Sequence record: PV191315.1
From: Escherichia phage vB_EcoM-P3322
DNA length: 64,000 bases
Direction: 5' to 3' (one strand)
Under the pieces are notes generated by a model. The model was not told the origin of the DNA. It did no database searches and worked only from the letters and a program-made list of their open reading frames with translations. This document shows, piece by piece, positions 1-64,000 of the stretch; within the stretch, counting starts at the first letter, position 1; the number at the start of each line of letters is the position of its first letter. Made by a program: the position numbers and the translations under genes.

Positions 1-744
1 ATTAACATGAAAGGAGAGTGTTTATCAAAAGCTGGGGAAGTGTACAACCTGCCACCTCATTGGAAAGGTATTCCAAACTTTATTAGTGAAGTTGTTGGTC
101 ATCCTCTTGATGGTGAAGTGTTTGCTGGGTTAGGTGTCCTTAGTCTACAACAAATTAACAGTGCCTGGAAGAAGCATAATGCAAATACACCTTTGCTGAA
201 CTATTACGTATACGATATTCCAGTTCCAGATCTACCGTTTGAAAAACGTGTTGATGTTCTTACTGCTCTTAAGGCAGTAGTGGAGGATTATGGTCTTGAT
301 GAGCTTATTTGTGTAGTTCATACAGAGTATATTGAAAACCAAGAACAGTTTGATGCTTTCTATGAAAAAGCTTTACTTGAGAAAGCTGAAGGTGTAGTAT
401 ATCGTAATGCTCACGGAGTTTACGAATTTGATAAACGTTCTTATGATGTTATTAAACGTAAGCCTCGTCATACGCTTGAAGTTAAAGTAATAAATTCAAA
501 AAGTGATAAAAATGGCGATGGAGTGTTGACAGGTGAGATGGAAAATGGTAAAGTAGTCGAATTCTTAATGCGTAAAGATGCTCATGAGACTATCAATTAT
601 CGTAAAGCAGAGAATGCTTCGACCTTGATTAATCAGTTCGTTGAAATAGAGTATGAAGAATTTTCAGATGAAGGTATTCCAACAAAACCTGTTGGTGTTC
701 GTATTCGAGAAATGATCCCAGGCACTTGGGAACCAGCAGAATAA
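1..744 (+). CDS. ATP-dependent DNA/RNA ligase, C-terminal part (5' end truncated by window edge)
   Basis: Frame open from nt 1; ligase nucleotidyltransferase motifs DGEV (III), EGVVYR (IV), KRK (V) by recall. Confidence 0.55.
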   Translation: MNMKGECLSKAGEVYNLPPHWKGIPNFISEVVGHPLDGEVFAGLGVLSLQQINSAWKKHNANTPLLNYYVYDIPVPDLPFEKRVDVLTALKAVVEDYGLDELICVVHTEYIENQEQFDAFYEKALLEKAEGVVYRNAHGVYEFDKRSYDVIKRKPRHTLEVKVINSKSDKNGDGVLTGEMENGKVVEFLMRKDAHETINYRKAENASTLINQFVEIEYEEFSDEGIPTKPVGVRIREMIPGTWEPAE

Positions 745-797
745 GGAGGAAAAATGTTCTTAGCTTATCATTGTGCAAAATACCTGGAGGCATTTTT

Positions 798-980
798 ATG
801 ATAATTTTAGCAACAATTCTTATGATGTTGATAGCAATTGCTATTGTAATTCTGGCATCTTTTCCGGCGGATAAATGGTATTTCAATATTCCACGTATGC
901 TTGTTTTCGGTTTCGCAGGAATTTACATGGGTGAGACTGTAGTAAATATTAGCAACTTTCTAGAAAGCTATTTTAAATAA
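798..980 (+). CDS. small hydrophobic membrane protein
   Basis: GGAGG RBS 8 nt upstream of ATG 798; hydrophobic core ILATILMMLIAIAIVILA. Confidence 0.4.
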   Translation: MIILATILMMLIAIAIVILASFPADKWYFNIPRMLVFGFAGIYMGETVVNISNFLESYFK

Positions 981-989
981 GGAGTTATA

Positions 990-1715
990 ATGATCGAGAA
1001 TTTTTTTAAAGATATTAAATTCGATACTGAATTTTTCAAAAATGCAGCAAAGCACGTGATTGATTGGAATGCCAAAGCACGCGGTGGTGAACAACCTGAA
1101 TTCACTCAAGAGCTATTTATGTCCCAAATCGGGTTCGTTCGTGAAGAGCTTAAAGAGTATGAAACAGCCGCGAAAGTAAACGATCATGTAGAACTCTTGG
1201 ATGCAGCAGCGGATATTTTTGTAGTATCCAGTTATCTGACTTACATGTTCTTTGGTGAAGAACATACGATGAATTTCTTGGACTATGCTGTAGGCGATGT
1301 TTTTACTCCAACTGTGTATACTGATTTTGATGCTTTGGAACAAACATTTACAGAGCCAGTTCAAATGGCACTAATGGCTGCTGGTATTATGCGTATGTCT
1401 CGTGACACTCTAATCCGTTCAAAATATCCAGAAAAGAAAGTTATTAAAGAGGTATTGAAAAGTAATGATTCCAAGTATCCAACTAAACAACAGTTGCTGA
1501 AAACTTGGAAAACTTCGGATATCGATTCAGCCATTGCACAAGAATGCGCTGCAATTGAAGAACGAAATGCCAATCGTCCAGAAGGGGCATACACTGGTGT
1601 TCATGCTGTTTATAATGAAAAACAGAAAGTGTATGTGTTCTTTGATGATAAAGGTAAGATCATGAAACCATCGACCTTTGTCAAACCTAATATTGCAGGT
1701 ATTATTAACAAGTAA
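990..1715 (+). CDS. putative MazG-like all-alpha NTP pyrophosphohydrolase
   Basis: RBS AAGGAG; acidic motif REELKEYE...ELLDAAADIFVV resembles MazG/dCTPase EExxE...D signature (recall only). Confidence 0.4.
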   Translation: MIENFFKDIKFDTEFFKNAAKHVIDWNAKARGGEQPEFTQELFMSQIGFVREELKEYETAAKVNDHVELLDAAADIFVVSSYLTYMFFGEEHTMNFLDYAVGDVFTPTVYTDFDALEQTFTEPVQMALMAAGIMRMSRDTLIRSKYPEKKVIKEVLKSNDSKYPTKQQLLKTWKTSDIDSAIAQECAAIEERNANRPEGAYTGVHAVYNEKQKVYVFFDDKGKIMKPSTFVKPNIAGIINK

Positions 1716-1722
1716 TGTTGTA

Positions 1723-1742
1723 AGCCGCCCTTTACGGGCGGT
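1723..1742 (+). terminator. GC stem-loop downstream of 990..1715 (weak T tract)
   Basis: gccgccc-ttta-cgggcgg inverted repeat right after stop. Confidence 0.3.
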
Positions 1743-1771
1743 AATGTGAGATGTATTAAATAGGAGGAAAC

Positions 1772-2650
1772 ATGTTTGTAAAATCTTTTAAATCCGCTCT
1801 GCCTATGGTTGTTGGTGACAATGCTTCTGTAGCATCCCTTAACAGCATTACAGATATTCCTCTGGAATTTGTAACAGCAGAAGGCTCCCAGTCACACACT
1901 ATTGGTCTTGTTCGTTTCGAAGATGACTCTAAATTTGTAAAAGAGTTCTCAGATCTTGAACTGCTTAATGTAGGTCAATCTGTGAAGAAGGTAGATAAAA
2001 AGAAAGTTAAACGTATTCTGAATGAACGTCTAGAAGAAATGCGTCAGGACATGGAGAGCGAAGGTAAAGAGTTTTATGTCGATAAAGAAGTAGTCAAAGC
2101 AATGAAGGAAGATATTGAATTTGCACTATTGCCTGAAACAGAACCTGAAGATTTCTTTAACTATGTTGTCTTGGATAAAACTACGAATCTTCTTTATGTT
2201 CTTAATGGAAGTAAAAAGGTCGCAGAAGAGATTACTTCTTTCCTCCGTTCAGTTCTGGGGACTTTCCCTTCGGTAGGTTTTAGTGTGCATGAAGAAGCTA
2301 TTGTAAAAGGTTTTGGTGAATTGCTGGAGAATCACGAAGCAGATCGTATTACTCTCGGAAATTATATCAAAATGGAGGATAGCGAGGGCGTTGTTGTTTG
2401 GAGTAAAGAATCCCTATACGAGTCTAAAGCTGTCGAACTAAAAGAAGATGGTAAAGATGTTGTTGCAATCGGTCTTGAATATGACGGTGTTGTAGATTTT
2501 GTAGTGGATAAAGAGTTTAAACTTTCTAAACTACGTTTTCCGAAATATTTTGCAGACGAAGAAGGTAGTATTGAAGCTTCAGTCCTTCTGTGCTTCAATG
2601 AGATTCGAGGTCTGATGGAAGATTTAACCAAAGCAACAATCCTTAAATAA
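1772..2650 (+). CDS. rdgC: RdgC-like recombination-associated protein
   Basis: Strong RBS AGGAGG; ~290 aa; several blocks align by eye with E. coli RdgC (LLPE..D.T..L..V, KLS.LRF). Confidence 0.5.
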   Translation: MFVKSFKSALPMVVGDNASVASLNSITDIPLEFVTAEGSQSHTIGLVRFEDDSKFVKEFSDLELLNVGQSVKKVDKKKVKRILNERLEEMRQDMESEGKEFYVDKEVVKAMKEDIEFALLPETEPEDFFNYVVLDKTTNLLYVLNGSKKVAEEITSFLRSVLGTFPSVGFSVHEEAIVKGFGELLENHEADRITLGNYIKMEDSEGVVVWSKESLYESKAVELKEDGKDVVAIGLEYDGVVDFVVDKEFKLSKLRFPKYFADEEGSIEASVLLCFNEIRGLMEDLTKATILK

Positions 2651-2654
2651 GTTC

Positions 2655-2683
2655 TTGACTTGCGGGATTAGTTATGATATCAT
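2655..2683 (+). promoter_or_regulatory. sigma70-like promoter
   Basis: TTGACT-17nt-TATCAT upstream of 2723 gene. Confidence 0.45.
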
Positions 2684-2712
2684 GCCTACCTACTTAATGA
2701 GGTAGGCTTTTT
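2684..2712 (+). terminator. leader hairpin with T-run (terminator for rdgC-like gene or leader structure)
   Basis: gcctacc-tacttaatga-ggtaggc followed by ttttt. Confidence 0.45.
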
Positions 2713-2722
2713 AGGAGGCGTT

Positions 2723-2932
2723 ATGAAAAAGATTCTGACAGTCGTTCTTTTAGCTTTTAGTTTCACAGTAGCAGCAGGTCAAATTACTTTAATCTTGTCT
2801 GATTCTGAAGTTAATGGCAACACAAAATATTGCTACTATTCTAACGCTAACCAAGATGAAGTTATAGCAATCCCGAAAAGTCGTCAATGTCCGTATACTA
2901 AAACATTCTCAACAGAGGATGACGATGAATAA
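2723..2932 (+). CDS. small secreted protein (signal peptide)
   Basis: RBS AGGAGG; N-terminus MKKILTVVLLAFSFTVAAG is signal-peptide-like. Confidence 0.6.
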   Translation: MKKILTVVLLAFSFTVAAGQITLILSDSEVNGNTKYCYYSNANQDEVIAIPKSRQCPYTKTFSTEDDDE

Positions 2933-3373
2933 TTAGGGGGAAATATTAGCGGTTATATTTTAATTAAACCTGAAGATCTTCATTTATATGTCAACGAAGA
3001 AACAATAGCTGCAATTGATTATGATCAGATCGCTTTCCAAGCAGCGTCTGCATTAGAGAAAAGAACAATCATTGCGAAGCACATACCTTCAGGTGCTCAA
3101 AAGGAATTCAAAAATAAGACAGAGTTTTGGGGTAAAAGCAAGACTAAAATTGGAGGTTGGCTAGGAGATACAAATGCAGAAAGAGCCTCCAAAAACAAAC
3201 GTCCCTTCACAAAGGAAGAGTTCGAAATCATTGATAAGCAATACCCGCCAGAAGATATCGGACACACCTTCCAAGCAGCTAAAACAAAAGTCTTAGGTAT
3301 TCTAAAACATCTACGTTTAGAAAAATATTGCGGAGTTATTGGCGTAGGAAAAACTTTCAGACACGCCTTCAAA

Positions 3374-4063
3374 ATGCCTGTAGAATATAAATCTGAACGA
3401 TTAGATATCAAACCACTTCAGCTTTCAGAAACCAAAGATTATCTTGTGGAGTTCCACAATGGTGATGTTGTTACTGTAATAGAGGCTGATGATGAGTTAG
3501 AGAAGTATGGTTTCCAAGGTTATAAAGATTATAAAAGGACGGGTAAATTTTCTTATATTGTAGTGTCTATAGATAAAGATAGTTTACATACTCCTAGTAT
3601 CCTTTTTAATTTCTACAAAGAGGATGGAGTATTTAAAAATCCAGATATAATTCTTATTGACGAGTCTATTGGCGACATATGGATCGTAGATAAAGGTAAA
3701 AAGAAAGAAGTTAAAGGTTGGGGAAGTTATTGGTTAGCCTATCAGATGCTAATGGGAGATAAAACAGATAGTATCCGACCTTATCAAGATTTTGATATTA
3801 AGTTTGGAGATATTACTTGTTTTAATCTTCTTTCAGCTTGTAAAACTCAAGCAGAGCTTTTCCAAACAGTTAAAGATACTTACTACTCGTGGTTCCCAGA
3901 TGGTGTTAATTTTACTTCTTGGGATGGAGAAGAAGTCCATATGACAACAGATGAATGGATAGAAACAATTTTCCAGTTGGTATACATGAAACGCTGGGAT
4001 AACGACGATACAACATTTGAGAGTATGCTTCAGTCATACATCTCACAACAGGAGGCAGAGTGA
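3374..4063 (+). CDS. hypothetical protein (possible nuclease); reading frame is open upstream to 2933 without ATG/GTG/TTG
   Basis: Track ORF from first ATG; same frame is stop-free for 147 codons upstream (see findings). Confidence 0.55.
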   Translation: MPVEYKSERLDIKPLQLSETKDYLVEFHNGDVVTVIEADDELEKYGFQGYKDYKRTGKFSYIVVSIDKDSLHTPSILFNFYKEDGVFKNPDIILIDESIGDIWIVDKGKKKEVKGWGSYWLAYQMLMGDKTDSIRPYQDFDIKFGDITCFNLLSACKTQAELFQTVKDTYYSWFPDGVNFTSWDGEEVHMTTDEWIETIFQLVYMKRWDNDDTTFESMLQSYISQQEAE

Positions 4064-5019
4064 GCAGATTAACAGAAGAGCAGAAAGCAGATATCCTTAG
4101 TATGAGTGCAGAGGGTATGTCTTCTCGCAATATTGCAGCAATTGTTTTAGGTAGTCCAACAAGAAAAAGCACAGTAAATGATTTCCTTGCACGTTTCGGT
4201 GCAAGTAAACAAGAGCCAGTTAAAAAGAAACAACCAGTTATTAAAATTATTGATGTTGAAACTGCACCAGAGATTGCATATACTTTCCGTCGATTCAAAG
4301 CCTTCATTTCTCCAGACCAGGTAATTCGTAGGGGTTATTTGTTATCTTACTCTTCTGCTGATTTGTATACAGGTGAAGTGGAAGGTAAGAACTTGTCTTC
4401 TTATCCTCTTTTTGATATTGATCATACAGATGATTGGGAGCTTTGCCAAGATCTTTGGAACCTTCTGAACGAGGCAGATGTAGTTGTGGCACACAACGGG
4501 TATAAGTTTGACCGTGCATACATTAACCAACGATTTGCATATCACGATATGGCTCCTCCTTCTAATTATGTAGTTGTTGATACATTGAAGGCAGCTAAGA
4601 AACAATTTGCACTTCCTTCCAACTCCCTTAAAGAAATGGGAGCATATTTCGAAACAGAAAGTGAAAAACTGGATAACGAGGGGTTCCCTTTATGGAAAGC
4701 ATGTTGTGAAGGTGATCGTGATGCTTTTGAACGTATGCAGATTTACAATGATGGTGATGTTGTTTCACTCCGTGATTTGTATATGAAAATCCTTCCGTGG
4801 ATTCCGCAGCATCCTAACTTATCCGCTTATTACCCAGATGAGAAGGTCCGTTGTTCTCGTTGTGGAAGTGATCATGTTCACGTTGTTACTGGTAAGCAAT
4901 ACCACACTGCGGTAAGTTCTTTCGATATCATTCGTTGTGAATCTTGTGGAGGTTTGTCACGTAGTAGAGCAAACACCAGATCCAAGGATAAACGAGCAGC
5001 AACTATCATTGGAATCTAA
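4060..5019 (+). CDS. DEDD-type 3'-5' exonuclease with N-terminal HTH-like region and C-terminal Zn-ribbon
   Basis: GTG start overlapping upstream stop; motifs IDVET, HNGYKFD, YNDGD; CSRCGS...CESCGG. Confidence 0.6.
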   Translation: MSRLTEEQKADILSMSAEGMSSRNIAAIVLGSPTRKSTVNDFLARFGASKQEPVKKKQPVIKIIDVETAPEIAYTFRRFKAFISPDQVIRRGYLLSYSSADLYTGEVEGKNLSSYPLFDIDHTDDWELCQDLWNLLNEADVVVAHNGYKFDRAYINQRFAYHDMAPPSNYVVVDTLKAAKKQFALPSNSLKEMGAYFETESEKLDNEGFPLWKACCEGDRDAFERMQIYNDGDVVSLRDLYMKILPWIPQHPNLSAYYPDEKVRCSRCGSDHVHVVTGKQYHTAVSSFDIIRCESCGGLSRSRANTRSKDKRAATIIGI

Positions 5020-5025
5020 TAATCA

Positions 5026-5049
5026 GGGAGCTTATTGCTCCCTTTTTTA
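5026..5049 (+). terminator. rho-independent terminator
   Basis: gggagc-ttatt-gctccc then TTTTTT. Confidence 0.7.
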
Positions 5050-5078
5050 TTGACAAAAATTTTATATTAGTGTATACT
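5050..5078 (+). promoter_or_regulatory. strong sigma70-like promoter
   Basis: TTGACA-17nt-TATACT. Confidence 0.7.
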
Positions 5079-5105
5079 CTGCTAACCACAATAAAAGGAG
5101 GAAAT

Positions 5106-5333
5106 ATGAGCATTACATTAACAGGTAACGAAATTTTCGAACTGTTTGAAATGTTAGGTTTGAACTATACCATCGAGAAAGACCCAGATTTACTTGATGT
5201 TGAAATAACAATTCAAGAAGATACAGCAATCTACAATGATGATGGTGATGTTATCTATCAAGGTAGGGTAGCTTATTATACAGACTACCCAGAAGAAGGC
5301 GCAGTAGGAATTCAGGAGGAAAATTATGTCTAA
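5106..5333 (+). CDS. hypothetical protein
   Basis: RBS AAGGAGG 6 nt before ATG 5106; acidic 75 aa. Confidence 0.6.
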   Translation: MSITLTGNEIFELFEMLGLNYTIEKDPDLLDVEITIQEDTAIYNDDGDVIYQGRVAYYTDYPEEGAVGIQEENYV

Positions 5334-5721
5334 TGCTTTTGATAATCAGGTTGACGGTGATCACTACACAAAAATGGCAATGCAACCTATTGAACTAGCT
5401 TATTTGGTTGGTGGCACACCTTGTTTTTGCAAATTGGCAAAATACGCAACACGTATTAAAGGTGAACGTCAGATTAACCTAGATAAAGCTATTCATTGTA
5501 TTGAACTAGAAAGAACCCTTATGCAAAATAACACGTATATGGTTCGTGAAAATTATCCATCTATGACAAATGCAGCTAAACATGATCAAACTATGCTTCT
5601 GATTGATTTCTTCACAAAAGATCCTTTAGTACGAGTAGCACTGAAACATATGTATAACTCTTCTTATGTAGATGCAATCGAAGCTATTAAACAACTTAAG
5701 GAACGTATTAGTGGCGAGTAA
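5326..5721 (+). CDS. hypothetical protein
   Basis: RBS AGGAGG; start overlaps upstream stop. Confidence 0.6.
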   Translation: MSNAFDNQVDGDHYTKMAMQPIELAYLVGGTPCFCKLAKYATRIKGERQINLDKAIHCIELERTLMQNNTYMVRENYPSMTNAAKHDQTMLLIDFFTKDPLVRVALKHMYNSSYVDAIEAIKQLKERISGE

Positions 5722-5817
5722 TACTAAACAATATGGAGCAGGAGAAGTTTATAAAATATTCAACCGAAAAGGTGATAAACTTTTACTAACTTTGACTATT
5801 CCAGAAACAATGTGCAA

Positions 5818-5846
5818 GGCGGGGTTAGACCGCCTTTTGTTTTTTA
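5818..5846 (+). terminator. rho-independent terminator
   Basis: ggcgg-ggttaga-ccgcc followed by ttttgtttttt. Confidence 0.65.
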
Positions 5847-5915
5847 AACACAATATCCCACCAGGGGAATATACAGCTAAAAAGGTGAGCAATATTGGCA
5901 GGTGAACCAAAAATA

Positions 5916-6470
5916 ATGTGGGGTGAAGGAACACCCTGGAAAACACAAGCTGAATTTTATACTTATCTTAGGGGATGTTTTAGAAAAGCATGGATGAGAC
6001 ACCCTAATAAAATTAAGGTTATCAATGCAAGGCGTTTTAAAGTTGATCGTGTAGATAAAGACGGCAATGTAATGATAGACAAGAAAACTGGAAAACCAAA
6101 ACAAGTTTGGAATTGTGAGTGCGAAATATGTGGACACAGAGGAGGAATGAAAGACTTCCAAGTGGATCATATTCACGCAGCAAAACAACTTCAATGTTTT
6201 GAGGATATTCCCCTTTTTGTTTTCCGTTTGATCTATGTGAAAGAAGAAGATTTGCGAATGGTTTGTAAATTGTGCAACTCTATTCTTGCTTATGCAGACA
6301 AGCAAGGCATATCTTTTGAAGAAGCAAAAGCTGAAAAAGAAGCGATAGCTTTGTGTAGAGCTAAGAAAGATAAAGCGTGGCTGAAGAAGCGTAAAATAGA
6401 ACCTGAAAGCACAGTAGCAAAACGCCGTAAACAAATAGTCAAAATCCTATTGCAGGAAATTGAAAGTTAG
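5916..6470 (+). CDS. HNH-family endonuclease
   Basis: C-x2-C...DHIH...C-x2-CN zinc/HNH pattern; ATG 5916 after AGGTGA (TTG 5895 alternative). Confidence 0.55.
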   Translation: MWGEGTPWKTQAEFYTYLRGCFRKAWMRHPNKIKVINARRFKVDRVDKDGNVMIDKKTGKPKQVWNCECEICGHRGGMKDFQVDHIHAAKQLQCFEDIPLFVFRLIYVKEEDLRMVCKLCNSILAYADKQGISFEEAKAEKEAIALCRAKKDKAWLKKRKIEPESTVAKRRKQIVKILLQEIES

Positions 6471-6506
6471 TATAAGATAACTATACTAAAAGAGAGAGGA
6501 GGTTTT

Positions 6507-7115
6507 ATGCAGATAGTATGTGATTGGGATTTAGTTGTGGCTCCATTAGATGTTGCTTGGTTAGAATGGTTGAATAAGATTAGTGGACTTGGTGTTAAGA
6601 TAGACACATTCACAAAAAATGCAGACTATGATCTTACCAACTACTTTCCTGGTTTCAGGGAGGAGTTCAATATAGATCCTTACGGATTTCTGGATAATCC
6701 TCATCTCTATGATACAATGGGTTTTGTTCCAGGTATGCCAGATTTCTTAAAGTATGTTTCAAGGAAAGGTAGCAATCTTTTGATCGCAAGTGTGACAAAA
6801 GGTGGTCACTTAAGTTCTAAACATAAACATGTTTTAAGAACGTTAGATACGATTGATTTTAGCAAAGGATCTGGTAACGGCTTTTTTGCTACGAAAGAAA
6901 AATACTTATTGCCTTGTGACATAGCAATAGATGACAGGGCTGATAACCTACTATATTTTCCAGATGAAGTGGTTAAAATATATTTTAATACGCCTTATAA
7001 AGATAACCATCTAGAAGAACTAAAGAAAAAACCAAATGTTGTGATCACAGGTTTAGAAGATCAGTGGCTAACATGTTTGGATGTTTTTAACACTTTGAAC
7101 AATTTTAAAAACTAA
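6507..7115 (+). CDS. putative HAD-type 5'(3')-deoxyribonucleotidase
   Basis: RBS GAGGAGG; N-terminal DWD and later IDDRADN motifs resemble NT5C/HAD (recall only). Confidence 0.4.
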   Translation: MQIVCDWDLVVAPLDVAWLEWLNKISGLGVKIDTFTKNADYDLTNYFPGFREEFNIDPYGFLDNPHLYDTMGFVPGMPDFLKYVSRKGSNLLIASVTKGGHLSSKHKHVLRTLDTIDFSKGSGNGFFATKEKYLLPCDIAIDDRADNLLYFPDEVVKIYFNTPYKDNHLEELKKKPNVVITGLEDQWLTCLDVFNTLNNFKN

Positions 7116-7124
7116 GGAGAAAAA

Positions 7125-8123
7125 ATGACAAAACAGATTTCGGCTAGTATTATTGCGCATTCCATCACTGAAGACGGAAAAGAGATTGTAACTTTTGAAC
7201 TAGAATATCCACGTATTATTCATTCAGAATTGATGACTCACCGCCTGTTCAGTCGTAATGCTGCTTCTAGCCGTGCTATACCTGTTAAAACACTGATTGA
7301 AATGGTGCGAAATCAACCTGCTCGTCCTTATCGTTTTGGGGCTAACCAACCTGGTATGCAGGATAAAGGTGTTGATCATGACGCTCTTATTGATGCAGGT
7401 TATACTGCTCAAGAGTGGTGGAATCTTGCCGCGCTTAGTGCAGCACGTTTTGCAGAAGAATTCTCTTTGGCAGGGTACCACAAACAAGTTGCAAACCGTC
7501 TTCTGGAACCTTTCCAACGAATTAAAACAGTTCTGACAGCAACAGAATATGAAAATTTCTGGTGGCTACGTGATGACAAAGAAGCCGATCCTACTATCGA
7601 AGCTTTGGCTAAAGAGATGCACAAAGAGTATGAAGAATCTACACCAGAAGTGCTGAAACCAGGGCAATGGCACACACCTTATGTAGACCATTTCTATGAT
7701 ACTATTGGCACAGAAGGTGACGATCATTTTGTTTTTGGTGGATACTACGTTCAAGATGAATCTGGAGAAGTCGTTGTGCTTACTTTGGAAGAAGCCAAAG
7801 CTATTTCAGCTTCGTGTTGTGCACAGGTTAGCTATCGTCGTTTAAATGCAACTAAAGATAAAGCTTTAGATATCTATGGTCGCTTGCTGACTGGGCGCAA
7901 GGTTCATGCTTCTCCGTTTGAACATCAAGCCACTCCAATGCAAGAAACATACGAACAATATGGAGAGAACTGTTTTGAAGATTTGTTTATCAATGCTCCT
8001 TGGGATTTTAACTCTTGGGAACCAGGTATTACCCATGTAGATCGTAATGGTAAGTTTTGGTCTGGCAATTTCAAAGGCTGGATTCAACATCGTCAACTTT
8101 TAACAAATCATACTAAATGGTGA
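7125..8123 (+). CDS. thyX: ThyX-like flavin-dependent thymidylate synthase (unusually long, 332 aa)
   Basis: RBS AAGGAG; HRLFSRNAASSR resembles ThyX RHR-x7-S motif. Confidence 0.55.
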   Translation: MTKQISASIIAHSITEDGKEIVTFELEYPRIIHSELMTHRLFSRNAASSRAIPVKTLIEMVRNQPARPYRFGANQPGMQDKGVDHDALIDAGYTAQEWWNLAALSAARFAEEFSLAGYHKQVANRLLEPFQRIKTVLTATEYENFWWLRDDKEADPTIEALAKEMHKEYEESTPEVLKPGQWHTPYVDHFYDTIGTEGDDHFVFGGYYVQDESGEVVVLTLEEAKAISASCCAQVSYRRLNATKDKALDIYGRLLTGRKVHASPFEHQATPMQETYEQYGENCFEDLFINAPWDFNSWEPGITHVDRNGKFWSGNFKGWIQHRQLLTNHTKW

Positions 8124-8139
8124 TCTGTTTAAATAGTTA

Positions 8140-8167
8140 TTGACTTTAGTATTAGTTTTAGTATAAT
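8140..8167 (+). promoter_or_regulatory. sigma70-like promoter
   Basis: TTGACT-16nt-TATAAT; leader hairpin gggagga/cctccc follows. Confidence 0.55.
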
Positions 8168-8221
8168 ATAGCACAATACTGGGAGGAGGTGAGTCCTCCC
8201 ATTCAAAATGAAGGAGAAAAT

Positions 8222-8632
8222 ATGTCATTAGTAAATACTACAACTTGGGCTACCGTAAGCATGTCTACTGTAATGTCTACCCCTATCTGGAAACTAGAAT
8301 CAAATAAACACAATGGCAATATCCCACACGAGAAACAAAATGCTGTTATTAGAGCGTCGCTTGTAATGCTGGGTATGGCTGAAGATTCACACTATTCTGT
8401 TGAGCGTAATGTGAATATCCGAAGCAATAACGATAAGCGAGTAGTGTTTGCAAATACAACGCTTTTCACTTTCCCTGTTTCACCTAATTGTGGTTTTAAA
8501 CGAATCTATCAAGAAAATGATATTTTTCATTTTGGTGATGAAGAATTTACAGGTTGGGGTGCGTCACATATTAAGATGGATGATTTCGGTAACTCTTATG
8601 ATCCTGCGAAAGCAGATGATACTAATCAATGA
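8222..8632 (+). CDS. hypothetical protein
   Basis: ATG 8222 after AAGGAG; track start 8189 lies inside the leader hairpin. Confidence 0.6.
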   Translation: MSLVNTTTWATVSMSTVMSTPIWKLESNKHNGNIPHEKQNAVIRASLVMLGMAEDSHYSVERNVNIRSNNDKRVVFANTTLFTFPVSPNCGFKRIYQENDIFHFGDEEFTGWGASHIKMDDFGNSYDPAKADDTNQ

Positions 8633-8640
8633 GAGGGACA

Positions 8641-8883
8641 ATGACTGATAATAAATATGAAGGCTGTGAAATCGAAGTCTATTTTGATGAAACTGTTGGT
8701 TGTAATGTAACTGTAATTCTAGACACTTCAAAACGTTTATCTCCTAAAAGACAAGAAGCAGACCGTCGAGCAAAAGCAAAAGGGTTTGATGACATAACTC
8801 ATTTTGAAGGTTTTCTATATGCTAATGGACTTTTTAATGAAATGAAGTTCGGTTATGATGTAGATGTTTTGAATATGCATTAA
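8641..8883 (+). CDS. hypothetical protein
   Basis: ATG 8641 after GAGAGGGA; 80 aa. Confidence 0.5.
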   Translation: MTDNKYEGCEIEVYFDETVGCNVTVILDTSKRLSPKRQEADRRAKAKGFDDITHFEGFLYANGLFNEMKFGYDVDVLNMH

Positions 8884-8899
8884 TAATAGGGAGGAGAAG

Positions 8900-11140
8900 T
8901 TGATTCGTTTTGTAACTAAATCTAACGGTAAGACAGAGGAGTTTAATCCAGAAAAACTTCGCAAGTGGTCTGAATTTGCAGCAGGTAAACTAAACTGGTC
9001 TGAAATTGAATTAGAAGCTGTGAAGCGGTGTTATGACGGTGTGTCTACACGTGATCTGCATAAAGCAATGATTGCAGCGTGTATTGACAAGAAAACACAA
9101 GCTTACAGTGATATGGCAGGAAGACTTCTTCTTGGTATGATTTACAAACAGGCTCATGGGGGATACCACAGTATCCCTTCACTGAATACCTTTTATCATG
9201 ATATGGTAGAACGTGGACATTGGGCTAAAATGGATTATACTGATGAAGAGATCAAAGAAATCGGTAAGATTGTAAAGCATAATAAAAATCTAACTTATGG
9301 TTATTCTGTTTTACGTCAGATGGTAGATAAATATCTTATTCGAGATGCAGTAAACGATGTGGTGCATGAGTCTCCACAGTTTCTTTTCATTGGTATCGCA
9401 ATGAAGGTTATGGAGATCCAACCAAAAGAACGCCGTATAGAAGATATTAAAAAACTTTATACTTATGTTAGCGATCTTAAGATTAATCTGCCATCGCCGT
9501 ATCTGACAACTCTACGAACTCCAATCAAAGGAAGTGCGTCTTGTTGTTTATTCCGTGCAGACGATACAGCAGAGTCTTTAGCCATTGCTAATTACTTAGC
9601 TCATGAGTATACGTTGAATAACGCAGGTATTGGTGTTAATCTTCAAACTCGTGCCACAGGTCAAGGTGTTAAGAATAATCGTATTATTCATGGTGGTCTT
9701 CTTCCGTATCTGAAATGGATGGAAGATAGTGTTGGAGCTTCGAAGCAAGCAAGCCGTGGAGGTAGTGCTACAGTTACCTTTACCATACTTGAACCAGATT
9801 TCGACGATCTGATTCGACTGAAGAATCCAACAACACCTATAGATAAACGAGTAGACAAACTGGATTATTCTATTGTTGTTAACCGTTCGTTCTTGCGTCG
9901 AGCAGCAAAAAACGAAGATTGGATGTTAGTTAGTTGTGACGATGCTCCTGAACTTTATGAAGCTTTGTATAAAAGTGAAGAAGAGTTTGATGCAGTTTAT
10001 GACAAAGTAAGCCGTCGTCGCATTAAGAAAAAATTTGTTAAGGCTCGTGATCTTCTGACAGAGATTATTGTTCAACGTGCAGAAACAGGACGTATTTACA
10101 TGTTCTTTGCTGACAACGTTAACAACCATACACCTTTCCTGGATACGGTGTATCAATCAAACCTGTGTCAAGAAATCTTCTTACCAACTAAAGCTTTCCA
10201 TAGTATGCCGGATCTCTTTACTGGTGAGAATACAGAAGATCAAGAATTGGCTTTATGCTTCTTATCTTCTATTGTTGCTGGTCGTGTATTACCTGAAGAA
10301 TATGAAGATGTTGCATACTACACTGTATTGACAATTGACAACGTTATTGAAACAATGGATTATCCATTTAAACATAACGAAATAACTGCTAAAGCACGTA
10401 GATCTATTGGTGTAGGTATTACAAACTTAGCGCATTATTTGGCAAGTAATTTTGTAAATTATTCAGATGCTTATGCTAAAAAATTAATGCATGAACTTGC
10501 AGAACGTCATTACTTTTGGTTGGCAAAAGCCTCTCTGCGTCTGGCTAAGGAAAAAGGTAATGCAGAATGGATCGATAAGACCAAATGGCCTCAAGGTTGG
10601 CTACCAATTGACACTTATGCTAAAACAGTAGATAGTATCGGTAATTTTGATCTTAAAATGGACTGGGAAGGCTTACGTGCTGAAATCATTGAACAAGGTG
10701 GTATCCGTAACAGTGTCTTGGCTGCTATTGCACCTAATGAGTCCAGCAGTTTGGTAAGTAATACGACTAACTCTCTGTACCCTGTTCGTGATACTATTAT
10801 GTATAAACAAAGTCAGAAAGGTAGCGTATTATTTATTGTTCCAGATTACGAAAAACTGAAAATGTTCTACCAATCCGCCTGGGATACTCCGGCTAAAGAC
10901 CTTGCAGAAATGTATGGTATCTTTACCAAGTTTACGGACCAAGGAATTTCTTGTGATTCTTGGTTAGATTATTCTAAATTGGTAGGGGGACGTTTATCAG
11001 TTAAAGAAGAGATGAAATTTATTTTGAACTTTGCTAGACTGGGTGGTAAGTCATTGTATTACCTTAATAGTAGAACAAAATCAGCAGATTCTTTAGCACA
11101 AGAAGATTCTGATGGTGGTTGTGAAGCTTGTAAGATGTGA
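8900..11140 (+). CDS. nrdA: ribonucleotide reductase class Ia large subunit
   Basis: 746 aa colinear with E. coli NrdA incl. C-terminal redox cysteines (CEACKM); TTG start after GGAGGAG. Confidence 0.95.
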   Translation: MIRFVTKSNGKTEEFNPEKLRKWSEFAAGKLNWSEIELEAVKRCYDGVSTRDLHKAMIAACIDKKTQAYSDMAGRLLLGMIYKQAHGGYHSIPSLNTFYHDMVERGHWAKMDYTDEEIKEIGKIVKHNKNLTYGYSVLRQMVDKYLIRDAVNDVVHESPQFLFIGIAMKVMEIQPKERRIEDIKKLYTYVSDLKINLPSPYLTTLRTPIKGSASCCLFRADDTAESLAIANYLAHEYTLNNAGIGVNLQTRATGQGVKNNRIIHGGLLPYLKWMEDSVGASKQASRGGSATVTFTILEPDFDDLIRLKNPTTPIDKRVDKLDYSIVVNRSFLRRAAKNEDWMLVSCDDAPELYEALYKSEEEFDAVYDKVSRRRIKKKFVKARDLLTEIIVQRAETGRIYMFFADNVNNHTPFLDTVYQSNLCQEIFLPTKAFHSMPDLFTGENTEDQELALCFLSSIVAGRVLPEEYEDVAYYTVLTIDNVIETMDYPFKHNEITAKARRSIGVGITNLAHYLASNFVNYSDAYAKKLMHELAERHYFWLAKASLRLAKEKGNAEWIDKTKWPQGWLPIDTYAKTVDSIGNFDLKMDWEGLRAEIIEQGGIRNSVLAAIAPNESSSLVSNTTNSLYPVRDTIMYKQSQKGSVLFIVPDYEKLKMFYQSAWDTPAKDLAEMYGIFTKFTDQGISCDSWLDYSKLVGGRLSVKEEMKFILNFARLGGKSLYYLNSRTKSADSLAQEDSDGGCEACKM

Positions 11141-11147
11141 TGAAACT

Positions 11148-11168
11148 AGGGGCTTCGGCCCCTTTTTA
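11148..11168 (+). terminator. rho-independent terminator
   Basis: aggggc-ttcg-gcccct then ttttt. Confidence 0.7.
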
Positions 11169-11184
11169 TTGAGGAGAATTTTAA

Positions 11185-12270
11185 ATGGCAGCAATTAATT
11201 TACACAATGAAGTTTACAAAACAGGAAAATATCCAGTATTTTTAGGGGAACAATTAGGGATTTTTGATTCTGTTAACGTAACTTATCCAGAGATGCACAA
11301 ACTCTACAAACTTCAAAAAGCACAAGATTGGGATGAGAATGAAGTCAATCTGGATCAGACACGTAAAGATTTCGTAGCTTGTTCTAAAAACAACTATGAT
11401 GTTATGATTAAAAACTTATCGTTCCAATGGGAAAATGATTCTCTTGCAAAATCAATCATCACTTTGTTCTCTCCATTCTTGAGTAACAATGAAGCCTGTG
11501 CTATGATGATGAAGCAGAGTGAAATGGAAGTTCTCCATGCGTTAACGTATTCTGAAATAATCCGTCAATGTACTCCAGATCCAATTGAAGTCATCAATCA
11601 GATTATGATTAATGATAAAATTTTCAATCGTATGGGTATCATTGCTGATATCATGGGTCAGTTGGAAGAAGCTGGTCATAAGTATGCTCTAGGATTGATT
11701 GAAGCTAACGATGAACTTCGATTGCTGATTCTTAAAGGGATGGTAGCCCTGATTGGATTAGAAGGTATTCAGTTTATATCTTCCTTCTCTGCTACTTTTG
11801 CTATGGCAGAACAACAACTGTTTGTTGGGGCTTGTAAACTGATCCAGAAAATTATGCTAGATGAAATCTTGCATGTTAAGATGGATTATGCTGTAATTGA
11901 TGCATTGATGCATGACCCAATTTGGCGTAAAATTTACGAAGACAATATTGAAGAGTTGACTTTGATCCTCGACACTGTTGTTGAACAAGAGGAACAGTGG
12001 TGTGACTACCTGTTTAGTGAAGGTCGTTTTATTGTAGGTCTTAACGCCGAATTGTCTAAACAGTGGGTTTATTTCAATGCTGCGCCTATTTATCGTCGAT
12101 TGAAAATGAAAGCCAAGTTTAAAGCACCTAAACATAGTCCTTTAGCTTGGATGGAAAAATGGTTGAATCCTGATTTGATTCAGTCAGCAGCCCAAGAGAT
12201 TCAGTTAACTAATTACAAATTGAATTCAGCTAACAAAGATCTCTCTGATGATGAGGAGCTTGACTTCTAA
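11185..12270 (+). CDS. nrdB: ribonucleotide reductase class Ia small subunit
   Basis: 361 aa; NrdB-like N-terminus (PVFLGEQ) and iron-ligand regions; RBS GAGGAG. Confidence 0.9.
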   Translation: MAAINLHNEVYKTGKYPVFLGEQLGIFDSVNVTYPEMHKLYKLQKAQDWDENEVNLDQTRKDFVACSKNNYDVMIKNLSFQWENDSLAKSIITLFSPFLSNNEACAMMMKQSEMEVLHALTYSEIIRQCTPDPIEVINQIMINDKIFNRMGIIADIMGQLEEAGHKYALGLIEANDELRLLILKGMVALIGLEGIQFISSFSATFAMAEQQLFVGACKLIQKIMLDEILHVKMDYAVIDALMHDPIWRKIYEDNIEELTLILDTVVEQEEQWCDYLFSEGRFIVGLNAELSKQWVYFNAAPIYRRLKMKAKFKAPKHSPLAWMEKWLNPDLIQSAAQEIQLTNYKLNSANKDLSDDEELDF

Positions 12271-12479
12271 TGATTTTGAGATGTGTTGGTATAATCGACA
12301 CATTCAAAGACGTTTTTGATAAAGGGGCTTCTTATGAAGCCTCCGAAATGAAGAATGGTTTTTGTGATGTATTCGGTAAACGCCTGAAGAAAAACGGCGA
12401 TCCTTGGCTAGGAGTTATGTCTTGTGGTCATATTATTGTAAATGGTGTTGCCAAGTTTGAAATAATTAAGGAGGAATAA
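12270..12479 (+). CDS. hypothetical protein
   Basis: ATG overlaps nrdB stop (TAATG). Confidence 0.5.
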   Translation: MILRCVGIIDTFKDVFDKGASYEASEMKNGFCDVFGKRLKKNGDPWLGVMSCGHIIVNGVAKFEIIKEE

Positions 12480-12625
12480 TGGCTGAAAAACTTATTTTTT
12501 GTCCTGTGTGCGGTGGGACTGGACAGATGGAAGTGGAAATTATGGTAACATTTCCTTGCCTGAATTGTCATGGTGAGGGACGAGTAGTAGTCTTTGAAAA
12601 AGAAGAGGTGGAAGATGGAGAATGA
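12479..12625 (+). CDS. small zinc-ribbon protein (DnaJ-type CxxCxGxG)
   Basis: 48-aa ORF below track threshold; RBS AAGGAGG; CPVCGGTG...CLNCHGEG. Confidence 0.45.
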   Translation: MAEKLIFCPVCGGTGQMEVEIMVTFPCLNCHGEGRVVVFEKEEVEDGE

Positions 12626-12779
12626 AAAAGAGTATGTCCGTATTCCACGAGAATTAACAGATCACATTGCAGAAGCAATAGCTTTCGAAGCTAGATGTTG
12701 TGGAGGCATTGCTTACGATATTTATGAAGCAATTATTAAAGCTGCTCAAGAAGAGGAGGAGATGAAAAATGGGTATTGA
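12615..12779 (+). CDS. hypothetical acidic protein
   Basis: ATG 12615 overlaps previous stop; start uncertain (track 12594). Confidence 0.4.
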   Translation: MENEKEYVRIPRELTDHIAEAIAFEARCCGGIAYDIYEAIIKAAQEEEEMKNGY

Positions 12780-13095
12780 TATCGAATGGCGTATGTTACA
12801 GGGTGCACCTTTTAATAAGTGGGAAGAGGCTGTAGGAGAAGATCCTAGAATTGAAGAAGAATTTGATGGAGATTTTAACTGGTTCTTACAAGAAGGTCTG
12901 GACTTAAGCCGCATCTCTCCTTTCTACGATGCGGATGAGTCTTATTGCATATATGGCCTTGATTTAGAAGGCGGAGAGGGAAGCATAGCTGTAGATCTTG
13001 AGCAATTGAATGAGAATGCAAAAGAAGCCTATGCAAAGCTACTTGAAAAATATAACATTAAAACGGAAACTATTATTTCTCAACATGTCTGGTAA
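12769..13095 (+). CDS. hypothetical protein
   Basis: RBS GAGGAG before ATG. Confidence 0.55.
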   Translation: MGIDIEWRMLQGAPFNKWEEAVGEDPRIEEEFDGDFNWFLQEGLDLSRISPFYDADESYCIYGLDLEGGEGSIAVDLEQLNENAKEAYAKLLEKYNIKTETIISQHVW

Positions 13096-13104
13096 GGAGA
13101 ACTG

Positions 13105-14097
13105 ATGCGCTATCTGGTAACAGGTGGTCTTGGTTTTATTGGGAGTGCCGTGGTGCGCTCTCTTTGTCAAGATCCTAATAACGAAGTTTTTGTCGTTGAT
13201 AAGATGGGCTATGCAGCAGATATTGAGAATGTAGGCGATATCACTCACGTTAAACTAAGCATGACAGATTTGGCAAACGAAACCCAGGTCAAAAGTTTAG
13301 TAGTAGAGTGCAATCCTGACTTCATCATTCACTTAGCGGCAGAAAGTCATGTGGATAATTCTATCAAGAATCCACGAGTTTTCATCGACTCCAATATTAT
13401 CGGTACATACAATTTATTGGAAGCTGCAAGGCTCCTCCCAAAAAATAAACTGAAGATGTTCGTACACGTCTCCACAGACGAAGTGTACGGCGATATGGCA
13501 GACTCTGGCGTTCCCTTTACCGAAGAGACAGCTTATGCCCCTTCAAGCCCGTACAGTGCGTCTAAAGCAGCATCTGACCATCTTGTGAAAGCTTGGCACC
13601 GCACCTACGATTTGCCTGTTGTGATAACCAACTGCTCCAATAACTTTGGGCCTTATCAACATCCAGAAAAGCTGATCCCAAAAATCATCACAAGTATCTT
13701 GACGAATAAAGAGATTCCGGTGTATGGTAAAGGCGACCAGGTGCGAGACTGGCTTTTTGTTGAGGATCATGCGCGAGCTATTCTTCAAGTGGCAACAGGT
13801 GGAGAACCAGGTCAAACGTATAATGTTGGAACACGTAATCCCAAAACCAATATGGAGATCATCTATATGGTTTGTGACTATATGGATACTGTACATCCAG
13901 AAGCAGTAACCTACCCTTCTTCCAACTTGATAACTTTTGTTGAAGATCGTAAAGGACATGACTTGCGTTATGAAATCAATCCTTCTAAGATAGAGTCTGA
14001 ACTGGGCTGGAGTGCAAACTCTACATTTGAACAAGATCTCTACTCAACGATTGAATGGTACTTAAACAACCCTCAATGGTGGAGTGAGAAAATTTAA
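13105..14097 (+). CDS. rfbB: dTDP-glucose 4,6-dehydratase
   Basis: [10 protein letters not shown] Rossmann motif, YSASK catalytic motif, RmlB-like length. Confidence 0.9.
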
Positions 14098-14105
14098 GGA
14101 GGGTT

Positions 14106-14984
14106 ATGAAAGGTATTATTTTGGCGGGAGGAAGTGGAACCCGCCTTCATCCGGTAACACGCAGTGTGAGCAAGCAATTGCTCCCTGTGTATGACAAACC
14201 CATGATCTACTACCCTTTATCGGTATTGATGTTGGCTGACATTAAGGATATTTTAATCATCACCACACCAGGTGATCAGGAAGACTTTCAGTATCTTCTC
14301 GGAGATGGGTCTATGTTTGGAATAAAACTCACTTACGCAATCCAATCCGAGCCACGAGGTCTTGCGGAAGCTTTCATCATAGGTAAAGATTTTATCGGAG
14401 AAGACTCTGTTGCTCTTATTTTAGGTGACAACCTATTCTTCGGACAAAGCTTTGGTAAACTACTGATTAACGCCAGTGAGATGGTAGATGTTTGGGGAGG
14501 AGCTTGTATTTTCGGGTATTTGGTGAAAGATCCTGAACGATTCGGTGTGGTTGAATTTGGGAGTAATCGTCAAGCTATTTCTATTGAAGAGAAACCTGAA
14601 AATCCTAAATCAGATTATGCTGTCACAGGTTTGTATTTCTATGATAACTCTGTTATTCAACGTGCATTAGAAGTAACCCCTTCCGCGCGTGGAGAACTGG
14701 AGATCACTGATATCAATCGCAGCTACCTAGAAGACAGGAAGTTACAAGTGGAAGTTCTCGGACGAGGATTTACTTGGCTTGACACAGGAACACACGCCAG
14801 TCTGATGGAAGCTGGTCAATTCGTGCAGACTATTGAGAACTGTCAAGGATTGAAGATTGCGTGCCTGGAAGAAATTGCTTTCAAAAAAGGGTGGATTTCT
14901 TTAGAGACTTTGGTGTATCATGGAAACTCACTGAAGAAAACAGAGTACGGGCAATACCTACTCAAATTAGCGGAGAGAAAATGA
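14106..14984 (+). CDS. rfbA: glucose-1-phosphate thymidylyltransferase
   Basis: [16 protein letters not shown]...[17 protein letters not shown] signature. Confidence 0.92.
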
Positions 14985-15547
14985 AAGTAGAAAAAACAAA
15001 AATTGAAGGTGCGGTAATTATCAAACCAGACGTTTATAAAGATGATCGTGGTTTCTTTCTAGAAACATATAATGAACAAAAATACGAAGATATTATTGGT
15101 AGACAAACTTTCGTTCAAGATAACATGTCTAAATCAAACTTCGGTGTTTTGCGAGGAATGCACTTTCAAACAAATAACCCGCAAGGTAAGCTAGTTCGTT
15201 GTGTAAGTGGGGAAGTATTGGATTTCGCTGTAGATTTACGTAAAGATAGTCCAACTTACGGTGCTTGGGACGGTGTTGTTCTTCGTGCACGACACCATAC
15301 GCAGTTTTGGCTTCCGCCTGGTTTGGCTCATGGTTTTATAGTTTTGAGTATGGATGCTATCTTTGAATACAAATGCACAACTCCATACGACCCTTCTAGT
15401 GAACAAAGTTTACGTTGGGATGATCCTGATATAGGGATCGATTGGGGCTTCGATATGATTTTTGACGAAGGTTTTAAACCTATTCTATCAACAAAAGATG
15501 CAATGGCTAAATCTTTTCAACAGTTACGTAGCGAGGGTGTATGCTAA
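14981..15547 (+). CDS. rfbC: dTDP-4-dehydrorhamnose 3,5-epimerase
   Basis: ATG overlaps rfbA stop (ATGA); RmlC-like DDRGFF and cupin motifs; track start 14861 is an upstream GTG. Confidence 0.88.
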
Positions 15548-16382
15548 CATATCTGGTATTGGGCGGTAATGGACAACTGGGACAAGCTTTACGTAAAGTG
15601 GCTCCTTCAAATGTATCTTTAATTTATCCTAAAGAACGTGTAGATATTACAAATTTTGAAGCTGTGCGAAACGCTATTATTGAAGATTATGTAGATGGTG
15701 TTATTAATTGCGCCGCTTATACGGCTGTAGATAAAGCAGAACATGATTTTGCTACTGCTTTGGCTGTTAATGCGTATGGACCTGCAAATATTGCGGCAGT
15801 GTGCAGCAAACTTAAAATTGATTTTGTGCATATTTCTACAGACTATATTTTTAATTATTCTCATCCTATTTTTGAAGATACTACACCTAACCCAATAAAC
15901 AATTATGGGTATACGAAAGAACTTGGTGAAAAATGGTGCGAGGAGTTAACCCAAATGCATATATTATTCGAACAGCCTCGGTATATAGCGAATTTGGAAA
16001 TAACTTTCTAAAAACCATGTTGTCTCGCTATAATGATGGACAACGTGATTTTATTATTGTTGCTGATCAGTTCTCTTGTCCAACATATGCTCCAGATTTA
16101 GCAGAAGCTATTTTTGAAGTATTAAAAACAGGTTGGTCAAGGTCTATTAAGACTTACCATTTTGCAGGAAGCCATCTTATTTCTTGGGCGGAGTTTGCGG
16201 AAAAGATCTTGACACAGATGCCAGAACCTGTTAAGATATCGGCGGTATCAGCTTCAACCTACAATGCTCCAGCAGCACGTCCGGTGAAGTCACAACTAGT
16301 AACCAGTCACTATCTTACAAAATCAGATTTAAATAAAGGTATTGAACAGTCTTTAGCAGTATTACTTAATAAGGAGAGGTAA
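15541..16382 (+). pseudogene. rfbD: dTDP-4-dehydrorhamnose reductase, interrupted by 1-nt frameshift in A5 run near 15928-15933
   Basis: N-terminal half (15541..16011) and C-terminal half (15933..16382) in different frames; together colinear with RmlD. Confidence 0.75.
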
Positions 16383-16642
16383 TGGAATTTGTAATTTTTG
16401 GTAAACCTAACTGTCAATTTTGTGAAATGTCAAAACAACTATTAACTATGCGCAATAAACAGTTTGAATATTTAAGTCTTGATCAAGACTATGATTTAGA
16501 ATCAATGACTAAAACAGTTGTTGATCTTACCGGAGTTCCTCCACGCACATTTCCACAAATTCTGTCCGAAGTGAACGGGGAGGTAACATACGTAGGCGGT
16601 TTTACCGAACTGCGTGATCTCATGGCTCAAATTGCGGAGTAA
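16382..16642 (+). CDS. nrdC: glutaredoxin (T4 NrdC-like)
   Basis: CQFC active site; C-terminal PQI...GGF..LR resembles T4 NrdC. Confidence 0.75.
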   Translation: MEFVIFGKPNCQFCEMSKQLLTMRNKQFEYLSLDQDYDLESMTKTVVDLTGVPPRTFPQILSEVNGEVTYVGGFTELRDLMAQIAE

Positions 16643-16647
16643 CAATT

Positions 16648-16797
16648 ATGAAAAGTAAACAGAAACGTAAGATCTTTTCTCGTGCTTTGGCAAATGAGCT
16701 GAAGTCCAACATAAAGAAAACGAAACCAAAACGTGAAACTTCTCCAGAACATCTGTTGTTTAACGAGTTGGATCACGGAGTAGGAGACGACGAATAG
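16648..16797 (+). CDS. small basic hypothetical protein
   Basis: 49-aa ORF below track threshold; fills gap between nrdC and lysozyme. Confidence 0.35.
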   Translation: MKSKQKRKIFSRALANELKSNIKKTKPKRETSPEHLLFNELDHGVGDDE

Positions 16798-16804
16798 GAA
16801 GTAA

Positions 16805-17305
16805 ATGGCTAAAGTAGTAGATGAGTTTGATATGCTACGAGTCGATGAAGGACTGAAGCTTACTGTTTATCAAGACCATCTTGGTTATTGGACAGTCGGC
16901 ATAGGACACCTTCTGACTAAAATAAAAGATAAAGCAAAGGCTATTCAAATCTTAGATAATCTTCTTGGTCGTAAGACTAATGGAGTTATCACAGAAAAAG
17001 AAGCCCGTCAAATCTTTGCTGACGATGTTGCAAAAGTGAAGAGAGACATAAAAAACAGTACTATCTTATCACCAATCTATGATAAGGTTAGTGATACTCG
17101 TAAATTGGGAATAATTAACATGGTTTTCCAGTTGGGGTTAAAAGGTGCTGAAGGGTTTCAAAATAGCTTGACTTTAATCAGCAATGCATATTATACTCAA
17201 GCAGGTAAAAACATGCGTAAAAGCCGATGGTATAGCCAGACGCCAAACCGTGCTGAACGAGTAATTAAAGTTCTGACTTCTGGAACTTTAGATGCTTACA
17301 ACTAA
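16805..17305 (+). CDS. e: T4-type lysozyme (endolysin)
   Basis: MLRVDEGLKLTVYQD..GYWTVGIGHLL and SRWYSQTPNRAERVI match T4 lysozyme. Confidence 0.92.
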   Translation: MAKVVDEFDMLRVDEGLKLTVYQDHLGYWTVGIGHLLTKIKDKAKAIQILDNLLGRKTNGVITEKEARQIFADDVAKVKRDIKNSTILSPIYDKVSDTRKLGIINMVFQLGLKGAEGFQNSLTLISNAYYTQAGKNMRKSRWYSQTPNRAERVIKVLTSGTLDAYN

Positions 17306-17309
17306 TAAA

Positions 17310-17330
17310 GGGGCTTCGGCCCCTTCTAAA
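17310..17330 (+). terminator. stem-loop terminator
   Basis: aggggc-ttcg-gcccct. Confidence 0.6.
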
Positions 17331-17342
17331 AGGAGTGCTACT

Positions 17343-18101
17343 ATGGGAAATAAAACCGCAGCTAAAACACAACGGCAGAAACTGGCTAATTCAGCAAAGA
17401 TTGAAAGCCGTTATGCAGCAAAAGCGGTAGGTAATGACGATTACCGTTTAGATGAATTTATGCCTGAAGGGGACCAAAATAAGATTGTTCAAAGCATGAT
17501 TTGGAATGATCTGACTGTTGTAAATGCTCCGGCAGGGACTGGTAAAACCTCTGTTGCTTTATGGAAAGCTTTGCAGATGCTTCGTTCAGGAGACTTCCGT
17601 AAACTACTTTTTATCAAGAACCCTACTGAAGTCGGAGATGACCAGATTGGTTTCTTGTCTGGGGATAAAACAGATAAACTAGCAGCACACTATGAATCTA
17701 CAAAACGTATTTTCCAGCAATTCATGACAGCCAACAAATTGGAAAACGATATTGGATCAGGTAAGATCGAATTGAATATTCCTAACTATTTGTTGGGGGC
17801 CACCCTGGATAATACTATCGTCATTATTGACGAAGCACAACTTATGTCAACAGAAACACTTAAACTTCTTATTGAACGTGCAGGTATTAATACGCATGTT
17901 ATTGTATTAGGCGATGTTCGCCAGACATATGCAATTAAAAAACGTAGTAATGGTCTGCATCAAATTTTGGAACTTTTATATCCAGAGAATGAAGAAGGTG
18001 TTCGTGAGCCAATTGTAGATTTTATTGGATATGTTGAACTGACAACGGACGATAATAAACGTGGACGTTTGTCTAAACTGATTACTGAAGTGTTTATTTA
18101 A
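17343..18101 (+). CDS. phoH: PhoH-like ATPase
   Basis: Walker A GTGKTS; PhoH-like length; ATG 17343 after AAAGGAG. Confidence 0.85.
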   Translation: MGNKTAAKTQRQKLANSAKIESRYAAKAVGNDDYRLDEFMPEGDQNKIVQSMIWNDLTVVNAPAGTGKTSVALWKALQMLRSGDFRKLLFIKNPTEVGDDQIGFLSGDKTDKLAAHYESTKRIFQQFMTANKLENDIGSGKIELNIPNYLLGATLDNTIVIIDEAQLMSTETLKLLIERAGINTHVIVLGDVRQTYAIKKRSNGLHQILELLYPENEEGVREPIVDFIGYVELTTDDNKRGRLSKLITEVFI

Positions 18102-18136
18102 TAATGTGGCAGGGAAGCCATTTATAAGGAGGATTG

Positions 18137-18637
18137 ATGGGTGTAGCAACAATAGCTATCGGAAGAAGCGGTATAGATGAGTGCTATCAAACGGGACTCG
18201 TAAAACCTAACGAATTTCGTCAAATTTGTGTAAACCATATTGAAAAAGAGATTGCTCTTACTTTAGAGAATATGACCCTCCGAGATAAACTGGAAATGTT
18301 TAAATGTTGGTGTCTAGGAGAAGATTGGCTTTTAAACCATTTTCAAGAACTTTCTGATAGTAAAGAAAGCTTGTTTGATTGTATAATAGGAATAGCTGGC
18401 TCCGATCCTAGCCTTCTGCACATAACAGAAGAAGAGGCGAAGTTACTGTTCTTAAGTAATTTGTTTAATAAGAAAGCACTGCTTGTTCGTGATTGCAGTG
18501 ATCTTCTTAATAACCCGCTCGCAACGTCTGATCAAATTTTTGTTGACAAAGAGACACTACGTGCGATAGAATACATCTGCAAATATGTGAATGGCGGGAA
18601 AGCGGTTCTTAAAACATTAACAGAGGAGGAAGAATAG
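18137..18637 (+). CDS. hypothetical protein
   Basis: RBS AAGGAGG. Confidence 0.6.
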   Translation: MGVATIAIGRSGIDECYQTGLVKPNEFRQICVNHIEKEIALTLENMTLRDKLEMFKCWCLGEDWLLNHFQELSDSKESLFDCIIGIAGSDPSLLHITEEEAKLLFLSNLFNKKALLVRDCSDLLNNPLATSDQIFVDKETLRAIEYICKYVNGGKAVLKTLTEEEE

Positions 18638-19329
18638 TGACGACAATTATTGCAACCAAAAATAAGATTTTGAGTGACGGTAAGGTAACTTTTGGTGGAC
18701 GTGTAGATTCTATTAATTTCAAAAAGGTTCGAAAAATTGGAGATTACCTTGTAGGTGGTGCTGGTCGTCTGACCTCCGTGCTTTCTTTCTTTCAATGGTT
18801 TGAACAAAATCTACAGTGCGAAGCAGCACGTGATGCTGTCCCTGGTTTGATGATTCACTCTGATCCAGACAAAGAAGATGAAGAATTTATTGCACTTGTT
18901 GTTCATCCAGATGGACGTATTTTCCTGCACGAAGGTAACAACCCAACACGTGCATATCCGATTGATGAAGAATATTATGCAGTAGGAAGTGGGTCAGACT
19001 TTGCTTTAGCTGCTCTTGACGCAGGGGCAACACCAGAACAAGCTATGGAAGTAGCTAAAAAGCGAGATGCTTTTTCTGGTGGTGAAACATTTATTGAAGA
19101 ACAAGACGAGATTATTGAATTAACAGACGATGATTTAGAAAACTTCTCCAAAGAAGAATTGATCAATCTTTTGAAATTCGGTAATCCCTACGGTGAAGAA
19201 GAACCTCGTAACGTGGCAGGTAACGAGGCGGATACTGAAGAAAAATCTGTTGCAGAAAACAACTTGACTTCTAAATCTGAAAATATTAATCTCGTAAATG
19301 TGGCGGATTTCGAAGGAACCGCTATTTAA
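18637..19329 (+). CDS. HslV/proteasome-beta-like Ntn peptidase with acidic C-terminal extension
   Basis: N-terminal MTTIIATKN (Thr1 nucleophile); GxGxxxS-like segments; GTG start after GAGGAGGA. Confidence 0.5.
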   Translation: MTTIIATKNKILSDGKVTFGGRVDSINFKKVRKIGDYLVGGAGRLTSVLSFFQWFEQNLQCEAARDAVPGLMIHSDPDKEDEEFIALVVHPDGRIFLHEGNNPTRAYPIDEEYYAVGSGSDFALAALDAGATPEQAMEVAKKRDAFSGGETFIEEQDEIIELTDDDLENFSKEELINLLKFGNPYGEEEPRNVAGNEADTEEKSVAENNLTSKSENINLVNVADFEGTAI

Positions 19330-19335
19330 CAAACT

Positions 19336-19355
19336 GCCCCTTCGGGGGCATTTCT
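19336..19355 (+). terminator. stem-loop terminator
   Basis: gcccc-ttcg-ggggc then atttctt. Confidence 0.6.
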
Positions 19356-19374
19356 TAAACATAGGAGATTAATA

Positions 19375-19809
19375 ATGTTACAAGTTCCTGCTAAGTTTGT
19401 TGAAGGCGCTATCCACTCTTACCGTCAAACATGTAAGAGGGCAAGAAACTGTTTAGATGGTCTGGTGGCAAAAACCTATACTGTTGAAAAGAAGAAACGT
19501 TGGTTTGGCAAAGATGTTTACGAAGTTAATATTTTTGGTGAACATAAACTAAACCACGATACTCCTGAAAACATGTTAGAAATATTTCTAAGAGATGACA
19601 AAATATCTCCTATGGATTACCAACTTTTAAAATTTTATGATTCTTCTTTGGCTATTGATAAGTTTGTTGAAGATATTCTATCTAGAAAAACAGATAAAAA
19701 CACTTATCCTCTAGAAGCTGATCAAATAGGATTATTAAACGAGATTTCATCCTTTAAAGAGTTGGATAATATTACAAAAGAGGAGATTTTAGATGGCATT
19801 AGATTATGA
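19375..19809 (+). CDS. hypothetical protein
   Basis: RBS AGGAG. Confidence 0.6.
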   Translation: MLQVPAKFVEGAIHSYRQTCKRARNCLDGLVAKTYTVEKKKRWFGKDVYEVNIFGEHKLNHDTPENMLEIFLRDDKISPMDYQLLKFYDSSLAIDKFVEDILSRKTDKNTYPLEADQIGLLNEISSFKELDNITKEEILDGIRL

Positions 19810-20302
19810 TCGCCCAACGAGCGATTATTATCCGACACCGCAAAAAGCAATCAATAGTTTGTTTAGTGTTATAGATTTCAAAAATCTAAAGGAAGAAGGT
19901 TGGGTTTTTGCAGAACCTTGCAGAGGTGAAGCTGAAGCGATTTATCGCCATTTTCCTGAAGGTTCAGAATATTGCGAACTTGAAGAAGGTAAAGATTATT
20001 TTAGTCATGAATGGGAAAATCGTCCCGACATTATAATCACAAATCCTCCATTTAAGTTAGCAATGGAGTTCTTGGAAAAGAGCTTAAAAGAGGCGGATGT
20101 TTGTATTTATCTTCTTCGGTTGGGCTTCTTGGAGTCAAAGAAACGACGAGAGTTCCATCAAAAGAATCCACCAACAAACCTTATAGTCCTTTCAGAACGG
20201 CCTTCGTTTGTTGCAGGTGGAACAGATAAGACAGCATACGCTTGGTATGTATACGACCCAAAGAATCGTTTGGGCCTCTCTCAACCATTTTATTTTGTTT
20301 AA
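19793..20302 (+). CDS. putative small DNA N6-adenine methyltransferase
   Basis: NPPF catalytic-type motif and upstream YYPTP motif. Confidence 0.45.
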   Translation: MALDYDRPTSDYYPTPQKAINSLFSVIDFKNLKEEGWVFAEPCRGEAEAIYRHFPEGSEYCELEEGKDYFSHEWENRPDIIITNPPFKLAMEFLEKSLKEADVCIYLLRLGFLESKKRREFHQKNPPTNLIVLSERPSFVAGGTDKTAYAWYVYDPKNRLGLSQPFYFV

Positions 20303-20314
20303 GGAGTGTGAACT

Positions 20315-20551
20315 ATGGGTAAACTAATTATGACAGTGGCTATTGATTTTGATGAAGTAGATGAAAGCCTCAACCTTTCACTTTCTACTGACGTAGATGG
20401 CGAAATGGATAATATTGAAGCAGCTACTGCTCTTTTCTTCAAAAAAGCCATTGAAGTTTATGCCGAACATGCTGCAAATCAGGCAGTAGATTACGGTGGT
20501 ATCGTGCGAGCTTTAGTTCACTCTACCGAGGGCAATGACTGGGAAGATTAA
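20315..20551 (+). CDS. hypothetical acidic protein
   Basis: RBS AAGGAG. Confidence 0.5.
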   Translation: MGKLIMTVAIDFDEVDESLNLSLSTDVDGEMDNIEAATALFFKKAIEVYAEHAANQAVDYGGIVRALVHSTEGNDWED

Positions 20552-20754
20552 TGGCTTACAATTATTACTGCATTTATGCACATGAAAAGAAAAAAGGTGA
20601 CACTGGGACTAACGTTTATGCGGAGTCCGAATCTCATGCAAAAGAGATTGGTGCTATCCTTTTATCACGCTGGACTGGAAATAATTACAGTGCAGAAGAT
20701 ATGTTTGCAGAAGTGGATTCTAGAATCCAAGAAGACAACATAACAACTACGTGA
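20551..20754 (+). CDS. hypothetical protein
   Basis: ATG overlaps upstream stop. Confidence 0.5.
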   Translation: MAYNYYCIYAHEKKKGDTGTNVYAESESHAKEIGAILLSRWTGNNYSAEDMFAEVDSRIQEDNITTT

Positions 20755-20763
20755 TATACTTAT

Positions 20764-20790
20764 ACTCCCTTTTCGGAGGGAGTATTTTAA
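20764..20790 (+). terminator. stem-loop terminator
   Basis: actccct-tttcgg-agggagt then attttaa. Confidence 0.6.
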
Positions 20791-20799
20791 GGAGGGATT

Positions 20800-20994
20800 A
20801 TGCAGAGCGGAGAAGAACTTTTAGAGAAACAATTCTCAACGCGTCAACAAGCTTTAAGTTATATGGTTTTTCTAAGCAATCTTGATGTGAATGAGATACT
20901 TTTACGGCGCGAAGGTAATTTCTGGAGCGTTAAATATCATGCAACAAGGTCTGTAATCTACCTGGAAGAGGCGGAATTCTCTTTGGTAGAATGA
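20800..20994 (+). CDS. hypothetical protein
   Basis: RBS AAGGAGGG. Confidence 0.5.
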   Translation: MQSGEELLEKQFSTRQQALSYMVFLSNLDVNEILLRREGNFWSVKYHATRSVIYLEEAEFSLVE

Positions 20995-21008
20995 TCCGAG
21001 GAGTAGTT

Positions 21009-21581
21009 ATGCGTTCAACTTTCACTGGCAAAATAAATGCTGGTTTGATTTTTACAGCAGTAAGCATTCTTAGCAAAAAGTTTAAAGTTGTTAACTTACC
21101 TGTGTGTGTCGATTTCGATCATGTTTTTGATCCTTCGAACCCCACTCGTTGCATAGTAAGGAGTAATGTTGAAAACCCAACAGAAAATCTTTTTTATGTA
21201 ACAAAACCATCTCAAAGCATACTTAACCAGGTTGAGGCGAAATTGATACCTAACGGTAAATATTACTCCTTTTTACCTTGTAAGTCGGTTGAAGTAGAGA
21301 ATAGCAATACTTTCGCTAATAACTTGTCTGTATTCGTTTTCTTTGTTTCACAGGAAGACGAAACAGATGAAATGGTAGCAACAGTGAGATCACTTTATGA
21401 CTCTTTAGGGGTTGTTTATAGTCAACAAGTGTGCGAAAATAATAAAGCCTGTGTAGATTTCATTATCAACGGTATTTGTGTTTGTAGAGTAGAATCTTTT
21501 TGGCTGCACGATACATATGTGACTGTAGCAGAGGTTATATCTGAACCAAGATTTAGTCATGCGGTTTCGTTAATAATTTGA
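21009..21581 (+). CDS. hypothetical protein
   Basis: ATG 21009 after GAGGAG. Confidence 0.55.
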   Translation: MRSTFTGKINAGLIFTAVSILSKKFKVVNLPVCVDFDHVFDPSNPTRCIVRSNVENPTENLFYVTKPSQSILNQVEAKLIPNGKYYSFLPCKSVEVENSNTFANNLSVFVFFVSQEDETDEMVATVRSLYDSLGVVYSQQVCENNKACVDFIINGICVCRVESFWLHDTYVTVAEVISEPRFSHAVSLII

Positions 21582-21591
21582 GGAGGAAGGA

Positions 21592-21921
21592 ATGGAAATT
21601 ACTACAGAACAAGCCCTTATCGACGAGGGTCGTAAAATCTTAGAAAAGTATTTAGGGGAGATTCATAAAACCCCTGGCTATTTGGGTTGGAGAATTGTTG
21701 AAGCTGTAGATTTCCTTCCTCGTAACAGTAAAAACGTCGAAATGCGATCTCTTTTCTTATTAGTAAAGGTGGATGGGGATACGCCTTTTAAAGATGCCGC
21801 AGAACATATTGAAAAAGTTGAAGAGAAAGCTTATGCAGAATTTGCCGATCTTGTTTTAGAACAAGAGATTGAAGGAAAGGTGAATATTTTTATTTTCTTA
21901 GATTTTGAGGAGGATAAGTGA
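21592..21921 (+). CDS. hypothetical protein
   Basis: RBS GAGGAGGAAGG. Confidence 0.55.
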   Translation: MEITTEQALIDEGRKILEKYLGEIHKTPGYLGWRIVEAVDFLPRNSKNVEMRSLFLLVKVDGDTPFKDAAEHIEKVEEKAYAEFADLVLEQEIEGKVNIFIFLDFEEDK

Positions 21922-22661
21922 TCATACACAGAGAAATTACTGTTAAAAGCGATCAAGATCTTTTTATAATTGGAGATCTACACGGTTGTTATAATTTGTA
22001 TGAAAAAGGAAAGGCAAAGTTAGGTATCCGAGATACAGATGTGGTTGTATCTCTAGGAGATCTTACTGACCGTGGAAAGCAAAACTTTCGTTGTGTTTTA
22101 GAATTTACTCGTAAACACAATCGCTACGCTATTCGTGGCAATCATGAAGACATGATGATTAAAGGTATGCTGGAAGGAGATCGTAGCTACTACGAGTGTT
22201 GGTATCAAAATGGAGGATATACGGTCTTTGAAGAATGTGGTGAAGAAGGAGCTACAGCCTTAGCAATGATGACAGAAGATTTACCTGTTGTTCTCATTGT
22301 TAACTACAGAGGCATGAAACTTGCGTTTATTCATGGTGGGTATCCATCTTCTTTGGAATATCTCCCTGTAACAGATATTCCAGAATACATTTCGAAGATG
22401 ACAAAAACACAGGAAAACCGTTTTGCTGAAGCACTTATGTGGGACAGAGATATGGTAGACTGTGCTAAAGAGGGAATGAAACTTCCTGTTGTGATGGGTG
22501 TGGATTATGTGTTTCATGGACACTCTTATGTAAAAACACCTATTATCAATGCGAATCGTGTTTATATGGATACTGGATCTGTGTTCAATAATAACTTAAC
22601 ATTTGCTTATTTCGATATGGACGGTGGTCTTCAATTTTATTCAACTCTTGAGGAGGATTAA
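21918..22661 (+). CDS. Ser/Thr protein phosphatase (calcineurin-like metallophosphoesterase)
   Basis: GDLHG, GDLTDRG, GNHE motifs. Confidence 0.8.
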   Translation: MIIHREITVKSDQDLFIIGDLHGCYNLYEKGKAKLGIRDTDVVVSLGDLTDRGKQNFRCVLEFTRKHNRYAIRGNHEDMMIKGMLEGDRSYYECWYQNGGYTVFEECGEEGATALAMMTEDLPVVLIVNYRGMKLAFIHGGYPSSLEYLPVTDIPEYISKMTKTQENRFAEALMWDRDMVDCAKEGMKLPVVMGVDYVFHGHSYVKTPIINANRVYMDTGSVFNNNLTFAYFDMDGGLQFYSTLEED

Positions 22662-22969
22662 TGTATAAGATTACAATTATTCAAAGTGTAGGTAATATCC
22701 GTAAAGAAGTTATCTTAGAAACAGAAGATGTTAATCTTGTTCGTGAGATTGTTCTTAAGGAAGATAACCTGCAAGCTGTAGAATCAGATGCACCGAATCT
22801 TATGGTGGATCAAGAATATTCTGAACTTCGTCGTATTTTTGAAGAGATTCAGAAGAAAGAAACACAACCTACCATAAAACCTTTTGGTCCTTATGATCCG
22901 AGCAATCCTAGCAGTCCTTGGATCATGAGAAATACGGAACCCTATACACCTTTTGAAATTACTTGTTGA
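22661..22969 (+). CDS. hypothetical protein
   Basis: RBS GAGGAGG; ATG overlaps stop. Confidence 0.55.
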   Translation: MYKITIIQSVGNIRKEVILETEDVNLVREIVLKEDNLQAVESDAPNLMVDQEYSELRRIFEEIQKKETQPTIKPFGPYDPSNPSSPWIMRNTEPYTPFEITC

Positions 22970-22976
22970 GGTGATT

Positions 22977-23558
22977 ATGGCAGAACTGTTCTATACGGGA
23001 GTTGGAAGTAGGGACATATCTGAAGAAGAGTGGGCTTTGATGGTAGGCATAGGGAAATGGCTTTCAAACCTTGGGTTTAAATTACGGTCTGGGAAGGCAG
23101 AGGGTAGTGATTCTGCTTTTGAAACAGGTGTCCAAGAGTCTGAAAATCCTACTAACAAGGAGATTTATGTTCCTTGGGAAAATTTCAAAGGTAATCAGAT
23201 TCCAGGTGATGTTATTGTTCTTGCAAAACCAGATACAATGAACTATGCTATCTCTGTGCAATGGATCAAAGATGTTCACCCAGCTTATGAAAAGCTTAAG
23301 CAGGGTGCTAGAAAATTGCACCAACGTAATGTGCATCAAGTGTTAGGCAGAGATTTGGAGAATCCTGCTCCATCATGTTTCTTGTTGGCTTGTGCTAATA
23401 CTGATAAATATGGAGATGCAAAAGGTGGAACAGCTACGGCTTGGAAGATAGCTAAAGCCAATAATGTTCCTTGTTTAAACATTCGTGGGAAAACAAAACA
23501 AGAGATTTACGATTTTCTACGACCTTTGGTAATGAGGGCGATAACAAGTGATTCCTAG
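22977..23558 (+). CDS. DprA/SLOG-like Rossmann-fold protein
   Basis: GVGSRDIS...G..L..LGFKLRSGKAEGSDSA resembles DprA/LOG core; ATG 22977 after GAGGTGA. Confidence 0.45.
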   Translation: MAELFYTGVGSRDISEEEWALMVGIGKWLSNLGFKLRSGKAEGSDSAFETGVQESENPTNKEIYVPWENFKGNQIPGDVIVLAKPDTMNYAISVQWIKDVHPAYEKLKQGARKLHQRNVHQVLGRDLENPAPSCFLLACANTDKYGDAKGGTATAWKIAKANNVPCLNIRGKTKQEIYDFLRPLVMRAITSDS

Positions 23559-24060
23559 ACGTAAACGTGGTGAACAAAGAACAAACTTGGCAGAAATCTT
23601 AGATTACAACATGGTTAATGATGTGACAAAAGAAATTCTGCCTGTTGTAGAAGATATTCTTCGTAGAGGGTTACGATTCTGCTCGGATCGGGTGCATTTC
23701 ATGTGGACACATAAAAGTGACTCCGCTTTGAATTTCTATCCTTTGGACTATACTCTGAACAATACAGAGATGAAAGATATCAACAAATATTTAATGGGAT
23801 ATAAAGATATAACCGAAACTGTTCTTGGAGAATTGGCAGAAATCTTGGCTAACGATATCCTTAGAAATATTAATAAGGCTCTTGACAGAAGCCCAGCAGG
23901 AGTAGTAATATCTTTTGCTGTGCCAGATATGGTTAAATATGAGTCTACAATACCTAATAAAGCTTATGCCTTTCTTCGGAGAGACGTTCGTGGAAATGTG
24001 TTGGAGATGGAGTCAAACTACAAGATTGAGGAGGTTTTATGGCAGAGTTCGGATCAGTAA
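23548..24060 (+). CDS. hypothetical protein
   Basis: Track ORF; start uncertain (ATG 23608 alternative). Confidence 0.5.
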   Translation: MIPRRKRGEQRTNLAEILDYNMVNDVTKEILPVVEDILRRGLRFCSDRVHFMWTHKSDSALNFYPLDYTLNNTEMKDINKYLMGYKDITETVLGELAEILANDILRNINKALDRSPAGVVISFAVPDMVKYESTIPNKAYAFLRRDVRGNVLEMESNYKIEEVLWQSSDQ

Positions 24061-24329
24061 CAAGTTTTGAAAGTAACTTCGTTACCGCTTGGGAAGCTTG
24101 GGATGAAATGGGTGTTGGGGAACTTTATTTTTACAATGTAACACTACGCCCAGAATATGCTTACCTGGTACCAGAAGGAACAGTTCAAATTGGCATGTAT
24201 TTGTCTTCTCAAGACGGTGTTGTTCAATTTGAGTTTTATTCTAACACAACGGACAACGAATTTACATACCGCGCATTTCATGTCAACATGTCTTTAGGAG
24301 AGGAGAAATTTTATGACGACCAAGTTTAA
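24039..24329 (+). CDS. hypothetical protein
   Basis: RBS GAGGAGG. Confidence 0.5.
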   Translation: MAEFGSVTSFESNFVTAWEAWDEMGVGELYFYNVTLRPEYAYLVPEGTVQIGMYLSSQDGVVQFEFYSNTTDNEFTYRAFHVNMSLGEEKFYDDQV

Positions 24330-24510
24330 AACAGTAGAAGAAGCCGTAAAAGCAGCTTATGAGGCTTTAGCGGAAGCAGAGCAGTTAGCAGACGAGACTG
24401 GTGAAGGTTTCAGTTTCTCCCCTGAATATGGGATGGGTGGTTATTATGATCCAGAAGATGAAAATGAGAATACTGGAACAAATTGGCATCCATCTTCTTT
24501 AAGTTGTTAA
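24313..24510 (+). CDS. small acidic protein, C-terminal W-x-SS-x-C motif family
   Basis: RBS GGAGAGGAG; C-terminus NWHPSSLSC. Confidence 0.5.
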   Translation: MTTKFKTVEEAVKAAYEALAEAEQLADETGEGFSFSPEYGMGGYYDPEDENENTGTNWHPSSLSC

Positions 24511-24521
24511 TAGGAGGTAAA

Positions 24522-24791
24522 GTGGGAATCGAAGATATCAAAGGTTATAAACCGCATACCGATGACAAAATTGGTAAAGTGAATGCTATTAAAGATGCTG
24601 AAGTTCGATTAGGATTAATCTTTGATGCTCTAATGTCTGAATTGTGGGCTGAACTGGATGATTGTGAAGATTTGGAAGAGTCTACCAATATATCCACCCG
24701 CCTTGACCAAATTTCAATAGCAAAGACTAAGTTGAAAGAAGCTTCTATGTGGGCCTGTCGTTCCGTTTTCCAACCAGAGGAGAAATACTAA
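24522..24791 (+). CDS. hypothetical protein
   Basis: GTG 24522 after TAGGAGG; track start 24483 lacks RBS. Confidence 0.45.
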   Translation: MGIEDIKGYKPHTDDKIGKVNAIKDAEVRLGLIFDALMSELWAELDDCEDLEESTNISTRLDQISIAKTKLKEASMWACRSVFQPEEKY

Positions 24792-25009
24792 TGAGTTATC
24801 GTAATGTTGAAGAATTAACTGAAAAAGCCCAAGCTATTATGGCTTTGGTGGACGAACTTACAAAAGAAGCTGAAGATGCTGGTTTTGGTCTTAGTTTAGA
24901 AGATGACGCAATCTGTTTTGAAGATTGGCAATCCTCTTCTTGTTATGGTGAAGGTGATGATGGTTTCGTTGTTAATTCTCAAGGCGTTTGGCACAGTAGT
25001 AGCTGTTAA
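24791..25009 (+). CDS. small acidic protein, C-terminal W-x-SS-x-C motif family
   Basis: RBS AGAGGAG; C-terminus GVWHSSSC. Confidence 0.5.
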   Translation: MSYRNVEELTEKAQAIMALVDELTKEAEDAGFGLSLEDDAICFEDWQSSSCYGEGDDGFVVNSQGVWHSSSC

Positions 25010-25018
25010 GGAGAGATT

Positions 25019-25291
25019 GTGGAGTCTGAAGGCGAACTGCTGATAAAAAAGAAAGTTAAAGAGATGGAACAAGCACAAAGAAAGTTTCGTAAGGAAATTG
25101 AAGAACTTTGTGAACAGTTTCAGGAACAAGCTTGGATAGGTGACTACGGTAACGGAGAAACTTATTACCCTACAGGAACGCCAGCCGCAGATCACTATAT
25201 TGATTTCATTTGTGAAGATTATGGTGTAGAGTTGGATGAAAATGGTTTAACCACAAGAGGTGTTTGGATCTCTTCTTCCTCAATGTGTTAG
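25019..25291 (+). CDS. small acidic protein, C-terminal W-x-SS-x-C motif family
   Basis: RBS AAGGAGAG; C-terminus GVWISSSSMC. Confidence 0.5.
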   Translation: MESEGELLIKKKVKEMEQAQRKFRKEIEELCEQFQEQAWIGDYGNGETYYPTGTPAADHYIDFICEDYGVELDENGLTTRGVWISSSSMC

Positions 25292-25299
25292 TAAATAAT

Positions 25300-25322
25300 A
25301 ACCCGCTTCGGCGGGTTTTTTA
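25300..25322 (+). terminator. rho-independent terminator
   Basis: aacccgc-ttcg-gcgggtt then tttttt. Confidence 0.7.
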
Positions 25323-25351
25323 TTGACAGGAATCTGGAAGCTTGATAAACT
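25323..25351 (+). promoter_or_regulatory. sigma70-like promoter
   Basis: TTGACA-17nt-TAAACT. Confidence 0.6.
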
Positions 25352-25381
25352 TAACCTATCAACCAATAGAGGAGAAATATT

Positions 25382-26323
25382 ATGGTGTTAATTGGTAGCC
25401 GTGCATTACAAATTCATGCTATGGACATGGGAAAAGACTTGTATCGCCCTTGTGTAGATTTAGATTACCTGTGTACAGAACAAGAGTGGGAAGAATTATC
25501 AAAAATGTTCTCTCAAGACGAGTTTGTTGAACTTGTAGAACGTAAAGGGAACAAAGGCCATGTCAAAATGATAGCTGGTGCACATTTGGAATACGATATT
25601 GCTTCTCAAGGAGATAGCACAGAAGCTTTGATTAGTTATTGTGAAGATTCTGATGATGTTCGTCGAACTTACGCTGGACATGTTGTTGCTCCTTTAGATG
25701 TGCTCTACCTTCTTAAAATGAGTCATCGTTTTAAAAAGGATAGTCCTCACTTCTTTAAAACTATGAAAGATATTCATTTCATGCGGTCACTGGGCGCAAA
25801 GATCCCAGAAAATCTTAAGAGTATTTATGAGTTGCGTGAGAAAGAAACATACACTTACTCTCATCCTAACTTAAACGTAAAAAGTAAAGAGTTCTTTAAA
25901 GGTGACGAGGTTCCGTATGTTTATGATCATGATTCTATCCATGAAGCAATCGCGTTAATGGATGCTCCAGCATATAAATCTTATATGAAAGATGGAAGTG
26001 AAGTTATGACCAGCAAAGAAAAGTTTTTTGCTCAACCAAAACATGTGCGCCTGTTAGGTGTTTATGAAGAAGCGTGTGTTTTGGCTTTGGAACGTTCACA
26101 AATTCCTTTCGGTGGAGAGATCGGAGGTCCAACCCCTAAGCAAAGTTTTATAATGGCTTTATCTAAAGTCTGCACATCCATCACTAGTGGTTGGTTTAGG
26201 GAATATGCTTGGGAAAACTTTTATGTTGTTATTAAGCTATATGAAAACATGGGCGAAAACGACTATGTTGAACGTTTTAAAGCTAATCAACATGTAGTAA
26301 AGCCTTTTGAAGGAGGTTATTAA
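25382..26323 (+). CDS. hypothetical protein (possible Pol-beta-type nucleotidyltransferase fold)
   Basis: RBS AGAGGAG; N-terminal IGSRA...DLD pattern, weak. Confidence 0.55.
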   Translation: MVLIGSRALQIHAMDMGKDLYRPCVDLDYLCTEQEWEELSKMFSQDEFVELVERKGNKGHVKMIAGAHLEYDIASQGDSTEALISYCEDSDDVRRTYAGHVVAPLDVLYLLKMSHRFKKDSPHFFKTMKDIHFMRSLGAKIPENLKSIYELREKETYTYSHPNLNVKSKEFFKGDEVPYVYDHDSIHEAIALMDAPAYKSYMKDGSEVMTSKEKFFAQPKHVRLLGVYEEACVLALERSQIPFGGEIGGPTPKQSFIMALSKVCTSITSGWFREYAWENFYVVIKLYENMGENDYVERFKANQHVVKPFEGGY

Positions 26324-26324
26324 T

Positions 26325-26720
26325 ATGTGTGGATATCTTTCAGAAAGTTATTTCAAAGTGACGCATGAGGATTTAGAAAAAGCACGATTGAAACTGACAG
26401 CTATTATTGAATACTCTAATACTGTTGAACACAGATTAAAGACTACTAAAGTATCTGTTCCTTGTTGGTTAGGTTTACGGCATAAAATAATGTCTCAACA
26501 TGACCATGTTGTTCGAGAGATGCATGGTTGGTGTTGGTTTCACGATGTGGCTCTGCATTTTGGTTATATTACAGAAGAAGAGCATAGATTCTGTGAACTA
26601 ACATATCGTATTCCAACCCTTCACGATTTAGATTTGTGGAAGAAAGCAAACGAGATTTTTCTTACAGAAAGTGATTGGCGTAAAGTTATGGCTTGTCTTG
26701 AATGGAGGGGTAATGAGTAA
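26325..26720 (+). CDS. hypothetical protein
   Basis: ATG 26325 after GAAGGAGG. Confidence 0.5.
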   Translation: MCGYLSESYFKVTHEDLEKARLKLTAIIEYSNTVEHRLKTTKVSVPCWLGLRHKIMSQHDHVVREMHGWCWFHDVALHFGYITEEEHRFCELTYRIPTLHDLDLWKKANEIFLTESDWRKVMACLEWRGNE

Positions 26721-27396
26721 AACAGTTTTGTCTATGTTTGACGGATCTGGGATCATGGTGTTACGTTATGCCGAAGCAGGTCACAAGTGTTTTTGTGTAA
26801 ACGCTGATGAAGGGGATCACGGTAAATACGAGGTTAGGATGGAGCACCCAAACATAACCTATGTGAATGCCTGGATAGATTCTACATTCAACCCTGAAGA
26901 TCATGGGATACCTAAACCCGATATTATTTTTGGATTTCCACCTTGCACTATGTTAGCAGGTAGTGGTAGCAAACACGAACGTAGCACAGAGGAATTAGAT
27001 GAAGCTTTAGCTAATATTCGTGTAGTGGAAGCTTTGGGTAACAAATATAATGTTCCTTGGATGATTGAAAACCCAGTAGGTAAACTTTCAACCTTATGGC
27101 GTAAACCCGATTTTTACTTTGATCCTTATGAGTATGGTGGGTATTTGTTTGAAGAGGAAGGAAGCTTTCATCCTAAAATGCCTACCCGTGATGGGTATAC
27201 AAAGAAAACTTGTATTTGGCACGGCAATGGTTTTGTTCAACCAGTGAAGAAACCAGTAGATCATATAGGCTGCTTCTGGGGTTGGAAAAGCTTAGGCGGA
27301 GCTAGTGCAAAAACAAAACAACTTAGATCCCTAACCGCACGTGGTTTTGCTCGTGCCGTGTTTTTGTCTAACAATCTTCTAGATAAGGAGAAATAA
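26713..27396 (+). CDS. C5-methyltransferase-like protein (short, PPCT in place of PCQ)
   Basis: FDGSG (motif I-like), FGFPPCT (motif IV-like), ENPVG (motif VI-like); ATG 26713 after GGAGGGG. Confidence 0.5.
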   Translation: MSKTVLSMFDGSGIMVLRYAEAGHKCFCVNADEGDHGKYEVRMEHPNITYVNAWIDSTFNPEDHGIPKPDIIFGFPPCTMLAGSGSKHERSTEELDEALANIRVVEALGNKYNVPWMIENPVGKLSTLWRKPDFYFDPYEYGGYLFEEEGSFHPKMPTRDGYTKKTCIWHGNGFVQPVKKPVDHIGCFWGWKSLGGASAKTKQLRSLTARGFARAVFLSNNLLDKEK

Positions 27397-28049
27397 TGTC
27401 AAATTCAAAACCAATAGTTGCTTATCAAGTAGATCGTAATGATGGTGAAGGAAGTGTTATTATTTTCAGTACACACGGTCTTGAGGCTCGTCGAAAAGGT
27501 GCATATCGTTTAGAATGTGAGTTTGAAGACTGCACAAGCCACCGTGTCAAACAATTCGATCAATATGCTGATAAAGGCTTCGTCCCTATCAAAGCCTTAC
27601 TGGAAGATGGTTGGTGGGTATATTCTGCTTTTGATTACTCAAGACTGGAGGAGTCAGCCTCGTGCGCCTCCGAGATCGAATATGATGATTACTATGACAC
27701 TCTCTACCTTCCAGAATGGCTTGTCTTTTCTCCTGATGAAAGAAGTGTCTGGAAAACGTGGGAAGAAATGGAGAGACATGCATATAGCATCAATGAAGCT
27801 TTAGATCGTAAAGCTTGGTTTATTGAGGCAGTAAAGGCGGCATACCCCCAATTCTCATTCTGTGATTTCACTGGTGGCCCAGGATACATTACACATACAG
27901 CCTCTTTTGAGTTCCCTGGTTCACGTTATAAGGGTAATGTTTATTGGGACTGGGATGAAAATAAACAACCTTCGGCTCAAGACTTCCGTTGCTATGTTTG
28001 TCAAGGCGATCAAGAAGCCCTTGACAAATACCTACAAAGTCTGGTATAG
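27396..28049 (+). CDS. hypothetical protein
   Basis: RBS AAGGAG; ATG overlaps stop. Confidence 0.55.
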   Translation: MSNSKPIVAYQVDRNDGEGSVIIFSTHGLEARRKGAYRLECEFEDCTSHRVKQFDQYADKGFVPIKALLEDGWWVYSAFDYSRLEESASCASEIEYDDYYDTLYLPEWLVFSPDERSVWKTWEEMERHAYSINEALDRKAWFIEAVKAAYPQFSFCDFTGGPGYITHTASFEFPGSRYKGNVYWDWDENKQPSAQDFRCYVCQGDQEALDKYLQSLV

Positions 28050-28065
28050 TGCCAGCATCTGAACA

Positions 28066-28096
28066 AAGCCTCCTGTTTCAGGGGGCTTTTCTTTTA
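28066..28096 (+). terminator. stem-loop terminator
   Basis: agcctcc-tgtttca-gggggct then ttttctttt. Confidence 0.6.
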
Positions 28097-28107
28097 TAGG
28101 AGGGAAT

Positions 28108-28593
28108 ATGTTTCAAGTAAATGTCAATGTGCATAATAGTTACTCTGATTGTGAAACGTGTGGCTATAATTCATCTAATGTTATTCGTATTAGTGGCGAT
28201 TTAGGAGAAGCTTCTTTTGGAGAAGAAGCAAGTTGCTTTAGTGGTATGGATGCAGAATGGAATGATATTGCACATTGGTTAGTGAGCAAACTAAAAGAAA
28301 AAGAGAAACCATTTCCTACTCTGCTTGATCGTTCTCTTGTGGAAGATGCAGGTAAAGCATATGCAGACTATGCGTATGCAGACGGGAAATATTTGGAAGA
28401 TGATAAGGCTAACCATTTGCTTTATGTTTACTATGAAGCTGAATCTGCCTACGATAATTATTACAGCATGTCTAACATCCTACGTCTGTTTGCAGAGTTT
28501 GATATTTATTTCGAAGTAGAATTTTCAGAAGATGATACTTACGAGTACAATTCTTATGATCCATTTGAGGAGGAAGAATGCCAAGACGAGTGA
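28108..28593 (+). CDS. hypothetical acidic protein
   Basis: RBS AGGAGGG. Confidence 0.55.
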   Translation: MFQVNVNVHNSYSDCETCGYNSSNVIRISGDLGEASFGEEASCFSGMDAEWNDIAHWLVSKLKEKEKPFPTLLDRSLVEDAGKAYADYAYADGKYLEDDKANHLLYVYYEAESAYDNYYSMSNILRLFAEFDIYFEVEFSEDDTYEYNSYDPFEEEECQDE

Positions 28594-29393
28594 TTTTTGT
28601 AAGCGGTGCAGGTTTAAGTGCAGACAGTGGGATTCGAACATTTAGAACAGACACAGATAGTGGTCGTGCTTTATGGGAAGAATATGATTTAGAAGAGGTC
28701 TGCGATATTGGAGCTTTCCAGGCAGGTTATCGTGTTAGAACATCTCCAGATCTTCCAGTGGTCGGTGGTGTAGACGAGAACGGTATGGATTTGTATGCCA
28801 AAACACACGAATTTTATAACAAAAGACGTGTTGAGCTTAAAGATGTACAACCTAATGCTGCACATATTCAAATAGCAAAGTGGTTTAAGGAATATCCTAA
28901 CCAAATAGTAAACTTGACAACAAACGTTGATGATCTACTAGAGCGAGCAGGTGTAGACAGAGATTCTGTTATTCACGTACACGGATATCTTCCTGAAGTA
29001 GTTTACCGTATGCATCCTGGAGATTACAAAACACTGGTAGATATTGGTTACAATAGTATAAACATAGATGATTATAACTGGGTGAAGCCTAATGTTGTAT
29101 TTTTTGGTGAGGCTGCACCTTTGTATGCAGATATGGCTCACTTGTTTGATACTTTGACCATGCAAGATTTGGTTGTTGTAGTGGGATGTTCAAACCAAGT
29201 TATCAATTTTAATTGGGAATTGTTCCCTGCACTTAGTATGGGTACAAAAATGATTGTTGTTAACCCAGGAATTAATTACGAAGAAACTCTTCTTTACGAA
29301 GATAGAGGAGTCTTTGTTTACCGAGAAAAAGCTGCAACAGCCTTCAGTAATGAAGGTTTCATTAAAATGGTCGAAGACCACTTAAACAAATAA
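28578..29393 (+). CDS. Sir2-family (sirtuin-like) NAD-binding protein
   Basis: GAGLSADSGIRTFR and TTNVDDLLERAG...HVHG resemble Sir2 motifs; RBS GAGGAGGAAG. Confidence 0.7.
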   Translation: MPRRVIFVSGAGLSADSGIRTFRTDTDSGRALWEEYDLEEVCDIGAFQAGYRVRTSPDLPVVGGVDENGMDLYAKTHEFYNKRRVELKDVQPNAAHIQIAKWFKEYPNQIVNLTTNVDDLLERAGVDRDSVIHVHGYLPEVVYRMHPGDYKTLVDIGYNSINIDDYNWVKPNVVFFGEAAPLYADMAHLFDTLTMQDLVVVVGCSNQVINFNWELFPALSMGTKMIVVNPGINYEETLLYEDRGVFVYREKAATAFSNEGFIKMVEDHLNK

Positions 29394-29401
29394 ACCACTC
29401 A

Positions 29402-29425
29402 AGGGGCTTCGGCCCCTTTCTTATT
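29402..29425 (+). terminator. rho-independent terminator
   Basis: aggggc-ttcg-gcccct then tttcttatt. Confidence 0.7.
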
Positions 29426-29436
29426 AGGAGAATAAA

Positions 29437-29709
29437 ATGACTGAAGAAATCCGTGATTACTACCTTGCACATTACGTTTACTACTTTGCTAATGCTACAC
29501 AAAAAGGGGAAGGTAATCTTTACTTGGCAACAGGACATGGAACAGGCGTTAGGAAATCAAATATTGATAATGCCTTGGCTCAAGTGGCTGCGGGGCTAGA
29601 AGATAAACTTCAAACACCTGTAGTTGTAGTGATGCAAAATATAAGTTACCTAGCAAGTTGTACTGAAACCGAATTTAACGCGTCTGAGACGCAATCTAAC
29701 GAAGAATAA
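29437..29709 (+). CDS. hypothetical protein
   Basis: RBS TAGGAG. Confidence 0.55.
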   Translation: MTEEIRDYYLAHYVYYFANATQKGEGNLYLATGHGTGVRKSNIDNALAQVAAGLEDKLQTPVVVVMQNISYLASCTETEFNASETQSNEE

Positions 29710-29712
29710 AAC

Positions 29713-29745
29713 AAAGGCACCCAAGTGGGTGCCTTTTCTATTTTA
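29713..29745 (+). terminator. rho-independent terminator at end of + strand block
   Basis: ggcaccc-aagt-gggtgcc then ttttctatttt. Confidence 0.65.
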
Positions 29746-29778
29746 GAGCGTCTCTGTTCGATTTAGGTGGGTTCTAGC

Positions 29779-30009
29779 TTACTTGTGTAGTGCTCTCTCG
29801 TATAACTCAATGATCAATTCATCCTCTACTGTAATACGCGCCATTTGATCCGTCTTAAGTATTGTTGGTTGGTAGTGGTGCATTTCACTATTGATACTGC
29901 AATCCCATTCGTCATAACCTAAATACTCTCCTACATGGACCTTAACCATAAAGGGAAACGGGTTATCTACCAAAAATGCCATACAACCTTCTTCGATTTT
30001 ATTTAACAC
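29779..30009 (-). CDS. hypothetical protein
   Basis: Track ORF; first gene of minus block. Confidence 0.45.
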   Translation of the reverse strand: MLNKIEEGCMAFLVDNPFPFMVKVHVGEYLGYDEWDCSINSEMHHYQPTILKTDQMARITVEDELIIELYERALHK

Positions 30010-30034
30010 ACGACCTCCTATTGCTACAGATATG

Positions 30035-30055
30035 AAAAAACCCGCCGAAGCGGGT
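30035..30055 (-). terminator. rho-independent terminator (minus strand)
   Basis: aaaaaa-cccgc-cgaa-gcggg on + strand = hairpin+T-run on minus. Confidence 0.65.
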
Positions 30056-30100
30056 TCTATTGCTACGATAGGATCACTATCCTATAGTATTGTTTCTGTG

Positions 30101-30382
30101 TCAAGCCTTAGCGTAGAAAAACTTCTCATATTCAGATTTTGTTACGATTGTGGGGCAACCTTTTGTTCCATCCTCGATAACAGGGGCTTCTACCATTCTG
30201 GTGTTGAATAAGCAATAAGTTCCACGCATGTAAATACCCAGTTTTGTTTCTACGATGTGCTCTTTACTTACGCTTGAAAACTTAATCTCACCATCGGAGT
30301 CTCTTATAGCAATAAGCGCATGTTCGGGCCAATCTTTTCCTTTTGCTCCTAAAGCATTATACAATTCTTGAACGAGTTCCAT
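30101..30382 (-). CDS. hypothetical protein
   Basis: RBS AAGGAGG. Confidence 0.6.
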   Translation of the reverse strand: MELVQELYNALGAKGKDWPEHALIAIRDSDGEIKFSSVSKEHIVETKLGIYMRGTYCLFNTRMVEAPVIEDGTKGCPTIVTKSEYEKFFYAKA

Positions 30383-30394
30383 ATGACCTCCTTA

Positions 30395-30568
30395 TTAAAT
30401 AACAAATTTTTCTTCTTCTGGCTTATCGTAATCTGGAGAATAAACATGTGCGGGATTAAAACCTTTAAAATTTCCGCGACCTTTACGTGGACAGTTGAAT
30501 GTGCGAGCTTGATGATCCCCAAAAGATTTCCCACAATGCATACATTTAAAATCAGTGCGTTTAGTCAT
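30395..30568 (-). CDS. small zinc-ribbon protein
   Basis: ATG 30568 after AAGGAG; CMHCGK...CPRKG. Confidence 0.5.
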   Translation of the reverse strand: MTKRTDFKCMHCGKSFGDHQARTFNCPRKGRGNFKGFNPAHVYSPDYDKPEEEKFVI

Positions 30569-30588
30569 GCCATATCTCCTTTTAAAAG

Positions 30589-30611
30589 GCTGCACCTATT
30601 GAAGATGCAGC
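30589..30611 (-). other. intergenic hairpin (terminator/attenuator-like)
   Basis: gctgca-N11-tgcagc inverted repeat. Confidence 0.35.
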
Positions 30612-30620
30612 TTTGATAGA

Positions 30621-30722
30621 TTATTTAGATGAGTCTAAAATGTCTTTTACTTTTGCCGTGATAACGTCTTGATATTTGTTAATAAGATAGCCTACAACTA
30701 CACCTACGATAAATGAAACCAT
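30621..30722 (-). CDS. small hydrophobic peptide (33 aa)
   Basis: Below track threshold; RBS GGAGAAATA; MVSFIVGVVVGYLINK. Confidence 0.3.
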   Translation of the reverse strand: MVSFIVGVVVGYLINKYQDVITAKVKDILDSSK

Positions 30723-30731
30723 TATTTCTCC

Positions 30732-31340
30732 TTATTTAAGTGGTGAGAGAACAATCTCTCGGTTTTTTAAGAACCAAAGCATGTCATCTTGATCATAGTC
30801 TGATCCCTCTGTAGTAGAATTTTTGATAGAATCAAAAAACCAACGAGGTATACCAAAACAACTTCCAGATGACTGTATGTCTTTCTGCGACATTTTAAAT
30901 GTGATTGGAAAATCACAATTATCAATCTCTCGGATATCTGCTGAAGATAAGATTGTAACTTCAACCAGTTCGTCGTTAGATGTAGTATCGTTGTCTTCCT
31001 GAATAATGTCAAATGCTTTTTGCACATCTTTTGCATCTAATGTTAAACCTGTGGCTTTCTGAAAAGCCGAAACAAAAATTAGAGCTTCTTCAGAGCAAGG
31101 GGCTTCCAGCAAATGAGCCATAATAGGTGACAAGCAAATGTTAAGATCTTTGTCATACCAACGAACAATCCACACAGGCGTTGCTCCGTTTTGTTTGTCA
31201 CGAGCCAAAATTGTAACGTGCTGACCTTCTTCTTGTATATGATACAAACCAGAAAAACCAGGACCTGTAGTAGATTTTTTGACACGCGCTACGTGTCCAA
31301 CTTCTAAAGGATCTTTACCATCCCAAATCTTCTCTTCCAT
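30732..31340 (-). CDS. hypothetical protein
   Basis: RBS TAGGAGG. Confidence 0.6.
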   Translation of the reverse strand: MEEKIWDGKDPLEVGHVARVKKSTTGPGFSGLYHIQEEGQHVTILARDKQNGATPVWIVRWYDKDLNICLSPIMAHLLEAPCSEEALIFVSAFQKATGLTLDAKDVQKAFDIIQEDNDTTSNDELVEVTILSSADIREIDNCDFPITFKMSQKDIQSSGSCFGIPRWFFDSIKNSTTEGSDYDQDDMLWFLKNREIVLSPLK

Positions 31341-31348
31341 ATAACCTC

Positions 31349-31612
31349 CTAAATAACATCTTTGAAATAGTGAATCACTTCAATATTATGGTACAAAGTA
31401 CTTCGCTCTTTTGTGTACTCTGTTTTAGTAACAAACACTTTTGCAATACCGTACTTATGCGCTGGTAGGTTTGGATTGGTTTGCATAATTTCTTTCACTA
31501 CACTTATAGTTTCGTGCTCGGATTCCCAATAAGTGAAGTAACCCTCACTATCAACGATTAAAGACTCGTTTTCAAGATCTACAAAACAGAAAAATATTGA
31601 CGGATGGCTCAT
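31349..31612 (-). CDS. hypothetical protein
   Basis: Track ORF; start overlaps upstream stop (ATGA). Confidence 0.55.
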   Translation of the reverse strand: MSHPSIFFCFVDLENESLIVDSEGYFTYWESEHETISVVKEIMQTNPNLPAHKYGIAKVFVTKTEYTKERSTLYHNIEVIHYFKDVI

Positions 31613-31776
31613 TCTTTTTCTTCAACCTTCCTCAAAGCTTTTTGATCGAATATAGCGTGTTGCAACTCCCCGTTTTCATCAAACCAAGTTACTTTACAAG
31701 ATTCACCATAACTTTCTATTACTGTCATTTGTTTGTTTGCACCTTTAAGACAAACCACATCACCTACTTGCATCAT
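31609..31776 (-). CDS. small DUF2158/YodC-like protein
   Basis: 55-aa ORF below track threshold; RBS AAGGAA; GDVVCLKG...MTV...C.WFDENGEL pattern. Confidence 0.5.
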   Translation of the reverse strand: MMQVGDVVCLKGANKQMTVIESYGESCKVTWFDENGELQHAIFDQKALRKVEEKE

Positions 31777-32222
31777 GATTGAGTTCCTTTTTGTTTTTCA
31801 ATAGCTGCACGAATTTCTGCTAAAGGCTCTGCTACCAGATCTTCAACTTCTTGGATTTGTTCATTCATTACGTCACGAACCATTTGAATCCGCTCTTCAA
31901 GGGAAACAGCAAGTTCATCTGCATAAGCCATATTAAGAACGTGGTAGAAATTTTCTTGTGCACTTAAAGCACCAGATAACAAATAATCCTGATCTTCCTC
32001 TGGTAAAAGCATGTGTTGCTCATATTCAGCAAAAGTGTTTTTGTTAATCTCAAGCAAAGCACCCATCATAACATCATACTGATAATCTTTATGACCAGGA
32101 TTGTTTAAAATAACATCTTCAAAGATATTAAGAAGAATCTTAGTAACAAAAGCATTGTTTTCGGCACCTTCCATCTGACGGATTACCGTGATTACTTCTT
32201 TTTCTTTAGTGTTTTGGCTCAT
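31773..32222 (-). CDS. hypothetical acidic protein
   Basis: RBS GAGGAG. Confidence 0.6.
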   Translation of the reverse strand: MSQNTKEKEVITVIRQMEGAENNAFVTKILLNIFEDVILNNPGHKDYQYDVMMGALLEINKNTFAEYEQHMLLPEEDQDYLLSGALSAQENFYHVLNMAYADELAVSLEERIQMVRDVMNEQIQEVEDLVAEPLAEIRAAIEKQKGTQS

Positions 32223-32412
32223 AGTGTTTCTCCTCTGATTCTATTTGGATATAACCTGTGGTTTTGCACGGGTTACACTCGTAAATTTGACCTACATCCG
32301 CCATAACATATCCTGCACCACCACAATAGGGACAAGGCATAGGAGGACAAGGTATGGACGTAGTGATTGTTACGACATTATCAATTTCCAACATTTTCGC
32401 CATTATTACCAT
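32206..32412 (-). CDS. small zinc-ribbon protein (CxxCxGxG)
   Basis: CPYCGGAG...CNPCKTTG. Confidence 0.45.
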   Translation of the reverse strand: MVIMAKMLEIDNVVTITTSIPCPPMPCPYCGGAGYVMADVGQIYECNPCKTTGYIQIESEEKHYEPKH

Positions 32413-32654
32413 TCCGCTATTAACGTCAAACCAAGTGCATCGTTAAAACGCTCAACATTTGAGTATAGGTATGGAGGGGTTATTTGCTCTAAAATTTGTG
32501 CTGCTTCCACTTGGTGTTCTATGTTTTGAGAAGTTCGGGCATAAACTAAGACACCCATTTTATTCAAAATAAAAACAGAATCAGACCCATCCAGCTTATC
32601 AACGGCTGCATACATTTTAGTCATATTTTCTCCTGGATTACCACTCAGCAACAA
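32406..32654 (-). CDS. hypothetical protein
   Basis: Track ORF, overlapping neighbours. Confidence 0.5.
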   Translation of the reverse strand: MLLSGNPGENMTKMYAAVDKLDGSDSVFILNKMGVLVYARTSQNIEHQVEAAQILEQITPPYLYSNVERFNDALGLTLIAEW

Positions 32655-32853
32655 GACTAGGATTCATAGCAAAAGCTTTGAAAGTTGTTATGTCATGACT
32701 AACATTAAAACTAACACCTTTTACTTTCTCTAGTATTTGAACTTTCGTCTCTCCGTCCCACGGCAGGATGATAACACCATCTGCTGTGATCAACCACCAA
32801 TGGTTCTCTCCATCTCGTGAATCTTTTGCTTTGTATAGAAAATTGGAACTCAT
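32638..32853 (-). CDS. hypothetical protein
   Basis: RBS GGAGGAAG. Confidence 0.55.
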   Translation of the reverse strand: MSSNFLYKAKDSRDGENHWWLITADGVIILPWDGETKVQILEKVKGVSFNVSHDITTFKAFAMNPSLVAEW

Positions 32854-32904
32854 TCTTCCTCCTGTTCGGTATTATTCACCTGTGAGACACAATGTAACAC
32901 AAGC

Positions 32905-32940
32905 TTTGTGAGTTTGTCAAGGATCTAATTACATTCTACA
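32905..32940 (-). promoter_or_regulatory. sigma70-like promoter (minus strand)
   Basis: rc: TTGACA-18nt-TACATT. Confidence 0.4.
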
Positions 32941-33213
32941 GAAGAAGAGGGTTAATAACTATAGGAATAGTCTTACTATAGGTGCAATACTAGTTAAGAG
33001 TTAGATTGATAGGTAAGATTTATCTTAAACGGATAATTGATAGGTGAGTCAGCATTGACTTTTTCAAAAAAATATGGTACCCTAAACATATGTTTACGAG
33101 CGATAGCGAGTAGTAGATTTCTATATAATAGTGTTTCATGTTACTCACGATAGTGAGGTATGAAACGTAAGTGAAGGTAGATAAACTATGATCATCTATC
33201 TACCATCTATTAA

Positions 33214-33423
33214 TCAGTATAGATCCAATGTTAGACTAACAGTTATCCAACAAACAATAACAGTCCATATAACAAGTAATGATCTACAAACTACATCCCA
33301 TTCAAATACATTGTATGTTAACCATTCTCCCATCACAACACAAGAACCTAACCAACATCCGACAATAACTATAATCCAATAAAAGAATCCTACAGTAGAG
33401 TATATAGCAAAAGCTTTTAACAT
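33214..33423 (-). CDS. small membrane protein
   Basis: RBS GGAGGA; two hydrophobic segments. Confidence 0.5.
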   Translation of the reverse strand: MLKAFAIYSTVGFFYWIIVIVGCWLGSCVVMGEWLTYNVFEWDVVCRSLLVIWTVIVCWITVSLTLDLY

Positions 33424-33836
33424 CTTTCCTCCAGAAGTTGTTCAACAGTTTGACGAGTATGATTGTCCCAGTAAACCTTAGTGAAGTCAAGAGTTCCTTG
33501 TTCGTTTCTCTTAGTTTCGAAGAAGTATCCGCCTTCTCTTTCTACTCTGTCTCTAATGTGCTCTATGAGGTGCTTTTTACAAGATGCTGATAAACAATAG
33601 TCATACTCCCCACGAAGCAATGCTATAGCTGCAAGTCTGTTATCACCAACTTGAGATATTGTCCAAGAAAGCATACTACCTTTTATACCTAAAGGTGTTT
33701 GTTTAATTGAATATCCACCATACCGACTGATAGAAATTATGGCAAGTGGTTCTCCTGTTAGAGATCTTCCTAATGCACCTTCTGTTGGACTTCCTTCAAC
33801 AATACGTTTGAAAAAAGCTTTGATCTTACCTAACAT
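33417..33836 (-). CDS. hypothetical protein
   Basis: RBS AGGGGGAC. Confidence 0.6.
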   Translation of the reverse strand: MLGKIKAFFKRIVEGSPTEGALGRSLTGEPLAIISISRYGGYSIKQTPLGIKGSMLSWTISQVGDNRLAAIALLRGEYDYCLSASCKKHLIEHIRDRVEREGGYFFETKRNEQGTLDFTKVYWDNHTRQTVEQLLEERC

Positions 33837-33853
33837 AAGTCCCCCTTAAAAAT

Positions 33854-33988
33854 TTACTTGTTTAAAGTATCTCTTACTTGTTCTGCTTGACGTTTAGTAA
33901 TAAAAGTCCCAACCGAAACGTTAAACTCATTGACTACAGAGAACGATCCATCACGGTTCTCACGAATATTAAACAATTTCTTACTCAT
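33854..33988 (-). CDS. small hypothetical protein (44 aa)
   Basis: Below track threshold; strong RBS GAAGGAGG. Confidence 0.4.
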   Translation of the reverse strand: MSKKLFNIRENRDGSFSVVNEFNVSVGTFITKRQAEQVRDTLNK

Positions 33989-34184
33989 TTCTACCTCCTT
34001 CAATGCTTTGTGCCGTACCATCCCAAGCCATTAGAATGTTTTCCAATAGTTCACGAGGCTCTTTAAACCAAACTTCCATTTCATCAAGAATCTCGTCCGT
34101 GTCGTAAGTATAACCTGGAACACCAAGTTCACATTTCTTAAGATAGCTTTCTAACCAGCGGTGATAATTCTTAACCCCATTCAT
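33981..34184 (-). CDS. hypothetical protein
   Basis: Track ORF. Confidence 0.45.
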   Translation of the reverse strand: MNGVKNYHRWLESYLKKCELGVPGYTYDTDEILDEMEVWFKEPRELLENILMAWDGTAQSIEGGRNE

Positions 34185-34557
34185 ACTGTGCTACCTTTTC
34201 TTTTACCCAATCTACACGATCTTTATCATAATGTTGAGTGCCAAGGAAAAGACCATTGTGGAAACTTTCCTCACCGAAAGGATAAATTGGATCTAAACCA
34301 TCTTCTTCAAACAACATTTTTAATCTGTTTGATGTAGATTTCTTAGTTTCTGAATTGTAGTTTGTGGTTATAAGCCAATCTTCCAAACAACGACACAAGC
34401 CTTGACGAGAATCCCAAGGAAAAACACAATCTCCGACAGGAGCTTGTTCCGCCCATTTCAACCAACCTTTAAAAAAGTTATACAATATGTAGTCTTCAGT
34501 GTAATACATTAGCGCCTCCTTTACATATACAATAACACCCCGCAGAACGGGGTGCAA
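34171..34557 (-). CDS. paralog family A member (divergent)
   Basis: Shares W..W......GLC.C....PF.....(V/I).WVKE.(V/I) pattern with 5 other ORFs. Confidence 0.55.
   Translation of the reverse strand: MHPVLRGVIVYVKEALMYYTEDYILYNFFKGWLKWAEQAPVGDCVFPWDSRQGLCRCLEDWLITTNYNSETKKSTSNRLKMLFEEDGLDPIYPFGEESFHNGLFLGTQHYDKDRVDWVKEKVAQYEWG
34536..34554 (-). other. intergenic hairpin
   Basis: caccccg-cagaa-cggggtg. Confidence 0.35.
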
Positions 34558-34560
34558 CTA

Positions 34561-35172
34561 TTATTTAATCTGTTTAAAAATTTCGTTTGGAACGGTACCG
34601 TTTAAAATACCTTCTACGATCTCTTGTGCAGATGTGTAAGAGAGTCCAAAAGAAGCTACGCCTAAAATTGCCTCCTTCAAAGGATCTGGCAGGGGTTCAA
34701 AATTACCTGCAACAAAGCCACCTGCACAAGCAGCGCCTTCATCATCCCAGAAAACAACTGCTACATCGTTACCATGCGAAGTTGTGCGATGTGCAATAAC
34801 TTCAACTTCGGTGCCTTCTTTAGGAATAGAATAAGAACTGTCCCAAGAATATCTTTCCAAATCAGGAACAAAGATAACCTTTACACCTACTGGCGGCAGT
34901 TCACAACGATAATACCAAGAATTTTTTTCGTTCATTGTTTTATTTTCCTCCACGTCTTCAAAAGTAACGATCCAATCGTAGCCGTAAGAAAACGGATATT
35001 TTAGATCTAAAGAATAAGTTTGACCCAGATCGTCCTCAACAAGAACCATCCTATCAAAGTTTGCGATGTTAGGATTATGTTTAATGACAGGATATGTTTC
35101 CCCTACAGTAAATTGTCCCAAATGGTAAAGTTCATCTCTCCAAGTAATTTGGATATGAGTGCATTGAATCAT
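34561..35172 (-). CDS. hypothetical protein
   Basis: Track ORF, 203 aa. Confidence 0.6.
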   Translation of the reverse strand: MIQCTHIQITWRDELYHLGQFTVGETYPVIKHNPNIANFDRMVLVEDDLGQTYSLDLKYPFSYGYDWIVTFEDVEENKTMNEKNSWYYRCELPPVGVKVIFVPDLERYSWDSSYSIPKEGTEVEVIAHRTTSHGNDVAVVFWDDEGAACAGGFVAGNFEPLPDPLKEAILGVASFGLSYTSAQEIVEGILNGTVPNEIFKQIK

Positions 35173-35176
35173 AAAA

Positions 35177-35449
35177 TCACCCCCAAGAAATATTTATATA
35201 TCTTACAATGTTTGCACTGTCTAAAGCCATGTTTGCACCACACCCACGCTCGCGCCAGTAACTAACAATACCTTCACAGATACTCTCTTGTATCTTCTTA
35301 TCACTTGGCATTTCTAGTATAAGACTTGGGTTGTGGATGTTTATGTTATAATATCCTTCCTCTGCGGCTTGAGCTACCAATTTACTTACTTTTTCAAAGT
35401 ACGGGGAATTAGTGGCATCTGCCATTGTTTTTAAGGTTTGTCTATCCAT
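35177..35449 (-). CDS. hypothetical protein
   Basis: Track ORF. Confidence 0.55.
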   Translation of the reverse strand: MDRQTLKTMADATNSPYFEKVSKLVAQAAEEGYYNINIHNPSLILEMPSDKKIQESICEGIVSYWRERGCGANMALDSANIVRYINISWG

Positions 35450-35814
35450 TATTCTGCCTCATCATAGAAGAAATCCAACTCTTGTTCCAGTTGTTTAACT
35501 CGATCCTTAACCCACTGTACACGTTTTTCATTAAACATGCAACGTTTTTCCTTACACTCTTGCTCAAAAGATTTTGCTGTGTTAAATGGGAAAGTTGTAT
35601 CTAAGCCAGCGTTTTCAAAACTGGCTAATTGCATACCATAAACAGAATATGCTAAAGAATGCTCGGCCCGAAATTCATCACTTATATACATACGTAGACC
35701 TCGGCATAAGCCAACATCAGCGTAACCACTTTCTCTTGGAAAGAGCCGGAGGTGTTCTAACCAATTATTATAGAAATCTAAAAGAATCCTCTTACACTTC
35801 AAATCGATTGTCAT
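35449..35814 (-). CDS. paralog family A member
   Basis: ATG 35814 after GAAGGAG; LLDFYNNWLEH...GLCRGL...PFN...RVQWVKDRV. Confidence 0.6.
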   Translation of the reverse strand: MTIDLKCKRILLDFYNNWLEHLRLFPRESGYADVGLCRGLRMYISDEFRAEHSLAYSVYGMQLASFENAGLDTTFPFNTAKSFEQECKEKRCMFNEKRVQWVKDRVKQLEQELDFFYDEAE

Positions 35815-36214
35815 AAAAAGTTTCTCCTTCATCAAACAAGTTGGCAAGATTGTTCACGGCAATCTGGGTGGAAAGAAGACAACTGTTTGCAGACACATAA
35901 GCACGAGCTATTTTGTAAACATAGACTTTCGTATTACAATTATCTAGGATCGGAAGACTTTCGTCGATAGCATCTATAACACTAAACATCACATCTAAAA
36001 CTTTAATGGTGAGTGTTGTATTTGTATCTTCGTAACCTTTTTCAATCCGACCTGAATAGAAAGCATAGTCCTCAACAGTTCGTCGTTTAAACTGGCGCAT
36101 AAAATCGGAACCATCTGTAGCAGAATTGAACAAATTTTCAAAAAATACGTCCCATCCGGCAAAAAGGGCTGACAGCATGATTAAGTGATCTACAGATTCA
36201 TTTTCTTGTTTCAT
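35792..36214 (-). CDS. hypothetical protein
   Basis: RBS AGGAGAGG. Confidence 0.55.
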   Translation of the reverse strand: MKQENESVDHLIMLSALFAGWDVFFENLFNSATDGSDFMRQFKRRTVEDYAFYSGRIEKGYEDTNTTLTIKVLDVMFSVIDAIDESLPILDNCNTKVYVYKIARAYVSANSCLLSTQIAVNNLANLFDEGETFYDNRFEV

Positions 36215-36222
36215 ATCCTCTC

Positions 36223-36894
36223 CTATTTAATGTTCAGTCTGGCACACAAACGAGAAACAGTTTTAGCATCCCATTTACCACCACGTGCTGTTGCTATTTT
36301 CTTACTATTGAATTTTTCAGCAATAGTTTTGTAAGGGGTATTTAAATCTCTAAGGATCTCCAAGCGTTCACGGAATGTCTCTGCAAAAGCGTCTGCTTTA
36401 ACAGAATTGTATTCCATTTTTCCTTTTCTACGTGCAGCGGCAGTTTTAGGATTAGCACTGCCTAATAAAACACCTTTACTTTTTGCTACAGCAAGACCCT
36501 TTTTAATACGATCAGCAATACCTCTAACTTCTTGTTCAGCCAGAACAGACAGAAGCTGTATAACCATTTTATCTGCGTCTGGCATAATGGCTATCTTAAC
36601 ATCGATCATTTCTAGAAGAGTTGCTACGGAGGCGTTGTTACGACCCAAGCGGTCAACTTTAGCTACCAATAAAGTTGCTCCGGTAGCTTTACACATTTCA
36701 ACCGCTTTAACCAGTTCCTTACGTTGCTTCCAATCGCCCTTACCCGAATAGTATTCAGAAAATTGACCAATAACTTCCGCATCAGGCACAGAGTCTAAGA
36801 AGTAACGGATATCATTCTCTTGGCTCTCCATACCATATTGTGCCTCACCTTTTTTCTGTTTAGAAAGACGACTGTAAACAACAAACTTTTTCAT
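36223..36894 (-). CDS. serine recombinase (resolvase/invertase family)
   Basis: YSRLS (catalytic Ser region), VAKVDRLGRN, C-terminal HTH-like TARGGKW..TVSRL; ATG 36894 after AGGAGTGG. Confidence 0.75.
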   Translation of the reverse strand: MKKFVVYSRLSKQKKGEAQYGMESQENDIRYFLDSVPDAEVIGQFSEYYSGKGDWKQRKELVKAVEMCKATGATLLVAKVDRLGRNNASVATLLEMIDVKIAIMPDADKMVIQLLSVLAEQEVRGIADRIKKGLAVAKSKGVLLGSANPKTAAARRKGKMEYNSVKADAFAETFRERLEILRDLNTPYKTIAEKFNSKKIATARGGKWDAKTVSRLCARLNIK

Positions 36895-36914
36895 AACCAC
36901 TCCTAAACTATTGC

Positions 36915-36945
36915 TGTATTCTCACTTTACAAAACGAATAAACAC
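36915..36945 (-). promoter_or_regulatory. sigma70-like promoter for recombinase
   Basis: rc: TTGACA-17nt-TAAAGT. Confidence 0.45.
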
Positions 36946-36964
36946 TTGTCAAGGTATTTATTAT

Positions 36965-37177
36965 TTACAGCCATTCTACTCTTAAGCAGTATTCCTCGAC
37001 ATGTTGTTTACGCTTGTTTTTGTCTATGTAAGTGTATTCAACAAATGTCCCAAGATAGTCCTTGTCTACATTGTGTGGGCTATTGATTGGACATTTAGTA
37101 CGACAAACCCGTTGCCACTGACGAAGAATTACGGCTTTGTTTTTAGGATCAAAGGGATGAGGGTAATGTACCTTCAT
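36965..37177 (-). CDS. hypothetical protein
   Basis: RBS AGGAGG. Confidence 0.55.
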   Translation of the reverse strand: MKVHYPHPFDPKNKAVILRQWQRVCRTKCPINSPHNVDKDYLGTFVEYTYIDKNKRKQHVEEYCLRVEWL

Positions 37178-37501
37178 TCACGCCTCCTGTTTTAGTCGAA
37201 AAATATTTTGAATAACTAGAGATGTATAGTTATCACCTAGTCCCATAAGTTCTACTTCCAAGTTTCGAATATCCTCCACCGTAGGAGGATATGTTGGTAA
37301 AAATGCTTGAGCATTACCAGATCCAACTTCATTGCTGTAAGCAGTTGTAAAATTGTAAGATACAAAACATGAAACACCTTTTTGTCGGTACCCGATTAAT
37401 CGACGAATACACCAGATAAGAGCCAAACCTATGAGAACACCTCCTAAACCAGCTAACAAGAAGGATAAGTTCATAATAGCTTCGTTAACAACTGCTTCCA
37501 T
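37178..37501 (-). CDS. membrane protein
   Basis: RBS AAGGAG; TM segment LSFLLAGLGGVLIGLALIW. Confidence 0.6.
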   Translation of the reverse strand: MEAVVNEAIMNLSFLLAGLGGVLIGLALIWCIRRLIGYRQKGVSCFVSYNFTTAYSNEVGSGNAQAFLPTYPPTVEDIRNLEVELMGLGDNYTSLVIQNIFRLKQEA

Positions 37502-37511
37502 TCTTTTCTCC

Positions 37512-37811
37512 TTAGTTATGTAAACCCAAATGTGCTACAACTTCTCTACGATAAGACAACTGCATAGCGATTTTATAGCCAGGATGAAAACCATTTACAT
37601 CAATGTCATCAAACCAAATCTCAAACGAACCGTGCTTAAGAGTCATTAAGTTGATATACCATTCGATAATATAATGATCGTCAGCAATACCTTCGATGTA
37701 AAATTCTCGGCAACAGTGAGATAGGTCTTCACTCGTTTCACGTTTCCAGTCTTTGATAGCACCCTTCTCTTTGGCTTTATTCAGAATCTGGATCAGGTCT
37801 TCAACTTGCAT
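37512..37811 (-). CDS. hypothetical protein
   Basis: RBS AAGGAGAG. Confidence 0.6.
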   Translation of the reverse strand: MQVEDLIQILNKAKEKGAIKDWKRETSEDLSHCCREFYIEGIADDHYIIEWYINLMTLKHGSFEIWFDDIDVNGFHPGYKIAMQLSYRREVVAHLGLHN

Positions 37812-37864
37812 TTTCTCTCCTTTTGTGGTTAATCTTTATATTTTAAATATTGCACCGTTTTCTG

Positions 37865-38278
37865 TCAAATAGCCTCTTTCTCTAAAACAACTCTTTGGAT
37901 CACAACATCTTCAATGTTTGCCAAACAATGACCCAAAGTCAATCCCGCCTTGAAAGGTGCTTGTAGCTTGGATTCGGCTTCTACGCGAACAGAATGTTCC
38001 GCTCCGCACATGGTGTAATCTACACGGTAAACGTTTAAACCTAAGAACATAGATTCTTCTTCTTCACAACAAGGATTGAGTTCAGCCCAGTCCCAAGCAT
38101 CTCCTTCTAAAGCAAATGGAGTGTTGTAATTGAAGAAAGTGCAGCGCGGATATTCCCCGTTGAAAGAATCTTTCAGCAGAATATATTTCTTACCGTTTGC
38201 ATGGAAGAGTTCTCCTTTGATAACCTTACCTACAAGGATATCACTGTTAGTGGAACGGGTGCAAATAAACTTTTTCAT
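37865..38278 (-). CDS. hypothetical protein
   Basis: RBS AGAGGAG. Confidence 0.6.
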   Translation of the reverse strand: MKKFICTRSTNSDILVGKVIKGELFHANGKKYILLKDSFNGEYPRCTFFNYNTPFALEGDAWDWAELNPCCEEEESMFLGLNVYRVDYTMCGAEHSVRVEAESKLQAPFKAGLTLGHCLANIEDVVIQRVVLEKEAI

Positions 38279-38332
38279 GATTTTCTCCTCTTTGTTTCGA
38301 TGAGATGATTATGACAAAGACAGATCCTTCTG

Positions 38333-38659
38333 TCAACTATTTATTTCTTCTGCTACACGTTCTTTTACCCAGTTCACACGATCCACATTCAAATGACAAC
38401 GGCTTTTTTCCGCTTCTAAGGTGTACTTTCCAAAATTACTGTTGAAAGGCAACACCATAACCAAATCTTTGTGGTAGAACTGCTCATGCATTTCATCCAG
38501 TACGGGTTCGTATCGTTCGCTTTCACCCATATCGTAAAAATCATAGAGGTTCGAGCACAAACCTGTGCAACGGGTGAACGGTTCGCCTTCAGGAGCACCA
38601 GCTTCCAACCATGCCAAATACGTGCGGTAAAATGTTAATAGTTCTTCGCTCATTTCCAC
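38333..38659 (-). CDS. paralog family A member
   Basis: RBS GAAGGAG; FYRTYLAWLEAGAPEG...GLCSNL...PFN...HLNVDRVNWVKERV. Confidence 0.65.
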   Translation of the reverse strand: MEMSEELLTFYRTYLAWLEAGAPEGEPFTRCTGLCSNLYDFYDMGESERYEPVLDEMHEQFYHKDLVMVLPFNSNFGKYTLEAEKSRCHLNVDRVNWVKERVAEEINS

Positions 38660-38868
38660 TCTCCTTCATGATAGTAAACCTCAAAAGAATAGTAAGTGAA
38701 CATGCTCATTGTAACACCTGCCATTTCTGGATCAACGGAAGTGTTGTTATACATGTCAACTACTGCCTGACCCGCTGCTTTGGCATGTGCTGCCGAATCA
38801 CAAGCACAAACATCTTTCTCCCACGGAAACTTGCCATCATACTTAAGACGCACAATCCACATGATCAT
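38650..38868 (-). CDS. hypothetical protein
   Basis: Track ORF, translationally coupled. Confidence 0.5.
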   Translation of the reverse strand: MIMWIVRLKYDGKFPWEKDVCACDSAAHAKAAGQAVVDMYNNTSVDPEMAGVTMSMFTYYSFEVYYHEGEWK

Positions 38869-39092
38869 TCTTCCATCTCAAACCATTCAGGGAACACTTT
38901 GCGGAAGACCCGCGTGTTTTCTAAGAGAAATTCCAACTCTTTTTCCAAATCTGCGTTCCAACCGTTTATTTTAACACGGATTGCCAATGCACTTGCACGG
39001 CGACTCAATTCTTGACAGATTGGATCACGCAGAACTATTGAGTCATAAAACTGACAAACAGCCTCAAGTTCATACCAGTTATAATCCGACAT
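38865..39092 (-). CDS. hypothetical protein
   Basis: Track ORF, ATGA-type overlap. Confidence 0.5.
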   Translation of the reverse strand: MSDYNWYELEAVCQFYDSIVLRDPICQELSRRASALAIRVKINGWNADLEKELEFLLENTRVFRKVFPEWFEMEE

Positions 39093-39418
39093 TATTCATC
39101 CTCCTCTGCAATACGATCTCTTACCCAATTAATCCTGTCCACATTCAGGTGACATACCTCTGCATCTGATTCTAAGACATATGCATCGTAGTTCTCATTG
39201 AAGGGTAATTCTTGACTCAACCCTTTGTGGTAAAACTGTGCGTGCATTTCATCTGCCAAGGTTGTTATAAGGGGATTGTAGCCATCCGCGTGCACATAGT
39301 CGAATAAGTTGGCACACAAACCGCAATCCCGCCGAAAAGGTTTACCATCAGGAGCACCAACATCAATCCATGCTAGATAAATTTTATAAAACTCCATCAA
39401 CCTTGCGCTTGTTTTCAT
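39092..39418 (-). CDS. paralog family A member
   Basis: FYKIYLAWIDVGAPDG...GLCANL...PFN...HLNVDRINWVRDRI. Confidence 0.65.
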   Translation of the reverse strand: MKTSARLMEFYKIYLAWIDVGAPDGKPFRRDCGLCANLFDYVHADGYNPLITTLADEMHAQFYHKGLSQELPFNENYDAYVLESDAEVCHLNVDRINWVRDRIAEEDE

Positions 39419-39656
39419 TTAGCCACCTCGTTAGTTTTTCTTGCTCTTTGTTTGCGCGTTCTAAGCTTCTGAACTTTAAACAGAGGGAACGAGAATCCCT
39501 ACCCATGCACAAGCTTTCATCTAAGCTGTGCTCCCCAACCAACCAAAGAGAGTATGTTTGAACATCTAACCCATAGTTTCTGTCTTTCCATAATCTCACC
39601 CCAAGAACATCAAAAGGCGCTTCCGCGACTAAAGAAAGAAACCGATCTTTATTCAT
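39384..39656 (-). CDS. hypothetical protein
   Basis: RBS AAGGTGG. Confidence 0.45.
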   Translation of the reverse strand: MNKDRFLSLVAEAPFDVLGVRLWKDRNYGLDVQTYSLWLVGEHSLDESLCMGRDSRSLCLKFRSLERANKEQEKLTRWLNENKRKVDGVL

Positions 39657-39714
39657 ATTACACCACCTTGCTCACGTTGATAATGTACACCATACATAAA
39701 ATAAATGTCAAGGC

Positions 39715-39912
39715 TTATCGACACAGATGGTTGTAACGATCTGCTTTATCCTCTGCTTCAGCAAAGTCAGCAATCAAGGAAGTTTTGAGTTCTTCCAACT
39801 CTTTCACCCAAGAGTCGTAATCGTTCTGTGTTTCTCCAATAGTTTGGAGAAAACAATCGTCGTAGCCAATAGACATGGCTAACTCGATAATACGTTCCAG
39901 TTTTTCTTCCAT
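39715..39912 (-). CDS. hypothetical protein
   Basis: ATG 39912 after AAGGAGAG. Confidence 0.5.
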   Translation of the reverse strand: MEEKLERIIELAMSIGYDDCFLQTIGETQNDYDSWVKELEELKTSLIADFAEAEDKADRYNHLCR

Positions 39913-40274
39913 CACTTCTCTCCTTCTACACACTTCTGTTTAACATAGAAGTAAGCACCACGAGCAAGATACAAATCATGTTCAATATCGCTCACAGGAA
40001 AACCATCTGGATTTTTAAAGCCATCTTCTACAGCCAAAATGAGAGATCGTAAACTGATAGCTAACAACTCCATTTGATCTTGTAGTTTTCTATTTTCTGC
40101 GTAAAGGTTTTTGCATTTTTGTTCTGCATTTTTCCATTGTTCTAGTGCATGATCATAGCGGTGCATAAGAATAGCTTTTTCTTGTTCACGCTTAAAAGTT
40201 TCTTCACAAATGAAACCCGTGCCTAAACCAGTTTCTTCATCTTTAACAAATACTTCAACAAAATCTTTAGACAT
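39912..40274 (-). CDS. hypothetical protein (coiled-coil-like)
   Basis: ATG 40274 after AGGAGAT; track start 40394 overlaps next gene. Confidence 0.5.
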   Translation of the reverse strand: MSKDFVEVFVKDEETGLGTGFICEETFKREQEKAILMHRYDHALEQWKNAEQKCKNLYAENRKLQDQMELLAISLRSLILAVEDGFKNPDGFPVSDIEHDLYLARGAYFYVKQKCVEGEK

Positions 40275-40275
40275 A

Positions 40276-40539
40276 TTATCTCCTATTTGCTTTTGGATAC
40301 TCCCAACCCTCTGGGAGATCTTCTTTACACATCCACTCAAAAGGCCAGCGACAATAACTGTGCCACTTTCCATCGAGATACAAGCAATCTTCATCTACTG
40401 GTCCACAAGGGTTGATAACTACAACACACCCTTTCGCTCGCCAATATTGAACTATTTCAGGGTAAAAACAAGAAACGTCGGTCCACTCCCAAATACGCTC
40501 ATCATTCAAACGGTATGCTGCTGGCAATGTTTCTTCCAT
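40276..40539 (-). CDS. hypothetical Cys/Trp-rich protein
   Basis: RBS AGAGG. Confidence 0.5.
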   Translation of the reverse strand: MEETLPAAYRLNDERIWEWTDVSCFYPEIVQYWRAKGCVVVINPCGPVDEDCLYLDGKWHSYCRWPFEWMCKEDLPEGWEYPKANRR

Positions 40540-40543
40540 ATTA

Positions 40544-40990
40544 TTAAACCTCTGTCAAAGAGAAACGCCAATCCTTACTACTACCTACACCAAGGAAGAT
40601 ATAGTTTCCGGTACTAACGGAATATCTCCAAGCGGGAATCCAATCAGGAATCTCTGGCTTATGGCTGTAGCCATAACGCTCGCCACTCGAATCTGTTGCA
40701 ATATAATTAACAAATTCAGGAACCTCTAAAGTTTCACCTTGATACTCTACACGCTTGAAGCCATCTTCCACTTCTTTCTCACCTTCTACCAGACAAGCAA
40801 GAAGTTTGATGTGAGGGCAAGTGAAATCTTGTCCTGGATAACGTGAACGGATATCGGTTAACAATGCGATCACAGCATCCGATAACTCTTTATAATCCTC
40901 ATATCTTACAAATGTGCCTTCTGTCGGATCATCAGGACACAAACGCCAAGCATCGTTGCAGTTTACAGCATAATGTCGCACTTTAGTCAT
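40544..40990 (-). CDS. hypothetical protein
   Basis: RBS AGGGGG. Confidence 0.6.
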   Translation of the reverse strand: MTKVRHYAVNCNDAWRLCPDDPTEGTFVRYEDYKELSDAVIALLTDIRSRYPGQDFTCPHIKLLACLVEGEKEVEDGFKRVEYQGETLEVPEFVNYIATDSSGERYGYSHKPEIPDWIPAWRYSVSTGNYIFLGVGSSKDWRFSLTEV

Positions 40991-41000
40991 AAATACCCCC

Positions 41001-41399
41001 TTATCGTTGCGTACAATCAGCTTCTAGAGTAAGAACATTCGTTATTGTTTTATCATTTTTTAGAAATGCAAACCAAGCTAAAGTGTCTCGATACTCTGTG
41101 CGCATCATCACAACTTCAGTAGTGCCAATAAACTGTTGTGAACCATACATAGCACTACCATCTTTACTTTTTTCTCCTGTGTATTGCAGAATGCCACTCA
41201 TCAAAGCACCACCTGAATTTTTAAGGATAAAGGAGTTATCTTTATTAATGACAACAGAAGCCATTTTCTTAGGACCAGAAATCACTTCACCTTTCAGATT
41301 TTTAACAACCACATCTGACACACACTCATAAACTTGAGACGCATTTGCTGTTCCGAGTGATGCAATGAGTAACAATAAACCTACGATGATCTTTTTCAT
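41001..41399 (-). CDS. secreted/lipoprotein-like protein (signal peptide)
   Basis: RBS AGAGGAGAG; MKKIIVGLLLLIASLGTANA. Confidence 0.6.
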   Translation of the reverse strand: MKKIIVGLLLLIASLGTANASQVYECVSDVVVKNLKGEVISGPKKMASVVINKDNSFILKNSGGALMSGILQYTGEKSKDGSAMYGSQQFIGTTEVVMMRTEYRDTLAWFAFLKNDKTITNVLTLEADCTQR

Positions 41400-41494
41400 A
41401 TAAACTCTCCTCTTTATTTACCCGACGCGCCCCTGTTGGGCGGAAAGGGTTGTACGCAAAATTTTTAGCTCCAATCGTCGGGTGTCCCGACTCC

Positions 41495-41701
41495 TTACGC
41501 TTTTAATGTTTTAACAGAATGACAAGCTTTGCAAACCATAACCGGAACAAGTTCGTCTCCACTGTCCGCATAAATCACTGTTTTCTTCATTCTGCTACCA
41601 CATGAACAATACTCTGTATGATCCGCTGGAATATTAAATATTCCGTAATCACTTTCATACTGTTTCTTACATATGGACACTGCTTTTGTAAAACGAGACA
41701 T
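41495..41701 (-). CDS. small zinc-ribbon protein
   Basis: RBS GGAGTAGG; CSCGS...CKACHS. Confidence 0.5.
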   Translation of the reverse strand: MSRFTKAVSICKKQYESDYGIFNIPADHTEYCSCGSRMKKTVIYADSGDELVPVMVCKACHSVKTLKA

Positions 41702-41703
41702 AC

Positions 41704-41925
41704 CTACTCCGCAAGAACATTCACTTCGTCAGAGAAAAATACGTAATCACAACCTTCCCAAACATCTTCTTCAAACCACTCCCATCCCTCAACTTTGGAC
41801 ATTTCTTCTATCGTAACAAAGAATGTTGTCATATCATCGCTAACAAGATGCGCTTCAACAACAAAAGGAATCTGAACATTCTCAAAACCAACATAACCCA
41901 ATACATCACAAACTCTAATTTTCAT
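41704..41925 (-). CDS. paralog family B member
   Basis: RBS AAAGGAG; shares W.W...........DYVFF motif with 45957..46187. Confidence 0.55.
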   Translation of the reverse strand: MKIRVCDVLGYVGFENVQIPFVVEAHLVSDDMTTFFVTIEEMSKVEGWEWFEEDVWEGCDYVFFSDEVNVLAE

Positions 41926-41926
41926 A

Positions 41927-42115
41927 TTATGCTCCTTTGTAGATTATGTTGGTGCGTTCACACTCTGCCACCAGCAAGCGATTAGCAATGTTGTCCATAG
42001 GAACATCAATCTCTACGCTCCAGGCATTGATATACACTTCTTCAATCTTTGCTCCAAGCATTTGTGCGATCAGAGCAACAGCCCCAGCATATTCAAGTTT
42101 AATCTCAATTACCAT
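41927..42115 (-). CDS. hypothetical protein
   Basis: ATG 42115 after GAGGTG. Confidence 0.5.
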   Translation of the reverse strand: MVIEIKLEYAGAVALIAQMLGAKIEEVYINAWSVEIDVPMDNIANRLLVAECERTNIIYKGA

Positions 42116-42129
42116 TTTGCACCTCAAGG

Positions 42130-42330
42130 TTATTTATCTTGCTTGTATCTTACAAGGCGATCACACTCCAGGTCAAGAAATTTCTCCGCATTTCGTTCGT
42201 GTTTGAGCACAATACATTGTTCTTTCCAGTCTGTAGCTCTTTGCTGCGCTGCTCCTGGGTCAAAATCCCAAAGCCATGCCGCGAAAAGAACAACCATAAC
42301 AATTACTAAGAAACTAAACACTATTGGCAT
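42130..42330 (-). CDS. small membrane protein
   Basis: ATG 42330 after AGGAGGA; TM segment IVFSFLVIVMVVLFAAWLW. Confidence 0.5.
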   Translation of the reverse strand: MPIVFSFLVIVMVVLFAAWLWDFDPGAAQQRATDWKEQCIVLKHERNAEKFLDLECDRLVRYKQDK

Positions 42331-42635
42331 TGCACATCCTCCTGTGTAGCATGGTCTTTTACCCATTTTATACGGGCAGCATTCAAATGCAATAGCCCGT
42401 TTCTTTGTGCAAAATCATATTTAAACCAGTCTCCGTCATCAAACGGGTATTCTTCAGACAATCCTGCCTCACGGAATTGCATTTGCATTTCATAATTTAG
42501 ATCATCATAACCTCCAGTCCAAAGGTAGAGGCAACTACATAATCCTTTATCATGCCAGAAAGGATTATTATCTGGAGCACCAGCTAATAGCCAATTATGA
42601 TATGCCTGATAAAATTCTTTAAGTTCCTCTGACAT
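42321..42635 (-). CDS. paralog family A member
   Basis: RBS AGGAGG; FYQAYHNWLLAGAPDN...GLCSCL...PF...HLNAARIKWVKDH. Confidence 0.65.
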   Translation of the reverse strand: MSEELKEFYQAYHNWLLAGAPDNNPFWHDKGLCSCLYLWTGGYDDLNYEMQMQFREAGLSEEYPFDDGDWFKYDFAQRNGLLHLNAARIKWVKDHATQEDVQCQ

Positions 42636-42812
42636 TTAACCTCCTGTATATAGTGTTGAAAGATACACAGCAAAAGCATTCTCGGCTGTTTTCACCTCCT
42701 CTTCAAGATCTTCACGCTCTGCTGGCGTTAATGCATTCCGCACAGCAGCGTCTGCTTCTCGGATTTTTCTTACTAAACGTGAAACATCTTTCAGTTGTTG
42801 AAAAGTAGCCAT
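42636..42812 (-). CDS. small hypothetical protein (58 aa)
   Basis: Below track threshold; RBS AACAGGAGAAAG. Confidence 0.4.
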   Translation of the reverse strand: MATFQQLKDVSRLVRKIREADAAVRNALTPAEREDLEEEVKTAENAFAVYLSTLYTGG

Positions 42813-42827
42813 AGTCTTTCTCCTGTT

Positions 42828-43187
42828 TTAGTGAGTGTCGCGCCATTCGGCAATCTCTTCGGCTAAACGATCACAAGAATCGAAAGCCACTTTACCTTCG
42901 CCAGGGTAGTTCCAGAAGACACCCCGTGAATCTGTAATGTTTATATGATACTTGTCCCACATCTCTTTTGCAAGTGGTCGATCAACATATCCTTCAAAAT
43001 ATACTTCAGTTTCTGCTGAATATGGAGTGTAATCGCTGGCAGCAAAAGCGTTCTGGAAGATCACCATCACATTACGTGTTGTGCTTGGATGCATCAATTG
43101 GTGAAATTTTAACAATCTTCCGTTGATCCTAACAACATCTCCTTCAAACAAGGAGATATCTTTTACTTTACGAAATTCTCCGCTCAT
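42828..43187 (-). CDS. hypothetical protein
   Basis: RBS AAGGGGG. Confidence 0.6.
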   Translation of the reverse strand: MSGEFRKVKDISLFEGDVVRINGRLLKFHQLMHPSTTRNVMVIFQNAFAASDYTPYSAETEVYFEGYVDRPLAKEMWDKYHINITDSRGVFWNYPGEGKVAFDSCDRLAEEIAEWRDTH

Positions 43188-43196
43188 TTTACCCCC

Positions 43197-43388
43197 TTAA
43201 TACACATCTCCTACAAACCAGATTTCTGGATCGCCATACTGATCCTTCTCGTAAGATTTATAGACACTACAGCAATATTTCAAAACACCATCGACAAGGA
43301 TTGTTGATCTTTCTTCTGGAATCTCTGTGATTTCACCTTTGCGGGTTTCGAAGATGGTATCACCCTTTTCAATCAGTCTGATTTTCAT
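43197..43388 (-). CDS. hypothetical protein
   Basis: Track ORF. Confidence 0.5.
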   Translation of the reverse strand: MKIRLIEKGDTIFETRKGEITEIPEERSTILVDGVLKYCCSVYKSYEKDQYGDPEIWFVGDVY

Positions 43389-43587
43389 ATCGTACTTCCT
43401 TCAATGCGAGTAATGCATTTACCAGATTATCAACACCTTGATCATCCAGTGCGATAACATCGAAGTTAAACCCTGTGTCAGTTGGGACTTTACGTTTTAT
43501 GGTGTAATAGTCCCCTTCATGACGTTCAACATACACGTATGGGTAACTGCTGTTCGGATCATGTTTCACGCGAATAGATGTTTTCAT
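43369..43587 (-). CDS. hypothetical protein
   Basis: RBS AAGAGGAG. Confidence 0.55.
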   Translation of the reverse strand: MKTSIRVKHDPNSSYPYVYVERHEGDYYTIKRKVPTDTGFNFDVIALDDQGVDNLVNALLALKEVRYENQTD

Positions 43588-43602
43588 GTTTTGTTCTCCT
43601 CT

Positions 43603-43839
43603 TTAGTCAAACCAGTTGTATTCAGAAGGGTAACGAGCGTAGTTTGGCTTATACCCCAGCCTTTTCATCTTGACAGACATACGAGTGAAGCCAAAAGTTG
43701 TTTTGCCCTTAGACATAAACTTCTTCCCACTCTTCATTGGCTTCTTAGGGTCTTTGATCGTCTGGTGTAACGCTCGCGCAAGCCACAAAGTGTATGCGCT
43801 CGGCACTTGATTAACTTTCATCTTGTTACCTTTCATCAT
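43603..43839 (-). CDS. small basic protein
   Basis: ATG 43839 after GAGGT; Lys/Arg-rich. Confidence 0.5.
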   Translation of the reverse strand: MMKGNKMKVNQVPSAYTLWLARALHQTIKDPKKPMKSGKKFMSKGKTTFGFTRMSVKMKRLGYKPNYARYPSEYNWFD

Positions 43840-44135
43840 TTTACCTCGGACCAATCAATAGTGATCCACTCGTATGCCCCGTTCAGATCCATTTCTTTAT
43901 AAACAATAAGCCCACGCTCACGAAGAATTGCTACTGCTTCATCCATCCACTTCACCTGATTGTAGATCTGCTCTGGGTGGGTGGGAGAATTATTCAGACC
44001 AAAATCGGATGGCGTGAAATTTCTTGAAGAGTTTCCCGCTCGGGCTTCAGCAAAACATGTCTCGATCACTTCTTCAACAGGGAAATTGAAGGAAGCTTCT
44101 TTTGCAATACGGCGTAACTGTTCGGTCAGATTCAT
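43836..44135 (-). CDS. hypothetical protein
   Basis: RBS AAAGGAG. Confidence 0.6.
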   Translation of the reverse strand: MNLTEQLRRIAKEASFNFPVEEVIETCFAEARAGNSSRNFTPSDFGLNNSPTHPEQIYNQVKWMDEAVAILRERGLIVYKEMDLNGAYEWITIDWSEVK

Positions 44136-44162
44136 CTTATTCTCCTTTCGTTGTGCGAAACA

Positions 44163-44600
44163 TTATAACAGATCTAATGCTTTCAACTCTTCTTTCAATG
44201 ATTCAGGCAGGTCACATTCAATGTCAATCAGAGATAACAAGTGACCAACAATGCCTTCCAGATGTTGATACTCACTATAACTTATAAATTCAGAATTGTA
44301 AACAGAAACATCCTTAGTTTCTTTCACAACTTCCCCCGCAGACACGCACATAAAAAAGTTACGCTCTCCGCGAGCTAACAATATCTCCCAACTCCTGAAC
44401 GGATACTGTCCAGCTTCAATAATATCTCCACTGTCCAGTAAAGTCAATGAGCAAACAGACCCTGATTCACTAACATCTTCGACGCGGAAACAAGACCCTT
44501 CAATCAAAGCTGCCATTTTGAAATTTTCATCAGAGATCATAGAGAAAGCTTCACATGCAGCTTTACTTTTGAAACAATAAACAGCATTAACTTTAAACAT
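44163..44600 (-). CDS. hypothetical protein
   Basis: RBS AAAGGGGAA. Confidence 0.6.
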   Translation of the reverse strand: MFKVNAVYCFKSKAACEAFSMISDENFKMAALIEGSCFRVEDVSESGSVCSLTLLDSGDIIEAGQYPFRSWEILLARGERNFFMCVSAGEVVKETKDVSVYNSEFISYSEYQHLEGIVGHLLSLIDIECDLPESLKEELKALDLL

Positions 44601-44612
44601 AACATTCCCCTT

Positions 44613-45068
44613 TTAAACAAAAGATACGCCGATGGTAGCAACAACCAAACGTTTATAAACTTCAACCTCTTCTGTAGGATTAGCCATTTTATGCTCTGCT
44701 GCTTCTTTCAAAGCTTCTTCATAACTTTCAAATCCAGAAATACAGGTGTCATCAGTCATTACAACATACCACTCTTCTTTTGTTGTATCAACAGGTTCTT
44801 CTTGGGGTTTTCCACGACCACCGCGAATACCACCGTCAACAAAATAATCTATATGAGCAGAATTGATTATGTAACGATCCCCATCACTAGCAGTGATAAT
44901 ACCGTCTCTCCCTATCACAACAATTGACAAGATATTACCATTTGCATCAGTGCTCAACACCTCGAAAAAATTCTCTCCAATGATAGCAGCAATACTGTTA
45001 TCAAAGGTAGAATATAGTCGCATATAATCCTCATCCTGGAAACGGTAGACATGACCTTCTTTAAACAT
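44613..45068 (-). CDS. hypothetical protein
   Basis: ATG 45068 after GAAGGAG. Confidence 0.55.
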   Translation of the reverse strand: MFKEGHVYRFQDEDYMRLYSTFDNSIAAIIGENFFEVLSTDANGNILSIVVIGRDGIITASDGDRYIINSAHIDYFVDGGIRGGRGKPQEEPVDTTKEEWYVVMTDDTCISGFESYEEALKEAAEHKMANPTEEVEVYKRLVVATIGVSFV

Positions 45069-45161
45069 TGTATGCTCCTTCTTGTTCAAGAGTAAAAGGA
45101 ATGATCTCACCATAGCTGTATTGCATGGCATCCACTTCTGCTTCTGCACGTTGTGCTAGTT

Positions 45162-45254
45162 CTAATGTTGCACAGATCTTGTAAGGGACAGTGCTGCATT
45201 GGCTCCAGCCTGGGTATTCTTTGTTACTAAATATACAGTAGTTCCTTTATTCAT
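45162..45254 (-). CDS. small hypothetical peptide (30 aa)
   Basis: Strong RBS AGAGGAGAAAG; below track threshold. Confidence 0.25.
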   Translation of the reverse strand: MNKGTTVYLVTKNTQAGANAALSLTRSVQH

Positions 45255-45708
45255 AACTTTCTCCTCTTAGTTCATCATACCATTTCAAAGCGTCTTTTGG
45301 AAGCATACCAAAATCTTCTTTTAGTTCTTTTTCAATCTCTTCTTGCATTTCCATCAGCGTTTTCAGTTGACGGACTTTTTTGTGCATAGCCACATTCCTT
45401 TCATTAAGGTTTGTCACTACATTATTTGCACGACTTGGTGGAAATGACAAAGGTTTCACGGGAAGATAATCTTCGATATTATCTAGTGCGTTACGAAAAT
45501 TATGATCCAAGAAACGTACATCTACACGATTGTAATCGGCAGCTACAACAGTGAACACTTTAAACGGCACATTGGATAAAGTATGTTGCACATAGACAGT
45601 ACCCATATTGCCTTCAATTTTACTATTAACTTCCAGCAAACCTGTATGAGCACTAACATAATCGTGAACACATTGCACATAAGCTGCCAGTATAGTGAAT
45701 TGTCTCAT
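45247..45708 (-). CDS. hypothetical protein
   Basis: RBS GGGGAGG. Confidence 0.6.
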   Translation of the reverse strand: MRQFTILAAYVQCVHDYVSAHTGLLEVNSKIEGNMGTVYVQHTLSNVPFKVFTVVAADYNRVDVRFLDHNFRNALDNIEDYLPVKPLSFPPSRANNVVTNLNERNVAMHKKVRQLKTLMEMQEEIEKELKEDFGMLPKDALKWYDELRGESYE

Positions 45709-45953
45709 TTTCTACCTCCCCATAATGCTAACATTTTATTGAAAATGGAAACGCGTCGTGCGCGAGATGCCATATCATAATTCATTCTTTCCGTCTCTGC
45801 AAGAAATTGATCTACTGTAATCAACGCTTTTGTCTTCTCTTTCAGAGTTTGCATATTCATCCATTCACATTCAGAATACCAATTATCGAAATACAAACTA
45901 TCAAGAAGATCCATTGCTGCTTCGTTCTGCTGTGGTGTGATCATTGCACACAA
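45705..45953 (-). CDS. hypothetical protein
   Basis: Track ORF; start likely internal ATG. Confidence 0.5.
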   Translation of the reverse strand: MCAMITPQQNEAAMDLLDSLYFDNWYSECEWMNMQTLKEKTKALITVDQFLAETERMNYDMASRARRVSIFNKMLALWGGRK

Positions 45954-45956
45954 CCT

Positions 45957-46187
45957 TTAATAGACAATTTCATATTCGTGAGGAAAGAAAACATAATCTT
46001 CCCCTTCTCGTGCATCTATCTCGTCCCAAAACCATTCCTGCACTTCCATCATCTTCGAGAATCGCACATGAGCAAGCCCACTGTATTCCACCGTAGCTTC
46101 CAGCACAAGTGGAAATTTTGCATGTGCCAATCCTTTATAACCACCATCATTCTCAATACGAATTTTCATGCGTTTCATATTATGCAT
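45957..46187 (-). CDS. paralog family B member
   Basis: Shares W.W........DYVFF motif with 41704..41925. Confidence 0.55.
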   Translation of the reverse strand: MHNMKRMKIRIENDGGYKGLAHAKFPLVLEATVEYSGLAHVRFSKMMEVQEWFWDEIDAREGEDYVFFPHEYEIVY

Positions 46188-46389
46188 CCTTCAGACCCTT
46201 AATGAAATAACGACCAACCGGATTCCCTCGGAAGTATTCGTTAATGAAATCGATAACACACGTTTCACTACCTGTCACAACGGACGGTGCGAAGTTTCGG
46301 AACTGCACGAGTACACGACTTGCGTTAGCAAGGGTGTGCACACGATCAGTGTTAGCTAAATACAAGGATACAGTTTTCAAATTCTTCAT
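46180..46389 (-). CDS. hypothetical protein
   Basis: RBS GAGGAG. Confidence 0.55.
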   Translation of the reverse strand: MKNLKTVSLYLANTDRVHTLANASRVLVQFRNFAPSVVTGSETCVIDFINEYFRGNPVGRYFIKGLKDA

Positions 46390-46438
46390 TTCATCTCCTC
46401 ATTGGCTATCTGTTATGTCATCCATTATACAAACATCT

Positions 46439-46813
46439 TTATTCAAAGCAAACATTATTTGCATCTTCAATTCTGTCTTTCACCCATTGAAGACGTAACG
46501 TGTTGGTATGACACGCCAAGTTTATACACTCTGAAAGGTAATCCATGCAATCTGCATTGAACGGAAGATTGTAGTCCAGCCCTGCACATGTAAACTGTTT
46601 CCTCATTTCGTATTTCAAACTATCCAACAAACGATCACGCCATCTTTTATCTTCTTCTCTGGTTGTCTCACCAACAAAATCATCTACATAATCTACCAGA
46701 CAACCACATAAGCCACTCGTTGTGCGATTCATTGCAGGATAGTTGGCAATCCATGCTTTATAGAAGCGAAGCAATGTTGCACTACTCAACGGAATATTTT
46801 TACTCTCTTGCAT
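46439..46813 (-). CDS. paralog family A member (N-terminally extended)
   Basis: RBS GAGAGGAG; FYKAWIANYPA...GLCGCL...PFN...RLQWVKDRI. Confidence 0.6.
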   Translation of the reverse strand: MQESKNIPLSSATLLRFYKAWIANYPAMNRTTSGLCGCLVDYVDDFVGETTREEDKRWRDRLLDSLKYEMRKQFTCAGLDYNLPFNADCMDYLSECINLACHTNTLRLQWVKDRIEDANNVCFE

Positions 46814-48434
46814 GACAATCTCCTCTCATCGTTAGCCATCTTTCATGGCAATCATCAATCACCAACATCATACGATCAATCTCAGGGAATTACAATCGAA
46901 TTATCATAGGGGATTCCTATCAATTATCCCATATATACCGATTATTTTTGACACCCCACTCTTGTATAAAAAGTAACCCAAAATATCTACGGGGAGAGAT
47001 TATTTCGGGACACCCTGTTTCATGGCAATCATGGCAAGAATATCTAATAGAATCAATATCATATGGCAAAAATCATGACGCATACGTAAGAAGTGCTTAA
47101 CGCGAATTTTCGGGCCGTCAGGTCCACGCAGCGACAATTCCCAAATATCATGAGAATGAGAATAATTATCATTCGTATTCAATGACTTATGCAAGGCTCA
47201 TGCCAACATAGCGACAAGGTGGGCCACTTGATTATAAATCACACAAACACTTATTTATCAATAGGTTGGCAACTTCATCATATGACGGAACATTGTCAAC
47301 TGATCCCGCTCATGACAAGCAGACTATTATTTATATGAGAATGATTATTATTTAAACGTTTATTAACATAAAAATTAAAATAAATCAAGAATTTTCTGAT
47401 TTTATTTACGTTTAAGAGAAGATGCTCAACATCCTACCGGATCGCCGTTGGCAATCCTCGGATATTTACGCCCCCATGATTAAGGTTTATCTCTTTTCTT
47501 AGTGCTCAACATTCCCGCCCGTGGCGGTAACATTTCGCCCCCAAAATTATTGCTTTTTATTCTATTATGTGCATAGTGTGCAATGTATCGGAATGATGAT
47601 AATCATCCTCCCATTGCCCCCATAATTATTGCCATGCTAATGATTTCATCTTGTAATTACCACAATGATTATTGTTATTGCGCTAATGTTATGATCTTGG
47701 TAATTACATATAATGCTAATAATAAGCCAGCGCAATAAGTGTAAGCGTCATTACGCTTGCAATTATTGCAAGCTACGCAGTAACAAGAAATAACCATCAC
47801 CGATGGTTATGATTGTTGGGGTGTAGTTGGCTTATTATTAGCTCGCTATGTGTCCGGCATAGCGTGCTAATGATGATCCTGGGAATGATTCGTTTTGTAA
47901 TGATTTCATTCAGTCACTATTATGGCAATAGTTATTATTTTAATGGTTTCGTTTGTTATTGTTCGTTAGTTGGTTGTTTTGTCGTGTTATCGTTATCTTG
48001 CTTAGTATTCATCATGGTTTGATTGTTTGTCGTTATCAATCATCTTGCTATTATTCCTTTGATTATGATTAGTTTGCTTATTGTTTTAGGTTGTTGGTTA
48101 GTTAGTTGTTGCGAACTATTATCAACATTATAGTTATGCACTTATATTGCATAGATAAACATGGATAGATGATAATGGTTATCATTGAACTAGAAAAGAG
48201 GTAAAAGGGTGTTTTTGATGGTTTGTTGTTGGTTGTTGATCGATTTTAACCGCTATAAATGGCTCTCTAACAGCCTGTTACCCTGGGAGGTATGGTTATT
48301 CGTTTAATGGTTGATTAGCTCGATACCGCGATTTATTCAATTTTGTTCTGTGTCGGTTTTTCATAGGCGAAAGCTATCAACATTGTTCGGGCAAAAAGAA
48401 AGGGCGCTTGGTGCGCCCCTTGTTTTGTTGTCGC
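46814..48434. other. 1.6-kb ORF-poor region with iterons, palindromes and a GT-skewed tract; candidate origin/packaging/regulatory region
   Basis: No convincing ORF; direct repeats gctaatg..atcttg.taattac; perfect palindrome gcttgcaattattgcaagc; GT-rich low-complexity 47930-48130. Confidence 0.5.
48398..48429 (-). terminator. bidirectional hairpin terminator (copy 1 of AAGGGCGC-N5-GCGCCCTT)
   Basis: aaagggcgc-ttggt-gcgcccctt flanked by T/A runs. Confidence 0.6.
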
Positions 48435-48854
48435 TTATAACGCTTCATAGATTGAGTAGATCCGGTTTGCCAGATCATTACGAAAGCGGAATTTTTCATC
48501 ACGTTTGATCATCAGATCCTTAAAACCGCATTCTTTCAGTGCTTCATTAACTTTATGGCGGCAAACGTTCATATTATCCTGCGCGTCACCAATAAACTTA
48601 TTGCTGTGATGCATTGCTTTGATCTCTTCCTCTAATACCAGGGCAACTACACGGATCGGATCAAGCTGATATGCGGTAACATCCATGCGGCATTGTAGAC
48701 GGCTTTTAACATCGTTTACCGGATATACTGCAACCTCTTCCCCGTCAACGTTCACAATAACCAATTTACCATCGATTTCGAAGCCTTTGGCGGCGCTACC
48801 GTGACAAAAAGCGTTATCGAAGGAGTAAGCTGGATTATTTGATTTAATGTTCAT
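48435..48854 (-). CDS. hypothetical protein
   Basis: ATG 48854 after AAAGGATAA; track start 48938 lacks RBS. Confidence 0.55.
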   Translation of the reverse strand: MNIKSNNPAYSFDNAFCHGSAAKGFEIDGKLVIVNVDGEEVAVYPVNDVKSRLQCRMDVTAYQLDPIRVVALVLEEEIKAMHHSNKFIGDAQDNMNVCRHKVNEALKECGFKDLMIKRDEKFRFRNDLANRIYSIYEAL

Positions 48855-48894
48855 AGTGTTATCCTTTGTTTCGTTGTTTGCTGCCAGTGAATTA

Positions 48895-48923
48895 AATATA
48901 ATATAACGCCGATCCCCTGTCAA
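48895..48923 (-). promoter_or_regulatory. sigma70-like promoter embedded in palindrome
   Basis: rc: TTGACA-17nt-TATATT; -35 flanked by atcccct/aggggat inverted repeat. Confidence 0.5.
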
Positions 48924-48959
48924 TAGGGGATAGCGCATTATTTACATTTCTTTACGTTA

Positions 48960-48980
48960 AAGGGCGCTTAGTGCGCCCTT
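48960..48980 (-). terminator. hairpin terminator (copy 2 of AAGGGCGC-N5-GCGCCCTT)
   Basis: aagggcgc-ttagt-gcgccctt. Confidence 0.55.
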
Positions 48981-48988
48981 GTATAATC

Positions 48989-49357
48989 TTACTTTGTGCT
49001 GTTGTAAACGTTATCGCGTTCAACCATCACGGCAAGGCGGATCAGTTGATCAGTTGTATCGCGTAAATTGTCGGGCCATGTTTTACTGTTCCAGCTATCC
49101 AGGTTTGATTGTATATAGGTTTCAATGGCTTGATCCATATTATCAAACAAGTTTTCCTCCAGGCTCTCGGCTGTTTCACACTGGAAAGCATTAGCGACAC
49201 TATTAATCAATAAGCAAGCCAGTAAATCAGCATTACGCCAATTTTTACGGATAGTTTCATCTGTCAAATAACCAACGAGATTAACCTTTGCGCCAGTGGT
49301 TGACGTTGCGATCACTTCTTGTGCTTTTTCAAGTGCTTTAATTGCTGATTTGCTCAT
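48989..49357 (-). CDS. hypothetical protein
   Basis: RBS AAAGAGGAAAAG. Confidence 0.6.
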   Translation of the reverse strand: MSKSAIKALEKAQEVIATSTTGAKVNLVGYLTDETIRKNWRNADLLACLLINSVANAFQCETAESLEENLFDNMDQAIETYIQSNLDSWNSKTWPDNLRDTTDQLIRLAVMVERDNVYNSTK

Positions 49358-49369
49358 CTTCTTTTCCTC

Positions 49370-49425
49370 TTTGTGGGCTTGCTGTATTGCTCGCCCTACG
49401 CAATAACTATAAGTTAACAGGAGAA
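49370..49425 (-). promoter_or_regulatory. PeSL-like unit (degenerate)
   Basis: gcccTACGcaataa core; weak stem gggc/gccc. Confidence 0.35.
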
Positions 49426-49435
49426 ATAAAGCAAG

Positions 49436-49669
49436 CTATTTTTTATAAAATTTTTCTGCTGTGATATTCTTCCCAGTAGGCTTAACCACTTGCAAGATCT
49501 TATCATGTGCCGAACGTCCAAAAGAGTAAGATCCGTACACGGTAAACCAATAATCCCCGTTCGGTTGAACGGTTACGGCGGCGTACGGTGTACCTCTTTC
49601 ATTATCCCCGATGAAGTGAGAAACATTACCGTTAACATTTGGTTTAGTGCTTTTAATTTGTTCGATCAT
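49436..49669 (-). CDS. hypothetical protein
   Basis: Track ORF preceded by PeSL-like unit. Confidence 0.6.
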   Translation of the reverse strand: MIEQIKSTKPNVNGNVSHFIGDNERGTPYAAVTVQPNGDYWFTVYGSYSFGRSAHDKILQVVKPTGKNITAEKFYKK

Positions 49670-49685
49670 GATATGACTCCTAAAT

Positions 49686-49748
49686 CAGGCGGGAAACATT
49701 CCCGCCCTACGTGATAAATGATAATGTAAGCGTGATCCGGTGTCAATA
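49686..49748 (-). promoter_or_regulatory. PeSL-like unit
   Basis: hairpin ggcgggaaacattcccgcc; rc TTGACA-17-TATCAT. Confidence 0.65.
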
Positions 49749-49887
49749 GGTAGGATTGTAAAGATTTGATAGTTTATCTCTTTGATGTTTTGTTGTTTGA
49801 TAGATGTTAGCTATCAATATATAGCGGGGTCGTCCGGTGATTATCTTCCCCTGCTCCCAGGTGCCGCCCGTTCAATAAGTATAACAA

Positions 49888-49913
49888 AAAACAGGACAAA
49901 AACAAGCCCTGTT
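49888..49913 (-). terminator. hairpin terminator (minus strand)
   Basis: aaacagg-acaaaaacaagc-cctgttt with T-run on minus. Confidence 0.45.
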
Positions 49914-49921
49914 TATTTATC

Positions 49922-50056
49922 TTAAAACCAGTTGCCAACCGTTTCCAATAGGTCACTGACTACCAGGACAACATTAATCAGCACATATTCAACCAGGAAG
50001 GGAATAAGCGCCAGCGTTGCTACTACGATCCCCATTGTGATGATTACCTTTCTCAT
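49922..50056 (-). CDS. small membrane peptide (44 aa)
   Basis: Below track threshold; ATG 2 nt after upstream stop; hydrophobic. Confidence 0.35.
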   Translation of the reverse strand: MRKVIITMGIVVATLALIPFLVEYVLINVVLVVSDLLETVGNWF

Positions 50057-50058
50057 GG

Positions 50059-50343
50059 TTAGCGGCTTACGTAAGCTTTACCGTTTACGGTCATCGGTAT
50101 GGCCTCAAGGTCTGGATCTTCCTTAAGGTCGCGTGCAAGCTCACCGCAGCGGATACCCTCGAATCCGTGGTATTCTGTCGCGCCGTCCTGGAAAGTTTTA
50201 GCGGCAAGGCATAGGCGATAATTAACACCGATCCGGTTTACCGCGTTGATATCGGTTAACGTGATGGATTCAGGCAAATCATTAGCCATTACAGGCGCGT
50301 TAATACCAACAACCAGGGCAACTACTGCGATCATCTTTTTCAT
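50059..50343 (-). CDS. small secreted protein (signal peptide)
   Basis: MKKMIAVVALVVGINAPVMA; PeSL-like hairpin upstream. Confidence 0.6.
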   Translation of the reverse strand: MKKMIAVVALVVGINAPVMANDLPESITLTDINAVNRIGVNYRLCLAAKTFQDGATEYHGFEGIRCGELARDLKEDPDLEAIPMTVNGKAYVSR

Positions 50344-50369
50344 GTGTCTATCCTCTTCCTATTGCGTTT

Positions 50370-50392
50370 AATGGGGGCGTTACCGCCCTGCT
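50370..50392 (-). promoter_or_regulatory. PeSL-like hairpin
   Basis: gggggcg-ttac-cgccc. Confidence 0.5.
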
Positions 50393-50398
50393 TATGGT

Positions 50399-50635
50399 TT
50401 ATTGATTGATGTTATAATGAAAATTATTTTCTTCAATAGCTTTTAAAATAAAAGCCGTGATCGCTTTCGTGTCTACTTGTTCGAACGTATCAGAATAGCA
50501 CCAATAATAATCATCCCCTACTTTCGGCGGGTAAACCTGGACAAGGAGATCGCCACCTGGTTGATCTATAAGCTCAACATGCAAGCCGGATGATTCAGCG
50601 GTTTTAACGGCGGTTAATACTGTTGCAATACTCAT
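50399..50635 (-). CDS. hypothetical protein
   Basis: Track ORF; hairpin upstream. Confidence 0.6.
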   Translation of the reverse strand: MSIATVLTAVKTAESSGLHVELIDQPGGDLLVQVYPPKVGDDYYWCYSDTFEQVDTKAITAFILKAIEENNFHYNINQ

Positions 50636-50652
50636 AATCTTTTCCTTTCTGA

Positions 50653-50672
50653 TGTGGGGCGTTGCCGCCCCT
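50653..50672 (-). promoter_or_regulatory. PeSL-like hairpin
   Basis: ggggcg-ttgc-cgcccc. Confidence 0.5.
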
Positions 50673-50679
50673 TTGTTGA

Positions 50680-50979
50680 TTAGATCGCTGTTTCCAGTAG
50701 TTCGGCTAACGTCTTACCGCCTGATAGTTGGTCTAACGTTTGCTCTTCTGGCAAGAAATTAGCTGATATTAATCCGACTTGATTTCCTTTGTGCCAATTA
50801 GCTTGACGGATGATTCCATCCTTTAAAGATTTTACCGCCATTGTGCAACCGTCGCCAAATGATTCATTTTTATGATCCATCACTTCATAAGCGCCCAGCT
50901 TGCTACTGTTAGGCACCATTAACGCGAATACATCACCAACAACCAGTTTTTCTACGGTAATAATAGCGATAGTTTCCAT
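50680..50979 (-). CDS. hypothetical protein
   Basis: RBS AGGAAAG; PeSL upstream. Confidence 0.6.
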   Translation of the reverse strand: METIAIITVEKLVVGDVFALMVPNSSKLGAYEVMDHKNESFGDGCTMAVKSLKDGIIRQANWHKGNQVGLISANFLPEEQTLDQLSGGKTLAELLETAI

Positions 50980-50985
50980 TTTACT

Positions 50986-51046
50986 TTCCTCATTATCGGC
51001 GGCACCATTGCCGCCCTACGTGGTAAATATTAGCACACTGGCGATC
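50986..51046 (-). promoter_or_regulatory. PeSL-like unit
   Basis: hairpin ggcggcaccattgccgcc; rc TTGACA at 51039-51044. Confidence 0.65.
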
Positions 51047-51060
51047 TGTGTCAATACTTT

Positions 51061-51447
51061 TTATTCAATATAAATCAAATTATCTTCACCAATGTAAGCC
51101 GACACGTTCGGCATAAACTTAGCTGCATTGGTTAGGCGGTTGGCTGTGTTAGTGGTGTATATTTCAGGGCGATCCCAAAAGCCTACGCCGTGACCGTTAC
51201 GGGTAAAATGTAAATCATTCCCGATCTGGTTGGCTGTTGCGCCGTCGCTCATTGCCTCAGAGATAGCGGCAAGATTAGCATTAATAAAGGCTGTTACATC
51301 CTGGGCGATCCGTTGATCTGCGCTAGGAGAAAAATCATAATCGTCTAAGTTATCAATAAAATTACCTTCATGATCCCTTGCTGATTCAGCAAAAATAAAG
51401 GCTTCTTTATAGCCGTTGATGATTTCAATAATGATTTCTGTTTTCAT
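51061..51447 (-). CDS. hypothetical protein (conserved HFTRNGHGVGFWDR motif)
   Basis: Track ORF, 128 aa. Confidence 0.6.
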   Translation of the reverse strand: MKTEIIIEIINGYKEAFIFAESARDHEGNFIDNLDDYDFSPSADQRIAQDVTAFINANLAAISEAMSDGATANQIGNDLHFTRNGHGVGFWDRPEIYTTNTANRLTNAAKFMPNVSAYIGEDNLIYIE

Positions 51448-51668
51448 GCTGTACGCTCGACAATAATAATAGTTTGCGGGATCTCGTTTTCTACTACTAA
51501 CAAGGCTTTTTTCTGTGTGATAGATATTTTAACACGTTGTAAAGTAGCGGTAAAATCTTTCATTTCATTATGCGCGGATTTAGTACAATGCCAGATCTCA
51601 GGCTTACCAACTTGTAAGCCGCGTAAAAATTCCGTTTTGCCTGTTTTGTTCGTGATCATTTGTTTCAC
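51444..51668 (-). CDS. hypothetical protein
   Basis: Track ORF, overlaps neighbours. Confidence 0.55.
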   Translation of the reverse strand: MKQMITNKTGKTEFLRGLQVGKPEIWHCTKSAHNEMKDFTATLQRVKISITQKKALLVVENEIPQTIIIVERTA

Positions 51669-51669
51669 C

Positions 51670-51774
51670 TTAACCGATACCGTGGGAAGATAGGATCATA
51701 TTAGCCATAGTTGCAACTACTCCAACCGATAACGCCAGGCCAACCACTGCAACCGTGAAAATTTTCTCTAACAT
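51670..51774 (-). CDS. small single-TM peptide (34 aa)
   Basis: ATG 51774 after GAGGGTAG, downstream of PeSL; track start 51873 reads through the hairpin. Confidence 0.45.
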   Translation of the reverse strand: MLEKIFTVAVVGLALSVGVVATMANMILSSHGIG

Positions 51775-51790
51775 GATTCTACCCTCATTA

Positions 51791-51856
51791 ATGGGCGTTG
51801 CACCATTGCCCCGCCCTACGTAATACACTTTACTAGATAACAAATTATTGTCAAGC
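51791..51856 (-). promoter_or_regulatory. PeSL-like unit
   Basis: hairpin gggcgttgcaccattgccccgccc; rc TTGACA at 51849-51854. Confidence 0.6.
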
Positions 51857-51857
51857 T

Positions 51858-51995
51858 TTATTTTACTTCCCAAACGGAAAATTCGCTGCCTGTTGGGATC
51901 ATTTTTTTAATCTTGTTTGCTGCCGCTACCAGGTCAACGGCTTGTACTGTAATAATATAACCAATTGTCGAGGCTGTTGCGTTGAAAGTTTTCAT
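51858..51995 (-). CDS. small hypothetical protein (45 aa)
   Basis: Below track threshold; RBS AAAGGG; perfect palindrome upstream. Confidence 0.35.
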   Translation of the reverse strand: MKTFNATASTIGYIITVQAVDLVAAANKIKKMIPTGSEFSVWEVK

Positions 51996-52012
51996 TATAT
52001 TGCCCTTTAATA

Positions 52013-52034
52013 CAGGCGGGATTAATCCCGCCTT
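52013..52034 (-). promoter_or_regulatory. perfect palindromic hairpin
   Basis: ggcgggattaatcccgcc. Confidence 0.5.
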
Positions 52035-52039
52035 TTTGA

Positions 52040-52210
52040 TTACTCTTCATTATCGCCGTTATAGTATTCAATGCCGTTTTCATCGGTTACGGTGATGTTA
52101 ACGCCACCGATAGCAACACGATCACGGGCAAACGTCATAGCTTCATTTAAATCTTCAGACCAAAAAATATTGTGACCTTTGCGCGATACATAAAACATAG
52201 TCGGGATCAT
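52040..52210 (-). CDS. hypothetical protein
   Basis: ATG 52210 after AGAAGAGAAA; track N-terminus reads through PeSL. Confidence 0.5.
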   Translation of the reverse strand: MIPTMFYVSRKGHNIFWSEDLNEAMTFARDRVAIGGVNITVTDENGIEYYNGDNEE

Positions 52211-52230
52211 GATTTGTTTCTCTTCTGTTA

Positions 52231-52296
52231 TGAGCGGTGGACCATTCCGCCGCCCTATGTGGTAAACTTTACTACGTTGTTTGCCTGCTGTCAAAC
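52231..52296 (-). promoter_or_regulatory. PeSL-like unit
   Basis: hairpin agcggtggaccattccgccgccc; rc TTGACA at 52289-52294. Confidence 0.6.
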
Positions 52297-52580
52297 TATT
52301 TTTTAATGTTTTGCCCTACAAAATCGATCACTTCCTTAAGCTGTCTCTCTGTCATGATCGTACCTGGTAACTCTTCTTTAATTTCTTCCGGTAAATAGAT
52401 ATTACCGCGCCAGGTTAACAAACAACCGTTTTGATCTTCGCAGATAGAATAAGAAAACATCCACTCGCAATCATTTTCAAGCTCCCAAAAACACAAAAAG
52501 TCTTCTTTCCCTAAGTTTTCAACGGTTAAACATAATCCGCGACGTGCTGCATAATTAGTTAGGCTTTTTGTGATTTTCAT
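52296..52580 (-). CDS. hypothetical protein
   Basis: ATG 52580 after AGAAGAGAGAAA. Confidence 0.55.
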   Translation of the reverse strand: MKITKSLTNYAARRGLCLTVENLGKEDFLCFWELENDCEWMFSYSICEDQNGCLLTWRGNIYLPEEIKEELPGTIMTERQLKEVIDFVGQNIKK

Positions 52581-52598
52581 GATTTTTCTCTCTTCTTG

Positions 52599-52659
52599 TG
52601 AGCGGCACCATTGCCGCCCTACAAGATACATATTACCAGATTAAGCGGACTTGTCAAAC
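52599..52659 (-). promoter_or_regulatory. PeSL-like unit
   Basis: hairpin agcggcaccattgccgccc; rc TTGACA-17-TAATAT. Confidence 0.65.
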
Positions 52660-52769
52660 TATTTTTTCTTTTTCTTTGCTTTCAATCGTCTAAGGTTACG
52701 GCTGGACTTATTGCGCAAGGCGCTTAGATCGTCGTACCCTTTCCATGCTTGCATATCTTTCGGATTCAT
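52659..52769 (-). CDS. small basic peptide (36 aa)
   Basis: Below track threshold; RBS AAGGGGATAAC; Lys-rich C-terminus. Confidence 0.35.
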   Translation of the reverse strand: MNPKDMQAWKGYDDLSALRNKSSRNLRRLKAKKKKK

Positions 52770-52778
52770 GTTATCCCC

Positions 52779-52940
52779 TTACTTGTTAGCCGGATCATAT
52801 ACCAGGACCGCGCCGCTTGCTTTCACGCTTTCCGCTTCATAGTTGCGCAGATCGTTTTCTGTAAGATTGAGCGCGATCACTTCCTCGATCTCAACGCCAG
52901 CGGCAAGGGCGATCTCTTTGATAATATCTGTTGTTTTCAT
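52779..52940 (-). CDS. hypothetical protein
   Basis: ATG 52940 after AAGGTG. Confidence 0.5.
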   Translation of the reverse strand: MKTTDIIKEIALAAGVEIEEVIALNLTENDLRNYEAESVKASGAVLVYDPANK

Positions 52941-52950
52941 GGTGTGCACC

Positions 52951-53070
52951 TTATAAGATGATTGATAAGATAGTGACAACGAAAGCGATTATACTGATGG
53001 CAAATGTCATCTTTTTACCTTCGGATACTGCCGGATTTTCTACCGTGTATTCTACTGTGTACTTGCTCAT
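52951..53070 (-). CDS. small single-TM peptide (39 aa)
   Basis: Below track threshold; RBS GAGAGGATTA; FAISIIAFVVTILSIIL. Confidence 0.4.
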   Translation of the reverse strand: MSKYTVEYTVENPAVSEGKKMTFAISIIAFVVTILSIIL

Positions 53071-53091
53071 CGTGTAATCCTCTCGTTTGCT

Positions 53092-53152
53092 TTGGGAACT
53101 ATTCCCGCCGCCCTATGAATTAAATATACACTATCTCAAAATGATTGCAAGC
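53092..53152 (-). promoter_or_regulatory. PeSL-like unit
   Basis: hairpin gggaactattcccgccgccc; rc TTGCAA -35. Confidence 0.55.
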
Positions 53153-53168
53153 CTTTTTCTAAATTATT

Positions 53169-53453
53169 TTATTCAGTAAACAAACCATCATTTACAACGG
53201 CGGCGATGATCTCCCGTGCCATTGATTCAGGGAAAGGGGCGCTATAGTCCTGGCTTGTCTCATCGGTATCGGTGATCCAATGATAAGCTAACGAGTAAAA
53301 GCCTTTACTAACTGTTTTCAGTGAGATGATGATCACTCGGTCAAGCTTATTGGTGAATGTTGCCGTTAATGTGTTACCCTCCTGCGTCATGTTGGACAAG
53401 TAAGCGAGATCATTAATCAGGGAAAACATTAGCACGGTGTTAGCTTTACTCAT
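53169..53453 (-). CDS. hypothetical protein
   Basis: ATG 53453 after GAGGATG. Confidence 0.55.
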   Translation of the reverse strand: MSKANTVLMFSLINDLAYLSNMTQEGNTLTATFTNKLDRVIIISLKTVSKGFYSLAYHWITDTDETSQDYSAPFPESMAREIIAAVVNDGLFTE

Positions 53454-53468
53454 GATTGCATCCTCAAA

Positions 53469-53529
53469 GGGGCGCGGCACCATTGCCGCCCTACACGATA
53501 ACTATAACACAATGTAAAACAGGGTCAAC
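53469..53529 (-). promoter_or_regulatory. PeSL-like unit
   Basis: hairpin gcgcggcaccattgccgccc; rc TTGACC -35. Confidence 0.6.
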
Positions 53530-53731
53530 CTTTATTTTTCCACGGTGTCAGCTTGTTAATCATTGGTGATAAATAGCGTTTACCAACGTAAAACAGTACG
53601 CCAACTGATGCAACGGCGGCGACCTCATGCATAGCCGACGGGAAACGGGTATCATAATAAGATCCAATAATAGCAATAGCGGCAACGGCTGCAACGTCGA
53701 TAATGATTTTCTCTTGTTTTGCGGTGATCAT
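53525..53731 (-). CDS. small two-TM membrane protein
   Basis: RBS AAAAAGG; hydrophobic segments. Confidence 0.55.
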   Translation of the reverse strand: MITAKQEKIIIDVAAVAAIAIIGSYYDTRFPSAMHEVAAVASVGVLFYVGKRYLSPMINKLTPWKNKG

Positions 53732-53750
53732 AGTATTTACCTTTTTGTAT

Positions 53751-53811
53751 GGTGGGGAACTATTCCCCGCCTGATGTAATACAGTTTAACAGGTCCGGTT
53801 ATGGTGTCAAC
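53751..53811 (-). promoter_or_regulatory. PeSL-like unit
   Basis: hairpin ggggaactattccccgcc; rc TTGACA at 53804-53809. Confidence 0.6.
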
Positions 53812-53816
53812 CACTT

Positions 53817-54002
53817 TTAAAGATATTTTATGCTAATGACGTTTTCAGGTTTTACCTTGTTATAATGTGCATCAACATAGATCAAACCATCGTCAGAAAA
53901 GCCCAGGATCACGCCCTGCGCGATAAAACCGTACTCGTCACGGTAACGCACGGCTATTTTTAATGTTGCGTTGTAGGCTGTTTTAAGCTCGTTTAAAGTC
54001 AT
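53817..54002 (-). CDS. hypothetical protein
   Basis: RBS AGAGGATAA. Confidence 0.55.
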   Translation of the reverse strand: MTLNELKTAYNATLKIAVRYRDEYGFIAQGVILGFSDDGLIYVDAHYNKVKPENVISIKYL

Positions 54003-54029
54003 TTTTGTTTATCCTCTACATGTAAAAAG

Positions 54030-54051
54030 AAAGGGCGCTTGATGCGCCCTT
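54030..54051 (-). terminator. hairpin terminator (copy 3 of AAGGGCGC-N5-GCGCCCTT)
   Basis: aaagggcgc-ttgat-gcgccctt. Confidence 0.55.
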
Positions 54052-54057
54052 GTTATG

Positions 54058-54204
54058 TTAATCCTCTAAATCCATCCAATTATATTTGTCACTCTTCCCG
54101 CGCTTTGTTTTATTACGCTTGTCACCTTTGCGGATCACTTCCTCGTTCCAGGCCTTGCGGATCTTGGAAGATTGAATTTTTTCTGCGCGATTAGATGTAT
54201 TCAT
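54058..54204 (-). CDS. small basic protein (48 aa)
   Basis: Below track threshold; RBS AAGAGGAAAC. Confidence 0.4.
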   Translation of the reverse strand: MNTSNRAEKIQSSKIRKAWNEEVIRKGDKRNKTKRGKSDKYNWMDLED

Positions 54205-54220
54205 TTTGTTTCCTCTTTAT

Positions 54221-54279
54221 ATGAGCGGCACCATTGCCGCTATATTGTTAATTTAAACTGTTTTGTAAAATTGTCAAGG
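54221..54279 (-). promoter_or_regulatory. PeSL-like unit
   Basis: hairpin gagcggcaccattgccgct; rc TTGACA at 54272-54277. Confidence 0.6.
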
Positions 54280-54283
54280 TTTA

Positions 54284-54637
54284 TCATTCATAAGAGCAAG
54301 CAAGGATCACGCCTGCAATATAAAGCCAATAATTTTCCCTTTCTCGTTGGATTTTATCATCGCTGCTATTCTCTTTAATGTATCCCCAGGATGTTAACAA
54401 GCGATCAATTTCCCAATATTCGAAAGCTATATTAATATCTGATGGCAAACCTTGTAACCATGATGCAAGTGCTTTAACAATACTATAATTAAAACGTGAT
54501 TGATTATCAGGGTACCAGTACTCGGAATTAAAACGGCGCATCAATTCCGCGATCTTCTCTTTTTCGGTTGTAATACCGTAATCATTAAAATCGATAGCGG
54601 CAAGGATGTACTCTTTAATTGCATTTTGTGCTTTCAT
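54284..54637 (-). CDS. hypothetical protein
   Basis: RBS AAGAGAGAAAG. Confidence 0.6.
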   Translation of the reverse strand: MKAQNAIKEYILAAIDFNDYGITTEKEKIAELMRRFNSEYWYPDNQSRFNYSIVKALASWLQGLPSDINIAFEYWEIDRLLTSWGYIKENSSDDKIQRERENYWLYIAGVILACSYE

Positions 54638-54652
54638 GGTCTTTCTCTCTTT

Positions 54653-54714
54653 TTAGCGGGAACTATTCCCGCCCTACGTGTAACAGTTTACTGAAAATTA
54701 AATCCGTGTCAAGC
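54653..54714 (-). promoter_or_regulatory. PeSL-like unit
   Basis: hairpin agcgggaactattcccgcc; rc TTGACA at 54707-54712. Confidence 0.65.
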
Positions 54715-54715
54715 T

Positions 54716-54937
54716 TTATTTTGTTACTACCATTTGGTACCCTGTTTCAATGTTAGTAAATACTGTTATCCCGTCCTGGCGTTCACTCATTAGCATACAA
54801 GGCGCTAACATCCTTTCTACTGCCTTGCACTCATTGTAAACGGCGGTTATGTCTCCTGCGGCCTTGTCTTCTGTGGTGAATGTATCGTTTATGTAAACTT
54901 GACTAGCGACAACGGCGACAATAGCGAAAGTGATCAT
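54716..54937 (-). CDS. small secreted protein (signal-peptide-like)
   Basis: RBS AAAGAGAAA; MITFAIVAVVASQVY. Confidence 0.55.
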   Translation of the reverse strand: MITFAIVAVVASQVYINDTFTTEDKAAGDITAVYNECKAVERMLAPCMLMSERQDGITVFTNIETGYQMVVTK

Positions 54938-55010
54938 GATATTTTTCTCTTTATGTGTTTCTATTAGTTGATATTACAGCAATTCGCAGATTATTTTTTA
55001 GCAATTCGTG

Positions 55011-55229
55011 CTATTTACTCATAACAGTATCGAAAACAAATTTTTCTTTGTTGTCAAAGCTCACGTATCCGATTCTACCACGCAAGCCGCAAGTAGTGCC
55101 GTATTCGTAACCGTCAAGACCTTTAACCTTCCAATCCACGCCCATTAAAACCGCATTATATTTCTGACCAACTACAAACGCGCCACCAGTTGATTCAATG
55201 CAAACAACTTTAATTTTACGGATTGCCAT
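55011..55229 (-). CDS. hypothetical protein
   Basis: RBS AGAAAGAGAGAAAG. Confidence 0.55.
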   Translation of the reverse strand: MAIRKIKVVCIESTGGAFVVGQKYNAVLMGVDWKVKGLDGYEYGTTCGLRGRIGYVSFDNKEKFVFDTVMSK

Positions 55230-55267
55230 TTTCTTTCTCTCTTTCTGGTGATTGGTTTCTCTTCTCT

Positions 55268-55310
55268 ATAGCGCCCATTGTAAGGCGCTATAACGAAAAG
55301 TCAACGATTA
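55268..55310 (-). promoter_or_regulatory. variant promoter/hairpin unit
   Basis: hairpin tatagcgcc-cattgtaa-ggcgctata; rc TTGACT -35. Confidence 0.45.
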
Positions 55311-55475
55311 TTTTTTAAGGCTTAAAGTACCTAACTTGTCAGCATGACGCAGACCAGGGAATATCCATTTGCCTGACTCATCTTTCACCGGGGCTTTAAG
55401 CGTAGCGCCCAGGTTGGCGGCGTTAACTTTACGTGCAACGTTGCGAGCGGCTTCACGGGTAGCGAAAGTGATCAT
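55308..55475 (-). CDS. small hypothetical protein (55 aa)
   Basis: Below track threshold; RBS GAGGAAAACACC. Confidence 0.4.
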   Translation of the reverse strand: MITFATREAARNVARKVNAANLGATLKAPVKDESGKWIFPGLRHADKLGTLSLKK

Positions 55476-55497
55476 GGTGTTTTCCTCTTCTCTTTGT

Positions 55498-55563
55498 TAG
55501 GCGGTGGACCATTCCGCCGCCTTGATGTAATACAGTTTACTTTATTTTATTAAGATTGCAAGC
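55498..55563 (-). promoter_or_regulatory. PeSL-like unit
   Basis: hairpin ggcggtggaccattccgccgcc; rc TTGCAA -35. Confidence 0.6.
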
Positions 55564-55567
55564 GGTT

Positions 55568-55783
55568 TTATGAAATAATTGTCAAAGTAAAATCATAAGA
55601 CTGATTTAATTTATATTGTACTTTATTGCCGTAGTAGTCACCTTTACGTAAAGATCCGCGAATACCTATCACATCCTTTACATCTTTAAGATTTTTTACG
55701 CCTGTAATGTCTTTATTGAAATACTCGTCATCTGAAAATAAAACTTGACTTGCATTTTTTAACAGTGTACGGATATTAGCCAT
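55568..55783 (-). CDS. hypothetical protein
   Basis: RBS AGAAGAGAGATTA. Confidence 0.55.
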   Translation of the reverse strand: MANIRTLLKNASQVLFSDDEYFNKDITGVKNLKDVKDVIGIRGSLRKGDYYGNKVQYKLNQSYDFTLTIIS

Positions 55784-55805
55784 CGTGATAATCTCTCTTC
55801 TGTTG

Positions 55806-55866
55806 TGAGCGGCACTATTGCCGCCCTACGTAATACAGTTTACTCTTTTTCTTTCCGGTGTCAACA
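55806..55866 (-). promoter_or_regulatory. PeSL-like unit
   Basis: hairpin gagcggcactattgccgccc; rc TTGACA-16-TAAACT. Confidence 0.65.
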
Positions 55867-55873
55867 ATCTTTT

Positions 55874-56101
55874 TCAGATTAATTCATCCAGGCATAACAG
55901 GCGATCAACGTTGAGATCGGTTAGGCTGATGGTTGGCACCTGGTAGGATTCGATGTACTCGACGCTTGCATATTCCCCAAAATTAGCAACAGCCCACTTA
56001 TTCAAGATCTCACATACATCATTAATCTTTTTGTTTGTTACAACTGCAATGACCTGGGAAGTGCCAACGGTGCCGGATACGCGAACAATATTGATAGCCA
56101 T
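55874..56101 (-). CDS. hypothetical protein
   Basis: RBS AGAGAGATTAAAG. Confidence 0.55.
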   Translation of the reverse strand: MAINIVRVSGTVGTSQVIAVVTNKKINDVCEILNKWAVANFGEYASVEYIESYQVPTISLTDLNVDRLLCLDELI

Positions 56102-56120
56102 AATCTTTAATCTCTCTGTT

Positions 56121-56184
56121 TTGGCGGGAAACCACTTCCCGCCCTATGTGATACATCTTACACTAATTTTAAACGTTGTCAACT
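56121..56184 (-). promoter_or_regulatory. PeSL-like unit
   Basis: hairpin ggcgggaaaccacttcccgccc; rc TTGACA at 56177-56182. Confidence 0.65.
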
Positions 56185-56191
56185 GTTTTTA

Positions 56192-56431
56192 TTACATTCC
56201 AACCATCGCGGCACGGATCGCAGTAGTGCTATATTTGAAACCGTCTGGCGTTTTATCTTGTCCAGTTTGTTCCAGAAAAAGCATCATATCCCGCGCCGCA
56301 TCATTACGATTAGCATTAGCGTTAATAAAATCTTGGGCCAACCGGTATAACGATTCATCGTTATTAATCCAAAGGCTTACATTCCAATGAGTTTTGTTTT
56401 TGTGACCGTTGTACATTTTAGATTTAGCCAT
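56192..56431 (-). CDS. hypothetical protein
   Basis: RBS AAAGAGAGAAAA. Confidence 0.55.
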   Translation of the reverse strand: MAKSKMYNGHKNKTHWNVSLWINNDESLYRLAQDFINANANRNDAARDMMLFLEQTGQDKTPDGFKYSTTAIRAAMVGM

Positions 56432-56452
56432 GATTTTTCTCTCTTTTTCAGT

Positions 56453-56516
56453 GAGGCGGGAAGTGTTCCCGCTCTCTATGTAATACAGTTTACTCTTTTT
56501 ATTCGTGCTGTCAATG
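56453..56516 (-). promoter_or_regulatory. PeSL-like unit
   Basis: hairpin gaggcgggaagtgttcccgctctc; rc TTGACA at 56509-56514. Confidence 0.6.
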
Positions 56517-56520
56517 CTTT

Positions 56521-56886
56521 TTATAAATCTTTTTTACGTTTTACATCGCTCGCATGACTGTATACAGTGATCCCATTGTCACGGCAAAAACGGGAAAGAT
56601 ACGCGCCGCGTGAAAACTCTTTACCTTCCATATTAATAACCTTGCTAAATTCTTCTAGGGCAACGGTATCAAAATGATCCCCATAGCCATATTGAAACGG
56701 AACGTTAACTACTTCGATCAGTTTACCGCCGATCTCAACATCAACCATCAAAGAGAAATAAGTATTACCATAAGACTTTTGAAACCAGCGACGGGCGCTA
56801 ATATGTACCGCTTCAATGCTGGATAGTTCAATTTTAGCAGTGTTAGCCAGGGTAGCATAAGCAGAAACATTGATATTTTTAGCCAT
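56521..56886 (-). CDS. hypothetical protein
   Basis: RBS AAGAGATTAAAG. Confidence 0.6.
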   Translation of the reverse strand: MAKNINVSAYATLANTAKIELSSIEAVHISARRWFQKSYGNTYFSLMVDVEIGGKLIEVVNVPFQYGYGDHFDTVALEEFSKVINMEGKEFSRGAYLSRFCRDNGITVYSHASDVKRKKDL

Positions 56887-56909
56887 AGTCTTTAATCTCT
56901 TTTGATTAG

Positions 56910-56964
56910 TTAGGAGTATTCCCGATAAAAGTTATTATGCTTATACTATCACTCATTGTCAATA
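56910..56964 (-). promoter_or_regulatory. PeSL-like unit (degenerate hairpin)
   Basis: rc TTGACA at 56957-56962; truncated ggagtattcccg. Confidence 0.4.
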
Positions 56965-56981
56965 GTATAAGACTAAAACTT

Positions 56982-57161
56982 TTAACGATAATCGTTATAG
57001 GCTTTATTGACCTGGCGAATGTAACATTCGAAAGCAAGATCAATGTATTCGTATTCACGCACATAATCACCATAGGTCACTACATACATTTTTAAAGTTT
57101 CCTCATAAGCCAGGAGGATCGAATCTAAACCTATAATCTCAGTTTTTGCAATGATAGCCAT
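56982..57161 (-). CDS. small hypothetical protein (59 aa)
   Basis: Below track threshold; RBS AAAGG. Confidence 0.4.
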   Translation of the reverse strand: MAIIAKTEIIGLDSILLAYEETLKMYVVTYGDYVREYEYIDLAFECYIRQVNKAYNDYR

Positions 57162-57179
57162 GATGTTAACCTTTTATTG

Positions 57180-57240
57180 TTGGCGGCACCATTGCCGCCC
57201 TACGTGATAAACTATACCAGAATTTTAAACAGTGTCAACC
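57180..57240 (-). promoter_or_regulatory. PeSL-like unit
   Basis: hairpin ggcggcaccattgccgcc; rc TTGACA at 57233-57238. Confidence 0.65.
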
Positions 57241-57244
57241 GTTT

Positions 57245-57607
57245 TTATTCGTAAATTTTACCGCTTTCGGCCCATACCATAACGCGGCGCATACTATCCC
57301 AAGTGTTTTGATCCAAGTTTAAGCCGTGCAACTCTTCGGTACTTCCCAGACCAGGTACCGCTTTGTTGTAAGTTGCATATAAGCGCCCTTGATACTCATA
57401 CGCCAGAGTAAGATCCGTTTGAATCATCTTTTTAAGCATAGCATTAAGCATCATATTAGCGGCATGTTGATCACGTTTTAGCGGTAACATATCAATAAGG
57501 GCGCGATAAGCTGAAACATGAATATCAACCGTTTCACGTGGTAAATTTTTCATATCATCACGGAAAGATACCAGATTAAACATGATAGTATTGATTTGCT
57601 TGCTCAT
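57245..57607 (-). CDS. hypothetical protein
   Basis: RBS AAAGGGTAA. Confidence 0.6.
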   Translation of the reverse strand: MSKQINTIMFNLVSFRDDMKNLPRETVDIHVSAYRALIDMLPLKRDQHAANMMLNAMLKKMIQTDLTLAYEYQGRLYATYNKAVPGLGSTEELHGLNLDQNTWDSMRRVMVWAESGKIYE

Positions 57608-57626
57608 TGTGTTACCCTTTTTTGTT

Positions 57627-57691
57627 TTGGCGGGGAAGTATTCCGCCGCCCTATGTGATACATCTTACCAGATTAAAAAACGTTGTCAAGA
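57627..57691 (-). promoter_or_regulatory. PeSL-like unit
   Basis: hairpin ggcggggaagtattccgccgccc; rc TTGACA at 57684-57689. Confidence 0.65.
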
Positions 57692-57698
57692 ATATTTT

Positions 57699-57794
57699 TT
57701 AGAAAATAATAACCGCTACTACAACCCAAAATGGAACGGCTAGAATGATAGCGTTAATCGTTCCAACCGTCAAGCTATTTTCTTTATTAATCAT
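57699..57794 (-). CDS. small single-TM peptide (31 aa)
   Basis: Below track threshold; RBS AAGAGGCTTACA; AIILAVPFWVVVAVIIF. Confidence 0.4.
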   Translation of the reverse strand: MINKENSLTVGTINAIILAVPFWVVVAVIIF

Positions 57795-57820
57795 TGTAAG
57801 CCTCTTGCATAATTTCACTA

Positions 57821-57883
57821 TTAGCGGCACCATTGCCGCCCTACGTGGTAAATATTATGCCAGTGGCGGCGATATGTCAAAGA
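57821..57883 (-). promoter_or_regulatory. PeSL-like unit
   Basis: hairpin agcggcaccattgccgcc; rc TTGACA at 57876-57881. Confidence 0.65.
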
Positions 57884-58434
57884 CTATTTTCAAAGTTTTC
57901 TAGTGCGATCCTTTTTTCTTCCTCTGTTGGCTGATAATCAGGAAAAGCATCAACACACAACAACGGCGGGATCTCTTCGTACTCTTCCTCTTCCGTTGTC
58001 TCCTCGTCTTCCTCCTGGGCTATGGCTGCAATTTTGGCTAATTTTCTTTCAGCTTGAATCAATTTACCATCAAGTACGTTTTTTGCCATGTTGTAAGCGG
58101 TCCAGGTGATGCGCTTACTTTCCAATGCTTCATCAAGCGCCGCTATCTTGCTGGGGTATTCATCCAGGACACGAAAAGCCGGATCAATTTTGTACAAAGG
58201 ATTATCTTTCGCGCCGTCGCTCGCATCTTCCGCACTGGATAAATCAGCGTTACCATTTGCCAGCCAGCCAGGGCGCACATAACGCGCTTTTACGTTGCCG
58301 TTACTACGTGCTAATCTGTTACCTATTTGCTCACCGCTATATCCCGTGGATTCATCGATAAGATGATCGGGAATGATGCGCGGATCATCTGCTTCATGTT
58401 TTACCCAAGACTGGATCACATATTCGCGGCCCAT
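57877..58434 (-). CDS. hypothetical protein with acidic C-terminal tail
   Basis: ATG 58434 after AAGGTGG. Confidence 0.6.
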   Translation of the reverse strand: MGREYVIQSWVKHEADDPRIIPDHLIDESTGYSGEQIGNRLARSNGNVKARYVRPGWLANGNADLSSAEDASDGAKDNPLYKIDPAFRVLDEYPSKIAALDEALESKRITWTAYNMAKNVLDGKLIQAERKLAKIAAIAQEEDEETTEEEEYEEIPPLLCVDAFPDYQPTEEEKRIALENFENSL

Positions 58435-58435
58435 A

Positions 58436-58693
58436 TTAACCACCTTTTTTCAACAATTGGCATACTTTAAAAAGACTTGCTGAATCCTTGCAAGGGTAGA
58501 AAGATGTACGATAATCACGTACGCCAACCTTGCGGATCTCGATGTTTTCGCATGTTGTTTGATCAAAGATATTTATTTCATCACGCCCCCTTATATAAAC
58601 ATAGTGGGGATGTATTAACGCATATTTTGCTAATCTGTAAAAAGCGTTATCTTTGAACGCGATCACGTGACCTTTTAATTTGATGTAAAACAT
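58436..58693 (-). CDS. hypothetical protein
   Basis: RBS AAGGTGG. Confidence 0.55.
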   Translation of the reverse strand: MFYIKLKGHVIAFKDNAFYRLAKYALIHPHYVYIRGRDEINIFDQTTCENIEIRKVGVRDYRTSFYPCKDSASLFKVCQLLKKGG

Positions 58694-58707
58694 TCTACCA
58701 CCTTACA

Positions 58708-58767
58708 AATAGCGGGAACTATTCCCGCTTTATGTAACATATTAACAAATTATTCGTTAATGTCAAG
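58708..58767 (-). promoter_or_regulatory. PeSL-like unit
   Basis: hairpin agcgggaactattcccgct; rc TTGACA at 58760-58765. Confidence 0.65.
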
Positions 58768-58769
58768 CC

Positions 58770-59042
58770 TTAAAGCAAAAACGCTACATCTTGCGCTTTT
58801 AGTGTAGTATCAACCATTTTCGGGCTTTTATAATCAACAAAGCGCGCGGTTTTTTCAATAGCGAAACCGAGATAATCTTGCTTGTTGAAATTACATTCTT
58901 TCTTAAATGTTTCCCGTGCAATGGCAATCGCTGCGTCCAGGGATAAACGCCCGTCAATATTGATATTAGCGAAAGATCCGCCACCGCTCATAGGTTTACC
59001 AGTGGTGCCAGCTACGATCATTGTTGCGCTATATGATGCCAT
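58770..59042 (-). CDS. hypothetical protein
   Basis: RBS AGAAGAGAGATTA. Confidence 0.6.
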   Translation of the reverse strand: MASYSATMIVAGTTGKPMSGGGSFANINIDGRLSLDAAIAIARETFKKECNFNKQDYLGFAIEKTARFVDYKSPKMVDTTLKAQDVAFLL

Positions 59043-59064
59043 GATGATAATCTCTCTTCTGTTA

Positions 59065-59128
59065 CGAGCGGGAAACCACTTCCCGCCCTATGTGATACAT
59101 CTTATCAGGTTGTTGTTTGTTGTCAATA
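59065..59128 (-). promoter_or_regulatory. PeSL-like unit
   Basis: hairpin agcgggaaaccacttcccgccc; rc TTGACA at 59121-59126. Confidence 0.65.
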
Positions 59129-59132
59129 CTTT

Positions 59133-59330
59133 TTATTCTATCCCTGCAATTTGATTAACGCGCTTGCATTTTGTAGCGTGCTGGTCTTCTGTAATGACTC
59201 CCATTTCTAACAGGGAATCAATGAAAGATAAAACCGTTTCATGATCATCCTGGGGATGACTGAACTCAGTAAAACCGTTTACTATTACGTTGATTTGTCC
59301 AGCTTTCGCCACAATATGCAATGTTGCCAT
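59133..59330 (-). CDS. hypothetical protein
   Basis: RBS TGGAG; long GC-rich leader upstream. Confidence 0.55.
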   Translation of the reverse strand: MATLHIVAKAGQINVIVNGFTEFSHPQDDHETVLSFIDSLLEMGVITEDQHATKCKRVNQIAGIE

Positions 59331-59603
59331 GATCTTAACTCCAGGTGATGAATGATGTTTTTTGTTGGTGGACGGTGGATTATGGAGATCCTCACCTTTG
59401 CCCGTCCTGCATTGCGCCCTCCTGTTGTTTATTGTCGTTGTGCCGCGCCCCCCTCGACAAGATGAATACTACGCTACCAGGCGAGGAACGTCAACCACTT
59501 TTTCAATCTTTTTTATTTTCTTTTTGCTTGCTATATATAAAGGAAAGGGCTATCATCTTTCTACCGCGCCAACCAGGGCGCACAACAAAGAAAGGGCGAC
59601 ACC

Positions 59604-59870
59604 ATGACAAATACTACATTACACCTTATGCACTCATTGGGCTGGCAAGGCGGCACGGTGCACCAGGTAGCAAGCGCAACGGGCTTAAAGGTTGAAACAG
59701 TTCTCAACCTGGGCGATCATAAGGTGGAAGAGATAGACCATTTTGATCCGTTCGCTGATGGTTATTTATGGGCTTGCAGTGGCGGCGGGGAAAGCAAGAT
59801 CCCACCAGGGGCGCGGGGCGATATGCATTTTTGGTTAGGTGTCCTTTCCTGGCAAGAAAACAAAAAATAA
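59604..59870 (+). CDS. hypothetical protein (isolated + strand ORF in GC-rich island)
   Basis: Track ORF with non-repetitive sequence; weak RBS. Confidence 0.3.
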   Translation: MTNTTLHLMHSLGWQGGTVHQVASATGLKVETVLNLGDHKVEEIDHFDPFADGYLWACSGGGESKIPPGARGDMHFWLGVLSWQENKK

Positions 59871-59872
59871 TC

Positions 59873-59901
59873 TTGACAAGCCCAGGGATCGGGCTTATAC
59901 T
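59873..59901 (+). promoter_or_regulatory. strong sigma70-like promoter with palindromic spacer, no downstream ORF
   Basis: TTGACA-17nt-TATACT; spacer agccc-agggatc-gggct. Confidence 0.55.
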
Positions 59902-59907
59902 GTTTTA

Positions 59908-60010
59908 CATACAGAAGAGGAAGCGCCACCCCACGGCGTAAAGGCGGGGCTAACATACCAGGGCGCTGGTTGGAAGGTTGATCGCCGGTAGGCTGGGCGC
60001 TATATATTTG
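59908..60010 (+). ncRNA. candidate small structured RNA
   Basis: GC-rich transcript from consensus promoter; no credible ORF; boundaries approximate. Confidence 0.25.
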
Positions 60011-60119
60011 TAAAGAAATGTAAAGATAAAATAATCGCTTGCTTTCCTGGCTGGATCTGTTATTCTTATTACATGGCGAGGGGACACGGGAGCGCGAGAC
60101 AAACACCGCCCCTGCGCGT

Positions 60120-60500
60120 CATTCTCTAAATGAGAATGATTATCATTTACCTTATCAAATAAGAATCAATCTCATTTATAAACCTAAATGCGAATCATTA
60201 TCATTTGCATTTCCATATGAGAACTCTTCTCATTCCCATCTGCATAAATTTTTGTAAACTTTAAATTTTGCTTTTGTACTTTCATTTTTGTAAAAGCAAA
60301 AAAACTTTAAATACTGTGGGCGCGCAAAATTTTTAAAATTTTCCTTGACTTTTGAGTTTTGTTTTGTATCTAACATTTTAAGATAATTTTCCTAAACTTT
60401 AAATTTTGGTTTTCAACTTTCACTTTTGTAAATTCTTAAAAAGTTTAAATAATTTGAGGAATTTTTGAGATAACAAGTAGGGGTAATTTGAGATAACCTT
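60120..60500. repeat. AT-rich iteron cluster
   Basis: Direct repeats aaactttaaattttgNttttNNactttcaNttttgtaaa x2; aatgattatcattt x2; tttgagataac x2. Confidence 0.5.
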
Positions 60501-60593
60501 TAATCTTATTGGCAGACCTTCAGGAACCCACCTAGATCGAATCCTAATGATGCAAACTGAAAAAGATAAGTGTTTGTATAGGACAAAATAATA

Positions 60594-60626
60594 GGCTCTC
60601 TACAGTGTTGTAGGAGCCTTATTTCT
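60594..60626 (-). terminator. bidirectional hairpin terminator downstream of NADAR gene
   Basis: ggctc-t-ctaca-gtgt-tgtag-gagcc flanked by T-rich runs on both strands. Confidence 0.55.
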
Positions 60627-60674
60627 GTGCTACAAAGTGACACCTTTGTTCTAAAAATGAAAAAAGTTAAAATA

Positions 60675-61217
60675 TCACAAATATCGTCTTTGCGGTATTT
60701 TGTCTGGGAAAAGTATTTCGATCAGTTTGTTATGATATTTGCCTAAAAGATTCTGCCCTTTCCAGGTGGCAGGGTTTAGCACCCCTGGTTCATACATCCC
60801 CATTCCAATTCCGTAAACCTTATCGTAGGGGCTTGCTTCAACAAACGTTTTGTATTGGTAAAGGTGTAAGTCTGCATACAAATCTGGATTCTGTACATAT
60901 TTCAAGCATAAACCTCGCATAACAATACGCTCACGGTTCTCTTCCCATACGTTGTTATCAAAATCCGACACTGCCCTACCCATACGTTTGTAATAAGCTT
61001 GGATCTTCTCATCTTTCCGTATCAAACTATGAGTCAGAATAGCCTGTGCAGTGTTGTGGTCATTAAAAAGCAAAGCTTTACGCCACATCATGTATTGTTC
61101 GACACAATTAAATGTCTGATTGTAACCTGGTTCGGTTTCTGTAAAGGGTGCAATATACCAATTACTAAAAACATCTTTATGTGAAAAGAAGAATACATAT
61201 TCGTCAGTTATTCTCAT
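60675..61217 (-). CDS. NADAR-domain (YbiA-like) protein
   Basis: 180 aa; N-terminal FFFSH..FSNWY and central NCVEQYMMWRKALLF resemble the NADAR/DUF1768 signature (recall only). Confidence 0.6.
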   Translation of the reverse strand: MRITDEYVFFFSHKDVFSNWYIAPFTETEPGYNQTFNCVEQYMMWRKALLFNDHNTAQAILTHSLIRKDEKIQAYYKRMGRAVSDFDNNVWEENRERIVMRGLCLKYVQNPDLYADLHLYQYKTFVEASPYDKVYGIGMGMYEPGVLNPATWKGQNLLGKYHNKLIEILFPDKIPQRRYL

Positions 61218-61393
61218 TTTTTCATACCTTCTAAGACTTTAGCTTGCCCGTCTTGAAAAGCTTTCATCAGAACTATCTTAAGATTGACTTCCAAGCGTTC
61301 TTCATCCTCTTTATAACAATCCAACACTGCTTTAAGTTCATCATAGTGGTTCAGAATAGGTTTAAAGATTTCATGATCTGCTAAACGTGCCAT
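61214..61393 (-). CDS. hypothetical protein
   Basis: ATG 61393 after AAAGGAGAAAC; track start 61429 overlaps next gene. Confidence 0.5.
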   Translation of the reverse strand: MARLADHEIFKPILNHYDELKAVLDCYKEDEERLEVNLKIVLMKAFQDGQAKVLEGMKK

Positions 61394-61406
61394 AGTTTCT
61401 CCTTTG

Positions 61407-61772
61407 TTAATCCATCCACCAGTAGCCATAAACTGCGTCTGCGTCGATTAGTTTGTGTTTGTTGTTCCGCATGTAGTCTAAGATAAGTAGGCGTTTATTG
61501 TATCTGGAGAGATTATGACCCTCTTTTCCGCCATAGTCAAAATATTTTGCAAGATCTTTGCACTCAAACAAAATTAGTTCGGGAGTTTCTTCACACTGGT
61601 CTGTCTGGTACACTTGACGAATGATCATGTATACATCGTCGTCTTCCGCTAAATGCTCTACTGGTCCACATCCAGCAGGAACAAATTCATAGTCCCATCT
61701 GATCAGATGTTTCTCTACTGCTTCAAAGAAGTCCATTCTTTCGTTGCGCATAATTTGAACGTCAACTAACAT
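61407..61772 (-). CDS. hypothetical protein
   Basis: RBS CAGGAGGAAAC. Confidence 0.6.
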   Translation of the reverse strand: MLVDVQIMRNERMDFFEAVEKHLIRWDYEFVPAGCGPVEHLAEDDDVYMIIRQVYQTDQCEETPELILFECKDLAKYFDYGGKEGHNLSRYNKRLLILDYMRNNKHKLIDADAVYGYWWMD

Positions 61773-62755
61773 GTTTCCTCCTGTAATGTTCCACCATAAA
61801 GTTTATAAATGTTTTGTATTGAGGCCATGCAAGATAACTCTACTGTTTCTGTGTAGCCATCTGGCATAGAATATTTGCTCACTGCTTCCGTGTGAAGGAC
61901 ACGCTTACAACGCTTTTCTGCATCTTTGCATTGCTTCACAGTAGGGAAGTGCCACACTTGGCTCTGTTTCATAGTAAACACATTATGACTATTTTGTTCT
62001 TTGATACGGCGATCACTACTATTGGCAATACCAAACTTCAAAGCACAGAGAAGATTTTGTTCATCGTAGATATAGTTGATGTATGCCTGTTGTTGTGTAT
62101 GCCCTTTACACTTCGGACAACCACGCCCCTTATGTAATAAGTGGTCAGCATTCCCTATTTGCTCCCCGTGATCCTTACATCCATATTTAAACTCTCCTGT
62201 TGAGGAAGGTTTACTAATCCACTCTATCCAGATATATCCTTTACTTTCTAAACCTTTTCTCACCTTGTAAGTGATCTGATCTTTTGTATAACGGTAAACT
62301 CTAGTACAACGACAAGGGATAATCCCTTTTTTAAGATCGTTCCCTGCAATGTAAAATTTACCATCACACACTCCTGCTTGTACGTATTCATCATGAGAAC
62401 AAACAGGACATTCAACCATCCAGAGAATATGACTCCCTTTACGTTTGCCTGTATTGGTGAAAATGGTACCAGGTTTAAACTTTCCTGTGTTAATGAAATC
62501 TTTTATGTGCTGATCGTCTGTCTTACCTCCTTTCCCAAATCCTTTCCCAATTGCACAGACAGGACAACCAGCACGACCAGTTTTAAAGTTTTTAAATGTT
62601 GTAGTGTTCCATTCATGAGCATACTGACAACGATTGATCATTTTCGTGTGTTGTCCTGTAAACGGCTCAACAATTCCAATAATCTCAATCCCTTTAGCAG
62701 CAGCAATAGGTTGACACTCTTCAATATATTGTTCAATACTCTTCTTTACTGGCAT
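61766..62755 (-). CDS. multi-zinc-ribbon protein with C-terminal T5orf172/GIY-YIG-like domain (possible homing-endonuclease-like)
   Basis: Repeated CPVC/CPKC motifs; C-terminal YINYIYDEQNLLCALKFGIANSSDRRIKEQ; ATG 62755 after AGGGAGA. Confidence 0.5.
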   Translation of the reverse strand: MPVKKSIEQYIEECQPIAAAKGIEIIGIVEPFTGQHTKMINRCQYAHEWNTTTFKNFKTGRAGCPVCAIGKGFGKGGKTDDQHIKDFINTGKFKPGTIFTNTGKRKGSHILWMVECPVCSHDEYVQAGVCDGKFYIAGNDLKKGIIPCRCTRVYRYTKDQITYKVRKGLESKGYIWIEWISKPSSTGEFKYGCKDHGEQIGNADHLLHKGRGCPKCKGHTQQQAYINYIYDEQNLLCALKFGIANSSDRRIKEQNSHNVFTMKQSQVWHFPTVKQCKDAEKRCKRVLHTEAVSKYSMPDGYTETVELSCMASIQNIYKLYGGTLQEETC

Positions 62756-62796
62756 ATCTAACAATTATCTCCCTGTTAAACTGAAATCAATATAAC

Positions 62797-62815
62797 AAAA
62801 CCCGCCGAAGCGGGT
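62797..62815 (-). terminator. rho-independent terminator (minus strand)
   Basis: aaaa-cccgc-cgaa-gcggg on + strand. Confidence 0.65.
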
Positions 62816-62833
62816 TTAGCTATTTGTGCTGTA

Positions 62834-63973
62834 TCAGAATACGCTACCCAGGGTAGTGGAACGTTGTGTTACAGGCTCCAGCACCACTCGCAGAGTGTTT
62901 CCTGGTGTAGTGCTCATAACCAGAATCTTACCACCTTCAATCAGATCACAAGTTAGACCATCAGCCGTTGCACATAGATCAATATGTGGATCACCATCTT
63001 CATCCAGGATAACATAACTGTTGGTTTCCATTGCTTCCACTTCATCATCTTTCAAACTTTGTAGATAGATGTTCAGGGAACAAGCACCCGACAAAAACTT
63101 AGTAGGGGTGAAGTCGTGCCAGTTATTGATCCAATTCACCTTCAGCGTTTTGCCATTAGCTACGATAGAAGCCACATTCCATTTAGCATCGTTGCCTAAA
63201 GAAATACCCATCATTTCAAGACATTCTTTAAAAGTCATTTTTGGATAGAAATTCAATTCTTCTACAATACCTTGAATAACATCGAAAGACAACTCTGTGC
63301 TAACATCCCATAAACGTTGGAAGTTATCTACGTGTTTTTTATTTACCAAGTTCTTATCCAAGTAATCTAACATAGTTTCACTAGACAGTTTATCGTAATT
63401 GAAACTGTAATAGATACGACTAGGACGGTTTACAAAATATTCCGAGATATAACCACTATTTTTAGTTAGGATGTAAAGTTTATTCCCACTTCCTGTTCCA
63501 TCCAACAAGGTCAACAGTGCTTCCTGATCTTCTTTCTTAGCGTACACTTTATCAAATTCGTCAAATAAAACAACAGCACGATCTGTAATTTTACTCATAA
63601 ATTCTAAGAAGCCAGCATCTGTGTAAGGCTGTGTAACCAAAATGGTTGGAATACCTAAACCTTCTGTGGACATTAGGGACATGCTAATTAGTTTAGCTAA
63701 CATCGTCTTACCACTGCCTTTTGTGCCTGTCAGTAACACCCCAGTATTTTTACCTTCTTTACTACGACGAGCAAATGTTTTAATAACATGTGCGGCGCGG
63801 TCTTTAGTTTCCCCATAAAGAGTGTTCGGAAGAGAGAAACTTTCGCCACGCACTAAAGAGTAGTTACCGTGCGGATCGCAGTTGACAACCCAAACTCCAG
63901 CAGGAAGTTTATTAGCTTCAACACCATATTCCTTATTTACAACAGCCACATCTCCAAAAATAGTGTATTTCAT
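62834..63973 (-). CDS. AAA+/P-loop ATPase (possibly clamp-loader/RFC-like)
   Basis: Walker A GTKGSGKT, Walker B VVLFDEFD; motif order resembles T4 gp44 (recall only); RBS AAAGGAGAAAC. Confidence 0.6.
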   Translation of the reverse strand: MKYTIFGDVAVVNKEYGVEANKLPAGVWVVNCDPHGNYSLVRGESFSLPNTLYGETKDRAAHVIKTFARRSKEGKNTGVLLTGTKGSGKTMLAKLISMSLMSTEGLGIPTILVTQPYTDAGFLEFMSKITDRAVVLFDEFDKVYAKKEDQEALLTLLDGTGSGNKLYILTKNSGYISEYFVNRPSRIYYSFNYDKLSSETMLDYLDKNLVNKKHVDNFQRLWDVSTELSFDVIQGIVEELNFYPKMTFKECLEMMGISLGNDAKWNVASIVANGKTLKVNWINNWHDFTPTKFLSGACSLNIYLQSLKDDEVEAMETNSYVILDEDGDPHIDLCATADGLTCDLIEGGKILVMSTTPGNTLRVVLEPVTQRSTTLGSVF

Positions 63974-64000
63974 TAGAACGTTTCTCCTTTTAAAATAATT

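Follow-up and report, generated by a model that had tools for sequence, protein, structure and literature searches.

One gene of Escherichia phage vB_EcoM-P3322 encodes a proteasome homolog, probably of the PPH type, that is not an HslV ortholog (Table 1; positions refer to the window, the whole 64,000-nucleotide stretch analyzed from record PV191315.1). On balance, we favor its being an active Thr1 peptidase that has no dedicated unfoldase and uses its C terminus for assembly or for the recruitment of partners or substrates. The sequence-only reading had described an HslV/proteasome-beta-like peptidase; the fold and the catalytic residues stood, with the refinement that the protein resembles PPH and is not an HslV ortholog.

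Gene, family, and expression signals

The translation opens MTTIIATKNKILSDGK, with the N terminus MTTIIATKN in the open reading frame (ORF) listing of the window, and the product is 100% identical to gp175 of Escherichia phage phAPEC8 (Phapecoctavirus, YP_007348462.1), named "peptidase HslV family" in RefSeq. The gene and the family have been annotated and described previously. A profile search matched residues 1-229 to PHROG 1040 (E 1.6e-63), the Pfam Proteasome profile PF00227 was recovered at 25.6 bits against a cut-off of 22.4 bits, 88 homologs were found among 5.8 billion proteins, and 233 of 50,697 phage records, from Escherichia, Vibrio, Caulobacter, Aeromonas, Klebsiella, and Rhizobium phages, contained a homolog; because of these matches, the coding sequence (CDS) is not a chance ORF. 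The protein is carried at 95% identity or more by 64 sequenced isolates. A literature search returned no experimental study of phage PPH or HslV-like proteins and no PPH biochemistry, phage genome papers recording only that HslV is present without HslU, and PADLOC gave no match to defense or anti-defense relatives.

The GTG start codon shares one base with the TAG stop of the upstream ORF (TAGTG), and translational coupling of the two genes is possible. This start is supported by the homologs, since an MTT[IV] beginning is found in 124 of 145 cluster representatives and their matches begin at residue 1. A sigma-70-like promoter match lies inside the upstream ORF, approximately 65 nt 5' of the GTG, and such matches are no more numerous in the region as a whole than in shuffled sequences. 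The hairpin that begins 6 nt past the stop codon, together with its T-rich tract, is likely an intrinsic terminator that closes the transcription unit.

Table 1. Positions of the peptidase gene, its parts, and neighboring features in the window.
Feature	Position	Strand	Description
PhoH-like P-loop ATPase	17343..18101	+	
Upstream ORF (phAPEC8 gp174, PHROG 14834)	18134..18637	+	167 aa; directly upstream of the PPH gene
Sigma-70-like promoter match	18543..18572	+	TTGACA-18 nt-TAGAAT, 11/12; consensus match only
Shine-Dalgarno element with GTG start	18623..18639	+	GAGGAGG at 18623-18629; direct sequence reading
PPH-type proteasome/HslV-like threonine peptidase CDS	18637..19329	+	230 aa plus stop; GTG start
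Catalytic Ntn-hydrolase core	18637..19101	+	aa 1-155; invariant columns, HslV/20S beta mapping, pLDDT
Thr2 (mature Thr1) codon	18640-18642	+	
Asp14 codon	18676-18678	+	
Lys30 codon	18724-18726	+	
Gly43 codon	18763-18765	+	
Ser118 codon	18988-18990	+	
Asp144 codon	19066-19068	+	
Ser147 codon	19075-19077	+	
Proximal extension	19114..19188	+	aa ~160-184, IELTDDDLENFSKEELINLLKFGNP; conserved; two short predicted helices
Distal acidic tail	19189..19326	+	aa 185-230; predicted disordered; sequence variable, acidity kept
Hairpin with T-rich tract	19335..19357	+	TGCCCC-TTCG-GGGGCA, GC-rich; z = -2.9
Stand-alone AAA protein (phAPEC8 gp014)	62837-63973	minus	Pfam AAA PF00004, 29.9 bits

Active site and predicted fold

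In an alignment of 58 relatives, T2, D14, K30, G43, G117-S118-G119, and D144 were invariant and S147 was conserved in at least 90%. The active-site columns map to Thr1, Asp17, Lys33, the oxyanion Gly, and Ser124 of Escherichia coli HslV, S118, D144, and S147 correspond to Ser129, Asp166, and Ser169 of the 20S beta subunit (Thermoplasma acidophilum and human beta5), and the phage motif RDAFSGG stands against RDAYSGG in 20S beta. The Thr directly after the initiator Met, on which the sequence-only reading had remarked, is thus the invariant T2, and the finding that would have overturned that reading, a lack of the catalytic residues on profile alignment, did not materialize, all of them being present.

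The AlphaFold model had a mean pLDDT of 84, with values above 90 in the core, and Foldseek matched it to HslV (6kui, 1e-10), BPH (5ovt), and 20S beta with E-values of 1e-10 to 1e-8 and a probability of 1.00. The protein therefore combines a Proteasome profile match above threshold, the catalytic residue set, and a predicted alpha-beta-beta-alpha sandwich, as a proteasome-like Ntn hydrolase does. In the model, a single long helix (aa 45-67) runs into a loop (aa 68-83) at the place of helix H2 in HslV, and H2 is also absent in the relative P0075. HslV is a dodecamer of two stacked hexameric rings; structure prediction here covered monomers, and self-compartmentalization of the phage protein into rings is assumed from the predicted fold.

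The acidic C-terminal extension

The long acidic extension noticed earlier in the sequence is real, because residues 161-230 contain 18 Asp/Glu against 5 Lys/Arg, for a net charge of -13. The proximal part is predicted to form helices at aa 164-169 and 172-181 (pLDDT about 85-88). When an HMM of this motif (aa 156-186) was run on the ORFs in all six frames of the window, of phAPEC8, and of the other retrieved loci, it matched only PPH homologs, including Aeromonas and Vibrio phage proteins outside its training set, and 46 of the 145 representatives of 50%-identity clusters carry the motif; by these sequence searches, it is confined to an extended PPH subfamily. A Pfam scan of the extension gave no match. 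In the distal tail, pLDDT falls below 50 at aa 192-214 and mean column conservation is 0.16; Asp/Glu exceed Lys/Arg in the tails of 110 of 112 relatives (26% versus 8%). The C-terminal modules vary among lineages, and in other lineages folded domains come after the acidic segment. The version in Klebsiella, Aeromonas, and Vibrio phages is a beta-plus-three-helix domain, and elsewhere it is Trp-rich and carries CxxC.

Both 20S beta and Anbu carry a ring-stabilizing helix H5, and the extension helices of the phage protein occupy the H5 place. The correspondence to 20S beta is positional only: homology of the two-helix motif to H5 is unsupported by sequence, the hhalign alignment to beta5 ending at residue 159, and the H5 analogy and the packing of the extension helices are positional guesses because the models are of monomers.

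Relation to HslV and alternative explanations

The NCBIfam HslV equivalogs NF003964 and TIGR03692 scored the phage protein at 32.2 bits against 137 and 31.4 bits against 157.75, respectively. Lys28 of HslV, which is counted among the residues accepting the HslU tail, is replaced by Ser25 in a variable S/Q/T/D column. The pocket for the C-terminal tail of HslU further includes Phe54, Phe57, Ala79, Lys80, and Gln114 (PMC6429459). Only Phe57 is kept in the phage protein; Gln114 is replaced by Arg, and Ala79 and Lys80 fall in the loop lacking H2, where their nonconservation is nominal because the missing helix makes the alignment unreliable. The apical pair of H1 and H2 that forms the HslU-facing surface is not seen in the model. 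The sequence-only reading had proposed a check for a cognate HslU/ClpX-like ATPase elsewhere in the genome, and this came back empty: neither the whole phAPEC8 annotation nor Pfam scans of ten of its larger hypothetical proteins revealed an HslU-, ClpX-, or Lon-type ATPase.

These data bear on the alternative that the protein is a functional HslV that captures host HslU and with it makes up a hybrid, ATP-dependent protease of the HslUV kind, redirecting proteolysis in the host. E. coli encodes HslU, among solved sequences HslV chains come closest (1m4y, E 5e-9; profile, 3e-14), and the H1 residues Phe57 and Glu61 are retained, yet we regard this explanation as unlikely in view of the low equivalog scores, the absence of H2 (the source of Ala79 and Lys80 in the tail pocket), the nonconservation of Lys28 and Gln114, and the finding of homologs, without a neighboring hslU, in phages whose hosts differ widely; a co-occurring AAA+ partner is likewise lacking in the survey of Fuchs et al. 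(PMC8665760). Docking onto host HslU, ClpX, or a phage AAA ATPase by another mode is compatible with the absence of the pocket.

The Ntn hydrolases are functionally diverse, and enzymes of the proteasome fold include the ligase connectase (PMC8665760). The phage protein might by this precedent be another kind of Ntn enzyme, such as a sequence-specific processing enzyme or a connectase-like transpeptidase/ligase; loss of H2 may alter ring assembly, and the variability of the C-terminal modules points to specific targets. We give this little credence, however, as the full proteasome-beta catalytic constellation including RDxxSGG is conserved, the AlphaFold model lacks an insertion of the connectase type between S3 and S4, and all of the closest sequences and folds belong to peptidases.

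Pairing with an ATPase of the phage itself, either the stand-alone AAA protein gp014 or the neighboring PhoH-like P-loop ATPase, was judged quite improbable. The former was the sole candidate for a partner ATPase in the whole phAPEC8 annotation and Pfam scans of 14 further proteins, with its PF00004 match and a weak resemblance to the classic-clade unfoldases Rix7, VCP, and Afg2. However, it is encoded about 43 kb from the PPH gene, has TQPY where the pore-loop KYVG motif is expected, and has most of its relatives in phages of Enterococcus, Bacillus, Staphylococcus, and Lactococcus, PPH being found instead in Vibrio, Caulobacter, Aeromonas, and Rhizobium phages; with a distribution that does not track PPH and a noncanonical pore-loop position, gp014 was rejected as a demonstrated partner. 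The PhoH gene lies one to three genes upstream of PPH in Stephanstirmvirinae, Aeromonas Plateaulakevirus, and two Vibrio phages, and the order lysozyme, PhoH, one to three small ORFs, PPH is repeated in four phage lineages. PhoH resembles SF1 helicases and not protein unfoldases, it is not adjacent to PPH in Caulobacter or Rhizobium phages, and its adjacency may reflect a shared genome backbone. We do not take the synteny as evidence of functional coupling because the order of the surrounding ribonucleotide reductase (RNR), glutaredoxin, and lysozyme genes is equally conserved. Another possible partner is gp174, homologs of which are found directly upstream of the PPH gene in FBKp34, L012, and L013, that is, in enterobacterial relatives only; jackhmmer and hhalign gave nothing significant for it in Vibrio, Aeromonas, Caulobacter, or Rhizobium phages.

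Phages commonly encode capsid-maturation proteases and the HslV fold is shared, but a role as a prohead protease, or as a catalytically inactive decoy poisoning the HslV rings of the host, is very improbable: the former is rejected because phAPEC8 already has a separate Peptidase_S78_2/XkdF-type protease (gp117) between the portal and capsid genes, with the PPH gene located in a nucleotide-metabolism block, and against the latter the catalytic residues are invariant and mixed rings are unlikely at approximately 28% identity to E. coli HslV with H2 missing.

Proposed function

In the favored reading of an active Thr1 peptidase, removal of the initiator Met would expose Thr as residue 1 and nucleophile with no propeptide to be processed, and the equivalents of Asp17 and Lys33, the oxyanion-hole Gly, and the Ser129/Asp166/Ser169 scaffold would assist it, as judged from the sequence and the model. 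The enzyme would most likely cut peptides or unstructured polypeptides without a dedicated unfoldase, because H2, the HslU-tail residues, and a phage gene of the HslU/ClpX type are all missing. From the gene neighborhood, it may act in the early-to-middle, host-takeover phase. The extension would be noncatalytic; since the two-helix motif lies at the H5 position, it probably mediates assembly or docking. The disordered acidic tail appears to be selected for charge and not for sequence, and its probable role is to reach outward and, by electrostatic interaction, recruit or filter partners or substrates.

A more ambitious version, which we hold to be unlikely, is that the extended PPH subfamily is a modular unfoldase-independent mini-proteasome with interchangeable C-terminal targeting modules for host proteins. 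The Thr-peptidase core and a helical clasp would stay constant, the modules would bring particular host proteins to be destroyed during takeover, and the targets of the acidic tail would be basic proteins, e.g., nucleoid-associated or DNA-binding defense proteins.

Proteasome homologs for which no unfoldase is known (PPH, BPH, Anbu, and others) occur widely, and those of phages have no assigned function. If the phage enzyme is active alone and its C-terminal modules select targets, it would represent a new phage route to remodeling of the host proteome and open the PPH family to functional study for the first time; an enzyme that does no more than recycle peptides in general would leave this an ordinary accessory gene. 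Recombinant enzyme and phages with a Thr2Ala substitution or a tail deletion should be easy to obtain because this is a well-propagated, tractable E. coli phage with 64 isolates.

Comparison with known proteasome homologs

HslV (ClpQ) is the closest relative of solved structure and sequence and shares with the phage protein the fold, a Thr1 exposed by Met removal, and the Asp17, Lys33, and Gly-Ser-Gly residues. The phage protein differs in its low identity to the E. coli enzyme, in lacking H2 and an hslU gene, in its C-terminal extension, and in having the 20S-type RDxxSGG (Asp166/Ser169) motif, for which no alignment to HslV was obtained. With 20S beta it shares the complete active-site set including Ser129, Asp166, and Ser169, and beta5 gave the best alignment of its C-terminal half (E 6e-10; hhalign probability 95%), whereas it is much smaller and has no propeptide, alpha subunit, or H2.

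BPH of Thiobacillus denitrificans (5ovs/5ovt) was the second-best structural match and is likewise a group I protein with no known unfoldase, but its sequence similarity is marginal (E about 1), its acidic element is a long pore loop (PMC8665760) and not a C-terminal tail, and the phage protein lacks H2. RPC (representative WP_140207863) has an uncharacterized C-terminal domain and is reported from proteobacterial genomes only (PMC8665760).

The assignment to PPH (representative WP_042125023.1) rests on the published description of that family, which has a group I proteasome-like core with helix H2 missing and no propeptide, occurs in tailed phages or in the prophage regions of their hosts, is about 140 residues long, and has no known AAA+ partner or informative gene context (Fuchs et al. 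2021, PMC8665760). The phage protein shares the group I core (Thr1/Asp17/Lys33/Gly47), the lack of H2, as modeled, and of a propeptide, and the location in a tailed-phage genome (Phapecoctavirus). It differs in size, its 230 residues comprising a core of approximately 155 and an extension of approximately 75 that adds the two-helix motif and the acidic disordered tail, while its short relatives, cluster representatives of 137-150 residues, share the MTTI start and fit the PPH size.

Identity and prior annotation of the gene

The peptidase ORF belongs to a 4-kb region with 99.4-99.7% identity to dozens of Phapecoctavirus genomes, which are phAPEC8-like E. coli myoviruses of the Stephanstirmvirinae, and its product is 100% identical to gp175 of Escherichia phage phAPEC8 (YP_007348462.1). 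Its GTG start shares one base with the TAG stop of the upstream ORF (TAGTG) and is preceded by GAGGAGG 8-14 nt to the 5' side. The start call is supported by the homologues, since an MTT[IV] N-terminus occurs in 124 of 145 cluster representatives and the family-profile matches begin at residue 1. RefSeq names gp175 "peptidase HslV family", other records use "ATP-dependent protease subunit HslV" or "putative proteasome component", and the protein matches PHROG 1040 (E 1.6e-63). Such phage proteasome homologues (PPH) were found in Escherichia, Vibrio, Caulobacter, Aeromonas, Klebsiella, and Rhizobium phages; about 47 viral structure clusters in BFVD share the fold, and the family profile matched 4,263 50%-identity clusters at E ≤1e-10, probably including cellular HslV. 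As an annotation, the idea of an HslV/proteasome-like peptidase is thus not new, the gene, its name, and its family being already in databases and in a 2021 survey. Genome papers merely record HslV without HslU, and the searchable literature yielded no work on the function of a phage PPH.

Coordinates of the features discussed (window positions unless a locus, protein, or record is named; L, loci of other phages; P, relative proteins)
Feature	Position	Strand	Remarks
Peptidase ORF, 230 aa	18637-19329	+	GTG start; N-terminus MTTIIATKNKILSDGK
gp174 counterpart, 167 aa	18134-18637		PHROG 14834; no Pfam match
Sigma-70-like site	18543-18572		near-consensus TTGACA, 18 nt, TAGAAT; inside gp174; pattern match only
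GC-rich hairpin and T-rich tail	19335-19357		just after peptidase stop codon
PhoH-like P-loop ATPase	17343-18101		one gene upstream of peptidase
Stand-alone AAA protein, 379 aa (phAPEC8 gp014)	62837-63973	-	PF00004, 29.9 bits
phAPEC8 gp117	L010:19988-20467		outside window; RefSeq label DNA methyltransferase
VEcB 267-aa ORF (P0066)	MT932211.1 / NC_052663.1, 21498-22298		
Extra beta/helix domain in longer Klebsiella, Aeromonas, and Vibrio PPH relatives	P0075 residues ~200-293; L005:4001-4915; L002:91-966; L007:4001-4834; L003:4001-4867		

Fold and active site

The sequence-only reading of an HslV/proteasome-beta-like fold was upheld by Pfam (PF00227, 25.6 bits, just above the gathering score of 22.4), the family profile, and structure comparison. 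Among solved structures, the nearest in sequence were HslV chains; T. maritima 1m4y gave E 5e-9, improving to 3e-14 when the family profile was used. An AlphaFold model of mean pLDDT 84, with a core above 90, matched HslV (6kui, 1e-10), BPH (5ovt), and archaeal and eukaryotic 20S beta subunits in Foldseek. As that reading had also proposed, a Thr directly follows the initiator Met: T2 is invariant and aligned to HslV Thr1, and profile alignment located the remaining catalytic residues. In an alignment of 58 relatives at 27-81% identity, T2, T3, I4, D14, K30, G43, G117-S118-G119, and D144 were invariant and S147-G148-G149 was at least 90% conserved; in E. coli HslV terms the conserved set is Thr1, Asp17, Lys33, the oxyanion-loop Gly, and Ser124-Gly125. 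On the basis of profile comparison with T. acidophilum beta and human beta5, S118, D144, and S147 correspond to Ser129, Asp166, and Ser169, and the motif RDAFSGG to RDSASGG and RDAYSGG, respectively. The C-terminal half scored best against beta5 subunits (E 6e-10). Because Thr directly follows Met, there is no propeptide; methionine aminopeptidase cleaves off Met when the next residue is small, as Thr is. The outcome that would have refuted the sequence-only reading, a lack of the catalytic residues, was thus not observed. We conclude that the protein is an Ntn hydrolase of proteasome fold whose catalytic set is complete and invariant and whose Thr is exposed once Met is removed.

Relationship to HslV

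Scores with the NCBIfam HslV equivalog models were 32.2 and 31.4 bits, versus cut-offs of 137 and 157.75. The model predicts a single long helix at aa 45-67 and then a loop at aa 68-83, as it does in a 304-aa relative, whereas HslV has a second apical helix in place of the loop. Alignment to HslV indicates that the residues contacting the HslU tail are mostly lost: Lys28, which we take to be one of them, falls in a variable S/Q/T/D column, and Gln114 is replaced by Arg. Gln114 is among the HslV residues accommodating the HslU C-terminal tail, together with Phe54, Phe57, Ala79, and Lys80 (PMC6429459); the Ala79/Lys80 positions lie within the helix-less loop, where the alignment is nominal only. 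The representative library also contained many short relatives (137-150 aa) that likewise begin with MTTI. The protein is PPH-type and not an HslV orthologue, and it closely fits the PPH/RPC type described by Fuchs, Alva, and Lupas (2021; PMC8665760), who found neither a co-occurring AAA+ partner nor an informative gene context. The use of host HslU by the peptidase ranks first of the four alternatives that we considered, but the loss of most residues contacting the HslU tail and of the second apical helix argues against it. A non-peptidase Ntn activity ranks second.

C-terminal extension

The acidic tail anticipated in the sequence-only reading was confirmed, with 18 Asp/Glu versus 5 Lys/Arg in residues 161-230 (net charge -13). 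Its proximal part, residues ~160-184 (IELTDDDLENFSKEELINLLKFGNP), is moderately conserved and has two short predicted helices (aa 164-169 and 172-181, pLDDT ~85-88). This motif was present in 46 of the 145 50%-identity cluster representatives, always immediately after the core. Its HMM matched Aeromonas and Vibrio phage homologues absent from the training set (E 4e-10 to 8e-5) and gave no non-PPH match among six-frame ORFs of the window, phAPEC8, and the loci fetched by then. The distal tail, residues 185-230, is predicted to be disordered, with a mean column conservation of 0.16 versus 0.72-0.74 for the core. Where the tail was 15 aa or longer, Asp/Glu exceeded Lys/Arg in 110 of 112 relatives (means 26% versus 8%), many of these 112 being close kin and not independent. 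Judged from these alignments, the distal tail conserves charge and not sequence. In other lineages the acidic segment serves as a linker, with an additional module behind it. One such module, of four strands and three helices, is confidently folded in P0075 (pLDDT >90) and also occurs in FBKp34, phiA019, VnaP, and 424E50-1; another is a CxxC plus Trp-rich domain at the C-terminus of P0061-P0063 and P0068. By eye, the last helices of the former resemble a helix-extended-helix/SAP-type motif, with no Pfam match.

Gene neighborhood and candidate ATPases

The co-directional block runs from thymidylate synthase through RNR, glutaredoxin, dTDP-sugar enzymes, lysozyme, PhoH, gp174, and PPH to a methyltransferase. 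The sigma-70-like site and the hairpin, a likely terminator, could yield a short dedicated transcript besides upstream read-through. Such promoter-like matches in the region totaled no more than in shuffles. Homologues of gp174, a candidate accessory protein, lie directly upstream of PPH only in enterobacterial relatives, including some with only 24-38% identity. PhoH lies 1-3 genes upstream of PPH in Klebsiella FBKp34, two metagenomic relatives, Aeromonas phiA019, and Vibrio VnaP and 424E50-1; in Caulobacter and Rhizobium phages the two genes are not neighbors. Because RNR, glutaredoxin, and lysozyme keep the same order, the linkage may reflect only a conserved backbone.

The cognate HslU/ClpX-like ATPase contemplated in the sequence-only reading did not emerge: no HslU-, ClpX-, ClpA-, or Lon-like gene was found in the complete phAPEC8 annotation or in Pfam scans of further proteins. 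The use of a phage ATPase, ranked third, would fall to gp014 or to the PhoH-like protein. The former is faintly similar to classic-clade AAA proteins such as Rix7, VCP, and Afg2. However, gp014 lies ~43 kb from the peptidase gene, has TQPY at the site of their KYVG pore loop, and has relatives mainly in Enterococcus, Bacillus, Staphylococcus, and Lactococcus phages, a distribution unlike that of PPH; it had no demonstrable link to the peptidase. Next to it is an annotated endonuclease gene with CapR and treble-clef zinc-finger domains, and relatives of gp014 occur widely among SPO1-like, jumbo, and crAss-like phages.

Probable prohead protease and apparent VEcB fusion

The probable prohead protease is gp117: its gene is located between those for portal and capsid, and it has hits to Peptidase_S78_2/XkdF (E 1.4e-11) as well as to PHROGs of head-maturation proteases. 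Given this separate enzyme, PPH would not be needed for head maturation; its service as a prohead protease, or as a decoy, ranks last of the four alternatives.

In the VEcB protein P0066, the first ~113 residues are PhoH-like and in frame with PPH from ~residue 66. The fusion implies that ~1.2 kb has been deleted, taking with it Thr1, half of PhoH, and the gp174 homologue; another VEcB record, OZ035773.1, is longer by 1,183 bp. The fusion is either a viable deletion variant or an assembly error; if the former, the peptidase would be dispensable in culture.

Proposed function and comparison with known systems

We favor an active threonine peptidase that would work without canonical HslU docking or a dedicated phage unfoldase and, for that reason, would cut peptides or unstructured polypeptides. 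The helical motif may serve assembly or docking, and the acidic tail may project outward and use its charge to attract or screen partners or substrates. The appeal of the peptidase is somewhat raised by the ease of manipulating a phage that carries the gene. Beyond the existing annotation, the new points are the PPH-type rather than HslV assignment, the negative search for an ATPase partner, the retention of the Asp166/Ser169 motif, as in 20S beta, and an extended subfamily characterized by a helical motif specific to it, an acidic tail conserved in charge, and exchangeable modules at the C-terminus. Proteasome-like C-termini point away from the presumed rings as possible interaction sites, and the C-terminal helix H5 stabilizes the double ring in 20S beta and Anbu (Fuchs et al.; PMC8665760). 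The phage helices occupy the same chain position as H5, an analogy that is positional only because the hhalign alignment to beta5 stops at residue 159. Substrates of the kind suggested here, peptides or unstructured polypeptides, have been proposed for the unfoldase-less BPH and the uncapped 20S proteasome (PMC8665760).

Follow-up and report, generated by a model that had tools for sequence, protein, structure and literature searches.

The closest described counterpart of the phage gene product considered here is the Rossmann domain of DprA/Smf proteins (PF02481; PDB 3maj, 4ljk and 3uqz; E. coli Smf), which carries the same order of motifs. In DprA proper this domain may be joined to SAM and DML1 domains and is found in the company of competence or recombination genes. 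Arginine residues of both H. pylori DprA and ShosA have been reported to bind ssDNA, and ShosA, a DprA-like protein of a defense system, binds both ssDNA and RecA (PMC12961424). ShosA, the antitoxin of ShosTA (PDB 8zva), is host-encoded, about 300+ aa in length, and carries a SAM domain and a PRTase toxin partner, whereas the phage protein is a bare domain of 193 aa with no toxin partner nearby. [quoted passage not shown] 2022, PMC9503650). The viral SLOGs of that survey, most of them assigned to a YpsA-like clade, were proposed to sense, process or cleave ADP-ribose derivatives (Iyer, Burroughs, Anantharaman and Aravind 2022, PMC9503650), and the same group suggested that DprA/Smf proteins of jumbo phages are ssDNA-binding mediators (PMC7824862). 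Among the enzymes of this network, NADAR removes ADP-ribose from guanine in DNA (PMC11543638), the phage T4 NADAR gp30.3/AdfN defeats DarTG1 by removal of ADP-ribose from DNA (PMC11825919), and the phage Macro protein Adpp feeds the NARP1 pathway (bioRxiv 10.64898/2026.01.28.702374). A literature search found no experimental reports on phage-encoded SLOG or DprA-like proteins.

The gene described here lies in a 64-kb window, the whole stretch of DNA that was analyzed, which derives from an E. coli myovirus, a phAPEC8-like member of the genus Phapecoctavirus (Stephanstirmvirinae), and contains no tRNA genes. A 2.2-kb query around the gene was 99.9% identical to Escherichia phage vB_EcoM_01 and at least 99% identical to 50 deposited phage records. 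The SLOG gene is an open reading frame on the positive strand at 22977-23558, stop codon included, that starts with ATG at 22977 and encodes 193 aa; a longer version starting with TTG at 22953 is possible, however unlikely. A Shine-Dalgarno-like GAGGTGA, read directly from the sequence at 22968-22974 on the positive strand, precedes the ATG and overlaps the stop codon of the preceding ORF, and in phage ESCO13 a ribosome binding site is annotated at the corresponding place. The gene is part of a long positive-strand operon of auxiliary genes that also includes RNR, ThyX, PhoH and methyltransferases (MTases), flanked by two terminator-like hairpins on the same strand that were predicted by consensus scan only and are the probable upstream (19335-19350) and downstream (25300-25317) ends of the transcription unit.

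The encoded protein matches PHROG 768, 'DprA-like DNA recombination-mediator protein', with an E-value of 7.2e-62, and RefSeq records of related phages give the ortholog this name or that of 'DprA-like RecA mediator'. A search of 5.8 billion proteins returned 276 homologs, mostly 170-210 aa in length and unnamed. An alignment of 43 diverse members of the family (A1) served as the basis of a family profile, which retrieved 5,933 cluster representatives with a limit of E ≤ 1e-3, of which 1,947 also passed E ≤ 1e-30. By tblastn, relatives were found in 1,437 of 50,697 phage records, gene 207 of phiKZ among them, and PHROG 768-type relatives also in 29 plasmids. Since it matches PHROG 768 and has homologs in large protein, profile and phage searches, the reading frame does not represent a chance ORF; it is a real phage gene that has already been catalogued. 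About 2.8% of the phage genomes on deposit contain a relative, among them phiKZ, Klebsiella phages of the T4-like kind, Pseudomonas phages that are Pakpunavirus-like, and the phAPEC8- and rV5-like phages that are therapeutic candidates, and annotation pipelines call all of these relatives 'DprA-like DNA recombination mediator'.

Structure modeling of the protein produced a confident three-layer alpha/beta Rossmann-like SLOG fold, the nearest structural neighbors of which are SLOG proteins. This model bears out the fold assignment of the first-pass annotation, which had proposed a DprA/SLOG-like Rossmann protein on the strength of two motifs, GVGSRDIS and LGFKLRSGKAEGSDSA, found at residues 8-15 and 32-47 of the ORF, respectively. 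In structural comparisons, the highest figure was obtained for a MoCo carrier protein (16.1), followed by DprA from two species (15.6 and 15.2), TM1055 and LOG enzymes (13.4-14.9), ShosA (13.3) and YpsA (12.7), with the ThsA SLOG domain bound to 3′cADPR a more distant match (10.9). The SLOG clades are not separable by structure alone, and sequence was therefore used to assign the clade.

By sequence comparison, the nearest family is DprA, at a level below threshold and through the first two motifs only. The protein scores 12.7 bits against PF02481, for which the cut-off is 29.6 bits (E 0.074, aa 9-52 only), and has no match at E ≤ 1 among NCBIfam models, including the DprA model TIGR00732. Across the 43 family members, 38 match PF02481 weakly (best E 2.6e-7), six show weak matches to LDcluster4 and one to STALD, and none matches the LOG (PF03641), YpsA or MoCo-carrier models. 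Alignment of A1 to 25 DprA sequences (A3) with hhalign gave a probability of 89.6% and an E-value of 1.9e-6 over 49 columns only, covering aa 8-56 and the first two motifs. The family profile matched E. coli Smf with an E-value of 1.5e-3 and the LOG protein PpnN of E. coli with an E-value of 0.32; among PDB sequences it reached DprA weakly through the N-terminal motif (E 0.016). A single-sequence phmmer search of PDB sequences returned nothing beyond a chance match to selenophosphate synthetase.

The GSR, SGxAxGxD, Y-x-P, R-N and GGTxT motifs of the family occur in DprA order, the second half being matched by eye: E-x-Y-x-P-W with YP, L-H-x-R-N with F-P-x-R-N-R, and K-G-G-T-A-T-A with R-S-G-S-L-x-T. 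Residue equivalences in the C-terminal half are manual because hhalign could not align that half to DprA. Several residues invariant in A3 are missing from the family, namely H152 (the His at D+4), S194-E195 after strand 4, F207-P208, and R212, the third residue of RNR. In addition, the alignment and the model reveal a family-specific insertion of about 25 aa, an inserted helix in which an HPAW motif is conserved. The phage protein consists of one domain and has neither the SAM-like N-terminal domain nor the DML1 winged-helix C-terminal domain, accessory domains that are not universal in DprA. The shared motifs and the clear differences from DprA therefore place the protein in the DprA clade of SLOG domains and outside the DprA family proper. 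It does not belong with the ThsA-type (STALD) SLOGs. The single family member that touches the STALD model does so weakly, and ThsA, the Thoeris 3′cADPR sensor (PDB 7uxs), combines its SLOG domain with a SIR2 effector in one protein, while the Sir2 gene of this phage is separate and 5 kb away. Relative to LOG/PpnN and MoCo carrier proteins (PDB 2iz5, 1rcu and 5wq3), which the Pfam comparison likewise sets apart, the family lacks the catalytic Glu of the LOG motif PGGxGTxxE, position 157 being N or K.

Five segments conserved across the 43 sequences of A1 are described here, all encoded on the positive strand. The loop after strand 1 (22998-23012), G8-x-G10-S11-R12, in which G10 and R12 are invariant, aligns with GSR in E. 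coli Smf and in the DprA structures PDB 3maj/3uqz. The loop after strand 2 (23085-23129) consists of the invariant columns R37-S-G39-x-A41-x-G43-x-D45-x-A47-F...G51 and is equivalent to SGLARGID of DprA in the hhalign comparison with the DprA profile. Strand 3 of the model and its following loop (23160-23186) carry E62-x-Y64-x-P66-W67-x-x-F70, where W67 is invariant and Y-x-P resembles the DprA YP motif on manual comparison with Smf. The end of the insertion and the helix that follows (23277-23348) contain H101-P of the HPAW motif, G110-A111 and L114-H115-x-R117-N118-x-x-Q121-x-x-G124, the R117-N118 pair of which probably corresponds to FPxRNR of DprA (F207, P208, R210, N211 and R212, all invariant in A3), based on manual motif alignment. 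The second glycine-rich loop (23424-23453), G150-G151-T152-x-T154-A155...A159, is equivalent to SGSLxT of DprA, as compared with Smf, and to PGGxGT of LOG. Both G8-x-G10-S-R12 and G150-G151-T152-x-T154 are invariant or nearly so, and the protein thus has the glycine-rich and polar loops after strand 1 and a later strand that mark the nucleotide pocket of the SLOG superfamily.

Domain fusions were read among the best 150 representatives of the family profile search and among the plasmid matches, with the SLOG part of the fusion proteins matching the family profile or PHROG 768 at E-values between 1e-48 and 1e-66. Most family members are stand-alone and only a few of the 150 best representatives are fusions, yet every identifiable fusion partner in this set is an ADP-ribose-processing domain, and none is a recombination or DNA-binding domain. 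NADAR is fused to SLOG in four proteins (P0139, P0218, P0121 and P0122), the last two of which are about 1,480 aa long and carry YAcAr and LDcluster4 SLOG domains beside NADAR, and DUF4326 is the partner in P0204. A canonical Macro fusion is found in a 415-aa protein of an Erythrobacter plasmid, with the SLOG domain at aa 59-249 (E 4.9e-49); a second plasmid match (H87) is macro domain-containing by annotation only. A C-terminal PHROG 2072 domain, macro-like by structure comparison and termed A1S_2505, is present in P0118 and P0207, and neither this domain nor the fused PHROG 9995 domain has a match in Pfam or PDB sequence searches. A1S_2505 represents an unannotated compact macrodomain family that is fused to or abuts SLOG in three of the four neighborhood groups that have it. 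These fusions to NADAR, Macro and DUF4326 fit the nucleotide-centered conflict role suggested in the first-pass annotation. As with the viral SLOGs of the NAD/ADP-ribose network (PMC9503650), the PHROG 768 family is fused to Macro, NADAR and DUF4326, the protein considered here is a stand-alone SLOG of a large tailed phage, and the genome set of the window and a related phage likewise bears Macro, NADAR and Sir2.

Gene neighborhoods were compared across 83 loci (80 IMG/VR loci, three contigs and the window) by clustering their ORFs, grouping the loci at 60% SLOG identity into 40 groups, and counting neighbors within 10 kb; the counts have no matched background, and phylogenetic independence does not hold among the 40 groups. 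Of these, 16 have one or more NAD/ADP-ribose genes within this distance. Macro is a neighbor in 7/40 groups and always lies within 2.8 kb of SLOG, NADAR in 2/40 groups and within about 1 kb, A1S_2505 in 4/40, and Sir2 in 1/40. NAPRTase-like genes (7/40) and Prs-like genes (6/40) also recur, including as NARP1-like Prs and NAPRTase pairs, and several loci have the order Prs-NAPRTase-Macro-x-SLOG, an arrangement similar to that of NARP1, the NAD-reconstitution pathway in which Adpp is the Macro phosphatase (bioRxiv 10.64898/2026.01.28.702374). Other neighbors are PhoH (13/40 groups), the RNR large subunit (9/40), a 184-aa metallophosphoesterase (9/40), a NinI-type phosphatase (6/40), and the recurrent 5′-3′ exonuclease, CCA-adding enzyme, ThyX and RNA ligase, along with a dCMP deaminase and a KxDG-motif ligase that were named only by reading their sequences. 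Large phages cluster auxiliary nucleotide-metabolism genes together, a caveat that applies to all of these counts. The genomic company of the family is one of ADP-ribose and NAD genes, not the competence or recombination genes that accompany DprA, and among the recurrent neighbor clusters that could be named there was no RecA/UvsX, UvsY or SSB. One plasmid copy of the SLOG gene has ssb and a gene for an SRAP peptidase in its vicinity.

The phage itself encodes further NAD and ADP-ribose proteins. A scan of all ORFs in the window with Pfam, together with a motif search and subsequent confirmation, identified a 180-aa NADAR-domain protein (60678-61217, negative strand; PF08719, E 7.8e-36), and a 271-aa Sir2-family NAD-dependent protein is encoded at 28578-29393 on the positive strand (PF02146, E 1.9e-22). 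Both are possibly related to the SLOG gene and unlinked to it, the NADAR gene lying 37 kb away on the opposite strand and Sir2 at a distance of 5 kb. No NADAR or Macro was detected by Pfam scan among ten ORFs near the SLOG gene, and phmmer searches with the NADAR segments of the fusion proteins gave no match to the NADAR of the window. The closely related Phapecoctavirus DIJ07P1, with 99.6% identity to the query, encodes SLOG, NADAR, Sir2, the phosphatase and a small metallophosphoesterase, as well as a Macro protein of the NARP1-linked type (E 2e-50), and has no Prs/NAPRTase pair (NARP1). Macro, NADAR and Sir2 are dispersed relative to SLOG, with Macro outside the window, and because of this dispersal the link between SLOG and ADP-ribose in this phage is one of co-occurrence only.

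From these data, we give an even chance to a reading in which the protein is a stand-alone DprA-clade SLOG that binds an ADP-ribose-linked nucleotide and works with Macro and NADAR in counter-defense. The gene product would be a nucleotide-binding domain expressed from an auxiliary operon of Phapecoctavirus that is active early or in the middle of infection. Its predicted pocket would lie at the C-terminal edge of the beta-sheet, where the residues invariant in the family (G10/R12, R37/G39/D45, W67, H115/R117/N118/Q121 and G150/G151/T152/T154) form the lining. This pocket would hold a nucleotide with a phosphate group that either bears ADP-ribose or is derived from it, and which the protein may bind or hydrolyze. 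The putative ligand could be an ADP-ribosylated base on ssDNA, or else a soluble breakdown or signal product of NAD. Acting with the phage Macro and NADAR de-ADP-ribosylases, the SLOG protein would blunt host immunity that relies on NAD or ADP-ribose, for example ADP-ribosylation of DNA by DarTG-type systems, TIR/Thoeris signals or the depletion of NAD. The version with ssDNA and an ADP-ribosylated base suits the DprA ancestry of the protein and its NADAR and DarG-like partners, which are directed at DNA, and the version with a soluble ADP-ribose derivative suits the NARP1/Adpp neighbors and the multi-SLOG polyproteins. Against an ADP-ribose ligand, DprA, the nearest family by sequence, is an ssDNA binder with no known link to ADP-ribose, and the SLOG gene of this phage does not adjoin Macro or NADAR and is not accompanied by NARP1.

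Extension of this reading to PHROG 768 as a whole is tentative and rather doubtful. Under it, the family would not mediate recombination and would be a counter-defense class of phages and plasmids whose members either recognize ADP-ribosylated bases on ssDNA and guide or assist the Macro and NADAR hydrolases in opposition to DarT-type toxins, or bind or cleave ADP-ribose products of TIR or RES enzymes. In the latter version, the ligands would be molecules such as cADPR isomers, and the protein may quench Thoeris-like signaling or turn non-canonical products of NAD breakdown into ADPR for NARP1. The identity of the gene is already known and the prediction that links viral SLOGs to ADP-ribose is already published (Iyer et al. 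2022); added here is the observation that PHROG 768 belongs to the DprA clade yet bears an ADP-ribose fusion signature. The 'recombination mediator' label is unsupported beyond motif-level, sub-threshold similarity to DprA. If the family truly functions in NAD/ADP-ribose counter-defense, this label is misleading and would hide a gene that is a candidate for countering DarTG or Thoeris or for an accessory role in NARP1. For the window alone, the result is an ordinary one, in which a fold was correctly recognized in a protein that is already catalogued.

An unlikely explanation, although the best surviving of the alternatives, is that the protein is a minimal DprA that binds ssDNA, dimerizes, and loads host RecA or a phage recombinase for recombination-dependent replication or repair. 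DprA is the closest Pfam family, matched by most of the members of A1 and by the profile-profile comparison, and the invariant Arg of GSR and the R-N pair align by motif with the reported ssDNA-binding Arg residues (PMC12961424). A DprA/Smf copy in jumbo phages has been proposed as an extra ssDNA-binding mediator (PMC7824862), and the SRAP peptidase and ssb genes near the plasmid copy would be appropriate company for such a function. However, the similarity falls short of the PF02481 threshold, has no NCBIfam counterpart and does not extend beyond the N-terminal motifs in the profile alignment, residues invariant in DprA have been lost, the HPAW insertion is specific to the family, and recombination proteins are missing from both the named recurrent neighbors and the identifiable fusion partners. 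The median pI of the family is about 7.7-7.9, as compared with 9.2 for the Rossmann domain of Smf, and does not help in choosing among the hypotheses. The protein is probably not a canonical RecA-loading DprA, and because enzymes that remove ADP-ribose recur as fusion partners of its relatives, NAD/ADP-ribose counter-immunity is likelier than RecA loading.

Lower still in probability is a role in the ordinary nucleotide metabolism of the phage, with no link to ADP-ribose or immunity, either as a nucleotide N-glycosidase (LOG-like or other) or as an enzyme of the nucleotide pool. The many invariant polar residues that line one pocket are enzyme-like, and the RNR, ThyX, PhoH and MTase genes of the operon and the recurrent PhoH, RNR, dCMP deaminase and ThyX neighbors of the relatives are consistent with such a role. 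However, the LOG catalytic Glu is replaced, the profile favors Smf over PpnN, the LOG Pfam model matches 0/43 members, PhoH appears scattered across +/-10 kb of SLOG save for three adjacent cases, and the repeated NADAR and Macro fusions are left unexplained by an enzyme of this kind.

The first-pass annotation had also pointed to a Ser/Thr phosphatase and several uncharacterized genes next to the SLOG gene as a possible host-signaling interference module. The phosphatase is present as described: two genes upstream in the same operon, the ORF at 21918-22661 on the positive strand encodes a 247-aa calcineurin-type protein of the NinI/PrpA kind (PF00149, E 2.7e-13; PHROG 246, E 1.8e-75), with an NCBIfam PrpA/B-like match under the cut-off. 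It also resembles the ApaH/PrpE dinucleoside-polyphosphatases weakly, and could therefore act on nucleotides. Between the phosphatase and SLOG genes lies a 102-aa ORF (22661-22969, positive strand; PHROG 15301, from the ORF list and PHROG match), and downstream a 170-aa ORF (23548-24060, positive strand; PHROG 8569) starts within the end of the SLOG gene, overlapping it by 11 nt; neither has a Pfam family above threshold. These four genes follow one another closely between the two terminator-like hairpins, successive genes either overlapping or meeting at a 7-nt junction. The phosphatase is likewise close to SLOG in other members of its own lineage (SLOG 58-66% identical) and in the distant group L057 (39%), with gaps of 172-400 bp, and it lies within 1.3 kb in four of the six groups that have it. 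A distance of about 300 bp or less is confined to this lineage and one other group, and the phosphatase is a neighbor in only those 6/40 groups; the flanking ORFs are not recurrent neighbors, neither PHROG 15301 nor PHROG 8569 being in any listed co-occurring cluster across groups. No SLOG-metallophosphatase fusion was seen among the fusion proteins inspected. The link between the SLOG gene and the adjacent phosphatase is weak, and a dedicated host-signaling interference module made up of SLOG, the phosphatase and the flanking ORFs is very improbable. The 184-aa metallophosphoesterase, a second family of this kind, is mostly located 4-8.5 kb from SLOG, with a single exception at 288 bp.

The window encodes an RdgC-like protein, identified by a Pfam scan of the window ORFs (PF04381, E 7.5e-22), and ESCO13 coordinates place its reading frame probably at 1772-2650 on the positive strand. 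RdgC modulates RecA, which would become relevant if the DprA-like SLOG protein were a RecA mediator. The gene at the corresponding position in the related phage ESCO13 is named "exonuclease recombination-associated" in RefSeq.

Beyond this phage, a homologue from the SLOG family (locus L092) is encoded at 5992-6504 of pNL1 (NC_009426.1), a conjugative MOBF plasmid, in the company of genes for DUF736, an SOS-response-associated (SRAP) peptidase, a thermonuclease and ssb; the arrangement is reminiscent of a set of leading-region or anti-defence genes. A second domain that is repeatedly fused to the SLOG family, PHROG 9995, forms the N-terminal ~125 aa of P0219 and P0227, family proteins from outside the window, and had no match in Pfam or PDB sequence searches.

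In the window, a Sir2-family protein (PF02146, E 1.9e-22) is encoded at 28578-29393 on the positive strand, followed by a small 90-aa ORF (29437-29709) that is named Sir2-like in the ESCO13 RefSeq annotation. In the comparison of neighbourhoods across the 40 lineage groups of SLOG loci, the group to which this phage belongs was the only one with Sir2 at 10 kb or less from the SLOG gene. A 180-aa protein encoded at 60678-61217 on the negative strand contains a NADAR domain (PF08719, E 7.8e-36), a domain also present in T4 gp30.3/AdfN, the protein that counters DarTG1 (PMC11825919). Across the matching region of ESCO13, most ORFs are labelled hypothetical in RefSeq.

Gene orientation changes from the positive to the negative strand at approximately 29700-30000, where the GC skew also changes; a perfect hairpin, bidirectional and located within this region (29713-29736, both directions), is probably a convergent terminator.

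The 196-aa product of 20991-21581 (positive strand) is named "histidyl tRNA synthetase" by PHROG 4806, a name that RefSeq has taken over; it looks unreliable, since the protein is without Pfam support and is much too small for a synthetase. A 313-aa DUF7277 and DUF7275 protein (E 1e-75) is encoded at 25382-26323 on the positive strand, between the SLOG unit, an operon stretch bounded by terminator-like hairpins, and a DNA methyltransferase-like gene at 26671-27396 (PHROG 757; sub-threshold in Pfam).

A complete-looking set of dTDP-rhamnose pathway genes is located at approximately 13105-16382 on the positive strand, encoding a glucose-1-phosphate thymidylyltransferase, a dehydratase/epimerase, a 3,5-epimerase and an RmlD-like reductase, the reading frame of the last appearing to be divided between ORFs 15541-16011 and 15933-16382 (both positive strand).

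What the first reader, a model, noticed from the sequence alone, without database searches (positions are those of the whole stretch)
24313..25291. Three consecutive small acidic proteins sharing a C-terminal W-x-SS-x-C tail
ORFs 24313..24510, 24791..25009 and 25019..25291 end in NWHPSSLSC, GVWHSSSC and GVWISSSSMC respectively. A conserved C-terminal Trp/Ser/Cys tail on otherwise divergent acidic proteins suggests a shared targeting or modification signal (for example lipidation, a degron or a metal site).
Basis: seen in the sequence. Interest (0 to 1): 0.45.

Follow-up and report, generated by a model that had tools for sequence, protein, structure and literature searches.

The report
Phage tail-motif proteins tied to nucleotidyltransferase
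The three small acidic proteins are paralogues of a large, uncharacterised phage-only family that ends in an invariant Trp-x-x-Ser-Ser-x-x-Cys tail and is almost always encoded just upstream of one MenT-like nucleotidyltransferase gene, which points to an undescribed two-part phage module.

Summary
ORFs 24313-24510, 24791-25009 and 25019-25291 end in WHPSSLSC, WHSSSC and WISSSSMC. These are the only three such ends in the window, against 0.25 expected by chance.

They are not unrelated proteins sharing a tag. All three hit phrog_899. A profile finds 984 clusters (50% identity) of 60-150 aa acidic proteins. In 248 of 253 sampled members the chain ends exactly in Cys, with W at -7 and Ser at -4 and -3 essentially invariant.

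Best reading, inferred and not shown: the tail is where these paralogues engage the nucleotidyltransferase, either as a Ser-hydroxyl acceptor or as a substrate-mimicking regulator. Lipidation or a degron has no support. An Acb2-like anti-CBASS gene is inserted in the array.

The parts
24313..24510 (+). Tail-motif protein 1 (65 aa, pI 4.05). Canonical family member: helix, GFSFSPEYGMGGYY hairpin, acidic loop, tail W-H-P-S-S-L-S-C at 24484-24507.
   Evidence: phrog_899 E 1.4e-13; AF2 pLDDT 90 with helix 8-29, strands 33-38, 41-45 and 58-60, and a terminal turn 61-64 at about pLDDT 68
24522..24791 (+). Acb2/Tad1-hairpin-domain gene (anti-CBASS sponge family) inserted inside the array. Not a family member.
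   Evidence: PF24729 E 1.3e-19, 70.6 bits against a cut-off of 27. The related locus L004 has the three tail ORFs packed contiguously with no room for it. In T4-like loci its homologue lies about 5 kb away.
24791..25009 (+). Tail-motif protein 2 (72 aa, pI 4.05). Double-motif subfamily: internal DWQSSSC-YGEGDDGF (24926-24943) and a short terminal tail W-H-S-S-S-C (24989-25006).
   Evidence: phrog_899 E 7e-6; orthologues with both motifs occur in T4-like phages, for example L036 7394-7624 at 51% identity
25019..25291 (+). Tail-motif protein 3 (90 aa, pI 4.40). Has DYGNGETYY in place of YGMGGYY; canonical tail W-I-S-S-S-S-M-C at 25265-25288.
   Evidence: phrog_899 E 5.1e-14; orthologues P0033-P0052 and the T4-like L036 6840-7115
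25300..25351 (+). Terminator-like hairpin AACCCGCTTCGGCGGGTT followed by a T-run (25300-25317), then a sigma-70-like promoter TTGACA-17-TAAACT with a TG extension (25323-25351). Both lie between the array and the nucleotidyltransferase gene.
   Evidence: These are consensus matches only and function is not shown. In many other phages the gap is 1-50 nt.
25382..26323 (+). DUF7277+DUF7275 protein (313 aa): a Pol-beta-type nucleotidyltransferase with a MenT/AbiEii-like fold. It is the constant partner gene of the tail-motif proteins.

Best explanation
The three ORFs are diverged paralogues of one large family found only in phages. Members are small, acidic, cytoplasmic alpha/beta proteins whose hallmark is an invariant C-terminus, G-W-x-[P/S/A]-S-S-x-x-C-COOH. 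They form the variable half, 1-6 copies, of a conserved two-part module. The constant half is the MenT/AbiEii-like nucleotidyltransferase (NTase) encoded just downstream (25382-26323).

Shown here: the paralogy, the invariance of the tail, the requirement that the chain end at Cys, the two-way gene linkage, the NTase fold with intact catalytic residues, and restriction to phages.

Inferred: the semi-flexible tail is the element through which each paralogue engages the NTase. It would dock by its free C-terminus into the substrate groove. Most plausibly one of the two invariant Ser hydroxyls (or the Cys thiol) is an acceptor for nucleotidyl transfer. Alternatively the tail acts as a substrate-mimicking regulator of an enzyme whose ancestral substrate is an RNA or tRNA 3'-OH. 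One enzyme would thus serve a panel of diversified small effector or adaptor proteins expressed early in infection, probably in a counter-defence or tRNA-centred conflict.

My graded confidence: one family, 0.97; genuine module linkage, 0.95; functional partnership, about 0.7; tail as the interface, about 0.45; covalent Ser or Cys nucleotidylation, about 0.2.
For: Family and tail:
- phrog_899 hits for all three ORFs.
- A profile search finds 984 clusters at 50% identity (E<=1e-3), and almost every match ends at the protein's last residue.
- 248 of 253 members end in Cys. W sits at -7 in 246 of those 248, S at -4 in 247 and S at -3 in 248.
- W, S, S and C are invariant in a 92-sequence alignment with 18% mean column identity.
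- Apart from the N-terminal helix and strand, the tail is the only feature common to all subfamilies; YGxG occurs in only 74 of 183.
- In the AF2 model the Trp is in the third strand, while the last five residues have lower confidence (about 68), consistent with an exposed tail.

Linkage:
- 73 of 80 NTase-seeded viral loci have 1-5 tail ORFs on the same strand within 3.5 kb upstream. That is 203 of 1696 ORFs there against 7 of 15339 elsewhere (Fisher p 8e-197).
- 58 of 60 family-seeded loci have the NTase downstream on the same strand, often 1-50 nt away.
- Between the window and 10 divergent loci, only the NTase and the tail ORFs are consistently shared.
- The same paralogue subfamilies (ORF1-, ORF2- and ORF3-type) recur in Phapecoctavirus and T4-like phages.

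Asymmetry: distant NTase homologues exist without tail genes, next to tRNA arrays, RNA ligase or PNK, whereas tail genes almost never occur without the NTase. This fits the tail proteins being accessories of the enzyme.

NTase chemistry: the best fold matches are enzymes that nucleotidylate hydroxyl groups, either the tRNA 3'-OH (MenT1, MenT3, MenT4) or antibiotic hydroxyls (ANT(2''), LnuA). The catalytic GS..DxD..E residues are invariant.

Precedents recalled from established knowledge, not tested here: NTase-fold enzymes modify proteins in GlnD/GlnE (Tyr), in MNT-HEPN type VII toxin-antitoxin systems (Tyr), and in CitX/MdcG, which attach a prosthetic group to a Ser of a small acidic carrier protein.
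Against:
- In this window a terminator-like hairpin and a separate promoter lie between the array and the NTase gene, so co-transcription is not required here.
- Seven of 80 NTase loci lack upstream tail genes, and one tail gene (L139) is followed by an AAA_33 P-loop kinase instead.
- The ORF2 subfamily keeps a conserved internal copy of the motif, so a free carboxylate is not always needed.
- The loci sampled are not phylogenetically independent.
- Known protein-modifying NTases mostly target Tyr, not Ser.
Confidence: 0.45

Rival explanations
1. The tail proteins are autonomous anti-defence binders. Under this reading they are small acidic sponges or decoys (nucleic-acid or tRNA mimics, or ligand sequesterers). 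Trp, Ser-Ser and the terminal Cys would form a ligand-binding, metal-binding or oligomerisation site. The NTase would act in the same pathway, for example by repairing tRNA ends or by making or destroying a nucleotide, without touching the tail.
For: An Acb2/Tad1-type sponge gene is inserted in the array, and a Tad4 gene lies about 5 kb upstream in L002. The proteins are small, acidic and fast-evolving, with multiple paralogues, which is typical of counter-defence genes. Distant NTase homologues sit with RNA-repair genes and tRNA arrays, which suggests the enzyme has an RNA substrate of its own.
Confidence: 0.25
2. The tail is purely structural. The Trp strand and a C-terminal cap are simply the folding core of a tiny domain. 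The gene linkage reflects co-inheritance of a mobile early-gene cassette and no functional coupling.
For: AF2 places W58 in the third beta-strand of the sheet with high confidence. All the divergent tail ORFs share the same helix-hairpin-strand architecture.
Against: Folding does not explain invariant Ser-Ser, a Cys that must be the last residue (248 of 253) or the variable positions between them. The final residues are the least confident part of the model. Only the NTase and the tail genes travel together, while every other neighbour differs.
Confidence: 0.12
3. One reading: the tail is a signal read by host machinery, whether for lipidation, as a C-terminal degron for a host protease, or as a localisation or packaging tag.
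For: Strict positioning at the extreme C-terminus is typical of motifs recognised through the free carboxylate; this is general knowledge about ssrA, PDZ and TPR ligands.
Against: Bacterial lipidation uses an N-terminal lipobox Cys, and none of the three ORFs begins with a signal peptide. CaaX prenylation needs Cys at -3 and is eukaryotic. No known bacterial degron resembles W-x-x-S-S-x-x-C. A host-directed signal does not explain the obligate linkage to a phage NTase.
Confidence: 0.08
4. The proteins are RiPP-like precursors. The N-terminal helix would act as a leader and the tail as a core peptide that is cross-linked, for example by an AviCys- or lanthionine-type S-x-x-C-COOH ring.
For: Ser at -3 from a C-terminal Cys is invariant, which is the spacing used for AviCys in epidermin-type peptides (recalled, not tested). 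Several paralogous 'precursors' sit next to one enzyme gene. There is a sub-threshold NCBIfam hit of ORF2 to a class IV lanthipeptide model (E 0.05, 13.5 bits against a cut-off of 25).
Against: No LanB, LanM, LanKC, LanD, radical-SAM or YcaO gene lies in the neighbourhood: Pfam finds only a metallophosphoesterase, Acb2 and the DUF7275/7277 protein. The whole chain is predicted to be a folded domain at pLDDT 90, not a leader plus a disordered core. The NCBIfam hit is far below its cut-off. A Pol-beta NTase is not a known RiPP-tailoring enzyme for such rings.
Confidence: 0.03

Closest known systems
MenAT / AbiE nucleotidyltransferase toxin-antitoxin systems (MenT1, MenT3/TglT, MenT4, AbiEii; DUF1814)
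   Different: There is no sequence-level match to DUF1814 or to PADLOC models. The module is found in virulent phage genomes and essentially not in bacterial chromosomes (8 MAG contigs among 185,579 species). The partners are 1-6 paralogous acidic alpha/beta proteins unrelated to MenA or AbiEi. Neither toxicity nor tRNA modification has been shown.
MNT-HEPN type VII toxin-antitoxin systems and GlnD/GlnE (NTase-fold enzymes that nucleotidylate a partner protein)
   Same: A Pol-beta-fold enzyme acts on a specific hydroxyl of a co-encoded or dedicated protein. This is the chemistry proposed here for the Ser-Ser tail (analogy recalled from established knowledge).
   Different: The acceptor in those systems is Tyr, and the partners (HEPN, PII, glutamine synthetase) are unrelated. 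No modification has been demonstrated here.
CitX/MdcG holo-ACP synthases with the CitD/MdcC acyl carrier subunits
   Same: An NTase-superfamily transferase attaches a nucleotide-derived group through a phosphodiester to a Ser of a small (about 10 kDa) acidic protein encoded in the same operon (recalled, not tested here).
   Different: There is no sequence or fold similarity between the tail proteins and CitD or ACP. The acceptor Ser here would lie in a C-terminal tail. No triphosphoribosyl-dephospho-CoA synthase gene is nearby.
Acb2/Tad1/Tad2-type phage sponge proteins
   Same: They are small phage-encoded early proteins in accessory gene islands, and an Acb2-like gene is physically embedded in this array.
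   Different: The tail proteins give no Pfam hit to these families and have a different predicted fold. The sponges have no obligatory enzyme partner.
RlaP (PF10127) RNA-ligase-associated Pol-beta NTases of phages
   Same: A phage NTase found near RNA-repair genes, as are the distant DUF7275 homologues (PMC7824862, PMC12776372).
   Different: The window protein does not match PF10127 at E<=1. No small C-terminal-Cys proteins are reported for RlaP.

Membership tests
phrog_899 (uncharacterised phage protein family) | Significant match to the family HMM over most of the protein | tested here: met
   E 1.4e-13 (residues 3-65), 7e-6 (4-71) and 5.1e-14 (9-90). All three align to the C-terminal end of the profile.
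W-x-x-S-S-x-x-C tail family as defined here | Chain ends in Cys, with Ser at -3 and -4 and Trp at -7 (or at -5 in the short subfamily) | tested here: met
   ORF1 and ORF3 are canonical. ORF2 belongs to the W-2-SS-0-C class, which accounts for 32 of 183 unique tail ORFs.
W-x-x-S-S-x-x-C tail family as defined here | Encoded on the same strand directly upstream of a DUF7277+DUF7275 NTase gene | tested here: met
   The NTase gene at 25382-26323 starts 91 nt after ORF3. The general rule is supported.
MenAT / AbiE (DUF1814) toxin-antitoxin | NTase with a MenT/AbiEii fold and the catalytic motifs | tested here: met
MenAT / AbiE (DUF1814) toxin-antitoxin | Sequence membership of DUF1814/AbiEii, a cognate MenA/AbiEi-type antitoxin, and a bacterial chromosomal or plasmid location | tested here: not met
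   No Pfam hit other than DUF7275/7277 and no PADLOC hit. The partners are unrelated small acidic proteins. There are only 8 MAG contigs in 185,579 species genomes.
MenAT / AbiE (DUF1814) toxin-antitoxin | Growth inhibition by the NTase, relieved by the partner | not testable with these tools
   Requires expression experiments.
Lanthipeptide / AviCys RiPP precursors | Neighbouring dehydratase/cyclase (LanB/C, LanM, LanKC/L) and a LanD-type decarboxylase | tested here: not met
   Pfam scans of the flanking ORFs from 21918 to 28049 show none.
Lanthipeptide / AviCys RiPP precursors | Match to a precursor family model above its cut-off | tested here: not met
   NF038148 scores 13.5 bits against a cut-off of 25.
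Acb2/Tad1 sponges | Match to the PF24729 hairpin domain | tested here: not met
   Only the intervening gene 24522-24791 matches. ORF1, ORF2 and ORF3 do not.
Bacterial lipoproteins / CaaX-prenylated proteins | N-terminal signal peptide with a lipobox Cys, or Cys at -3 from the C-terminus | tested here: not met
   The N-termini are charged helices (MTTKFKTVEE, MSYRNVEE, MESEGELL). The Cys is the last residue.
RlaP NTases (PF10127) | Match to PF10127 | tested here: not met
   No hit at E<=1.

The most novel reading that the evidence does not exclude
The MenT-like enzyme covalently nucleotidylates the invariant Ser-Ser (or Cys) of the tails, or primes a short oligonucleotide on them. This would turn a panel of acidic, RNA-mimicking proteins into protein-nucleotide conjugates, for example decoys of the tRNA acceptor end, that neutralise tRNA-targeting or nucleotide-based host defences. 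It would be a new, widespread counter-defence system in phages based on post-translational modification.
Probability: 0.12. Interest if true: 0.9.

Novelty: categorically new. Interest (0 to 1): 0.68.

Why it matters
The module is common. The NTase occurs in 734 deposited phage genomes and the small proteins in about 1000 clusters at 50% identity. The phages include Phapecoctavirus and many T4-like genera used in phage therapy, as well as jumbo phages. T4 showed neither component in the regions I scanned, including the syntenic slot; this may be why the module has not been studied.

A strictly C-terminal, invariant W-x-x-S-S-x-x-C on up to six diversified paralogues, each tied to one nucleotidyltransferase, is a clear handle for experiments. 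It could reveal a new protein modification, a new way of regulating MenT-type enzymes, or a new class of counter-defence proteins. It would also give functions to two Pfam DUFs and a large PHROG.

Tried and rejected
- Pairwise BLASTP of the three ORFs gave only marginal or no alignments. Paralogy had to be shown with profiles.
- A word-indexed homology search with ORF1 alone found only close orthologues.
- The search for related loci with the broad alignment A2 failed because no stretch was conserved enough. A canonical subset, A4, worked.
- PDB sequence searches with both families gave nothing.
- NCBIfam and PADLOC gave nothing meaningful.
- Literature searches for phrog_899, DUF7275/7277, the motif strings, RB69 ORF134c, phage MenT-like NTases and protein AMPylation found no description. 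RlaP turned out to be a different family, PF10127.
- The upstream 170-aa ORF (23548-24060, ending VLWQSSDQ) looked like a degenerate member but scores -0.1 bits against the family HMM. I do not count it.
- YGxG as a second universal motif was rejected; it occurs in only 74 of 183 unique tail ORFs.
- Long family members were checked for fused enzyme domains (Rosetta-stone evidence), and none were found.
- Stop-codon read-through between same-frame neighbouring genes: only a weak enrichment, 47 of 104 against one third, on non-independent data. Not pursued.
- T4: no NTase or tail ORF in 1-50 kb or 60-76 kb, which includes the syntenic e.2-e.6 slot. The rest of the T4 genome was not scanned.

Full report
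**What the window is.** The region 23500-26500 is 99.8% identical to Dompiswa phage TSP7_1 and about 99% identical to many Escherichia and Klebsiella phages of the genus Phapecoctavirus (Stephanstirmvirinae). All genes there are annotated as hypothetical.

**The observation.** ORFs 24313-24510 (65 aa), 24791-25009 (72 aa) and 25019-25291 (90 aa) lie on the + strand, each behind a Shine-Dalgarno sequence. They end in NWHPSSLSC, GVWHSSSC and GVWISSSSMC.
- A regex for the tail followed by a stop codon hits only these three places in six frames of 64 kb. Shuffled sequence gives 0.25 hits on average.
- Their pI values are 4.05, 4.05 and 4.40.
- The invariant serines are encoded by TCT TCT, by AGT AGT AGC and by TCT TCT TCC TCA respectively. 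The similarity is therefore maintained at the protein level and is neither a DNA repeat nor an overlap artefact.
- Two corrections to the finding. An unrelated gene (24522-24791) separates ORF1 from ORF2. ORF2 also carries an internal copy of the motif, WQSSSC at 24926-24943.

**They are paralogues, not unrelated proteins with a common tag.** Pairwise BLASTP is marginal. All three nevertheless match phrog_899, a family of unknown function, over nearly their full length, with E 1e-13, 7e-6 and 5e-14. None matches Pfam or NCBIfam.
- A profile search of 5.8 billion proteins returned at least 200 homologues.
- An exhaustive profile search of 1.84 billion cluster representatives returned 984 at E<=1e-3 and 588 at E<=1e-10. 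In nearly every case the profile's last position fell on the protein's last residue.
- Among 253 sampled members, 248 end exactly in Cys. Of those 248, W is at -7 in 246, Ser at -4 in 247 and Ser at -3 in all 248. Position -5 is P, S or A, and -8 is Gly in 165. Median length is 78 aa and median pI is 4.35. 169 of the 253 members have a single Cys.
- In a 92-sequence alignment with 18% mean column identity, W, S, S and C are among the six invariant columns.

**Divergent relatives.** Divergent relatives in other phages, up to about 190 aa, keep the helix, the strand and the tail but often lack YGxG, which is present in 74 of 183. The tail is thus the most constant element of a fast-evolving small domain.

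The next gene, 25382-26323 (313 aa), matches DUF7275 (E 1e-75) and DUF7277 (E 8e-14). The first two distant homologues of ORF1 whose contigs I looked up were a metagenomic phage contig and Pseudomonas phage phiPsa315. Both lie just upstream of a DUF7277+DUF7275 gene, within arrays of three to six ORFs that all end in W..SS..C.

**Testing the linkage in both directions.**
- I fetched 80 viral contigs through the DUF7275 protein. Their identity to the window protein is 41-77%, and contigs range from about 8 to 371 kb, including T4-like genomes of about 170 kb and jumbo phages of about 360 kb. Of these, 73 have 1-5 tail ORFs on the same strand within 3.5 kb upstream.
- The strict tail regex marks 203 of 1696 ORFs in that zone, against 7 of 15339 ORFs elsewhere in the same loci (Fisher p 8e-197).
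- The exceptions: four near-identical loci have one tail ORF 6 kb downstream on the other strand. L059 has a seven-tRNA array in the slot instead. L070 and L071 show only weak hits.
- In the other direction, 58 of 60 loci fetched through the small-protein family have the DUF7275 gene on the same strand just downstream, commonly 1-50 nt away. One of the two exceptions is cut off by the contig end.
- The linkage is specific to the module. Between window 17-33 kb and ten divergent loci, only the DUF7275 gene (10 of 10) and the tail ORFs are consistently shared.
- The same paralogue subfamilies recur across phage families. ORF2's double-motif type (DW.SSSC-YGEGDDGF ... W.SSSC) and ORF3's type are found in T4-like phages at 39-51% identity. 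In JS98 the tail proteins are orf129, 128, 127 and 126, and the enzyme is orf122, lying between e.6 and e.2.
- T4 has no such genes in that slot, nor in the 66 kb I scanned.

**What the partner is.** AlphaFold2 gives pLDDT 92.
- G5-S6, D26-x-D28 and E70, the Pol-beta catalytic signature, are invariant in 37 homologues, along with many basic and aromatic residues in the helical C-terminal domain.
- It is not a sequence-level member of DUF1814/AbiEii, of RlaP (PF10127) or of any PADLOC model.
- It occurs in 734 deposited phage genomes. Among 185,579 species-representative genomes it occurs in only 8 contigs, all from MAGs, so it is essentially phage-restricted.
- Distant homologues in Gordonia, Streptomyces, Ruegeria and Vibrio phages have no tail genes nearby; the first three sit next to tRNA arrays, RNA ligase, polynucleotide kinase or a metallophosphoesterase. 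This hints at an ancestral substrate that is an RNA or tRNA end.

**Interpretation.** The linkage is asymmetric. The enzyme can occur without tail genes, but tail genes almost never occur without the enzyme. This fits the small proteins being accessories of the enzyme. The following features fit a recognition or acceptor site better than a folding core:
- the invariant Ser-Ser;
- the requirement that the chain stop at Cys;
- the variable residues between them;
- the lower model confidence at the very end of the chain.

The enzyme's closest structural relatives all transfer nucleotides to hydroxyl groups. NTase-fold enzymes that modify proteins are also established: GlnD/GlnE, MNT-HEPN type VII systems, and CitX/MdcG acting on a Ser of a small acidic carrier protein. 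Those precedents come from my own knowledge and were not tested here.

I therefore favour a model in which the tail is the interface with the nucleotidyltransferase, either as a Ser (or Cys) acceptor or as a substrate-mimicking regulator. One enzyme would serve a panel of diversified effector or adaptor proteins. Embedded or nearby anti-defence genes (Acb2-like in the window; Tad4 in L002) and the tRNA/RNA-repair associations suggest a counter-defence or tRNA-centred role. Nothing beyond the genomic and structural inference is demonstrated.

**Caveats.**
- The window has a terminator-like hairpin and its own promoter between the array and the enzyme gene.
- The ORF2 subfamily keeps an internal motif.
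- One tail gene (L139) is followed by an AAA_33 kinase instead of the NTase.
- The sampled loci are phylogenetically related.

**Rivals.**
- Autonomous sponges or decoys whose tail forms a ligand, metal or oligomerisation site. This is plausible, but no similarity to any known sponge was found, and it does not easily explain adjacency above 90% in both directions.
- A purely structural tail. This does not explain Ser-Ser or the terminal Cys.
- A host-read signal such as lipidation or a degron. The defining features of lipidation are absent, and a degron cannot be tested here.
- A RiPP-like precursor. No tailoring enzymes are nearby, the protein is predicted to be a folded domain, and the NCBIfam lanthipeptide hit is far below its cut-off.

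**Novelty.** Literature searches for the PHROG, the DUFs, the motif, the RB69/JS98 genes and phage MenT-like enzymes returned nothing that describes this family or the module. The small proteins have no detectable sequence or fold relatives. The module fails the membership tests for the MenAT/AbiE, MNT-HEPN, RiPP and sponge families. I rate it provisionally as a new kind of phage module of unknown function, with the mechanism still to be established.

Noticed in passing
window 24522-24791 (+): An Acb2/Tad1-hairpin-domain gene (PF24729, E 1.3e-19), from the family of anti-CBASS/anti-Thoeris nucleotide sponges, sits between tail genes 1 and 2. The related locus L004 has the three tail ORFs packed contiguously without it, and in T4-like loci its homologue lies about 5 kb away. 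It therefore looks like an insertion into the array.
   Followed up: partly
window 25300-25351: A bidirectional terminator-like hairpin (AACCCGCTTCGGCGGGTT plus a T-run) is followed immediately by a near-consensus extended -10 promoter (TTGACA-17-TG-TAAACT) in front of the nucleotidyltransferase gene. In this phage the array and the enzyme may therefore be separate transcription units.
   Followed up: no
window 23548-24060 (+): The 170-aa ORF two genes upstream (phrog_8569) ends in ...EEVLWQSSDQ. This is a tail-like W-x-S-S without the terminal Cys, preceded by a helix and a GVVISFAVP strand. It scores -0.1 bits against the family HMM, so I do not count it. It could be a degenerate relative.
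   Followed up: partly
L059 6612-7564: In one T4-like contig, seven tRNA genes (Ile, Lys, Glu, Asn, Asp, Met, Gln) occupy the slot directly upstream of the nucleotidyltransferase gene, where other phages have the tail-protein array. No tail ORF was found in that locus.
   Followed up: partly
L139 5956-6761: In a 306-kb jumbo-phage contig, a tail protein with three motif copies (WVSSDC, GWSDSGC, GGWSASSQSC) is followed by an AAA_33 (PNK/KTI12-like) P-loop kinase (PF13671, E 1.7e-9) and not by the nucleotidyltransferase. This is the only clear case of a tail gene without the NTase.
   Followed up: partly
L084 (Gordonia phage WilliamBoone), L085 (Streptomyces phage BillNye), L086 (DSS3_VP1): Distant DUF7275 homologues without tail genes lie beside tRNA arrays, RNA ligases, a polynucleotide kinase or a metallophosphoesterase. 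This suggests an RNA-end function for the enzyme family.
   Followed up: partly
L157 347-535 and 532-717 (T4 tk.1, tk.2): T4 Tk.1 (FEISSEYGDAETYY...) weakly resembles the helix and hairpin part of the family (E 0.0066 in a small search) but ends in a helix and not in the W..SS..C tail. T4 shows no NTase or tail ORF in the 66 kb scanned.
   Followed up: partly
L051, L053, L002 and others: Neighbouring tail genes are often in the same reading frame, separated by one stop codon and a few codons: 47 of 104 non-redundant pairs, against one third expected (p 0.012, data not independent). This probably reflects tandem duplication with preserved spacing. Read-through was not examined.
   Followed up: partly
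L008, L009, L010, L016: Four near-identical contigs have no tail genes upstream of the NTase. They have a single 139-aa tail protein (...YAWCSSSMEC) about 6 kb downstream on the opposite strand.
   Followed up: no
window 21918-22661 (+): A calcineurin-like metallophosphoesterase (PF00149, E 2.7e-13), annotated elsewhere as a Ser/Thr phosphatase, lies four genes upstream of the first tail gene. A homologue is also near the NTase in the jumbo-phage locus L015 (37% identity).
   Followed up: no
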